64,000 nt of DNA from the human T2T-CHM13v2.0 reference genome, Homo sapiens, in NCBI RefSeq assembly GCF_009914755.1, contig NC_060925.1; one strand, given 5' to 3'. The translations under genes and the position numbers were made by a program. The notes under the pieces are model-generated. The model did no database searches. It had not been told where the DNA came from and was given only the letters and a program-made list of their open reading frames with translations. Positions 1-64,000 of the stretch are shown here, one piece after another; position 1 is the first letter of the stretch, and every line of letters begins with the position of its first letter.

Positions 1-731
1 ATTGAGTGATGATAGTGCAGACTGAGTGATGATGGTGCACAGTGAGTGATGATAGCACAGAATGAGTGATGATGGTGCAGACTGAGTGATGATGGTGTAG
101 ACTGAGGAATGATTGCATAAACTGAGTGATGATGGTGTAGACTGAGTGATGATTGCATAGACTGAGTGATGCTTGTGCAGATTGAAAAATGATGATGTAG
201 ATTGAGTGACGATGGTGCAGACTGAGTGATGATGGTACAGACTGAGTGATGATGGTGTAGACTGAGTGATGATGATGCAGACTGATGATGATTGTGTAGA
301 CTGAGTGATGACAGTGCAGACTGAGTGATGATTGTGTAGACTGAGTGATGATGGTGTAGACTGAGTGAAGATTGTGTAGGCTGAGTGATGATAGCGCAGA
401 TTGAAAGATGATGATGTAGATTGAGTGATGATGGTGTAGACTGAGTGATGATGTGTAGACTGAGTGATGATGATGCAGACTGAGTGAAGATTGTGTAGAC
501 TGAGTGATGAGTGCATAGACTGAGTGATGATTGTGTAGACTGAGTGATGATTGCATAGACTGAGTGACGATGATACAGACTGAGTGATGATGGTGTATAG
601 ACTGAGTGAAGATTGTGTAGACTGAGTGATGAGTGCATAGACTGAGTGATGATTGTGTAGACTGAGTGAGGATGGTGCAGATTGAAAGATGATGATGTAG
701 ACTGAGTGACTATGGTGCAAACTGAGTGAGG
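1..731. repeat. 20-bp minisatellite (consensus ~ACTGAGTGATGATGGTGTAG), ~36 copies, truncated by window start
   Basis: Clear 20-nt periodicity read directly, with recurring variant units. Confidence 0.95.
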
Positions 732-789
732 ATGGCCATCATGGCAGATGAAGGACTGAGGGGAGAGAACATAGAGGTGCGCAGAAATC

Positions 790-1585
790 TGCATGAGATT
801 CCTGCAGCTGCAGAAGCAAATGACCTCATGCTGGGTGGCTTAAAACAGCACATTCATTCTCACCAATTATGGAGTCAAGAAGTAAAAAATCAGTTTCACT
901 GGGCCCAAATCAAGTTGTTGGTGGGGCCATACTCCCCACTGGAGGCTCTAGGTGAGAATTCATTCCTTACCTCTTCCAGCTTTCTGTGGCTGCTGCCATT
1001 GCTTGGCTTGTGGCCGCATCATTCTAATCTCTCTTCCATCTTCACATCATCTCGGTGTGAGTCAAATCTCTCTTTCTCTTTCTCTTTCTCTTTCTCTTTC
1101 TCTCTCTCCTTCTCTTGAGACAGGGTCTTGCTCTCTCACCCAGATTGGAGTGCAGTGGTGTGATCATGGCTTACTGCGGCAGCTTCGACCTCCCGGGTTC
1201 AAGTGACCCTCCCACCTCAGCCTCCTGAGTAGCTGGGACTACAAGCATGCACCCACCATGTCCAGCTAATCCTTTTTTTTTTAACAGAGATGGGGTTTCA
1301 CCATGTTGCCCGGGCTGGTCTTGAACTCCTGGGCTCAAGCATCCTCCCCACTCGGCCTCTCAAAGTGCTCAGATTACTTTGGGTGTGTGAGCCACCACAC
1401 CCAGCCTCCCTCTGCTTCTTTCTTATAAGGACATTTGTGATGGCATTTAGGACCCACCTGGATAATTCAGAATAATCTTCCTAAGTCAAGATCCTTAATA
1501 ACCTCTGCAAAGACCCTTTTTTCAAGTAAGGTCACACTTACAAATCCCAGAGATCTTTGGGGGGGGCATTTTTCAGCCTCTCACA
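790..1585 (-). mobile_element. MaLR LTR (MLT1-like) split by an Alu
   Basis: MLT1-type motifs (ggtggcttaaaaca, ggaggctctagg, gacccacctggataat) on both sides of the Alu. Confidence 0.7.
1066..1406 (-). mobile_element. Alu (AluJ-like) with (TCTCTT)n-derived tail
   Basis: Reverse-complement Alu consensus. Confidence 0.9.
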
Positions 1586-2894
1586 AAATCATCTGGCTAG
1601 TAGTATCCCTGCCAACCTACCCATCCACACACCCTCCCAAATTTGAGCAAGACTCTGCAAGGGAGCAGAACCCTTTATCTGCAGCTTCATCAAAGTTACA
1701 GAAAGGCAGATTTCAGGGCATTGCAGGAAGCTTTTTGAAAGGCACCTCAAAATGCAGTGAGCCACCTGCCCTCAGAGCTATGGCCGGATGTCTGTGATGG
1801 AGATTCCCACACTGGTCAAGAGGTGGATTTGATACAATGCTAAAGATTCCCTTGCAACATTTAAAGAAAGCCACTCTAATGCTTCCCTGTTTTCCAGAAG
1901 TCACCTTACTTGGACACCTTTGACAGAGAAACCAAGCAAACACCTGCTCTAGAGCTGAGCATTTACCATCTATCTATGGTCCTTAATTTGCATTCAAGGT
2001 CAGTACCTGACTCATTTACATTCTGCAAACAAATATGACTACTTGTCCTTCTCACAGCCAGCGCTGCTTGTGCTGATTTTATACGTGGTTTCATCTTATC
2101 TGTCCTGCCCTTGTATTCCCTTTGTCCTAATTCTAAACCCACAGTTCTTAAAATTGCATTTGGTGTTATATGAATTTTATAAAGCATCCTGGAATAATTT
2201 TAGGAACAAAGGGTACGTAAATAATATCAATCAATTTAATAAATGTATGATAAAACATAGCTCTGGTCTAGAACATGTCTCCTACCCTATGGGGCATTTT
2301 TGGACTCTTTCTCCAGCACCAAGTGGAGACAAGTTCAACTTCCAGGTCTTATGTTGGAGCTCCTTCCAATTTGAGCTTTCTGCACATGAAAATGAGTTGG
2401 TAAGGGTGGCTGAGCCTGTACAGGTTTCTGACCAATGAGACAGTCATTCAGGGTGTGTCTGATAGAAGCTTGTCAAGAGAAGTCACTTGATGATGGTGTA
2501 TGACTGGAGGGGTATTGAGCTGAACCTGCCTTTCCTCATGTTTCTGCCAGAAAAGGCAAACAGAGCAAGAACTTTGGGGATCAGTCCCAAAAAGGACCAG
2601 TACCCAGTTGAGAGGTTGCTGGTCATGACATGCTTGTAATCACAGTTAACTGTGAGTTGAGCCTGGTTAGTGAGCACCCACCCTCATTCTCCAGACCTCT
2701 CCATCTAGATTCCTGAAGCACGTATGCACAGGGACACACCAAACAAACAGGTAGGATTGCTAGCTTGCCCTGCAACCTCAGATCCCTGGGGCCTTCCTAC
2801 CATTGTGCTGGACTTAGGAATTTCTAACGAGCTTTCTTTCCACTTTAACACAATGTTCCATATACCATCTTTAAAAAAAAAAAAAATTATTTAG

Positions 2895-3187
2895 GCTGGG
2901 CGCAGTGGCTCACGCCTGTAATTCCAGCACTTTGGGGGCCAAGGCGGGTGGATCACTTCAGGTCAGGAGTTCAAGACCAAACTGGACAACAGGGTGAAAC
3001 CCCATCTCTACTAAAAATACAAAAAAACTTAGCCGGTCCTGGTGACACGTGCCTGTAATCCCAGCTACTCAGGAGGCTGATGCAGGAGGATCGCATGAAC
3101 CCGGGAGGCGGAGGTTGCAGTGAGCCAAGATCGCGCTGCTGCACTCCAGCCTGGGTGGCAGAGCAAGATTCCGTCTTAAAAAAAAAA
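2895..3187 (+). mobile_element. Alu (AluS-like)
   Basis: GGCTGGGCGCAGTGGCTCACGCC start, dimeric body, A tail. Confidence 0.95.
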
Positions 3188-3194
3188 TTTATGT

Positions 3195-3402
3195 ATTTGT
3201 TTTTTGAGTCAGCATCTTGCTCTGTCGCCCACGTTGGAGTGCAGTGGCACAATGTCGGCTCACTGCCACCTCCACCTTCCGGGGCTCAAGAGAACCTCCC
3301 ACCGCAGCCCCCTGAGTACTTGGGACTACAGGCATGCACCACCATCCCTGGCTAATTTTTGTGTATTTTGTAGAGAAGGGGTTTTACCACGTTGCCCAGG
3401 CT
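3195..3402 (-). mobile_element. 5'-truncated old Alu
   Basis: Reverse Alu right arm plus part of left arm; ATACCATCTT direct repeats at 2862 and 3406. Confidence 0.85.
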
Positions 3403-3860
3403 TAGATACCATCTTAAATGGTCTCCTCTTTCACCCTTTCTCCCTGAGCCCCACTCTGACATCTCATCATCCTAAGGGCAAGAAAAGAAATAAAATGAAA
3501 GATAAGGTGCTCTTTTTCCTTAACTAGAACAAAACTGATCAAAGTTGTTGAGTCCTAATTTCCCATCTCTTAGGCTGTGCCCTGGAGGAACTGGGGAGAG
3601 CTCTCTGGCTGTATGGTGACTGTTCCTTTTACCATGCCTATTTATAATGCAAGCGCCCCTCCCACCAAAATCTACTTTCCTGATATAATGGTTTCTGGGG
3701 CTCCATTCCTCACTAAGCTTATTAGAGCTTCTCTATCTTGGAGATAGAATGGGAAACATTAAGATGGGGCCATTGAGCTTCTCCCTGAAATTGAGGACAC
3801 AAAATTTTCCAGTTAGCATTTACCACTGTCCTCTCCTTGACTTGGGCATCTGCATCCTAG

Positions 3861-4316
<456 letters not shown>

Positions 4317-5088
4317 TAGGAAGCTGGGCTTTAGGAACTTGTCTTTACTTTACCAGTGGCCAGAGAAGTTGGGAGGGCTGAGGTACGGTGGAAAAGTAAT
4401 GCATTCCTATCACAATTGGCTAGAACAGAGGGATCAGCCAGGCTGTTTGGTGAAGCTGTTTCCAAGGCCCATACTAGGTGGCGGGAAGGCCCACACTCCT
4501 GTAGCTTTTTCACTCTCATGAAACCGTCATCCAGCAGGGGTCAGCTGTTCATCAGGTGCAACTTCCAGATGTTATCTTCCAGAGGTTATCATAACCTCTA
4601 TTACCTCCCAATAGAATAAATCTCTCTGAGCTGAAAATATACTCAATCATGAAGACAAGAAGACCGTACATGCTTGGAGGTTTAGATTTTTGAAGTTTTC
4701 TTTGGGCAGAAAGATGACATGAAATGGCCAACTCACCTACGGCGAAGTGACTTAAGATGCTGTAGAGCCTTCCCATCATCTACACACTTGGCATATATTC
4801 CTAACAACAGGATCTGAAAGAAACTAGGCCTGTCCACATGGAAGTCAGACCAAGATTTGATTTTTTTTAAATTACACAATAAATCATTAAATAGTAAAGC
4901 ACTGTCACATAAGATTAAAGGGTTATACTCGACAATCTCTCTAGATTATATTGCAGCACTTGCCTGTGCCTTAAATGCAGACGGAGCACAAACTGCATCT
5001 GAGAAGGAACTCCAGCTCTGCCTGTATTTAGCCATGACCTTCAGCAAATCATTTAACCTGTGTTTTCATGATAGAAATGAAAATGTCC

Positions 5089-5192
5089 ACTTGAACCCAG
5101 GAGGCAGAGGCTGCAGTGAGCCAAGATCGCGCCACTGCACTCCAGCCTGGTAACAGAGACTCTGTCTAAAAAAAAAAAAAAAAAAAAAAAAA
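5089..5192 (+). mobile_element. 5'-truncated Alu within MIR-like sequence
   Basis: Alu 3' end plus A tail; TSD AATGAAAATGT at 5076 and 5196. Confidence 0.9.
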
Positions 5193-6581
5193 GGCAATGA
5201 AAATGTTTTATGAAATACAACACTAGACATAAAAGTCTGGGTGGGAGTTTGATTATGCCACTCTGTCAGGCTTCTCACTCTTCCTTGTAAAGAACTTATG
5301 CATCCTTCAAAGCTGACTCAGATGTTATTATGGTAATACTTAACCATATGGGTTGGGCTGTTTGTGTAACTGCCACATCTGCCCAAGGCTCTTCATGTTA
5401 TTCTTGGTGCCTGGACCAATGTGACCCGGAGAAGTGCTAAATTAAATATTAGTTGAAAAAGTTATATCAGCCTAGGTTGGGACAAATGAAAGCGACAAGT
5501 CGATTAGTTGAATACGAATTCTACTAGGGACACAGAGGAACTGCACCTTATCTGTGGATTGCAAGGCTTGAATTATTAACAATTCTGGGTTCACTGCACA
5601 TATGCTGTGGAAAGCTATCGACTCTGCTTTGACTACTATGTGCTTTGCCTTACAGAATAAATCATGGTTCTTTCAGCTTTCATCAGTTAATGCGGGATTG
5701 CCTTACCATCTCTCTGTTGGGCACTGAGTATAACCTCAAGAATAGCAGAGAAAGTCCCACTCTGAGGTGGCAATAATATGATTTATACCAGGTGGCAATA
5801 AAGGACACCTTTTATAAAGAAATTATATTACAAAACATTTTATAGTTTTGCAAATATTAAATTCCTTGCCAAGCTGTATTCACATTATACTTGGAGTAAC
5901 AGTTTCGGGTTATTTACATGTTTTAAGTGGAGTACCAAGAAATGTGGTGGTTATTGTATACACGTGCATCTTCATCATAGGAACGAGGAATGTGCTGGCC
6001 CTTCCCAGCAGCAAGGGAGAGGCCCCTGGCCTGCCTCGACTCATTCCACTTCTAACTCTGACAGACTATCCAGCAATAGTGAGATGAAAGCCCCAAAACT
6101 CAAAAGCACAATGAATCACTGCAGTTCCAGAACAGCCTAGAGGCAGCAACCCAGGGAAGGGAGCCATTCTGAACCATGAGTTCCCCCAAGCCTGAACTTG
6201 TCCTTCGAGCTTCACTCCCTTGCTATTGTTGACCCATTCTGAAAGGACTGGGGTCTCCTAATCATGCCCTGGGGCCCACTCTTCCGCAGTGCTGAAGGAG
6301 ATCCTGGTAGCCCTCTATGGAGAGGTGGTCTCCAAGTGCTAGGCACTGGGCCGACAGAAAGCTGCTTCCCAAGCTTTGTGAAAGGAATCATCAGAGGCAT
6401 CTTAAGAGGCAGGGGCTGATTCAGCAAGGCTGGGGTGCTTTGAGATTGTCCATGTCTGATCTACGCACCACGCTTTGAACACTATGTAGCTGAAGGACTG
6501 TATCTCAACATTTCTACACATTAGAATCACCTGGGAGGCTTCCTCGATCCATAGAGGCGCCCACGCCTCACTCCTACTTAA

Positions 6582-6926
<345 letters not shown>

Positions 6927-7362
6927 CTAGGCATCAGTATTTTTCTAAACATTCCCCAGGTGATTCTTAAAGTGGCCAGGTTCAAGAACAGCTGATCTAA
7001 AGGTTCAACTCACTGTAAGCATGGAACAGCCTCAAAGGAACTTCCTGCAAGTGATCCAGACTTAACTCTGTTGGTCTTAACTGCTTTTAATTTTCTTGTC
7101 CCCACTGACCAGTTATGTGCTGAAGGCAATTAATTGCCACCTCTCATTTTAACTCCTTTCAACAGAGGAAATAAGCAGGCGTATTCCTCCTTCTCTGTAT
7201 CTCACCCCAGTTCCTGACCCAGGGTGTACTTGACAGGTTAACACTTGGCGATGCATGACATTGAGGTGCCTTCCTCTCCCTAACCTGAAGGACGCTCTAG
7301 TGAGCAATTATCACACCAAAAGAAAGATGAAGGAGTCTGCAGCATTCAAAGACAGAAGAGCA

Positions 7363-7654
7363 GCCAGGCATGGTGGCTCACACTTGTAATCCCAGCACTT
7401 TGGGAGGCCGAGGCGGGTGGATCACGAGGTCAGGAGTTCAAGACCAGCTAGGACAACACAGTGAAACCCCATCTCCATTAAAAATACAAAAATCAGCTGG
7501 GCGTGGTGGCAGGCGCCTGTAATCCCAGCTACTCGGAAGGCTGAGGTGGGAGAATTGCTTAAACCCAGAGAGGCAGAGGTTGCAGGGAGCCAAGATCGTG
7601 CCACTGCACTCCAGCCTAGGCAGCAGAGCTAGACTCCGTCTCAAAGAAAAAAAA
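7363..7654 (+). mobile_element. Alu (AluS-like)
   Basis: Alu consensus with A tail. Confidence 0.95.
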
Positions 7655-8723
7655 GAGCACTGAGAACCAGCTGTAAATGGTGATCTACTCTTGCTAAAAC
7701 GATTCCTTAAGCTCAACAGAGTCAATCTTGTTTCAAATGCATTTAGTGGCAGAAAAACAAACTAATTTTCTTTCATTATTTGACTGGACTCAATGCATTC
7801 AAGTCATGAAAGTTGATGATTCCAAATTCAGAATAAAATAACACATGACACAGATAGTTTAGCATTTTATCCTCATTTTTAACCTACAAAGTGTAATGTT
7901 CTCATAAAGTATTTTAATAAATATATTAAGGCTTAAGGTAATTACTGGTTTGAGTGGCGGGTGGTTTGCTTTCTAGCACACTAGTTTACATTCGGAATCT
8001 TAAAAATGAAAACATTTGCCATCTTACAGTGAGTGATACATCACATTGGCTTGCCCCAGTTTTTGTGTTCTTTTTTTTTTTTTTCACTATTCAACATGTC
8101 TTCGTATTATCTTCCTTCCTCTCGTATCTGATAGACAAAGAATGATATAAAATTTTGGTTGAAAAAAGCCAGTTGATTGGGATGACTAGAAATGTTAACT
8201 TTTTCAGTAAAAAGCTTTCACCGAATCACTGGGCAGTTAGTAATGCAGCTTACAAATAAATAAAGCTGAGGCGAGAGGTTTAAACAGCAAGAAAAGCTGC
8301 AGAGCATATTGAGGAAGGGAAGCAGTGAAATGGTGGTTTTAATACATCCCAAACTGGAAGCAAGAACCCTAACACAAAGAGGATTGGAATACTCTACCAT
8401 CTGTAAGGAAGTAGCTAGCTACAAGCCACCTCACACAAAACACCCACTAAGGCCTTTCACCGAGATCCTCTTGTTATATTCTCATTATGAATCCCCAGCA
8501 GGTGCACCTCAATAAATAGGTGTGGAGGATACTGCTGAGGACCTCTAGGTCACCTAAGCAGAAACTGCTGCCATCAAAGCAGACTGCCACCATGCATCCG
8601 CGGAGAACTCCCTGCCTACAAATGAAACTGGTAGCGCTCATCCCCTGTGCCCGAGGACCGTCCACAACGGAGGTGCTTTCTTGCAAGAGAAGCAGCAAAT
8701 GATGACAGCGTGTCCAGTAGGAA

Positions 8724-9058
<335 letters not shown>

Positions 9059-10268
9059 TCAGCACTTGAGTTTAATTTCAGTGGAACACTCAGCCGGCGA
9101 TCGGCGCCTGCCAGCACATTCCTTCCACACGGCGCATGATTCAGAGCATCACTCGGATGCTTTGGATTTCCAGTTTTGGGAACACCTTAATTGTGTTATG
9201 CCCATACCTCAGACGTTACTCAATGAGTCCAGTGAGGATCGCATCTGTGGGGCAACCAGGGCAGCCTGCAGAATTTACCCTGGCGCTCCTGAGTGTGCCT
9301 GATGAAGCAACAGCACTGCATATTCTAGTGGCCCCACCTGCTTTCACTTTGGACGCCAAGAAACGAGTGTGTCACTTCCTCTCCCAATCAGACTCGGAGA
9401 AGACCCACATTGGCCTTCCCTGCTACTGCGTTAGGATCTGACTGATGCAGTCATTCTCAACTCCCAGGGGCAACAGAATGCCCTTTGCCAGTGACAGCAG
9501 CTGGCCAACGTGACATCCCCCTGGAGCACCCACCTCTGTGCAGTTCAGTGGTCAGAGGTTACACTGCCTCCCTCTCCTCCAGGCAGGGTCAGTCTTATCC
9601 CAGATGGTTCTGGGATCCCTCCCCAGAGTAACTGACTGAATATGAGGAAGCCCTGGAAGATGAAGGGCTCTACAGTTCCTCCTGAAAACTAGCCCCACAA
9701 AAACAAGCAGCAAAAGAACACAGAACATTTATAAAAGTCATATACTTGTTTATCTTCCAGTTCCTCCCTCCCCCACCACCCATCCCAGAGAAAAGAGCAC
9801 GGTCACAGTCAGAACAGGAAATGCATCGTTTACACCAATACCAAAGAGAGAACAGTTAAGCCTCTTGGAAATGCAGCATAGACCAGCATCGGCGCCTCTT
9901 AACCTTTAAAGTGCATGAGAACCACCCGGGGATCTTGTTCAACAAGCAGACTCTGATTCAGTGGGTCTGGGGCCACTGGATGGCTATGCTTCCACCAAGC
10001 CCCTACGGTGATTCCGTGCTATGCTGCTGTTCCACAGACCCTGCTCTGAATGGCAACGGGAAGAAACTCAAGAAGACACCAGGGGACCTGCCTTCGGCTT
10101 CTTGGCCCCTGAGCAAGGTATTTATCACCTTCATCTCCGTGCCTTGGTTGATGGCAAAATGGAACAATAATTTCTCTTATGGAGCTATTAGGGCAATTCA
10201 ATATCAATCCACTCAATAAACAGGATTCTAATGCCTCCCGGGCTAAAGCACTAAAGATGCATGGGTAC

Positions 10269-13112
10269 AGCTCTCCTGGGCGGCTGGAGAAGGAGCTTCT
10301 TCTCTGAGTGCGCCGGTGGCGGCGCCTGCAGACCTAACTAGCTCCAGGACTTTAAAATACTGGAAATCTGTCCCGATCCAAATTCTTTTGCAAGCCAGAT
10401 GATTAACCAGAGGGCACGAAAGGTTGAGAACATTCGACTTCCCTGCAAACCTTGGTATAGATCACTTCCTTTTCTGTTAGGAAACGAAAGGCACCAAAGA
10501 GCACAATGAGTACAAGAAAGCGTCGAGGTGGAGCAATAAATTCTAGACAAGCCCAGAAGCGAACACGGGAAGCAACCTCCACCCCTGAGATTTCCTTGGA
10601 AGCAGAACCCATAGAACTCGTGGAAACTGCTGGAGATGAAATTGTTGACCTCACTTGTGAATCTTTAGAGCCTGTGGTGGTTGATCTGACTCACAATGAC
10701 TCTGTTGTGATTGTTGACAAAAGAAGAAGACCAAGGAGGAATGCTAGGAGGCTGCCCCAGGACCATGCTGACAGCTGCATGGTGAGCAGTGACGATGAGT
10801 TGTTGTCCAGGGACAGAGACGTGTATGTGACTACCCACACTTCCAGAAACACCAGGGATGAGGGCGCTACAGGCCTCCGGCCCTCGGGTACTGTCGGTTG
10901 TCCTATCTGCATGGACAGATATTCAGAGATCGTGCAGAATAGACGTCTCATCGTTTCCACAGAATGTGGCCATGTCTTCTGTAGCCAGTGCCTCCGTGAT
11001 TCCCTGAAGAACGCTAATACTTGCCCAACTTGTAGGAAAAAGATCAACCACAAACAGTACCACTCCATTCATATATGAAGTATTCAGAGACGCCCAGGAG
11101 AGACGGATGGACAATCAGGTTCTCCAGTGGTATCTGCCTCCATTTTCCTGAGCTCAAAAAGACTGTTTTGAAACCCACGTCTGATATGTAAACTGCTCTT
11201 TTGTTTCCAACCCCTTCCTTTTGTTATCTCCAGTTTGATGCTATGGCGCTGGACCCAGGGCCCTCCCAGGCCATCTCTGTTCCTCTGGGGTGGTCCAGTT
11301 CTAGAGTGAGAGAAAGGGAGTCAGGCACACTGGGAATCGTGGTTCCAGTCTGGTTGCAGAACCTGCACATTTGCCAAGAAATTTTCCGTTTGGAAAGTTT
11401 GCCCCAGCTTTCCCGGGCACACCACCTTTTGTCCCAAGTGTCTGCCGGTCGACCAATCTGCCTGCCACACATTGACCAAGCCAGACCCGGTTCACCCAGC
11501 TCGAGGATCCCAGGTGCAAGAGTGGCCCCTTGAGGCCCTGAAAAGACCAATCACTGGACTTCTTCCCTTGAGAGTCAGAGGTCACCCGTGATTCTGCCTG
11601 CACCTTATCATTGATCTGCAGTGATTTCTGCAAATCAAGAGAAGCTCTGCAGGGCAATCCCGTTTCCTAAGAATGAAAAAGTGCAATAAAGGCCATTCGT
11701 TACCTACTTTTCAGCAGCCCACCAGATGTAGCACTATTAGTGTCCCCCTCAGAGGCTTAATGTTGCCTGTGGAGCAGTGCCCATCCCAGCCCGTTTCTGC
11801 CCACCAGTTGTTCTCAGGAACCTTACCCACCATGCTCCAGCGTCCTTCACCTGGCACAGGACATGCAAGATAAATAGGACAGGCACATGTTTGGGTGTCC
11901 TCTCTTTTCTGATAAAATCCATCCGGTGTTTGCCACACGCCCTCCAGTCCTCAGTTCCCACTGCCTAACATCTGCCCCCCGTGTAGATACTGAGAGGTGG
12001 TGGCAGTAATTGTGGCCTTATCAGCCGCTCAGTTCCAGCCTTTTGCCCAGGTCACTGTTGCCCCATGTTCGGAGAACCTGGCCCACCTGACTTGGCTTTC
12101 TCATCCTTCCCAACCCCGTGCCGTTTATTTCAGAAGCCCACTGGGCTTGGATGCTTTGGGCCTTTGACTGCTCCATAGGTTATGACTGGTGAAACAGGGG
12201 CCCAGAGGACAACCTCTCCTTCACTCCACAGGTATGTGGGAGCCTCAGGTTCGCTCAGGGGCAGCAAAGTGGCCCAAGCTGCCCCTGACAGCACAGGGCC
12301 TGGCGGTGGCTAACGAGAGAGGCCTTACAGTGCCGGCATGCCTCCTCTTCCGCTGCCCTCCTTCCTCAGAGGGCTTCAAGCAAAACAAACAGCCTTTTCG
12401 TGTGAAACATCTTCAGGGTGGGAAAGGGGCCACTTCTGGCTTTGTTAGCAATAACTGACCTTCAGTTTACCCTTCTGAAGGAGAAGGGACTCAGCACAGA
12501 ATTCACTTTAGACGGGGCTGAAGGAGTGTCCCTCCTCTATGTGAAAAGAAAATTGTTTTATTCTTCATTCTGACTTTTTAACTGTTTGGCTCACTTCCAG
12601 TTAGTTTGAATGAAAATAATAATTTTCTACTTGGAGTTGAAGAGGGCAGAATCCTCAGCTCCCATCATTGTGATGTGTAGCGTGTCTGCCCCCTGACTGG
12701 ACATCATTGCCATTAACTTTCTTCTGGGCATCACGGGAATGTCACAATGCCCAGACTTGGAGCAAGGCAACCTTGGAGTCAGTCCACTAATAAAATATGG
12801 TAACACCCATTTTAAAATTTCTTTAAGTTTTATCCTTGAAGACAACTTCAGTGGTTAATTATAAAAGTTGTGTACTTCGTCCTAAATTAAATTGATGAAA
12901 AGATTTAAAAATGTGTTTTGTTTCTACTATTCAGAAACTGCAAACTAGGGAAAGGTTGGTATGAAAAAATGTCTTTCCTTTTTTCAATGTACATAGTTCA
13001 ACTCTTTCTTTGTTACATTTAAACTATATCCATGGATATCAGTCTGCTTTGGACTCCTCTGCTAGTGTTAAAGATGGAAATAAAACCATTAATTTGAACC
13101 AAAAAAAAAAAA
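10269..13112 (+). pseudogene. RNF4: Full-length processed retrocopy of RNF4 mRNA (5'UTR, CDS, ~2-kb 3'UTR, poly(A))
   Basis: Intronless; AATAAA at 13079-13084; A tract 13101-13112; 16-bp TSD AAAGATGCATGGGTAC at 10253-10268 and 13110-13125. Confidence 0.97.
10506..11078 (+). CDS. Intact 190-aa RNF4-like ORF (4 SIMs + C3HC4 RING); expression unknown
   Basis: SIMs IELV, IVDL, VVDL, VVIV; Arg-rich motif; RING CPIC..CGH..C..C..CPTC; same length as RNF4 with no stop or frameshift. Confidence 0.6.
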   Translation: MSTRKRRGGAINSRQAQKRTREATSTPEISLEAEPIELVETAGDEIVDLTCESLEPVVVDLTHNDSVVIVDKRRRPRRNARRLPQDHADSCMVSSDDELLSRDRDVYVTTHTSRNTRDEGATGLRPSGTVGCPICMDRYSEIVQNRRLIVSTECGHVFCSQCLRDSLKNANTCPTCRKKINHKQYHSIHI

Positions 13113-13375
13113 GATGCATGGGTACGCGCATGTAGAAAAGCACACAGAAAGTGTCAGAGGATTTACAGATTTTATAATTACCGAAATGACTCGTTTACCT
13201 AGCAATAAGATTTTCCACATAAGATAGTATGGCTTTCACAAAAGGAAGCTGAGGCCTGGTAAAAAGTGATCATCTTGTAAATAGATTGGGTGTTAAATTC
13301 CAGGTTTACTCTTCATACCCTCCAACTTTTCTAAATTGCCAAGTGAACACTGGCTGTCTCTCTACTATGGCCTGA

Positions 13376-14132
<757 letters not shown>

Positions 14133-17100
14133 ACCACAACTACCCTTGACACCAGAATTTCTAAACTTTCTTAGGAAGAGACCTCAGCTGCAGGTCGGGA
14201 GCGTGGTCTCCAGGCCCAGCTTTGCCGTCCTCTGTGGCTTGGTTGAGGTCCCAACCCTCTGCCAGCCTATAAAATGGGGGATTTGGGCTCGCTCATCTAT
14301 GGTTAGCTCAAACACTTTGTGACCCTATATAAACTGTTGCTTCTCTGTCCTAAATGAACTGCAAGCGAAAGACAGACAGTTTCCAGTACTGTACTCAGGA
14401 GCAAACTTTATTCAATGGCATCTCAAAAGCATACCTTGAATAGGCAAGCAATGGGCAACTTAAGAGATGCCCAGGCCACCACACCCTAAGGCAGACACCA
14501 CTGCTTGCTCTTTTTCTTGATTAGAGTTCGAAAGGATGTGTGTCTGTCAAGAGGGAGGGAAACAGCATATCTGGCATTTGTGTTTTAAAAATTATCCATA
14601 GTTTGGGAATTTTCTATTAAAAAAAGGAGAGACAGGGAAAGAAAGAAGGAAGAAAGGAAGGAAGGGAGAGAAGGAGGGAAAGAAAAGTCAGTCAGTTTAG
14701 GAATTTTCTATTGAAAAAATAAATAAATAATACAAAAAGTACCCAGATGATGCTGATGCTCAGTTCCAGCAAAGAACCAGTGATCTTGACACAAATATCT
14801 TTCTGATTTTCCTGGGCCACTTATATTTATTATCCTGTAAGCCTGGAATTTCAGGCCAGCCAAGCAGAAGAGCACAGAATTAAAAGTGCAGGCTCTGGAA
14901 CCTGCCTACCTCCCTGCCTGGGTTCAGATCTTGGCTCCGCCACTCACCAGCTGAGAAACTGTGGATAAATTGCTCAGCTCCTAAAAAAAAAAAAAAAAAA
15001 AATCAATAGCCTCTATTCTCATTGTTAGTATTTCCATGGTTTCTTTTCCACTCTGCTAGTGGGCAGACTCACCTCAGGAAGGAGCAGCAGGTACAGCCAG
15101 GCTCTGAAAACAGAAGCGCCCCATCCCACTGTGTTCCTCCCGCTCCTCTCCCAATCCAGCACTGAGGTGGTACATGAGAAGGAACCAGATGGTCACCTTC
15201 GCTCAGAAGACAGCCAGCATAGTCAGGCAGGGTGACAATGTGCCAGTGACACTGCCTCATGAGGAAGGGAAACTCTCAAATAGGAAAAGACTTGGGATAT
15301 CTTACCTCAAACCCCAAAAGGAGGACCTTCCAAACCACTGCACTCCTCTCCAAACCAATACGATTATTTTATACAAAGTCAAAGCCTCCCAGCCTGGAGG
15401 CCCCACAGAGCCCTTGATGCTGGGTGTGACAGCTGAGCATCCAAACAGATCTAATTTAACTCTCTCCTAACTACTACCCTTTAATCTGAAGGTCATTTAC
15501 TTTCCACCACCCCATGCCCTAAAACAAAAACCAAACCTGTGTTCTTCTCTCCAAGCTAAATATCTCAGGCCCTTCCCCTATTTTCATTATGACCTCTCGT
15601 CCACTAACACCCGTGGCCTTTCCTCTAGACTTACTCCTGTTTTCCAGGATTCCTCTGCAGAATTGCATCTGGATGCCATCAACATGCCCCCAGGAATCTG
15701 ACTCGGCCAGCTCTGACGTCCCTATCTTTGCTAGGATTTCATAAAAGAAATAATAACTTTAATCGAGAAAGCCACACTCTCTCGGGGTCACATAGTATGT
15801 GCTCAAAAACCATGGAAGAAGATCATCTGGAATCCTAGATCTACTCTCCTGCTGAGTCCCTCTGACATCAGTAGGGTGGGTAAACCCAAGACTCGATTTC
15901 TTACCCCAGGAATGAATAATGGAAAAACACCTAAGTAGCAGTGGGCACCCTGGTATCAGAGCAGGTCTGCTTTTCTCCTTCCTGGGATGGTTTGAGGTCG
16001 GCCCAGGTAAACACAGGAGCCTGAACGCTTCTAGGTTTCAAAGGCTCTGACTCCCCATGACCCCATTCCAGCCAGACACGTGGCTCCAGGCTTTTCTCCT
16101 GACAGTGCCATTTCCAAGGTATTCCCAGGCCCACCGAGGTGATGCACCCGGCAGGGAGTCGAAAGCAAAGAGGATCTCTCCCTGGACACTTCTGCACTGT
16201 AGCACCCAGATGACTCACAAAGCTGCCTTGTCGTCAGGTGGAACACTGGCCTAGAAAGGAATCCTGACCGCCTAGGAATACAGCGCAGCCCCGCACACAC
16301 CTATTACACAACCCGACACATGGCAAAAGTTCAGACGGATTTAACAAGGATTAGACGCACACACATACATATGCACACGCACACACACGCCTACACACCT
16401 CCCAGCCTCTCAATGCCACTGTCTTCAGGCACCAGACTAAACTTCCTGATTTACCAGAAATCCTCTAAATCAGCTCGGAGGACATAAGGTAAGTCACTGC
16501 ACAGTAAACCAGACTTCCTAGCCCGGGCCCCTCTTCCTCAGCTGTGGCTGTTTAAACAGCGACACTTAACATTTTCTAGAGGGAGGTGGAAGATCCGTAG
16601 GCAGCACTCCACCATCTGGTCTGACTGTTCTTCAGGCTTACGCCCTTGACTCCCAACCTGCACAGCCCCGACTGTCCCCCATGACACCCTCATCCCCACT
16701 GCATCTGTGAATGCTCCTCGACCACCCGCCCTGTACCTGATTCCCTCCACTCTTCAGACTGTGATTGGTTCAGCCAGTGTTCATCCTTTGCCCTCGGCAT
16801 CTCCACCTGTCTTAGGACATTTACTACTCTCTATATTATCGGTGTGCACACAGGTCTTCTCTCTCCTGACACAGGACAAGCTCCATGAAGGCAAACACCA
16901 TTTCCCTTTTGGATCTCTCAGCACCCAGCCCAGAAACTCAGAGCAGACAGGCAGATATTTGGTGAATCAGTGAAAACGCCTGGCTGCAGAGATCTCACCC
17001 TCCCAGAGAACACGTAGCCGCAGAAGTGGCCTGGCAGTGGGGTGGTGCTGGCACCCACAGACCCTCTGGCTGCATCCCTCGGGCAGTCACAGAGGTGCAG

Positions 17101-18130
17101 ACTGAACGGGCAGCCGCCGAGTGCCCTGTACACAAGGTGTCCCTGTGGGAAGCATCAGACCACTGAGTTCCCGCGTGCCTCCCATCACATCAAGGGCCAA
17201 AGACACCCAACCAAGTTTCCTCCAGGAGCGCTCTTTAGAGGGCAGATCTGGTGGTCAGTCTCTCTACACTGAAGGTATGTGGGTCTTGGATGCAGGAAGG
17301 GGAGAGAGCAACCATCCAAAAGGACTTGATTGCAAGACATGGTTAAGTCACCATGAACAAGAACTTCTCACCCTTCCAGAAAAAGAGTGGCTGGGGAGCC
17401 GCCGAGCAAGCCACTCTCCGAGCAGAAGCAGCCTGGATCTCAACGGTGTGTTCTCGCATGCCCTTGGAGGACGGCTGGTCTCCACATTCACAGCTGGATT
17501 CAGAAAATACAGCTCTCTTTTGAAAGCACACGTTTTGAAAATGCAGACAGGCTCATTTAAGAAAAACATGGAATGCTCAAACCCTGCAATTTGTGGTCCC
17601 TTATTCTCCACTTTAAATTCAAGAACAATCAGCAGCTTCCATGGCCGTAAACTGCGAGCGCAGGTCCTTCCGCTCTCTGCGCAGGCTTCCTGCTTCCTTC
17701 CTGATCATTCACTCCTCTTCTCCCATGCCCAGAGCTCCCCTCCACCCCTCCCGCAACACACACAGGTGGCCCCGAGAGCCACAGCATTCCCAACAATGGG
17801 GCCAAACAAGCCCAAACCACCCTTGAAACTGCTTCCTTTCACTTGGGATTTTCAAAACAGTAGGCTCCACATACAAATACACTCCAGACAGGGCGGTGGC
17901 TCCCAGCTGGGTGTTAAGTCACTGAAAGTCTCTGAGTATCTCTGGAGGCTGCATGGGGGAGAGAGTTCTTCCTAACTTAAAGCAAGGACAATAGAAATAT
18001 GACCACTAGGAAACAAGGCTTAAAAGATGAGAGGAACCTTTAAAAGGAAATTTGTGTTGATTTAAACCAAAACATCATGAAAAATGTTAAGATTTTTTTA
18101 GAAATTAAAAAACTGCCATTTGCAGATTAC

Positions 18131-18457
<327 letters not shown>

Positions 18458-19604
18458 TCAGTGGCAGAGTGGGGAGGTGACCAGATCTGCAGGACTCTGA
18501 AATGGGTGCTTTGACAATCACCCTGCACTGCCTGTACAGGGAAGATGAAGAGAGAGGCCCCAGTCTCAGCAGTGGTATAGCAACCTGCTTGGATCACAGG
18601 CCATTTTTATTCCTGGCTTTTCTGAATTTTCTAAGTTTTCTATTGTGAAAATGTATTAACAATGAGAAAACTTTCACAGTTATCTTTTAAAAACACAATG
18701 AATGAGTAAGTATATACAGATGGCTCACAAATTTATTTTAAAGACTTGGTAAATGCCCCAAATCTAATCACAGTGTCTAGTTTATATCCACAGGCCTGGA
18801 CTGTAATTGAAGAAAGCAGAGATCCAATCGATTATAACCTGATTTCTGATAAAAGATATGTTGACTGAAGGATGCTGCCCTGCATAGTGTTTAGAAAAAG
18901 CCGAAGAGAGACTTCATCAGTGTTGATGCAGTTGGAGACGGGCTATGAGCCCAGCTACCCAAGCTTGACAGAAACACCCTTGAAGGACTCTCAGCTCCCT
19001 GGTGGGTTCCAGCTCTGTGCTCACTAAACGGCTTCTGATGACCTGGTCTCCTATGTAGCCTTCTCCTCCCATGGGCGGAAACATATTCGTGTCATCTGGT
19101 CAGCTTCATCTCCTGTTAATATTTTAGACCTGCCAAGCTGAGGACTAGACTCTAAAGCGCCATCAGGATTCAGAGACAGAAGATAAACCGGGTTGCATGA
19201 CTGTGCCCCCAGATTAACCCCCATTAAACCCAAAGCACATCCCACCTCTATACTTTCCAGGAAACTCCTCTACCAGGTAAAGCTGTTTGAATTGGATTTT
19301 CTGCTAACTTACAAGTGAGGGCATCCACACTGACACAGAGACTGTTCTGCAATTTAACAATTCTCAGAAGGACATTCTTGTTTATCTCTAACCTAAACTA
19401 ACATTCATACAAACTAAGCCCATTTCCTCTTGTTCTGTCCTGGATATAGATGAAGAAAAGCAATTGACCATTTTCTTTAAGAAATGTCTTTGTACATTCT
19501 TTTATTTTTTTTCTGATTATAAAAATAAACACTCTAATTGTATTATAAATTCAAATGGTTCGTAATCATACAAACCAGTTCTCCTTAATTCCCTGTTATA
19601 AAAT

Positions 19605-20550
<946 letters not shown>

Positions 20551-21514
20551 TGGTTCTTCAGATATCCACTTGTAGTAGTTTAGCATATATTCCTCAAAGC
20601 ACTATGCACACTCATATTGTTTTTTCTCTACTGTTACCACATACACAAAGTTAGGTAAGTACTGTTTTGTAACTTTACACTGTGAACATCTTTCTATATA
20701 CATATATAGTTACCATATTCTTTTCAACAATTGTACAGTATTCTATCACTATTATAAAAAATCCTGCAATACACATCCATGTATAAGTGCCATTATCCAC
20801 TTGTGTGGATGCTTCTGTAAGGTACACTTGTGAATATGAAATTGTGGGGGACAAGGAGGACAAGGAGAGAAGAATGCCCAAGGCGCCTTTCCAATCCTCC
20901 CCAACCCCGGGCCTCAAGTCCAAAGCAATGGGAAAATGTAATGGGAAGAAAGACGTTTACCAATAAAGTGATTCAATTTGGACTACTTTTCATCACAAAA
21001 TAATTTTATGTCTGTATTGGTATAAGAAAGAGTCAATAATTGGCTTTAGCTGTATGAAGATCTAACAGTCATACTGCAAACATTTTACATCCCTTTTGTG
21101 ACCTAACTTAAACATATTTTAAAATTATATTGCAATTCTGCTTTGCTATTTAATAGAAAGCCATTTCAGAGTTTTTAAAAAATGCAATTACAAGGTCAAA
21201 AGACAGGCACATATTCAATTTCAGAGGTATTACCAAACTGCGCTCAAAAAAACCCTGCAGCACTTTACACCGCCACGCCCCACCCCGCCCCCGCCAGCCC
21301 CCACCCCCCACCCCCAGCAATGCATGAGAAGGTTTACTTCTCCAAACCCTCACTGTGACAGGATCATGCTTTTCTACCTTTGTCAGTCTTGGAGGTACAA
21401 CGTGATACCTTATTGTCTTAATGTATACATCCGTGGTTATAAGGAATGTTAAACACCTTGCCACTTCTCTTTTAGCAGCATTTAATTTGGATATTTTATA
21501 TCCAATTTTAATTG

Positions 21515-21610
21515 CAATTGAGAGTCCCAAAGAGCTTTTGTTTATGTGAGCTATACCTGTCAATATTTACCTTATTAGAAATTAAAGCTGAGAAACTTTA
21601 TTAATCCATT
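21515..21610. mobile_element. Second Charlie1-like fragment, adjacent to an old L1 remnant (~21180-21480)
   Basis: Homologous to 19650-19730. Confidence 0.65.
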
Positions 21611-23402
21611 TAGGTTAACCAAATCACCCACCTAAGAATACACTCGCTTTCACCTGCATCTCAGTCACCTTCTTCCTCAGCCTAGGCTCTCCTGGCTGGG
21701 AGAGGCCTGGGGTTCCCCAACAATTACCCGCTGACTAGGGAGCTCTGGGCAGAGGACAGAGGCCCTCCCTTCTCCCCAGATCCCTCCACTGGTCAAAGAT
21801 GGTGCCTCCCTCCCGAATCCTTGAGACTCAGAAAGCGCACACCTGCAAAACTAGGCCAGCTCATGGCTGTCGGGGCCAATCAAGGAAGTGAACAGAGAGT
21901 GCCCACAAAAACGGGAAAGGCCACATGTCTTAATGAATTTCTGTAGACTTCTAAAGTAGGCTAAAGGTTTTTCTGTCTCCAGAGTTCCTGGGAGAGGGTG
22001 ACCATCTGTGTTAAGTGTCTGTGGGGAACGAGCCACAGGAAGTAGTGAGCAGCCTTTATGACTCCTGTCTAATCATCACTTCCAAACATTAGGAACACGT
22101 GGGCAAAGGCCAAGGCGGCCAGGAGGCCAGGGCTCCATATGGAGAATGACACTGGCAACGGGGGCAAATATCTGAGCAGCCAGCCTCGGGGGATCGCTTC
22201 CTGAGCATGGAGTCTGTGGTCTGTCTGGTTTCCTCCACAGCATTATGAAAAGCTTGGTTTTTCAAAGTGGGGTCTAAAGTCTCCATGGAGTTCCTGCAGG
22301 CATTCCCAGAGCGAAACTGCGAAACTTCCATCTGCAGCTTGGTGGGAGTGAACTGCAAGCCAGGCATGGTTCCCTTCTTGAACCCTCCCTAAACATCCTT
22401 GCCCACCTGGCCTCAGGGGGCTACAGCCATGTCGGTGAGACCAGGACCCAGAGCAGGGGAGGCACCGCTGTCTGCAAGGTACAGAAATGCCAGGGCTATT
22501 GCTCACTTGAGGCTATCTGCAAATGAAGAGGTGCCCACACTGCCAATTATTGGGGCACCTTTACATTTACATTGAACAGATGCTTACCTTTAAACAAAAG
22601 GGAAAAAAAGGAGAAGGGTTGTAAGATATTTATGAGTTAGGAAAAATATCAATTTATAGTACTTTGCAGGTAGGTACAGTAATAGAGCAAAGTTTAAAGT
22701 GGTATTTTTACTTTTAATCCTTTATATCTTCAAATCTCGGGAGAAGAACTCTAACCTCACTTGGAGATAGCATCAAGTGAATGAAGCCAGGCAATGACCC
22801 ACACACTGCCCTTACTGTCCCCCACCCCACACCAAAGACATGGGCATGCTTTCATACACACAAACTAATATATATTCTTTTTTCAGTTTTTGCTTTTATA
22901 GGGTGGACATTGGGATGGGGATGGGACAAGTACAGGGTAGCAGTGGCCTGAAAATCTTAATAACTGGTGTAGACAGCCTAATTTTTGATGAACTGAGCTC
23001 AAGAATAGCAAACTTGTACCTTTCTTCCTTTTCTGCTTCCCATTCTTTGCATTCAAGGAATTCACAGCAACTAGGTATAGCTGTGAAGTGTCCTTGGGGA
23101 CCCCAAGCAATATGCTTGGTGACAGGCCCCGCACGTGTGCCCAAAAGTTATGACAGAGCCAACTTCTTCTGTAGGCACCAGAAAGAACCATAGAGGCATG
23201 AGGGGTAAAGAATACTGCCATGGCCAAAAGGACCCTTTATGGCATTTAATTCTCATTTTCCCAATAAGAGATTTTAGCCCAAAAGAGTGAAGTGGCTTGT
23301 CAGAACTGTATCACATAGTTTATTAACACCAAATTCGAGCTTTTGATCCTTGATTCATGTGCTTCTCCAGTCTTAAACGGCTTGTTAAAAATGCAGATTC
23401 CT

Positions 23403-23780
<378 letters not shown>

Positions 23781-26700
23781 CTAGGAGATTCTGGAGCTGG
23801 CGGTCCATCCTTTGGGGATCGCTGTGCTAGACTATGCTAGTGGAAAGACTAGTGAAAACAGACAGTATTAAAGGCCGCTAGACATCCCCAGTCTCCTCTG
23901 ACCAACGCCAATCAAGAATGCTGCACTAGGAGCGAATCCCCTTATTCTAAATGGCACTTCATAGCCTGACTCAATCACAGCCTCTTAAAGACTAAAACTT
24001 CCTCTGTAAGACACTGGTTTCACATAAAGGATAAGGACTGTACTCCACTGGGGTGTCAGCTATTCCAGCTAATGAGCTGGAATCCAGTTCACTGGACAAG
24101 CTCATTAGGCATTTAGTTGTTTCAACTAAAATGTAGGAAGGCTAATTGTTACTAGTTTCACAAATTCAACTTTTTTTTTCCTTAGGTTCAATTCTTTACA
24201 CAACATTGCAATTTGGGAATTCAAAAGTTCTGTGTGGATGACTTCCCACTCTGCACAGGTGGGAGACCAAAATAACTGATAGTTTAAAGAAAAAAATGAG
24301 GCAAAGAGATTCCAAATCAAAGCTACTAGACCTTGCTGCTGACTGTGGGAGCAGCTGAACCCAAGAATCCCCAGGGATGCTGCTCCTCAAAGATCTCCTG
24401 CCCCCAGGGCTGAAGGTCTTTGTGTCTCTACACTCTAGTGTGACTTCTGGTTACCTGTAAGGTTGATGATCTAACCTCGCACGGGTGCTGGGAAGGGCAG
24501 TCTATGTAAAAATCTATGCAAGGACTGGTGTGTGCCAGGGGTCCCAGCTGACACCCAGTCAGGGACATCCTTCAACCACATGCAAATATTTTAAAGGCCA
24601 ACCAAGATCTAGTTAGCCAAGCTAGCCATCAGCTTAGCAGATAAAAAATCTTTCAAATTGTGGGACCCTTGAGGGCAAAGTATTTTTATATAGAACGGGG
24701 TCTGCAGTAGATGTCTACTACTTTACCCCTTGCTCCATTTTTGCAAACTGTCCTTTCTTTAGAGAATCCCCAGTGTCCGACTCCATCCACATGCTCACAC
24801 CATCTTATTAAAATACAATCTTGTCCTTGTCACTGTTGGCTGGCCCAGGCTGGCCAGGCCACCTAAGCTAGGCCAATTGGCATCCTTCCACAGTATTTGC
24901 AAACTGCAACTAAGCAGCAAGGCCAAAATTGAGGGTGGCCACTGTTAGAGGCCAGGTTCCAAAATGGAGGAAAAAAACAAAACAGAGGAGGAGGGGAAGA
25001 GAATACCTCAGTGGACTTCCTGGATTCCCCATAAGCCCTAGTTCTAGCCTGTCTCTGTATACATCCAGTCTATAAGATTGTCCTTTTGAAAAAGCTAGTT
25101 CAAACTAAGTTTCTATTACTAATATAGAGTCTTTGGTCATGAAAAATGAAAACTAGTCTAAACTAAAGCAATTCTTTTTCTGTAAAGATGCCCACATCTA
25201 CCAGGTGTGATAAGCCCCTTAACATCTAGATATTTCCTATTCACCCTTAAACCATCCACAGTACTTGCTATCTAACATACACCCAGTAATCATCTCTTAA
25301 ACGTGATCTAAAGATATTCTCTGATGTAAAAATCATCATCATCAACTTTTTCAAAAGGACTTTTTTGGTCTGTAGAGCAATAACTATCTGTGTGACCCTT
25401 GAAGCTTTCCAAATGGGCCCTTCTGGGGAGGGGACGAGGACTTATGAGTAGTGCAGAATTTCACAGGGGTTACTAGAACAGGAAGTGTTGAAACGTGGAG
25501 CTGAAACCACAACTCTCCAAGCAGAGGAGGGCATCAGCAGTCATGAGACAGACCCTTCTCAGCCCTGGGCTCCAGCTCTCCCAGCCTCCACCCTCGGCAT
25601 CCAAATGGCCTCTCCTCCCATTGAGATGGTATTACTCCCTCAGCTCCAACCATCTCTTCTACTGGCTATCTCCAGACCAAAACCTCTCTTCCAGCTTCCA
25701 GCTCCACATTCTGAAATGTTTAACATGCTCTTCAGCTGATGCGATGACAAATTACCTTCCTCCCTAAAGCAGCTACTCCTCCTGACTCCCCAAGTGCCAT
25801 AATGAACCCCACTTTACCAGTGATTGATTATTAAGCTTCAAAACCTTGCCAACTGCCATACAGTGGTATACTACACACTCACTGAAGTCATTATAATATA
25901 TCTTGACTGGGAAAATAATTGCAATGTGCAGCCCAAAAAGCAAACCAAAATATATGTGATCAATGTGTTGTATGTATGTATGTGTGTGTGTGTGAGAGTG
26001 CATGCATGTGCACAGACAGCAGACTGCAATGGTTAAATAGGGCTGTGGAGCCAAAGAGACCTGGTAGGGTCTGTGACCTTATGGGAGTTCAACTCTCAGC
26101 ATCCAATTCTTTAATATAAAACAGACTTTGAGTATCTATCTCATGGAGAATTTATACCATTAAATAAGATACTATATAGAAAGCACTTACATTGCATCTA
26201 ACAGAAGATATCCCAAAATACTAAAAGTGATTATTTCTAGGTGCTGGCACTGTAATTTTTAATTTTTTGCTTGGCTACATTTTCCATGAAAAAGCTTAAG
26301 TTATCTTTGATCCCCTTTTCATCATCTTCCTTGACTCAGTAATTCCTCCAGCTTCGGCTTCAGAAAAGTGTCTCCCACATGAGTCTTGTTTCACATTAGC
26401 AAGCCCCCTACCCTGCTGGGGACTCCATCACCTCTCCCATGAACACCTCTCATCTTCCTGTTGAGCCTCCAAAGTCCAGCTCTCCCTTCTGCACCCTGCT
26501 GTAGAATTCATTTCTTCAAAGTCCAACTGGGATAATACCATTTTCCTGCTGAATGCCCATCCTTGCTACTCAGGCTTCTCAGAGTCCACTTGGTCCACCT
26601 GCCCAGGCCCTTCTTGCTCACATTTCAAACTGGCGCACTCCCAGTTCCAGCTCCGCAGCTACCTTCCTGGTGCCTCTTTCCCTTGTCGAAATTCTGTCGC

Positions 26701-28381
26701 CTTCTGAGGTCTTCCACACCACCCTGCTCCCTGTCCCTATTAGAAGTTGCCCCTCTTTCCATGCTTGCTTTAAAAAAAAAAATTTCTTTAAGGCATTTAT
26801 CACATTCTACCATGACATCTAGTTATGTCCCCTGCCACAGATTTGACGTCAGGCCTTCAATTTAAACAGATCAACACAAACTATTTTGCAGATATCTCAG
26901 GAATGAACTCCCAGTTCTTGTTTTGCAAGGCCTCCCCAGAGGGAGTCTCAGCTTGAGTTGTCCACTCAGACCCCATGGCCCCAAGTCAGTAAATCAATTA
27001 AAAAGCCGAAAGATTCTCTGGGCAACTTTAAAGGCCTTGTGACATTTCTTGAAAGGAACTTGTCAAAGCCTGCAGCCATATCTTATCTTTATCTCAGCTA
27101 AATACCAGGCAGACCAAAGATGGCTGTTTATTTTTCTTGTGCTTCAAATAGGCTTACAGAGAGCTCTGGTCCAAGGCGTAATTATACGGATGTGGTTGTG
27201 CTTCAGTCACACCAGGAGGGACCTGGAAAAATACTTCTGGGAATGGCACGTTGACTCCCAAGCCACCATAGCAAGACTCCAGAGCATGTTTATAAACCAC
27301 AGCTTCACAACAGGAGCGGCCCCGAGGTTTTTCTATCTCTTGCTCAAGTATGGAATTTAAATAATCAAAGATGATCTTCCTACTTCACCCCCGTGGTTCT
27401 GCTATGTCCAAGTTCAGACTGTAAACACACTACGTGTAGATTTATCTAATTAAAATGCAGTTCACCAGCTGTGTGATGCTTATGTCAATGAATGTTTTTT
27501 AATAAATTAAAAACGGTTGGCTTGGAATTTAAGTGGTTCTGTAAGAAGCTTAGAAAATCTTTTCAGTGAGAATTGGAAATCACTTCAATGCCAGCTACAG
27601 AGTAGGAAGACAATATCTCTTTGATTAAAAGTGTTAAGGCTGCTTTCTGAATTCAATTAAGTCTTAGTTTTCAGAACAGATAATGCTCCTGAAAAAAAAA
27701 GTATGCATACCCTGAATTTTTCTAAACAATATCTTAAATGCACTAGATACATATTTAAAAGATTCCTATAACAATTTATTTTTTGGCAAATTTAGTTTTG
27801 GGAAAAGGCAGCTTTCCTAATGTTAGATTTCTTAATAATTTACCTATAGGGAAAGGAGACAACCTGGACGAGGTGAATGGAAAGGGAGGCTTTTAAAACG
27901 AGGGGATTGGGAGGAGGTGATGGGGGCCAGTAAGATGGTAGAAAAGAGGAAAAGTTTTTGATTTCTTCTTGCCTGGCCTACGCCTGGCCGAGAAAGCTGG
28001 GGAAAGACTCGCTGTTGCCTAAATCCCTGCCCTTGTCCTACTTTTAGCGTCACCCTAAATCATGTGTGTTCTGGTCCACAAACAGCTAATGTACTTCCCA
28101 AGCACAGAGAAACACTGAGCCCATGGTATGGAGCTTAGACACAAGGCGAAGAACTCACATGGACAGCACCCAGACCGGGAGGACAGCCACCTCCCACCTT
28201 TCTCAAGAGGGTTTGGGCAATCAGCTTCGCGGGGCTGAGGGACCCGGCCGCCTCCCTCGCCCGGGGTGCGCGTCTGCTTTCGCAGCCATCTGTGCGCCGG
28301 GGCCATCCCGTGGTAATCGGATCACGGACGCGCGGCCTGGGGCGCCGGAAAGGGGGCCGGGCTGTTCCAATCTGCTGTCTA

Positions 28382-29359
<978 letters not shown>

Positions 29360-29469
29360 TCATCTCCAACTCCGCGTGACTACCCTCTAACCCCCCGACT
29401 CACCTCCAGCCCCGTCACGAACCCTTCTGTGCCACTCCCTAGCTCCGAACCTACTAAGCCCCCCGCGAC

Positions 29470-29830
29470 CCGCAGCTTCCCGGTTCACCCCCATCTCTGT
29501 CCCCACCTCCTCTGAACCACCTCCCAGCTTCCCGGCTCACCCCTAGCTCCGAACCCTCTCACCCGCGCCACCCCGAACCCCAGCTTCCCGGCTCACCCGC
29601 ATCTCTGTCCCCACCTCCTCTGTGCCAACCCCCAGCTTCCCGGCTCACCCCCAGTTCCGCCCCCACGCCCTCTGTGCCACCCTCAGCTCACTGGCTCACC
29701 CTCAGCTCCGAACCCACTCACCCCCCACCCCAGGCTTCCGGATCACCCCCATCTCTGCTCCCACCTCCTCTGTGCCACCCCCAGTTCACTGGCTCGCCCC
29801 CAGCCCCGTCTCCACTCCCTCTGTCCCACC
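29470..29830. repeat. Degenerate ~52-bp C-rich tandem repeat (~7 units) upstream of FAM89A
   Basis: CAGCTTCCCGGCTCACCC-like unit starts at 29473, 29525, 29581, 29633, 29684, 29731, 29782. Confidence 0.8.
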
Positions 29831-31023
29831 CCTCAACGCCCGCTCACCTCCAACCCGGCTCCAGACTTCCCCCTTACCTGCCAGCGCTCCTCAGCTCCTT
29901 GCCTCACCGATCCCTGCCCTGCCCAGGGGGCGGCCCAGCTTCAGATCCCACGAAGCAGGCCGTTGCAGGGGGTGGGGGTACCGAGGCTCTGGCTCACAAC
30001 CGGCAGGACGTCGAGGGCAGGAGGCCTGGCTCTGGTCCCAGGACCCCCGGCCCTCCCCGAGGGCGGAATCCAGCCCGCCTCCTGCTGCCTCCCACTCGCC
30101 GCGGGGGGCGGCTGGGGGCCCCAGACCCGGGCAGGTCGCTCCTTGCCGCCGGGCGCGCTGGCCTTCTCAGCACGGCCTTGTCCAGCAGTACCCGCAGCAG
30201 TCAGCAAGAACGCCAGACCCACTTTTGAAACTTCAAAACACTAGTAAACATGCCTTTCATTCTGGCCATAAACACAAGAGTAACTCTAAGTGGAAATGTC
30301 AGGAAACCAGAGAAAGGGATTAAATCTCGGAAATTATCCATCAGCTCAGGCAAAAATAAACACGACGCACACCTCAGAGGAAAAGAGAAAAGAGAGAGAG
30401 ACTCTGCCCCTCCCAGGAAAAGTAAAAATGACAGGCAGTTATAACCAGATTAGAGATAGAAAAGATCAAGAAGTAAACGCTACAGCCCAACCGCAGATTA
30501 AAAACTAATGCAGTGTATAGATTGGATAACTTTAATGCCCATTCATTATTGGCTTTAATTATAAAGGGATTTAATTTTCTAGATACATTCAAGGGGATCA
30601 AAATTATAAAGTGTTCTGAGCACTTCAGACACCCAACATAAAAGAGCCCTGCACTTTGGGTTGTTTTATACCCTTTACCACCTCCTAGAGCCCACCCCAG
30701 AAGCAGTGTCTTTGAAATTGGCACAATATTCTCCCTGGACGGTTGCAAGTGGGTGAGACTGATATGAAGAAGCTTTAGTGCAGGCGGTGTGATTGACAGC
30801 ACCCAGGCTTCCCACCCCACCCACTGCCCAGAATTTTCCGCCTCTTCACTGTGCCTCACCTTCTACTAATTACCTAGTCACATTTCTGGATGTCAGGTAT
30901 TTATTCATTCACTTATGTAAACGGTGGGTGTCTTCAGGAGAGTGACCAGTCTGCCTGTGTGGGAGTAAGGGAGAGGAAGGGGTGGGAAGCATTTTGACAT
31001 TCGGTTCACACCTTAGCATGAAT

Positions 31024-31313
31024 TTTTTTTTTTTTTTATGAGACAGTCTATCACTCAAGCTAGAGTGCAGTGGCGTGATCTCAGCTCACTGCAACCTCTG
31101 CCTCCTGGGTCAAGCAATTCTCCTGTCTCTGCCTCCCAAGTAGCTGGAATTACAGGCATGTGCCACGACGCCCGACTAATTTTTGTATTTTTAGTAGAAA
31201 TGGGGTTTCACGGTGTTGGCCAGGCTGGTCTCGAACTCCTGACCTCAGGTGATCCACCCACCTCGGCCTCCCAAAGTGCTGGGATTACAGGTGTGAGCCA
31301 TCGCGCCCAGCCT
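31024..31313 (-). mobile_element. Alu (AluS-like)
   Basis: Alu consensus; TSD GCATGAATTT. Confidence 0.93.
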
Positions 31314-31597
31314 GCATGAATTTCTTTAATTTCACTGGTTACAATGCAGTCTCACCTGTAGTACCTAGCAGAAATCACTCAAGGTAGGTGATAGGAGATT
31401 CAGCTATGTGATGGTGAAATAAGAAAAGAAATCACTTTGAAGTATCGGGGCACTGAAAGCATTTTAAAGCACATACTTCAGAGAATTACGGATTACAGAA
31501 GGAAAAGGAGGTTAGGGTCAGCTAGACAGCAGCATGAGGTCCGTGGTGTCAGGACTCGAGAAAAGAGGCACAACTTAGACAATGCCAACCTTACCAA

Positions 31598-31860
31598 TTT
31601 TTTTTTTCTTTTTTGAGATGGAGTCTCACTCTGTCGCCCAAGCTGGAGTGCAGTGGCGCGATCTTGGCTCACTGCAACCTCCACCTCTCGGGTTCAAGCA
31701 ATTCTCCGCCTCAGCCTCCCAAGTAGCTGGGATTACAGGCACCCGCCACCATACCCATCACCATCTTGGCCAGGCTGGTCTTGAACTCCTGACCTCACGA
31801 TCTACCCACCTCAGCCTCCCAAAGTGCTGGGATTACAGGCATGAGCCACCACGCCAGGCC
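31598..31860 (-). mobile_element. Alu with internal deletion of the A-rich linker
   Basis: Alu consensus lacking the middle segment; TSD AACCTTA. Confidence 0.88.
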
Positions 31861-32177
31861 AACCTTAACATTTTAAAGGCAGGCTCTGCGTTCTGGCCTA
31901 TACTCAGTGAGGTAAGCGTATTGAAATCAGTATCAACAAATAATATCCCAGGGTAAGGAGAAGTTTCTACAGAATTTCTGTGGTGCTGGTGAAGACATTA
32001 TTTGTACAAGCCTGAAACTATTATATAACAAATATTTTGACATCCTTGGGGAATGTTAGTGTCTGTTTATTCAAATGCCAATATAAAGTACCTTTTAAAG
32101 TTCATGCTTATAATGAGAGAGAAGTAGTAAATAACTTCTGACAGTGTGTTTTTTTGCATTAAGCCACTGAAACATTA

Positions 32178-32533
32178 CCTTAGTCCATTTAGGCTGCTAT
32201 AACAAAATACCTGAGACTGGATAATGTATAAAGAACAGAAATGTATTGCTCACAGTTTTGGAGGCTGGAAGTCCAAGATCAAGGCACCAGCTGACGTGTG
32301 TGCTGAGAGCTCATTCCTCATAGATTTCACCTTCTGGGTGTCCTCACATTGCAGAAGGGGCCAGGGAGCGCCCTCAAGCCTCTTTTACAAGGGCACTGAT
32401 TCCATTTACAAGGGCTTCACCTTCATGACCTAGACACCTCCCAAAGATCTCACTTCAATACCACCACATGGGGGTTAGGTTTCAACATATGAATTTGGGG
32501 CTGGCAGGGGGCACATACATTCAGACCATAGCA
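32178..32533 (-). mobile_element. MaLR LTR (MLT1A-like)
   Basis: ggctgctataacaaaatac..ggaggctggaagtccaagatcaagg..cattcagaccatagca. Confidence 0.85.
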
Positions 32534-33450
32534 AAACATCTGTATTCTGAGTTCAAATCAGAGTGAGTCTTCATCATCACCCATGCAGCTGAATTAGTCT
32601 TTTCTGTTTTGTTTTGTTGTTCACAGGCTCTTGGAAATCAGAAAACACAAACTTCTAATCCAGTGCTCTATTCATTAACCCACATCTTTTCTTAGACTTT
32701 GTCAATCAAGGTTAGGGACCTGGGCCTTGGAGCACAAGCCTCAGAGTCACCAGTATCCAGGCATTTACTTAGAGATTATTCTCATGTGCCTCCATCCTGA
32801 CCTTCCATTAACCCAGCCACTAGGTTCCTCCCCACCTCTAATCTCTGCCCACTTGTTGTTTGCTTTTGGGAACTCTAAAGAGTCTTTTTGTGTGTTTTAT
32901 TTATTTTTGTTTTTTTTTTTATCATTCTCAAGTTTAATAACTTAGGTTGTTAATAGACTAGAAAGAACCTGAAAAAGACACCAGAAGTCCAACTGAGCTT
33001 GCCTTTTCAAGCTGATGACTTTAAATGCCGCTAACTATAGAGAAGTTTATCTTGCCATTTTTCATTTGTTGCAGAACCTAAAACTAGATTACTTTGAGAG
33101 CAACTGTGCAATGAATTTGGGCTACATTTTAGCAAATGTGTTTATTTCAAGACATAATTTCTTATATTTCAATCATTTCTAAAACAAATTGTAAATTTTA
33201 AAGGTTATATAATGCCTCTTAAAGATTTTTGTATGCAACTATGTGTACATATAAATGGGAAACTTGGCATTTAATCATAGAGTCCTTTATATAGTTTTTA
33301 AATTGTTGCCTTGTCACTTCAACAATATTTTTTATTTGGCCAGAGACAAGGATGATACTTTCTTTGCTATAGCACAATGCTGGGCACCTAGTGATAGCAA
33401 ATATATATATAAATGGACATACTGTTCAATGTAATTTGTTGAGTAATTAC

Positions 33451-33821
33451 TGTTAAAATAATTAATTGGGAGGTCATTAGGCTGAGGCAGCTCCAGTGCT
33501 CTGGGTTCCTACTTAAGCAAGTTAAAACCTAATTCAGTGTAAACAGTAAAACAAAACAAGCTTAACCAATCAGAAACCTCCAACTAACCTCTAACTAGGG
33601 GCTTTCCACTGGAATGATCCAAATAAGGCCATTGCTCCACTTTAACTGATCAAATATTTTCTTTGCCTTGCTTCCTCATTCACCCTATAAAAGCTTTTTC
33701 CCTCCTGCCCCTTTGTCAGAGCCTAGAACCACTTGCGGTCTGGAGCTGCCTGATTTATGAATCACTTTTTGCTCAAATAAACTCTTTAATATTTCAATGT
33801 GCCTCAGTTGGTCTTTTAACA
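33451..33821 (+). mobile_element. ERV solo LTR (LTR47-like)
   Basis: TGTTAAAA...TTTTAACA termini, CCAAT boxes, TATAAAA, AATAAA. Confidence 0.75.
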
Positions 33822-34710
33822 CTACTGTGTGTAAACCACACTGCAAAGCTCTATGATGAACATGCATGAGGGTCAATCCATGACTTCAGGTGACTTACAC
33901 TTCATCAGGGGAGATCATGTAGGAGGCATCATGATAGAAGTACAGTTCAAACACTGTGGCAGTCCCAGCAGGGCAGGATTCATTATGGAGTTCAGAACAT
34001 GTATAACAGAAAACTGTTCACTTAAAGTAGGCTTGAAGGGTAAGCAGACTTTCAGAAAGTGAAGACAGACCAGGGAGAGTGGGTAGACTCCTGGTTGGTT
34101 GGAAGCTAGGCTGGAACAGTGGCTTTGACCTCAGATTGGGGAGAGTTTTGAATTCCATGCTATGAAGTTTGGACTCTATTTTACAGGCAATGAGAGGTTA
34201 TATTTTAAAATAATCAGAGCATTAGAAAGATCATTCTGGCACTTTCATGTCTAATAGGCTGTATATGAGTGAACACTAGAGGGAGGGAGAATAGTTAATA
34301 GGTGAATGCAACTTTGAATTGAGAGGCAACCTGGCCTGATTTAGGTGGTAATTCAGAGACAGGAAATAGAAATCATCAGCTCTTGATACTTTATAAAGAG
34401 CTTTCTCATTTGATCCAAACAACCACTGGGGGATGAGTATGACTCAGAGTTCTACCTGACAATGAGGAATAAAGGGCTGATAAAAGGTAGTTGTATTGCC
34501 CAAGTTTGCTCAGCTAATAAACAATAGAGCCTTGCCACAGGCCATTGACTTCTTACTGGGAAGATACCAAAGGCAGAATCCATGTAACTGTTTGTGCAAA
34601 GGCTGAAACAAAGTCTGCATTTCTAGGGGATAGCCAAAACACTGGAAACGGAAGACAGGACAGGGGAGTCCGTTCCTCAAGCAGTATGTAGAAACACTGT
34701 CATTCAGGAA

Positions 34711-34792
34711 TGAGGGAGGGAGGGAAGGAAGGAAAGAAGGAAAAAGAAAGAAAGAGGGAGAGAGAGAAAGAAAGAAAACAAGAAAGAAAATA

Positions 34793-34856
<64 letters not shown>

Positions 34857-34918
34857 GGGAAAGAAAGAGAGAAGAGGGAGGGAGGGAGGAAGGGAAGGAA
34901 GAAAGAAAGACAGAAAGA
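34711..34918. repeat. (GAAA)n / GA-rich microsatellite
   Basis: Direct reading. Confidence 0.95.
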
Positions 34919-34922
34919 GTGA

Positions 34923-35740
<818 letters not shown>

Positions 35741-36234
35741 TCAAAGGAAGTGCAGAAACCTAGAAAACATTTGGGAAGGATCTCCCAGGAGTTTGATTTT
35801 CTCAAGTACAAGGTGAAGCACTTAGCTGTGGAGGCTTAGAGAGGCAATAGCTTGCCCTTGGGAGATAAGAACAAGCAACTTAAGGGTTTTCAACAGTAGC
35901 CAAATATAGTGGATGAGGAGATGGGAAAGTGGGGTAGAGAATTAAAGTAGCATATGTGAAAAATCGAGGCAAAAGGAGACTATGGAATAGACAGGCAAGC
36001 TGGTGGGATTAAAAAGGTGTAATGAGAAGGAAAAAAATACCTGGACTGATAGCACCCATTTATTTCACTCTCCCTCCTTCCCTCCATAACCCCTTCCTCC
36101 CTCACTTCCGTTTTTCCTTCCTTCCCTTGCTCCTTCCCTCCTTCCTCCCTTCATTTCCTCCTCCTTTTCTTCCACTCCTTCCTTCTTTTCTCTCTCCTTT
36201 CCCTTCCTCCTTTCCCTCCTCTTTCCCCTTCCTC

Positions 36235-38222
36235 CTCCTTCCCTCCTTTCTTCCTTCCTCCTCTCTCCTTTCCTTTCTATTCTCCCTCCTTTCCTACCTC
36301 CAGCCCCTTCCTTCCCTCCTTTCTTCCTTCCTCCTCTCTCCTTTCCTTTCTATTCTCCCTCCTTTCCTACCTCCAGCCCCTTCCTTCCCTCCTTTCTTCC
36401 TTCCTCCTCTCTCCTTTCCTTTCTATTCTCCCTCCTTTCCTACCTCCAGCCCCTTCCTTCCCTCCTTTCTTCCTTCCTCCTCTCTCCTTTCCTTTCTATT
36501 CTCCCTCCTTTCCTACCTCCAGCCCCTTCCTTCCCTCCTTTCTTCCTTCCTCCTCTCTCCTTTCCTTTCTATTCTCCCTCCTTTCCTACCTCCAGCCCCT
36601 TCCTTCCCTCCTTTCTTCCTTCCTCCTCTCTCCTTTCCTTTCTATTCTCCCTCCTTTCCTACCTCCAGCCCCTTCCTTCCCTCCTTTCTTCCTTCCTCCT
36701 CTCTCCTTTCCTTTCTATTCTCCCTCCTTTCCTACCTCCAGCCCCTTCCTTCCCTCCTTTCTTCCTTCCTCCTCTCTCCTTTCCTTTCTATTCTCCCTCC
36801 TTTCCTACCTCCAGCCCCTTCCTTCCCTCCTTTCTTCCTTCCTCCTCTCTCCTTTCCTTTCTATTCTCCCTCCTTTCCTACCTCCAGCCCCTTCCTTCCC
36901 TCCTTTCTTCCTTCCTCCTCTCTCCTTTCCTTTCTATTCTCCCTCCTTTCCTACCTCCAGCCCCTTCCTTCCCTCCTTTCTTCCTTCCTCCTCTCTCCTT
37001 TCCTTTCTATTCTCCCTCCTTTCCTACCTCCAGCCCCTTCCTTCCCTCCTTTCTTCCTTCCTCCTCTCTCCTTTCCTTTCTATTCTCCCTCCTTTCCTAC
37101 CTCCAGCCCCTTCCTTCCCTCCTTTCTTCCTTCCTCCTCTCTCCTTTCCTTTCTATTCTCCCTCCTTTCCTACCTCCAGCCCCTTCCTTCCCTCCTTTCT
37201 TCCTTCCTCCTCTCTCCTTTCCTTTCTATTCTCCCTCCTTTCCTACCTCCAGCCCCTTCCTTCCCTCCTTTCTTCCTTCCTCCTCTCTCCTTTCCTTTCT
37301 ATTCTCCCTCCTTTCCTACCTCCAGCCCCTTCCTTCCCTCCTTTCTTCCTTCCTCCTCTCTCCTTTCCTTTCTATTCTCCCTCCTTTCCTACCTCCAGCC
37401 CCCTCCTTCCCTCCTTTCTTCCTTCCTCCTCTCTCCTTTCCTTTCTATTCTCCCTCCTTTCCTACCTCCAGCCCCCTCCTTCCCTCCTTTCTTCCTTCCT
37501 CCTCTCTCCTTTCCTTTCTATTCTCCCTCCTTTCCTACCTCCAGCCCCTTCCTTCCCTCCTTTCTTCCTTCCTCCTCTCTCCTTTCCTTTCTATTCTCCC
37601 TCCTTTCCTACCTCCAGCCCCCTCCTTCCCTCCTTTCTTCCTTCCTCCTCTCTCCTTTCCTTTCTATTCTCCCTCCTTTCCTACCTCCAGCCCCTTCCTT
37701 CCCTCCTTTCTTCCTTCCTCCTCTCTCCTTTCCTTTCTATTCTCCCTCCTTTCCTACCTCCAGCCCCTTCCTTCCCTCCTTTCTTCCTTCCTCCTCTCTC
37801 CTTTCCTTTCTATTCTCCCTCCTTTCCTACCTCCAGCCCCTTCCTTCCCTCCTTTCTTCCTTCCTCCTCTCTCCTTTCCTTTCTATTCTCCCTCCTTTCC
37901 TACCTCCAGCCCCTTCCTTCCCTCCTTTCTTCCTTCCTCCTCTCTCCTTTCCTTTCTATTCTCCCTCCTTTCCTACCTCCAGCCCCTTCCTTCCCTCCTT
38001 TCTTCCTTCCTCCTCTCTCCTTTCCTTTCTATTCTCCCTCCTTTCCTACCTCCAGCCCCTTCCTTCCCTCCTTTCTTCCTTCCTCCTCTCTCCTTTCCTT
38101 TCTATTCTCCCTCCTTTCCTACCTCCAGCCCCTTCCTTCCCTCCTTTCTTCCTTCCTCCTCTCTCCTTTCCTTTCTATTCTCCCTCCTTTCCTACCTCCA
38201 GCCCCTTCCTTCCCTCCTTTCT
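36235..38222. repeat. 73-bp polypyrimidine VNTR, ~27 near-identical copies, within a CT-rich tract (36065-38375)
   Basis: CAG marker recurs exactly every 73 nt from 36301 to 38199. Confidence 0.97.
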
Positions 38223-38375
38223 TTCCGCCCTCTTTCCTTCTTTCTCCCTTTCTCCCTCTCCTCTTTCTTTCTCTCTCTCTTTCTTCCTTTCTTTCTTTTC
38301 TTTCTTTCCTTTTCTTTTCCTTTCTTTCTTTTTCCTTCCTTCCTTCCTTCCTTCCACTTTATTCTTTATTTTACT

Positions 38376-38526
38376 TTTTAGAGACAGAGTCTTGCTCTGT
38401 CACCCAAGCTGGAGTGCAGGAGTGTAATCATAGCTCACTATAGTTTTGAACTTCTGGGCTCAAGGGATCCTCCTGCCTTGGCCTCCCAAAGTGCTAGGAT
38501 TACAGACATGAGACATCACAACGGCC
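38376..38526 (-). mobile_element. Alu monomer (FLAM/FRAM-like)
   Basis: Single-arm Alu sequence whose tail abuts the CT-rich tract. Confidence 0.8.
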
Positions 38527-38793
38527 TCCTTCCTTCCTCTTTAATCTACTTTGTGCCAGGCAATAACCCAGGCTTAAAGATGTAAATAAGTGACTCTGAG
38601 ACAGTAAATGAAACCCTTTTAGAAAGAGAGTAATTATTTTTGTCAATGGGGTACTCTGCCTAAACATCGGAAATGATTGTGTGGGGCGGGAGGGTCACAC
38701 TCAGTGAAGCCTGCCATTAAAATGTCAAGCCTTCTTTATTTTTAGGAATCATTTTTCTCTGTGGTGGCTTCCAATTTTAATAACACTTTTACA

Positions 38794-39447
<654 letters not shown>

Positions 39448-40058
39448 TTATATATATATATATATCTATCTCACATAACTCGACGGAACCCTGGGTGAGC
39501 ATTTCTCCCTGAGCTCATTCCAATGGCTATTTTTTCCTAGAGAATTCCTCCAAGATGTCCCTTCTACAGCTCAAATATCCTTAAGTCCTCAAACAGCTGG
39601 TCTTCTGTCAAGAAAGAGTTTTGAATATTTTGCCTCCTTTATCACCCTCCTCCACACACATACAATTTGTCAATATTTGTCTTAAAAGGTCGTGCCCATA
39701 TGTAAGTGAAAAATTCCAGATGTGTTGACACGTTCTAAATAGCGGTGGCCGGCTTCCTCCACTTGACAGCCTACTTTTGAAGCACAAAATTGAATGAACA
39801 TTTGGAGTGACACATCACATTTCTGCATGCTGTTGAACTTAAATCCAACTTCAGTTTTATTTAACCCCTTTCCAAGTAAGATGCACAAGAGAATAACCCC
39901 ATAAGTGTTAAGATAGAAAAAGGATAAGCAAATATGTCCTTGTTTAGGTATAGGACATTTCCAAGAGGGCATGTCAGAAAATGTGGACAGTGGCTGTTAA
40001 CTTCTAGAGTGTAGAGGATGGGCGTTTCTAACCCTTTACCATATACCCTTTAGTACTA

Positions 40059-41558
40059 CAGTCATGCGTCACTTAAGGACAGGGATGCGTTCTGAGAAAT
40101 GCATTGTCAGGTGATTGCATCATTGTACAAATGTCATGGAGTGTACTTACACAATCCTAAGTGGTGTAGCCTACTACGCACCTAGGCTACATGGTACAGA
40201 CTATGGCTCCTAGGCTGCAAACCTGTACAGCAAGTTCCTGTACTGAATACTGTAGGCAGTTGTAACACAATGGCAAGTGTTTGTGTATCTAAATGTATCT
40301 AACCATGGAAAAGGTAGAGTAAGAACATGGTGTAAAAGATAAAAAATGGTTCACGTGCCAAGCACTATGAACGGAGCTTGCAGAACTGGAAGTTACTCTG
40401 GGCAAGTCAGTGGGTGAGTGATGAGTGAATGTGAGGGCTGAGGACATTACTATACACTGCTGGAGACTTTATAGACACTGCACACTTAGGCTACACTAAC
40501 TAACTTTATGAAAAACCTACTTTCTTTCTGGTTTTTTTTTTTTTTTTTTTTTTGGAGACAGAGTCTTGCTCCATCACCCAGGCTGGAGTATAGTTGCGCG
40601 GTCTCGGTTCACTGCAACCTCTGCCTCCTGGGTTCAAGCAATTCCCCTGTTTCAGCCAGCTGAGATTACAGGTACCCGCCACCACCCGGCTAATTTTTGT
40701 ATTTTTAGTAGAGACGGGATTTCACCATGTTGGCCAAGCTGGTCTCAAACTCTTGACCTCAAGTGATCCGGCCACCTCGGCCTCCCAAAGTACTGGGATT
40801 ACAGGCGTGAGCCACGCACCTGGCCAAAACTTTTTTCTTCAATAATGAATTAACCCTAGCTTAATGTAACTTTTCACTTTATAAACTGTAAAATTGTTTT
40901 TGACTTTTTGACTCTTTTGTCATAGCACTTACCTTAAAACACAAACGCATTGTACACGTGTGCAAAACTATTTCCTTCTTTACGTTCTTATTCTATAAGC
41001 TTTTTCCTATTACTTTTTCTTTTTTTACTTTTTAATTTTTTTTGTTAGAAACTAAGACAAGAACACACACACTAGCCTAGGCCTATACAGGGTCAGGATC
41101 ATAAATATCCCTGCCTTCCACCTCCACAGATTGTCCCACTGGAAGGTCTTCAGGGGCGATAACACACATGGAGCTGTCATCTCCTATGACCACAATGCCT
41201 TCTTCCGGAAACCTCCTGAAGGACCTGCCTGAGGCTGGTTTACAGTTAACTTTTTAAAACTATAAGTAGAATGAGTGTATTCCAAAACAATGATAAAAAG
41301 TATAGCACAGTAAATACATAAACCAGTAATATAGTTGATTATCATGATCAAATATTATGCAGTGTACATAATTATATGTGCTATACTTTTATAAGACTGG
41401 CGGTGCAGCGGGTTTGTTTACATCAGAATTACCACAAACATGTGAGTAGTATACTGCGCTACAACATAAGGATGGCTATGACATCACTAGGTGATAGGAA
41501 TTTTTCAACTTCATTATCATCTTATGAGACCACTGTCGTACATGTGGTCTGTTATTGA
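40059..41558. mobile_element. Tigger3/MER7-like DNA transposon interrupted by Alu (~40532-40825, minus)
   Basis: TA|CAGTCATGCGTCACTTAA terminus and Tigger3-like internal sequence. Confidence 0.8.
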
Positions 41559-41665
41559 TTATACAGACCTCGAAGGAGTGTTGTGAACAGTAAATTAGAG
41601 ACTGCCTATAAAATGCTTACCCCAGTGCACAGAACATACTAGGCCCTTAAAAATATTAGGTATTG

Positions 41666-41846
41666 GCCAGGCGCAGTGGCTCATGCCTGTAATCCCAGCA
41701 CTTGGGGAGGCCGAGGTGGGCAGATCATGAGGTCAGGAGTTTGAGACCAGCCTGACCAACGTGGTGAAACCCTGTCTCTATTAAAAATCCAAAAATTAGC
41801 CAGGCATGGTGGTGCGCGCCTGTAATCCCAGTACTCAGGAGGCTGA
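41666..41846 (+). mobile_element. 3'-truncated Alu
   Basis: Alu ends abruptly at GGAGGCTGAG with no tail. Confidence 0.88.
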
Positions 41847-42024
41847 GCGGGGTTTCTTGAGCGCAACACCATCCCAGCCATCAGTGAAAACAATCAAACA
41901 ATAAACAGGATGAACGCAAAGACAGAAACATATGCCTGATGACAATCTGTTGACTCACATATTTTGTGTACATTTTGCTGTCACTTAACTATGGGATACT
42001 AGGGGCTAAGAATGCCTAAAATTG

Positions 42025-42565
42025 ATCTGTCCAACAGGACAGCCACTATCCACAAAGGGTTCCTGAGCCTTGAAATGTGGCTAGTCCGCATGGAGATGTG
42101 CAGTCAGCATAACACGCAGTCTGGATTCCAAAGGCTGAATATGAAACAACTGTGAGATTTCTCCTTAATATTTGTTCGTATTGATTGCATGTTCAACTAA
42201 TATTTTGGATATATTTCATTAAATAAAATATATTTCTAATTTCACTTGTTTATTCCTGTGGATTTTATGTTTATTTTTCTTTTTGAGTCAGGGTCTCGCT
42301 TCGTCCCCCAGGCTGGAGGGCAGTGATGTGATCATAGCTCACTGCAGCGTTGACCTTCTGAGTTCAAGTGATCCTCCCACCTCAGCCTCCCAATGTGCTG
42401 GGATTACAGGCATGAGCCACTGCACCTGGCCTGTTCCTGTTTACTGTTTAAAAACGTAAACAGCTACTGTTTAAGTTTACTTTAAAGTGACTACTAAAAA
42501 ATTTATAATTACATATGAGACTTGCATTTTTGGCTCACGTTATGTTTCTATTGAACAGTGGCAGT
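42025..42565. mobile_element. MER33/MER3-like hAT element with nested Alu monomer (~42280-42431)
   Basis: ctgtccaa..tgaaatgtggctagtc..ttctattgaacag. Confidence 0.65.
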
Positions 42566-42603
42566 CTAAAATAAGTCCCGGATTTCAGGGGCTTATAATT
42601 TAA

Positions 42604-43188
42604 ATATGTATACGTGTATATATATATGTATATATAATATATATATACATATATATTTATATGTTTCCTACAGCAGCGTGACAGTGAACTGGGCTTTATT
42701 CAACTCTACAGATGAGCCCAACTGAATTCTACAATAAATCCCATGCAGCAAACAGCAGCACAGGCCAGCAAATAGGTTCCTACCTTTTTTATTCTTTCAG
42801 TGGAAAGGCTGGTACCAAAGTTTAATATATATATATTACACATATAATATATGTAATATATATTATATAATATATGTAATATACATTTTATATAATATAT
42901 GTAATATATATTTTATATATATGTAATATATATTTTATATATGTAATATATATTTTATATAATATATGTAATATATATTTTATATAATATATGTAATATA
43001 TATTTTATATAATATATGTAATATATATTTTATATAATATATGTAATATATATTTTATATAATATATGTAATATATATTTTATATAATATATGTAATATA
43101 TATTTTATATAATATATGTAATATATATTTTATATATATGTAATACATATTTTATATAATATATGTAATATATATTTTTTATATATAT
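42604..43188. repeat. TA-rich repeat (25-bp unit AATATATGTAATATATATTTTATAT) interrupted by a 165-bp insertion
   Basis: Direct reading. Confidence 0.93.
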
Positions 43189-43522
43189 GAAAGGGTTAAG
43201 AAAAATACAATGCATTAGTGAATAGTATAAGTACCAAAACAGAGTGCTATTGACTCCAGGAGTTCATAAATGAGGACCATACATAGAAAAGCCTTGGAAA
43301 GAGTGTTAGACTTCTCTGGGCCTTTAAGGAGTTAGAGACAGGACAAGAAAGAGGCCAACATGAGTGACATCATGGAGATGAGGAGTGGGCATGTGAGCTC
43401 CCCATGATGAAAATCTAATGAGCTGAGGAACTCCGCATAAACCAGATGAGCTTTTAGAGAAGGAGGAAGCGTAAAGCACAGGTAACACAGGTACCTTTAG
43501 TGCAGGAATGATGAAATCTGTG

Positions 43523-43938
<416 letters not shown>

Positions 43939-43944
43939 TTATTA

Positions 43945-44045
43945 AGTCCAGGAGTTTGAGGCTGCAGTGAGCCATGATTGTGCCACTGCACTCCAGCCTG
44001 GGCAACAGAGTGAAAGTCCGACTCAAAAAAAAGAAAAGAAAAAAA
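43945..44045 (+). mobile_element. Short Alu 3' fragment
   Basis: Alu end plus A tail; GAAGCTAATGTTTT direct repeats. Confidence 0.85.
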
Positions 44046-45111
44046 GGAAGGAAGCTAATGTTTTAGTCTGTGCTGGAGTTAAAGCTGCCCCCCAGATCAA
44101 GGGCCTGGCTGTCAGGATGAAGAAGAGAGGGTGTGTGTAGAGCTTGATGACTGGTTGTGTATAGAGATTTGAGAATTATCCTCAGAGAACATCTATTCAC
44201 GTTCCCTTTTTTATCCTGAATGAATGTGAATTGAGAGAATGACTCTAGCGGTCACTGAGACTGTCACACAAAATAAAAGTCATTCAGTTGACAAAATTCA
44301 AATGGAAACAATTCATTCAAAAGCTCCTTCTTAACCGCAGCCAGCATTTCCAAGAATCCTTTGGTTAGGACACTGTTTGCAAACCCTGTTCAGATAACAG
44401 ATTAGCTGAAACTAAAACTTGGCGAGTTTCCACACTTGGCACTGCTCACTATTTAAATGAACATTGAATAATGGGGTTAAAATTCACTGAACAGAAAGTG
44501 GAAGAAGACCAAAAGCTCTCAGTGCACGCTGGCCAGGAAACTGCACGAAGAGCAAAGGGGAACTGGACTGTAAATAGAATCAGGAGCACCAGACAGAATT
44601 AATTTACACAAAGTCATCAGTGTTTCCTACAGCAGCGTGACAGCAAACTGGGCTTTATTCAACTCTACAGATGAGCCCAACTGAATTCTACAATAAATCC
44701 CATGCAGCAAACAGCAGCACAGGCCAGCAAATAGGTTCCTACCATTTTTATTCTTTCAGTGGAAAGGTTGGTACCAAAGTTTAATTAACTAGTGAAATAG
44801 TTTTACATACTCCCTCCAGATGCATCTGTCATAAATTGAAAATAACTTTTAAAGTGATGGCCTCCCTTCTACTCTAGAGACCTTGAGATCTACCATTCTT
44901 AATTTATTTTTTTCACCTAAGTGGTTCATTCACTTATTATTAATTCTTATTTATTATTTATTAAACATCTACTATGTGCCAGCCACCGTGTTGTGTGGTA
45001 GAGACACAAACTAACCAGCAGTTCCTCCCCTTAAGATACACAGGAGACCAGCATGTAAACTCACAAGTTAAATATGCACAATTGGTCCTATGATCGAAGT
45101 GGGGCAGATGA

Positions 45112-46147
<1,036 letters not shown>

Positions 46148-46162
46148 TACTTTAGAAACACT

Positions 46163-46513
46163 CTGTCTTAGTCTGTTGAGGCTACAATGGCAAGATGCCT
46201 TAGACTGTATACTTTATAAACAACAGGAATGTATTTTTCACATTTCTGGGGCTAGGAAGTCTAACATCAAGATACCAGAAGATCTGGTGTCTGATGAAGG
46301 CCTGTTCGTCACAGATGTGTCTTCTCACTGTCCTCACATGGTAGAAGGGCAAAAGGTCTCCCTCAAGCTTCTTTTACAGGGACACTAATCCCATGCATGA
46401 GGGCAAATCCCTCATGACCTAATCACATCCTAAGGTCCCTAGTCTTAATACTGTCACACTGGGGATTAAATTTCAACCTGAATTTTGGGAAGACAAAGAT
46501 TTAGGCCACAGCA
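46163..46513 (-). mobile_element. MaLR LTR (MLT1A-like)
   Basis: MLT1A-type motifs. Confidence 0.75.
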
Positions 46514-47571
46514 GGTCCTTTTGGTGGAGTTGTGGTCAATGGGTTGAAGGGTTTGTGACTTACTGTCATTGAATTCAGTAAGACTATCCTAGCAGTTCAT
46601 CTGAAAAGATGAGGGCCTACGCCAAAGTAGTAGCAGTGAGGATTAATTAATTAATTCATTCATTCATTCATGCAGCAACTATTGCTTGAACACCTATGAC
46701 ATGGCAGGGCACTATGCTAGATATGGGAGGTATTTCAGAGCACAAGGCAGATAAAGTCCCTTTATCGTGGAGTTTTTTATTGAGTGGGATGAAGAGGAGA
46801 GGTCAGATGGACAGATATTATGGATGGGGAACCAACAGTGACTGATTACAGTGGAAGAGAGAGAAGAAGTCAAAGGTAAGCCCAGATTCTGTGTCAGGCA
46901 GCAAGGTGAATGTGCTAATTCTCCCAAAGAGAAGGAACATAACAGGAGAAATAGTCTTCAAAGACAGTGAAGAAGTCAGTGTGATACATGTTAATTTGGA
47001 GGCCATGGAGGAATTGCCAATCAGAAGTCCAGTGGCAGGTAAACCTATGAAACCAAGAAAACCAGGTAAACCGAGGATTCAAGAAAGTAGTCACTACCCC
47101 TCTACTTCTCACCCTTCCCAAGATGAGCTCCAGGCAAGATTGTGACGTCGAGGACCACCTCTCAGCAGTTCCCTCAATCTTGGAGCCTGCCCTTTGGCTA
47201 AAGTCCCCTGTCATTCATCATGGTCCTCAGGCCATTTGCCTCTATCATATGCCCACCCTTCTTGCAAGAGGCCTCATTTCCAGCTCCTTTGGATGCCAGC
47301 TCCTTCCTCATCTTCCACAACCTCAGCCAACTTCCTTTATCCCTTCAGTATCTAGGCAGGTTTTGGTTCCCACAGTGCAGCCATTCACCCACCAGGTAGC
47401 CAACCACGTTATAAAAACAGGCCTGAAGAGGAGCAGAAGTTCTAGACAATTGCCTGAGTCCCCAGTGAATTTACTCTTGTTCTGTGCATCCCATACGCCG
47501 ATCTCTCTAGCTGGCTAATACACCAGCTTCCACACCATTTCTGGCTTCCTTGGCTGTCCTTACTTTGCACC

Positions 47572-47927
47572 TGTATTAGTCCGTTTTCACATTGCTATGA
47601 AGAACTACATGAGACGGGAATTTATGAAGAAAAGAGGTTTAACTGACTCACAGTACCACATGGTTGGGGAGGCCTCAGGAAACTTACAATCAAAGGGGAA
47701 ACAAGGCATGTCTTTCATGGAGGCAGGAGAGAGACACAGTGAGGGGGGAAGTGCCACACTTTTAAACCATCAGATCTTGTGAGAACTCACTATCATGAGA
47801 ACAGCATGGTGGAAATCCACCCCCCATGATCCAATCACCTCCTACCAGGTCCCTCCCCTGACACGTGGGGATGGGAACTATAATTTGACATGAGATTTGG
47901 GTGGGGACACAGAGCCAAACTATATCA
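47572..47927 (-). mobile_element. MaLR solo LTR (MSTA-like)
   Basis: TGTATTAGTCCGTTTTCAC...AAACTATATCA with 5-bp TSD GCACC. Confidence 0.9.
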
Positions 47928-49542
47928 GCACCCCACTCATGTCCCCACTTTTGCAGGGCCTCCATGCCTCGGGGAAGAAGCTCCCTGCTCAATATCTGGC
48001 CTGTGGAACCCAACGGCCAGGTCAGTGTCTGAGCCTGCCAGAGGAGGATTGCAGAGACTCTGCTTCTAGTGTCAGTCAGTCTTTCAAACCAGGGCTCTTG
48101 GGGACATAGGTGGTTATGGGGAGTTGAATCATTGTTTGTATACATGCCTCATTTCCCCCACCAGTTTTCAGCTGCTTGGTGGCAGGGGGCGTGCTTTACT
48201 CATCATCAAATCATCCTCAGCCTCCAGCACAGTAAACAGCACATAGCAGGTATTGGGAAAAAATCTGTAAAGTCAAGCCCAAAGGTGGGGATTTTAAGGC
48301 AGAAGGTGATCTTTTGGCAGTGGAGTGGTGAGAGGATGCTTTGATGACAAGCAGGGCTTTTTATATCCTTTAAACTGTCCCCTCCAGGCTGCTACCCTTT
48401 TTGCCATCTATGTGGCAGTTCTGGATTAAGTTCCACGAAGCAGGACCCTTGATGTCTTGTTCTCTGCGCCATCCCCAGGCCCAGATGAAAATCTAGCCAT
48501 AGTAGGCACACATCAATTCCTTGTTGAGTCAATTATCCCTCTATTTTGCTCTGCAACTCTCTCAGGTGTGATAAGAGATACAAAGAGCATTAAAGGTTAG
48601 TCTCACACTCACCAAACTCCTGATCCAGAATGTGAATGGCCCCATTTAGGAGATGAAGCCTCTGATCTTAAAATTTTATTTGGCAGAAACCAAGATATAG
48701 CTACAAACTCAGCTTTACACTTCATGCACTAAAGTATTCTTGCTTTTGCAGCATAAGGACTTCAGCCTCCGATTATTAGGTAATTGCCATGGATGATCAG
48801 TTATCTGCTGAAGGCACCTGCTTAGTGTCTTTTACTCTTCATCACTCTGCATTAGTGAATTTAATCCTACCCTCTGTGCACAACTTTTGTGTGCTCTTAA
48901 AATCAGCTTTAATATTAAGCAAATCTGTGTCTACTTTAAAAGATTGGAAACGGAAAAAAGAGATAAATTTTTGCCAAATCCTTCAAAAAAAATTCGTTTG
49001 GGGTCTTCTGCCTCTGATCATAATAAAGTCACTGGTACCAGAGTTGCTCTCCTGCTGCTAACAACTAGAAAACCAGACAAAACCTAGGAAACAGCTGTCT
49101 TCAGACATTGGTAGCAGGCAACAAGGGACTGTGGTCCCTGAGGGAACCTTAACAAGTAAGGTGAGTCCTACACTTGCCCTGGCTTCCACACGGAGACACT
49201 TTCTGGAACCCAGGCAGAGCACTGGGGGGCTCACTTCTGAAGAGATTGAGATTGAAATTTGGAGAGCGTGTGGGGCAGGGCATCAGAGAGGAGAAAGCTG
49301 TGCAGAGGGAAATCTGCCTCGGGATACCCTTGAGTCTTTGCTGAACACCTACAGCTTCTACTGATGAGCTGTCAGCTTAATGATTGCCAGAGCTGGCCCA
49401 GCGCTGGGGGAAGCTGAATTCTGACAGGGCAGAGGGGAGAGATGAAGCAGCACGCTCAGTGCATTCAGTAGAGAAACCGGAAGTTTCTTAGTAGTAGGAC
49501 TCTACTAGCCCTGGGCAAAGGCATTTGTTGTATTTAAATTGA

Positions 49543-49880
<338 letters not shown>

Positions 49881-50893
49881 TAATGTATAAATATACAGCT
49901 TAACTATCTTCTACACACTCAGATCCCTCAAAAACACTCTGACATCATCAGTTTGAGACATAAAGTTAACAAAGGAAAATTTATAAAATTAGAGCTTAAT
50001 ACCAAAAGAAGGGTTTTAGTAACTTCTATTTGTTCAGCACTGCATGATTTCTTTTTAAAATATATATTTTAATAAAAATTAAAATTTTTTTAAGTGTCAA
50101 TTGTGGATAACATAAATATGAAAAGAAAGATGGTGTATAATCCCATCACTCACACAGACAACCATTCCATGCACTGTGTCATTTTAAAAGAGCACTTTCT
50201 CATACATATCTCATTTGGTCATCATGGCAACTGATTAAGCACACAGAGTGTATATGATTATGCACATTTTACAGATGAAATTAAATGGCTTGCCTAAGGA
50301 CACATGGCTTAATGGCCAGGAAGCCAGATGTGGAATCAGATACTCTGATTGCAGATGCTTCTAGGCCCTGGGAGCTGCAGTTCCCAAGGAGCATATGCCC
50401 TCACACAGGCTTCGCTGACCTTTTCCAGCAAGGTATAAAAGAGGCCAAGGAAACATCTCAGCTATAACTAGCAAAGAAACTTTTTAGACTGAAAGAGTTA
50501 AGGAAAACCTTCCAGGAAAGTAAATAGAAATGCATTCAGAATGAGTCATATTTCCTTGGATCAAAGAAAAAGACTGGCTTTCATTTCACTTTTGGGTAAT
50601 AGATTTTAAGAGGGAAAGAAGGACACCCTAGTTTATATCCCACACATTAATAAAGTTGCTTTCTAACCTATGAGAGTGCAGACAGCCCACATCAAGAATC
50701 ACACTTGTTCAACTAGAGATGCCAGAAAAATAATAATAATAATTACACTGGGATAATTTGAGGATGAAACTAAGTAAATGACAGGGGAGGGGTCCTGAAA
50801 TTTAAATTATCATTTTGGAAATCTCAGAATAGAGAATTTTTCCATTTCCTAAATCTGCTATTTTTTTAAAAAGGGGATTCATCAGTGAGTCCA

Positions 50894-50895
<2 letters not shown>

Positions 50896-50927
<32 letters not shown>

Positions 50928-51038
50928 CAGGGTCTTACTCTGTTGCCTAAGCTGGAGTGCAGTAGTGCAATCACAGCTCACTGCAACCTCGAACTCCTGG
51001 GCTAAAGTGATCCTCCTGCCTCAGCCTCCCAGATAGCT
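50896..51038 (-). mobile_element. 5'-truncated Alu
   Basis: Long T tail; TSD TGAGTCCACC. Confidence 0.88.
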
Positions 51039-51713
51039 GAGTCCACCCTCTGAAAATCATTCTTTCAGTTGTCTTTCAGTCTTCCTGGACTTTGAAAGCA
51101 GCCTGGGGAAGTCGCCACAGCCTAGCCCCTTCTCAGACTGTGGATTGCCATTTAGGTTGTTAGAGCCAAAGCTGTCCTTTTAGCCAGAATGAGTGAGTGA
51201 GTGTAAGGCAAATTCATAAAGGAGGTAAAAAGGTTTGCCTTGGTCTCATCCTCACTCACCCCCTTTGCCATCCCTGTTTTAAAAGAAATTTTCTTCTTAA
51301 ACAAACACAAGGGAAGAAACACGTGACAAGCAGCTTTACATTGGGCCTGAGATTTATGTGTAAAGAGGGCTATGGGATGGATCCCCCGATACTTGGACAA
51401 CAGGGGTGGTCTCTGCTCCGGCTCCAGGTCCCCTTCCCTCACTCCATTCTCTCCTATCATCCTCACCATTCCTAAGTGTGGTTTCTGCTGAGGACAAGAG
51501 GCCTTCTCATTTCCAAAGCATCTCAAAATCATGGACTACGCCAATTGCGTATCTACTCTTCCTGCATATATTAACCCTCTTATGGCGATTTAACCAGTAA
51601 GCGCTGAGGAGCACTGCACAGTTCTGCTGTCTGGGTAGATTTTGCTGCTGCCAAGAGATCAACTTCTAGAGATAAAGTACATTTGTTATAGGATATTTCC
51701 TGTTTCAGCCTTA

Positions 51714-52258
<545 letters not shown>

Positions 52259-53435
52259 CTGATACTGCCCTGCACTCGTTAAGTTTTTCAGTACCCCAGT
52301 GCAGAACTGCTGAGGCCAGAGTCTAGGAGAGCCGCAATGAGGAAAGAGAGGCTGGCATGTATTCAAGAGGTCCTAGGGAAGTAGAATCACAGGAACTGGA
52401 AAATTGAATGGGAGGGAGGAGAGGAAAGGGAGAATAAATAACTGCAAGATTTCTGGACTGGGCAGCTAGATGCATGGTGGGGTGATGTGATCAAATAGGG
52501 ACTACGTAGGCAGAGAAGGAGGAAATTTTGGAGTGAGACAATGGTTTCCATTTGGGTCATGTTGAGTTCAAGTTACCTGTGAGAAAATTAAGTAGAAAAG
52601 TATTATATTCTGGAATCTCTAGGGTCTAAGCTCAGAAGAGAGATAGCAGCTAGAGAATTACATGTGGGAGACATGAGCTTGGCTCGGGGAGGTGAAACCA
52701 GGTGGAGTGAGAAGAGAAGGCTAATAATGATATGCCAGGGAACACTGGCTCAGCCGTGGAGGCAGAACTATTTTGGGTTACTGATTTCCTAGACCATGGA
52801 CTAAGGAATTGATCCTCTATTAGCATGTGCAAGGCTGAATCAGATGTCTCTTCTTCAATAAGGTTAGGAATTTCTTACTTCATAAAATAGGTAAAACATG
52901 AAATTCATATACCATAATGAATAATCATAATGCTACCTTATATGACTCTAACTCACAGCCTTTGTGTCTAAGGTCTTCTAAACCTAAATAGAACAGTCTC
53001 ATTAAGGACAAAGCAAAAAAATAAACATCCCTGACATGGAAGAATGTGCTGCTCAAAGACAAACACTTGATTGAGACGCACAAGCGGCAACTTCTGAGCC
53101 TCAGAAACCCATTAAATGGTCTTCTTCATGCATTTCTATGCACAGAAGTCTTAAGTGCTTAGGGGATCTTTTATTTTTTACTCCTCACTTCCATGCATTC
53201 ATTTCTGAAGCCCTATGACATCATTAGATAAGCATCAGATGAGAAAATGCATCCCATGGTTTACCACAGGCAGAATATTCCATATATAATACTTAAGATA
53301 GCATTTTCCCACTGAACAGACCAAAGAATCCTCAACAGGCATATGCAGAAGCGGTCAAACAAGGGTTTTTCCCAGCACTCTTGGATGTTCTTTGAAAGGG
53401 CTAAAGTCAAAAGAATAGTAAAAATTTTTCCCAAA

Positions 53436-54100
53436 TGTTATAGACTGAGCAATATCCCCCAAAACCTCATATGTTAAAATTCTAATCCCTTGTGCTTTAG
53501 CACGTGACCTTATTTGGAGTTAGGGTCTTTAAAGAGGTAATTAAGATAAAATGAGATCACTAGGGTGGGGTCTAATCCAATATGACTGATGTCCTTTAAG
53601 AGGAGGAAATTTGAACCTGGCCGGGCACGGTGGCTCACGCCTATAATCCCAGCACTCCAGGAGGCCGAGGCGGGTGAATCACAAGGTCAGGAGTTTGAGA
53701 CCAGCCTGACCAACATTGTGAAACACCGTCTCTACTAAAAATACAAAAATTAGCCTGGTGTGGTGGCAGGCAACTATAATCCCTGCTACTCGGCAGGTTG
53801 AGGCAGGAGGTTGCAGTGAGCCGAGATCGTGCCACTGCACTCCAGCCTGGGTGATAGAGTGAGACTCCATCTCAAAAAAAAAAAAAAAAAAAGGAAATTT
53901 GGACAGTTACAGAGAAACGACGGATGCAGGGAGAAGACAGCCATCAGCAAGTCAAAGAGAGAACCCTCAAAAGGAATCATGTCTGCCGACACATTGATCT
54001 GGGACTTGCCAGGCTCCAGAACGGTGAGACAATAAATTTCTGTTGTTAAAGCTACCCCGTCAGTGCTACTTTGTTATGGCAGCCCGAGCAAACCAATACA
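53436..54100 (+). mobile_element. MLT1B/C-like LTR interrupted by Alu (~53619-53892)
   Basis: MLT1 motifs; AGGAAATTTG repeats flank the Alu. Confidence 0.8.
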
Positions 54101-54811
54101 TCAAATAAGCAATATTTCATGTCTCTATATGACTATAAAGCAACAAATGGCTGGATATGGGTAGAGAATTCTAGCCTGCAATGTTTTCATGATGTGGGCC
54201 ATAAAAGTGGATGCCGCCTTACAAATGGTTGCCTTAAATCCTTGGTGATTACAATCAATGCAATTCTTCAGTCCAGGAAAAAGACAAAGCTGCTTTCAAG
54301 GGAAGGGAGGAAACAATAATCTGAAACTCCATCTGTACAATGACCAAAAATAAAAGCAAATGTGTTTGCAGTAGGCCTTGCCTTCTGCCCAAATTTTCTT
54401 TGGTTAAAACTGGGTAACTTGGCACCTCAGTATTAGCAGCCATTTATAAGTAATTGCTGGTAACAGGGAAAGGCAGACATCCAAGGCAGATGAGATGGTG
54501 AGAGGGGAGGCAGGATGTGGGGTAAATGTCCAAGATACTCACTTTGAGCTGGTCCACAGGCCCTTGTGTGAAAAAAATGCAGCTTCTCTAATCAGTGTTT
54601 TCTGAAAGTGAACTCTTTATCTTCTCTCATGGTGAGATTAAGGTTCTTTCGGAAGAAAGCGGAAGGAAATTTAATTTGCTTGCTCTCGTCTTTTTGATTT
54701 GTTTCCTACAGAAAAACCTAGTGAGTTGATTTTGAAAAAGACTTACACAATTATGGTTCCCTGGATTCTAACATATTTTGTCCTGCATATGGTTTCTAAC
54801 TTTGGATTGCT

Positions 54812-55120
54812 TTCTTCTTTCTTTCTTTCTTTCTTTCTTTTTGACAGAGTCTCACTCTGTCACCCAGGCTGGAGTGCAGTAGTGCAATCTCGGCTCACTG
54901 CAACCTCCGCCTCTTGGGTTCAAGCGATTCTCCTGCCTCAGCCTCCTGAGTAGCTGGGACTACAGGTGCGTGCCACCACACCCAGCTGATTTTTGTATTT
55001 ATAGTAGAAACAGGGTTTCTCCATGTTGGCCATGGTGATCTCGAACTCCTGACCTCAGGTGAGCCACCTGCCTTGGCCTCCCAAAGTGCTGCAATTACAG
55101 GTGTGAGCACCGTGCCCAAC
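54812..55120 (-). mobile_element. Alu followed by CT-rich tract (to ~55248)
   Basis: Alu consensus. Confidence 0.92.
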
Positions 55121-55749
55121 CTTCTTTTTTTTTCTTCTTTTTCCTCTCCATCTGTCCCTCCTTCCCTCCCTCCCTCCTTTCCTTTCTTCCTCCCTTCTCC
55201 TTCCCTCCTTCCTTCTTTCCCTTCCTCCCTTCCTTCCCTCCTTTTCTTTGGGAGCAGAGGCTATCTTTAACATCCCTACACAGAGATATAAGATCCACTC
55301 TCCCGCTCAGCGTCTTGCTACATTGTCTGTTAACCTCAATCTTGCCCATAAATTCTATCCAGTGCTGCAGTACCTTAAAGTAGAGTTGGGCTGTGACGTG
55401 GAGGAATCCTTGGCCCACCCAAAGTCACAAAAATCATTCATCCACAGATAGTAAAGTAGCATGAGGTGGAGAGGTGGCTGCCAAGAATATTTATCGAGCA
55501 CCCCTCTGACCATCCTCTCTACGTGACCTCTTACCAGCTAATGTGATGGAGCAGTGTTCTGTTCTAATCGGTGCTAACACCCTTAACTGATTTCTAAGGC
55601 CAAATTGTTCTCCTATTTGGGGCCCAGGTCATGTCAGCCTTTTTCAGTCACCCCTGAACCACTCTCAAGGATTATTGGGGAATTTCTCTTCCTCTGATAA
55701 TCTGTCCTATCACCCAGCAAAGGCGAGTTGTGGAGAAAAAGCCCCCAGG

Positions 55750-56163
<414 letters not shown>

Positions 56164-56439
56164 TCAACTGTTGTGCCTAAGAACAAAGAAAACAGCTGGG
56201 GTCTGAGGGGCAGTTGGTTGTTATCAGTTCTTCTAGAGGAACTGTTTTTTCCGGGAGGTGCTGGGATGGGCGTGGACGTGGAGGGACCAGCTTGAAAAGC
56301 AACTCCTTACAATCATACCCATCTTGGTTTGAACTCTCCTCCAACCACTGGCTGACAGTGAGACTGCAGACATCTCATCCCAAAGTGAAAGCCACACTAT
56401 CGTATAGGGGTAAACGTAACTCTTCACACCCACCATCCT

Positions 56440-56981
56440 GTTACCAGGGTAGCTCTGATGAAATAACTGGGAAAGTTCCGTTTCCCTACTGTTTTTCTTT
56501 AGTGCCTTTATCTATAGACACAATTGCTTAAAGAAACCAGATGGCCTAGGATGCTGCCAGAGCTTCTTGACCCTTAACCAAACACCAGAGGAAGATAAGA
56601 TCCAGGAGAAACCGGTGCAAATTACAACAGGCAACCCCTCTTGTCTTTAGTTGATTAACATAGCGTTATAATGCTAAAACCCCCTCCCCTAAGAGAAGAT
56701 CACCACTATTTGGTGTACATGCAATGTATGAAGAAGCATGTTTAGGAAGCATGCCCATGTGTCTGGAGTCTCACCCTTCACATGTTAACATACCTCTCCC
56801 ACTCCACACCCAGTCCTTAAAAACCCTGCCTCCTGTTGCTCAGGGAAAGGATGCCTTTGGAATGAGAGCTTCCCTTCTCCTTTCTCTGGCCGATAAATAA
56901 AACCCAATTGCCTTTTCCAATTAGATGTCCTTTCTTTGCAACTGATGGGAAATTGGGAAAGAACTCAGTTTGCTGATGACA
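56440..56981 (+). mobile_element. Probable ERV solo LTR (subfamily not recognised)
   Basis: TGTTA...TGACA termini, TTAAAA box, AATAAA near the 3' end. Confidence 0.55.
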
Positions 56982-57422
56982 ACCCCACCCTCCACACACA
57001 TCAATGCATCTGAACCTAAGTAGGTGCTGTGAGTACTGAGAATGCTGGTGAAGACTGGAGAGCCTGACTGTGGATCAAAGGCCACAGCCACTCTCGGGGA
57101 ACAAGGCCCAGGGAGACCCCTACACCTTCCCTATCACTATAGATACCAGAGCTTTGCAAGTCCACCTGACACATACAGCTGACACAAGCAACTGTTTGTC
57201 CACTCAAAACATACACCCCTAGGGCTAGAGAGCAGCAGCAGGAGGGCTTTCAAGGGAGAATACCAGAATGTCTAGTAGGTACTTGCTCAGGTAAATTTGG
57301 AGGGGCCTAAGGTCAAATATGATTCCTCCATCTGGCACAGAAGCTGGGACTCTTGATGGCAGCAGCATCCTAATCACAGAGGTTACACCAAGAGAGAGAA
57401 CATAGTCTTTGCATGTGTCTCA

Positions 57423-58426
<1,004 letters not shown>

Positions 58427-58626
58427 CTTTCATCTGACTTACTGTTGAACTAAACCAGAGGAGGTTCAGGGCTTGCAAGTTGACTGTTGTGGTCTTTCAT
58501 CACTGGGGTGGGCTGGTAGGGGCAGGACAAAATTTGAAGGCCCCAGAAAGACCTCTGCTTTGCAAACCCTGATGTTATAGCCCTCATTTGTATCCTTCTG
58601 TGTGCTCTCTGTGGATTAGGGTCTAG

Positions 58627-59030
<404 letters not shown>

Positions 59031-59308
59031 TGCAGTCCTTTTTACACTGTGTTCACAGAAGCCCCCGATGCTCTCAGGAGCCCCTCCAGGGCACCCAGGC
59101 AGAGGAAGTGAGGATGTGGCATAGCAGAGCTCTGCACTGACGCCCTCCGTCTGCTTCAACAGAGCAGACACAATTTCTTCTACTTTCTGCATTTATTGGG
59201 TTTCTGGGTAGGATTTTATTTCAATAAAAGCTTATTAGTTAAGGTTCTTTGGCTGAAAGCTATAGAAACCAACTCAGGCAAATAAGCAAAGAGGATTTAT
59301 TGGAAGTG

Positions 59309-61476
<2,168 letters not shown>

Positions 61477-62126
61477 CAGATCTGATGAGATCACAGGAGA
61501 GGCTGAGGAAGCAGGTGTGGAATCAAGCATCCTCGAAGGTCTTGGCAGGAGAGCTTGCTCGTCTCTCTCTGCTGCTGGACGTGAAGAACTCAGACTGTCT
61601 CCATCAGCACATCACCCCTCTCAGGAGTCTATGCTGTGGAGGGGAGAGGAGGGCCCACCAGGCAGCCTGCTGGGCTGTCAGCCTCCGTGGCGGGAGAAGG
61701 GCACCTGCCTCTAGATTCTTACTGAGACAGCACATACCAGAGGGGCTGCCAGGAAACAGCAAATGTGCACATGCCTCGCAGGGGTGAGAAGCTGGGTATC
61801 AAAACCAACAAATGCCCATTACAAATATCCTGGAAATTACCATGAGTAGAAAAAAGCAGTCACAAATCAGCCACCTGTTCACTCCTCCATCCCCCTCCAG
61901 ATGTGCCAAGACAGCTGCCAAATGTGCTGCTTTCCCAGTGGGTTAGGAGCATGGAATCCATCAGACAGGCAACTCAGTTCTCTCTCAGCTCTTCTCGGCC
62001 TTACCTCAGGGAACCACTGGTGCTGGATGCAAAGAACTGGTGACTTCTGCCATTCCTACTCTGTCTACACAGACGGCATCCTAATTCCACCCCATGCCAT
62101 GTGTCAACACTTGTGAATCCTTGCTA

Positions 62127-62545
<419 letters not shown>

Positions 62546-62552
62546 GTGTCAC

Positions 62553-63268
62553 TGTAACCGCCCAGTGGGTTCATCCTATCCATTGCCCAGATAATAGAGC
62601 TGATTTATCAAGATGGGGGAATTGCAACAGAGAAAGAGTTTAATTCACATAGAGCTGGCTAAACGGGAGACCAGAGTTTTATTATGACTCAAATCAGCCA
62701 CTTGGAAACTTCAGAGGCTAGGGTTTTTCAAGGATAGTTTGGTGGGCAGGAAATGGGTGCGGCTGATCGGTTGGGGATGCAATCACAGGGGTGTGGAAAA
62801 CGGTCCTCATGCGCTGAGTCTGCTTCTGGGTGGAGGGCCACAGAGGAGCTGCTAGTCCGAGTGGAGTCATCTGGTCGTCAGAAATGCAAAAGTCTGAAGA
62901 GACATCTTAAAAGGTCAATCTTAGATTCTACAATAGTGATATTAATTACAGGAGTAATTGGGGAAATTGCAAATCTTGTGACCTCTGGAATAATGGCTGG
63001 TAACTGTATATGCCGGCATCTTAGCAGAATTCAGGCCCCCCTCATCCTTTTAAACTTATGACCTTTTATTTACTTTATAAAGGCAGTTTAGTTTTAGGGA
63101 GGGTTATCATTTATACTCTAAACTAAATTTCTCCCAAGTTAGTTCAGCCCATGCCCAACAATGACCAATGGCAGTTTGGAGGTTAAAGGCAAGATGGAGT
63201 TAGTTACGTCAGATCTCTTCCACTGCTATAATTTTCTCACTGTTACCATTTCTGGAAAGGTGTTTTAA
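62553..63268 (-). mobile_element. LTR8-like ERV1 solo LTR
   Basis: tgtaaccgcccagtgggttc.. end and LTR8-like body. Confidence 0.72.
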
Positions 63269-63836
63269 TCAGTACAAAAGGCAAAAGTGTGCCTCTGGCT
63301 GCCCTGAAGGTATACCAACACCCCACAGAGGGCAAGAAGGACCCAAACGCTGTTGAGACTGAGCCAGCTGTCACAAGAATGCCAGAGGGCAACAAGAGTG
63401 TGTATTAAGTGTGTGCACTGTAAGCCTGCGATGGGATGGACTGCTTCCAGGTCACATCCTGTCCTAGAGACAAGCAAGAGACTGGGGAGCCAAGCTTGTA
63501 AGGCTCCCAGCAGAATCTGTCTCATTTTAATGAAATAATAATTTTAATAAAATTATAATCACTTTAATGAAATGATGAAGACCCAGCATTACCAGTACTC
63601 TCTTTGTTGCATTCTAACCTCCTTTCCCTGGACTCATAAATCAAGCTTTACAAGAGTCGTTGAATTTCTGTACAGAAGTCCAATCATTGGGCAGGAAATG
63701 GGAGGATGGTGTTTCTGGATCCTTCTGGGAATGGGAGGAATTGTCCTGCGAATCCATTCTAGGTGCCCCCAATTCGTAGACTCCCCCGGGCACTCTTGAT
63801 GGTCCATTCAGGTTTGTTTAGAAACCCCAATGGTAG

Positions 63837-64000
63837 CGTAAACAAAAAATAAAATCCTAAGTCCTCCACTGACTGAATGGATTCCCTCTGGGCCAAGGAG
63901 ACCCCAGAAAAAAACCTTAAAAACTGAGTTTCCAGCCATGATGAGACAAGAGGTCAGACACGCCTCATTATACCTCCTCCCTTTTAGGGTTTAGACACAG
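63837..64000 (+). mobile_element. MER4-group LTR start, truncated by window end
   Basis: gtaaacaaaaaataaaatcctaag..gactgaatgga..ggccaagg, homologous to the 57423-58426 element. Confidence 0.65.

What the first reader, a model, noticed from the sequence alone, without database searches (positions are those of the whole stretch)
10506..11078. Intact RNF4 retro-ORF carrying Y189H: candidate natural dominant-negative SUMO-targeted ligase
Seen in sequence: an uninterrupted 190-codon ORF with 4 SIMs and all 8 RING zinc ligands. Its C-terminus is KQYHSIHI, and codon 189 (11070-11072) is CAT. From recall, human RNF4 ends KRYHPIYI. Human Y189 corresponds to rat Y193, the residue that contacts donor ubiquitin across the RING dimer, and I recall engineered Y193H staying dimeric while losing ligase activity. 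The E2-contact residues M136 and R177 are retained. Inference: if translated, the protein would bind poly-SUMO chains and could heterodimerise with RNF4 while not priming E2~Ub. That would make it a STUbL decoy affecting PML-body turnover, arsenic response and DNA repair. An RNF4 pseudogene may already be annotated here; the coding potential and this lesion are the point.
Basis: partly seen in the sequence, partly recalled or inferred. Interest (0 to 1): 0.9.

Follow-up and report, generated by a model that had tools for sequence, protein, structure and literature searches.

The report
Intact-ORF RNF4 processed pseudogene
This is the already annotated retrocopied pseudogene of the human SUMO-targeted ubiquitin ligase RNF4; its reading frame is still open, but it looks like a recent, neutrally decaying copy rather than a working natural inhibitor.

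Summary
Window 10506-11078 (+) is an uninterrupted 190-codon ORF ending KQYHSIHI, and codon 189 is CAT. It lies in a full-length processed copy of RNF4 mRNA (10269-13103): eight exons joined exactly, AATAAA, a short A-tail and a perfect 16-nt target-site duplication. The copy is antisense in FAM89A intron 1.

It differs from the chr4 parent at 98 of 2826 aligned bases. There are 11 amino-acid changes, not one. Six are in or beside the RING: S131G, G138R, G146R, R184Q, P187S and Y189H. Four of these hit positions kept in at least 113 of 119 amniote RNF4 proteins.

Nonsynonymous changes are not depleted (12 seen, 7.4 expected if neutral). Pairwise omega is about 0.3, not significantly below 0.5 (P=0.136). 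An open frame of this size and age has roughly a 0.06-0.25 chance under neutrality.

However, the same paper shows that Y193H heterodimers with a Tyr-bearing partner are active, so heterodimer poisoning is unlikely. Only SIM-based competition remains possible.

No expression data could be consulted. One weak oddity: codons 1-71 have 0 nonsynonymous and 6 synonymous differences.

The parts
10253..10268 (+). 5' target-site duplication AAAGATGCATGGGTAC
   Evidence: Exact 16-nt direct repeat with 13110-13125. It is the only direct-repeat family in 10150-13250.
10269..10505 (+). Leader copied from RNF4 exon 1 (last 80 nt) and exon 2 (5'UTR part)
   Evidence: Aligns to G000:C4 exons with exact exon-exon joins. 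The flank upstream of 10269 is unrelated to the parent. There are 12 mismatches in 236 aligned bases and 2 one-base indels.
10399..10509 (+). 36-codon upstream ORF whose TGA overlaps the main ATG
   Evidence: In the parent mRNA the same ATG opens only 6 codons.
10506..11078 (+). Intact 190-codon RNF4-derived ORF (stop included)
   Evidence: It has 27 of 573 bases different from the parent CDS and no indel.
10611..10715 (+). Region of the four SUMO-interaction motifs (residues 36-70), identical in protein to the parent
   Evidence: No amino-acid change in codons 1-71. Residues 41-65 match the solved RNF4 SIM peptide 2MP2_C, E=1.9e-9. The exact SIM boundaries are recalled, not tested.
10899..11036 (+). 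RING finger (C132 to R177), all eight zinc ligands kept
   Evidence: Pfam zf-C3HC4_2/zf-RING_2 match 132-177. Alignment to 4PPE, 3NG2 and 4AP4. G138R and G146R lie inside it; S131G lies just before it.
11056..11072 (+). C-terminal tail changes R184Q (11056), P187S (11064) and Y189H (11070; codon CAT 11070-11072)
11079..13103 (+). Copy of the RNF4 3'UTR
   Evidence: Aligns to the last parent exon: 59 mismatches in 2017 aligned bases and 8 indel events.
13079..13084 (+). AATAAA polyadenylation signal copied from the parent
   Evidence: Read. It lies 19 nt before the end of homology at 13103.
13104..13109 (+). Remnant of the untemplated poly(A) tail
   Evidence: The A-run is 13101-13112. The parent genomic sequence continues with TATC after CAAA. 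The last three As also belong to the duplication.
13110..13125 (+). 3' target-site duplication

Best explanation
Window 10269-13103 is the annotated RNF4 processed pseudogene (LOC644006). A full-length spliced RNF4 mRNA was reverse-transcribed and inserted by the L1 machinery into intron 1 of FAM89A, antisense to the host and without the parent's promoter. Since then it has drifted without detectable constraint. The 573-nt frame has simply not yet been hit by a stop or a frameshift. Y189H is one of 11 random amino-acid changes. Most likely no protein is made, and the locus has no role in SUMO-targeted ubiquitylation.
For: Retrocopy anatomy (shown):
- Seven exon-exon junctions of the chr4 gene are joined exactly, including a 10-nt microexon.
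- AATAAA and an A-run are present.
- There is a perfect 16-nt target-site duplication.
- The parent is on another chromosome.

Drift:
- In the 3'UTR polarised by the older chrX copy, 15 changes fall on the retrocopy and 18 on the parent, over 1104 columns, so both look neutral.
- With UTR-calibrated, CpG-aware rates, a neutral retrocopy should carry 7.4 nonsynonymous changes. It carries 12 (P(>=12)=0.07), so there is no deficit.
- Pairwise omega is about 0.3 (hand calculation). It is not significantly below the 0.5 expected for a neutral copy against a constrained parent (binomial P=0.136).

Where the changes fall:
- S131G, G146R, P187S and Y189H hit positions kept in 118, 117, 113 and 112 of 119 other amniote RNF4 proteins.
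- E99L replaces a position that is acidic (E or D) in 114 of 119.
- The mouse RING is identical to the human parent's.

Chance of an open frame:
- P(no new stop)=0.71.
- P(no indel)=0.08-0.28, from 10 indel events in 2253 UTR bases.
- 3 of 4 polarisable indels lie on the retrocopy lineage.

Context:
- CpG o/e is 0.0-0.70 in the 1.4 kb upstream, and a new 36-codon uORF abuts the ATG.
- The annotation table supplied with the finding gives no transcript model for the pseudogene.
- Intact RNF4 retro-ORFs recur elsewhere: gibbon, squirrel, rabbit and deer-mouse models are labelled 'RNF4-like'.
Against: - The frame is open over 190 codons, while the UTRs collected 10 indels. That is only mildly unlikely, but it is in the direction of constraint.
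- Codons 1-71, the SUMO-binding half, have 0 nonsynonymous and 6 synonymous differences. Codons 72-190 have 12 and 9 (Fisher P=0.02). P(0 of 11 events)=0.007 if the split is taken as prior, but 0.13 after correcting for choosing the window.
- If the neutral rate is calibrated on the synonymous sites instead of the UTRs (15 seen against 5.6 expected, P=0.0008), omega on the retrocopy lineage falls to about 0.6.
- No expression, ribosome-profiling, proteomic, population or cross-species data could be consulted, so absence of expression is inferred, not shown.
Confidence: 0.85

Rival explanations
1. Translated poly-SUMO decoy. The ORF is expressed in some tissue. The protein keeps four SIMs and binds poly-SUMO chains, but its RING cannot prime E2~ubiquitin as a homodimer. 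It would then shield SUMOylated substrates from RNF4, as overexpressed RING-dead RNF4 does.
For: - The ORF is intact, and the SIM half is unchanged at protein level with 6 synonymous differences.
- Y193H/Y189H is inactive as a homodimer, with low activity when SUMO chains are added.
- Cys-to-Ser RING mutants of RNF4 act as dominant negatives on overexpression, which the authors attribute to SIM binding.
Against: - There is no promoter signature, no transcript model in the annotation table supplied with the finding, antisense placement in an intron, and a uORF ending on the ATG.
- RNF4 is about 100 nM in cells, so a decoy would need comparable abundance.
- A heterodimer with wild type should stay active, which removes the 'poison' route.
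- The N-terminal signal is not significant after correction (P=0.13).
- Overall omega is not significantly below 0.5.
- Three further near-invariant RING-region positions are hit, as expected from decay.
Confidence: 0.06
2. RNA-level role only. A transcript through the copy would act as a non-coding RNA. It could share microRNA sites with RNF4 through the about 97% identical 2-kb 3'UTR, or act as an antisense transcript to FAM89A.
For: - 2017 aligned bases of 3'UTR are kept at 97% identity (59 mismatches).
- The copy is antisense inside FAM89A, per the annotation table supplied with the finding.
Against: - The high identity is explained by young age: parent and copy changed equally (18 against 15).
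- No transcript is annotated and no promoter-like CpG enrichment is present.
- No paper mentions the locus.
Confidence: 0.05
3. Active second RNF4 ligase: the protein is made and still ubiquitylates poly-SUMO substrates.
For: - Zinc ligands, M136, R177 and SIMs are kept.
- Y193H keeps low activity with SUMO chains.
Against: - Tyr189 is replaced. It is Tyr in 112 of 119 relatives and His in none.
- Y193H is described as inactive in autoubiquitylation and lysine discharge without SUMO chains.
- S131G, G146R and P187S also hit near-invariant positions.
Confidence: 0.01

Closest known systems
Human RNF4 (parent gene, G000:C4:2467908-2514631, eight exons)
   Same: Same 190-residue length. 179 of 190 residues are identical, including the SIM half, the eight zinc ligands, M136 and R177. 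The 5'UTR and 3'UTR are also copied.
   Different: No introns and no parent promoter, and it lies on chr1. There are 11 amino-acid changes, including Y189H and three others at near-invariant RING-region positions.
Engineered RNF4 Y193H (rat) / Y189H (human), Rojas-Fernandez et al. 2014, PMC3991395
   Same: The same residue is changed to the same amino acid. The mutant is described as unable to engage the ubiquitin of E2~Ub.
   Different: The engineered mutant has a single change in an otherwise wild-type RING and complements an E2-binding mutant. The pseudogene adds S131G, G138R, G146R, R184Q and P187S, whose effects are untested.
Dominant-negative RNF4 Cys-to-Ser RING mutants (used in PMC3541966)
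   Same: SIMs intact and ligase defective. The authors attribute the effect to SIM binding without ubiquitylation.
   Different: Those are overexpressed constructs that destroy zinc binding. Here zinc ligands are kept and expression is unknown.
Other RNF4 retrocopies
   Same: All derive from RNF4 mRNA. In this genome they lie on chr15, chrX, chr6 and chr4. Predicted 'RNF4-like' proteins P0006 (Symphalangus) and P0018 (Nomascus) also have intact ORFs.
   Different: The chr15 copy is old (51% protein identity, 2 TGA). The chrX, chr6 and chr4 pieces are 3'UTR fragments. Each gibbon model shares only one of the 11 human changes and both carry S117, so they look like independent insertions (inference).

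Membership tests
L1-mediated processed pseudogene (retrocopy) | Colinear with the spliced mRNA, all introns removed | tested here: met
   Eight parent exons (80, 166, 115, 80, 10, 160, 49 and 2187 nt) align end to end with GT-AG introns absent.
L1-mediated processed pseudogene (retrocopy) | Poly(A) tail directly after the mRNA 3' end, downstream of AATAAA | tested here: met
   AATAAA is at 13079-13084, homology ends at 13103, and the A-run is 13101-13112 against TATC in the parent genome. The tail remnant is short (about 6 nt).
L1-mediated processed pseudogene (retrocopy) | Flanking target-site duplication | tested here: met
   Perfect 16-nt repeat at 10253-10268 and 13110-13125.
L1-mediated processed pseudogene (retrocopy) | Located away from the parent and lacking its promoter | tested here: met
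   The parent is on contig C4 and the copy on C1. Sequence upstream of 10269 is unrelated to the parent's. No CpG island lies upstream.
Functional retrogene | Ka/Ks against the parent significantly below 0.5 (criterion recalled from the retrogene literature) | tested here: not met
   12 nonsynonymous and 15 synonymous differences give omega of about 0.3 with mutation-weighted sites. Binomial P=0.136 against 0.5.
Functional retrogene | Intact ORF | tested here: met
   The chance expectation is about 0.06-0.25, so this is weak evidence.
Functional retrogene | Transcription and translation; ORF kept in orthologous loci | not testable with these tools
   No RNA-seq, CAGE, Ribo-seq, proteomics or primate genomes are held. 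No paper names the locus.
Active RNF4-type STUbL | Tandem SIMs binding poly-SUMO | tested here: met
   Residues 1-71 are identical to the parent. This is sequence only; binding was not tested.
Active RNF4-type STUbL | RING with eight zinc ligands and E2-binding M136/R177 | tested here: met
   The residue roles come from PMC3991395.
Active RNF4-type STUbL | C-terminal Tyr189 (rat Tyr193) that engages donor ubiquitin across the dimer | tested here: not met
   His at 189. It is Tyr in 112 of 119 relatives and His in none. Y193H is described as inactive.
Active RNF4-type STUbL | RING dimerisation | not tested
   S131G, P187S and Y189H lie in the terminal strands of the RING domain. Their place in the dimer interface is recalled, not tested. 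No complex prediction was run.

The most novel reading that the evidence does not exclude
The retro-ORF is translated at low level. Selection has kept only its SUMO-binding half (codons 1-71: 0 nonsynonymous, 6 synonymous differences) while the RING decays. That would give a hominoid-specific SIM-only poly-SUMO shield that competes with RNF4 for substrates rather than poisoning it through heterodimers.
Probability: 0.05. Interest if true: 0.6.

Novelty: already known. Interest (0 to 1): 0.15.

Why it matters
If the copy were expressed, humans would carry a natural version of a laboratory loss-of-function RNF4 mutant. That could modulate PML-body turnover, arsenic response and DNA-protein crosslink repair.

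As the evidence stands, it is an ordinary young processed pseudogene. The practical points are these:
- Its 96.5% identity to RNF4 mRNA can mis-map reads, primers, siRNAs and peptides.
- An open frame in a 573-nt retrocopy of this age is expected by chance in roughly one case in four to sixteen.
- The published complementation result argues against 'heterodimer poisoning' for any Y189H-type RNF4 variant.

Tried and rejected
- **Outgroup for the first 29 codons.** I extended the alignment of the old chr15 copy. The alignment was too poor to polarise the five N-terminal synonymous differences. Which lineage they fell on stays open.
- **Polarising the CDS with the chr15 copy**. The result was noisy (140 outgroup-only differences in 477 columns). 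Three 'parent-lineage' calls at codons 146, 184 and 187 contradict the protein conservation. I read them as parallel changes.
- **Primary structural papers on RNF4** (PMC3326525, PMC3442243). These are not held. Statements on which residues form the dimer interface are therefore recalled only.
- **Gibbon models as orthologues.** I considered treating P0006 and P0018 as orthologues of this copy and rejected it. Each shares one of 11 changes, and both carry S117.
- **Structure and complex prediction.** I considered predicting the RING homo- or heterodimer and did not run it. Such predictions are insensitive to point changes and would pass by likeness to solved RNF4 dimers, so they would not move my odds.
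- **Earlier-findings tool.** It was closed.
- **Literature searches.** Searches for LOC644006, RNF4P1, 'RNF4 pseudogene', 'RNF4 retrocopy', 'RNF4 retrogene', 'RNF4 processed pseudogene' and 'RNF4P' found nothing relevant. The three 'RNF4-like' hits, by their listing titles and abstract starts, concern potato, TOPORS and a snail. Supplementary tables were not searched and could list the locus.
Full report
**What is in the sequence.**
- Window 10506-11078 (+) is an open frame of 190 codons plus TGA.
- Its product matches solved RNF4 RING chains: human 4PPE with E=1e-41, rat 3NG2 with E=1.5e-40, and the fused rat RING dimer 4AP4. Residues 41-65 match an RNF4 SIM peptide (2MP2_C).
- Pfam RING models match residues 132-177.
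- The C-terminus is KQYHSIHI and codon 189 is CAT at 11070-11072.
- All eight zinc ligands, M136 and R177 are present.

**Where it came from.**
- Searching the window's own genome with the protein and with the DNA found the parent gene on contig C4, at 2467908-2514631.
- I mapped eight exons with GT-AG borders. One is a 10-nt microexon at C4:2510731-2510740 that the six-frame search had missed.
- Joined in a script, they give a 2847-nt mRNA with a 190-codon CDS ending KRYHPIYI.
- Window 10269-13103 is colinear with that mRNA from 80 nt before the end of exon 1 to the cleavage site.
- The copy carries AATAAA at 13079-13084 and an A-run at 13101-13112. A perfect 16-nt direct repeat lies at 10253-10268 and 13110-13125, and it is the only direct repeat in the region.
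- This is the textbook anatomy of an L1-mediated processed pseudogene. It agrees with the RefSeq annotation of LOC644006 at 10269-13102.
- The copy lies antisense in intron 1 of FAM89A, according to the annotation table supplied with the finding.

**Divergence and age.**
- Differences from the parent mRNA are 12 of 236 (5'UTR), 27 of 573 (CDS) and 59 of 2017 (3'UTR). That is 98 of 2826, or 3.5%.
- There are 10 indel events, all in the UTRs.
- I polarised 1104 columns of 3'UTR using the older chrX copy as outgroup. This put 15 changes on the retrocopy, 18 on the parent, and left 4 ambiguous. A chr6 fragment gave 4 and 4 over 340 columns.
- Both lineages therefore changed by about 1.4-1.7%.
- With recalled hominoid substitution rates, this suggests an insertion some 15-25 million years ago. 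That is an inference; no primate genome was available to check it.

**Tests for constraint.**
- The CDS has 11 changed amino acids (12 base changes; E99L is a double change) and 15 synonymous differences.
- I took CpG-transition, other-transition and transversion rates from the UTR alignment. A neutral retrocopy beside a parent that accepts only synonymous changes should then show 7.4 nonsynonymous and 5.6 synonymous differences.
- Observed nonsynonymous changes are not depleted (12; P(>=12)=0.07).
- Synonymous differences are in unexplained excess (15; P=0.0008).
- Expressed as a ratio, omega is about 0.3 pairwise. This is not significantly below the 0.5 expected for one neutral and one constrained lineage (binomial P=0.136).
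- Calibrated on synonymous sites, omega on the retrocopy lineage would be about 0.6. Calibrated on UTRs it would be about 1.6. Neutrality lies between the two.

**Is an open frame surprising?**
- From the same rates, P(no new stop) is 0.71.
- From 10 indels in 2253 UTR bases, P(no indel in 570 nt) is 0.08 if all indels fell on the retrocopy and 0.28 if half did.
- Of four indels that the chrX copy can polarise, three are on the retrocopy.
- The product is roughly 0.06-0.25 (hand calculation).
- The locus was picked because its frame is open, so this carries little weight.
- Intact RNF4 retro-ORFs also recur elsewhere. The protein search lists 'RNF4-like' models in gibbon, ground squirrels, grey squirrel, kangaroo rat, deer mouse and rabbit.
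- The two gibbon models (P0006, P0018) each share only one of the 11 human changes, and both carry S117. They look like independent insertions (inference).

**Where the changes fall.**

I aligned the 120 best hits listed, out of 362 with E<=1e-10. None was dropped, so partial models, isoforms and 'RNF4-like' models are included. I counted the other 119 at each changed position.

| Change | State in the other 119 proteins |
|---|---|
| S131G | S in 118 |
| G146R | G in 117 |
| P187S | P in 113 |
| Y189H | Y in 112, H in 0 |
| G138R | G in 107 |
| E99L | E or D in 114, L in 0 |
| E72K | K in 26 |
| V92M | V in 108, I in 8, M in 2 |
| P113S | S in 52 |
| A116T | T in 36 |
| R184Q | Q in 55 |

- E72K, P113S, A116T and R184Q are ordinary variants.
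- The mouse RING is identical to the human parent's.
- Six changes in or beside a domain that is otherwise frozen are what relaxed constraint looks like. Y189H is one of them, not a lone lesion.

**The proposed mechanism.**
- The human equivalents used in that paper are Y189H and M136A+R177A.
- The same passage describes complementation. E2 binds the Y193H subunit, ubiquitin engages Tyr193 of the partner, and robust activity returns when SUMO chains are present.
- By the same logic, a heterodimer of the pseudogene protein with wild-type RNF4 would keep one productive arrangement per wild-type protomer. Heterodimerisation should then not poison RNF4. This is my inference, and it assumes the other RING changes spare E2 binding.
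- What remains plausible is competition for poly-SUMO chains through the SIMs. This is how overexpressed Cys-to-Ser RING mutants behave (PMC3541966, passages).
- That route needs abundance comparable to RNF4, estimated at about 100 nM with a dimer Kd of about 180-200 nM.

**Expression context.**
- The copy starts inside exon 1 and brings no promoter.
- The 1.4 kb upstream has CpG o/e of 0.0-0.70 and GC of about 0.5.
- The annotation table supplied with the finding lists no masked repeat of 100 bases or more, no RefSeq functional element and no transcript model there.
- An indel in the leader has turned a 6-codon parental uORF into a 36-codon uORF whose stop overlaps the main ATG.
- None of this excludes transcription. 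No expression data were available.

**The one oddity.**
- Codons 1-71, the SUMO-binding half, show 0 nonsynonymous and 6 synonymous differences. Codons 72-190 show 12 and 9 (Fisher P=0.02).
- Given 11 nonsynonymous events placed by mutational opportunity, P(none in 1-71) is 0.007.
- The chance that some run of at least 71 codons is free of them is 0.13.
- The gibbon copies do carry N-terminal changes.
- I could not polarise the N-terminal synonymous sites.
- This is the basis of the novel case, which I rate at 5%.

**Comparison with what is known, and verdict.**
- The locus is an annotated pseudogene.
- No paper in the searchable library names LOC644006 or RNF4P1, or describes an RNF4 pseudogene, retrocopy or retrogene. 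Supplements were not searched.
- It meets every tested criterion of a processed pseudogene.
- It fails the defining Tyr189 feature of an active RNF4 ligase, and it does not pass the Ka/Ks test for a functional retrogene.
- The coincidence with an engineered mutant is neat, but it is best explained as one random hit among eleven.

Noticed in passing
G000:C4:2510731-2510740 (locus L018): The parent RNF4 gene has a 10-nt microexon (ATTGTTGACG) with AG/GT borders, coding part of the fourth SIM. The six-frame protein search skipped it, and the retrocopy carries it spliced in at window 10709-10718.
   Followed up: yes
window 10399-10509: A one-base insertion in the retrocopy leader (near 10477) lengthens a 6-codon parental uORF to 36 codons. 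Its TGA overlaps the main ATG.
   Followed up: partly
window 10506-11078: Synonymous differences from the parent are in excess over the UTR-calibrated expectation (15 against 5.6, P=0.0008). By my own count, non-CpG divergence in the CDS is about 1.8 times that of the UTRs. This is unexplained.
   Followed up: partly
L002 (G000:C15:42539677-42540180); L009 (C23:55821360-55822520); L010 (C6:73539600-73539953); L016 (C4:79282822-79282940): There are four further RNF4-derived pieces in the genome. One is an old chr15 copy of the CDS (51% protein identity, 2 TGA). The other three are 3'UTR fragments at 74%, 84% and 76% identity.
   Followed up: partly
proteins P0006, P0018: The gibbon 'RNF4-like' (Symphalangus) and 'RNF4' (Nomascus) models look like separate intact retro-ORFs. 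Both have S117 and many private changes. P0018 also has G138R (in the human parent this codon's first base is a CpG G) and P0006 has P187S.
   Followed up: partly
window 10691-11068 (- strand): A 125-codon ORF runs antisense to the RNF4-derived frame. I did not examine it and assume it is a by-product of the open sense frame.
   Followed up: no
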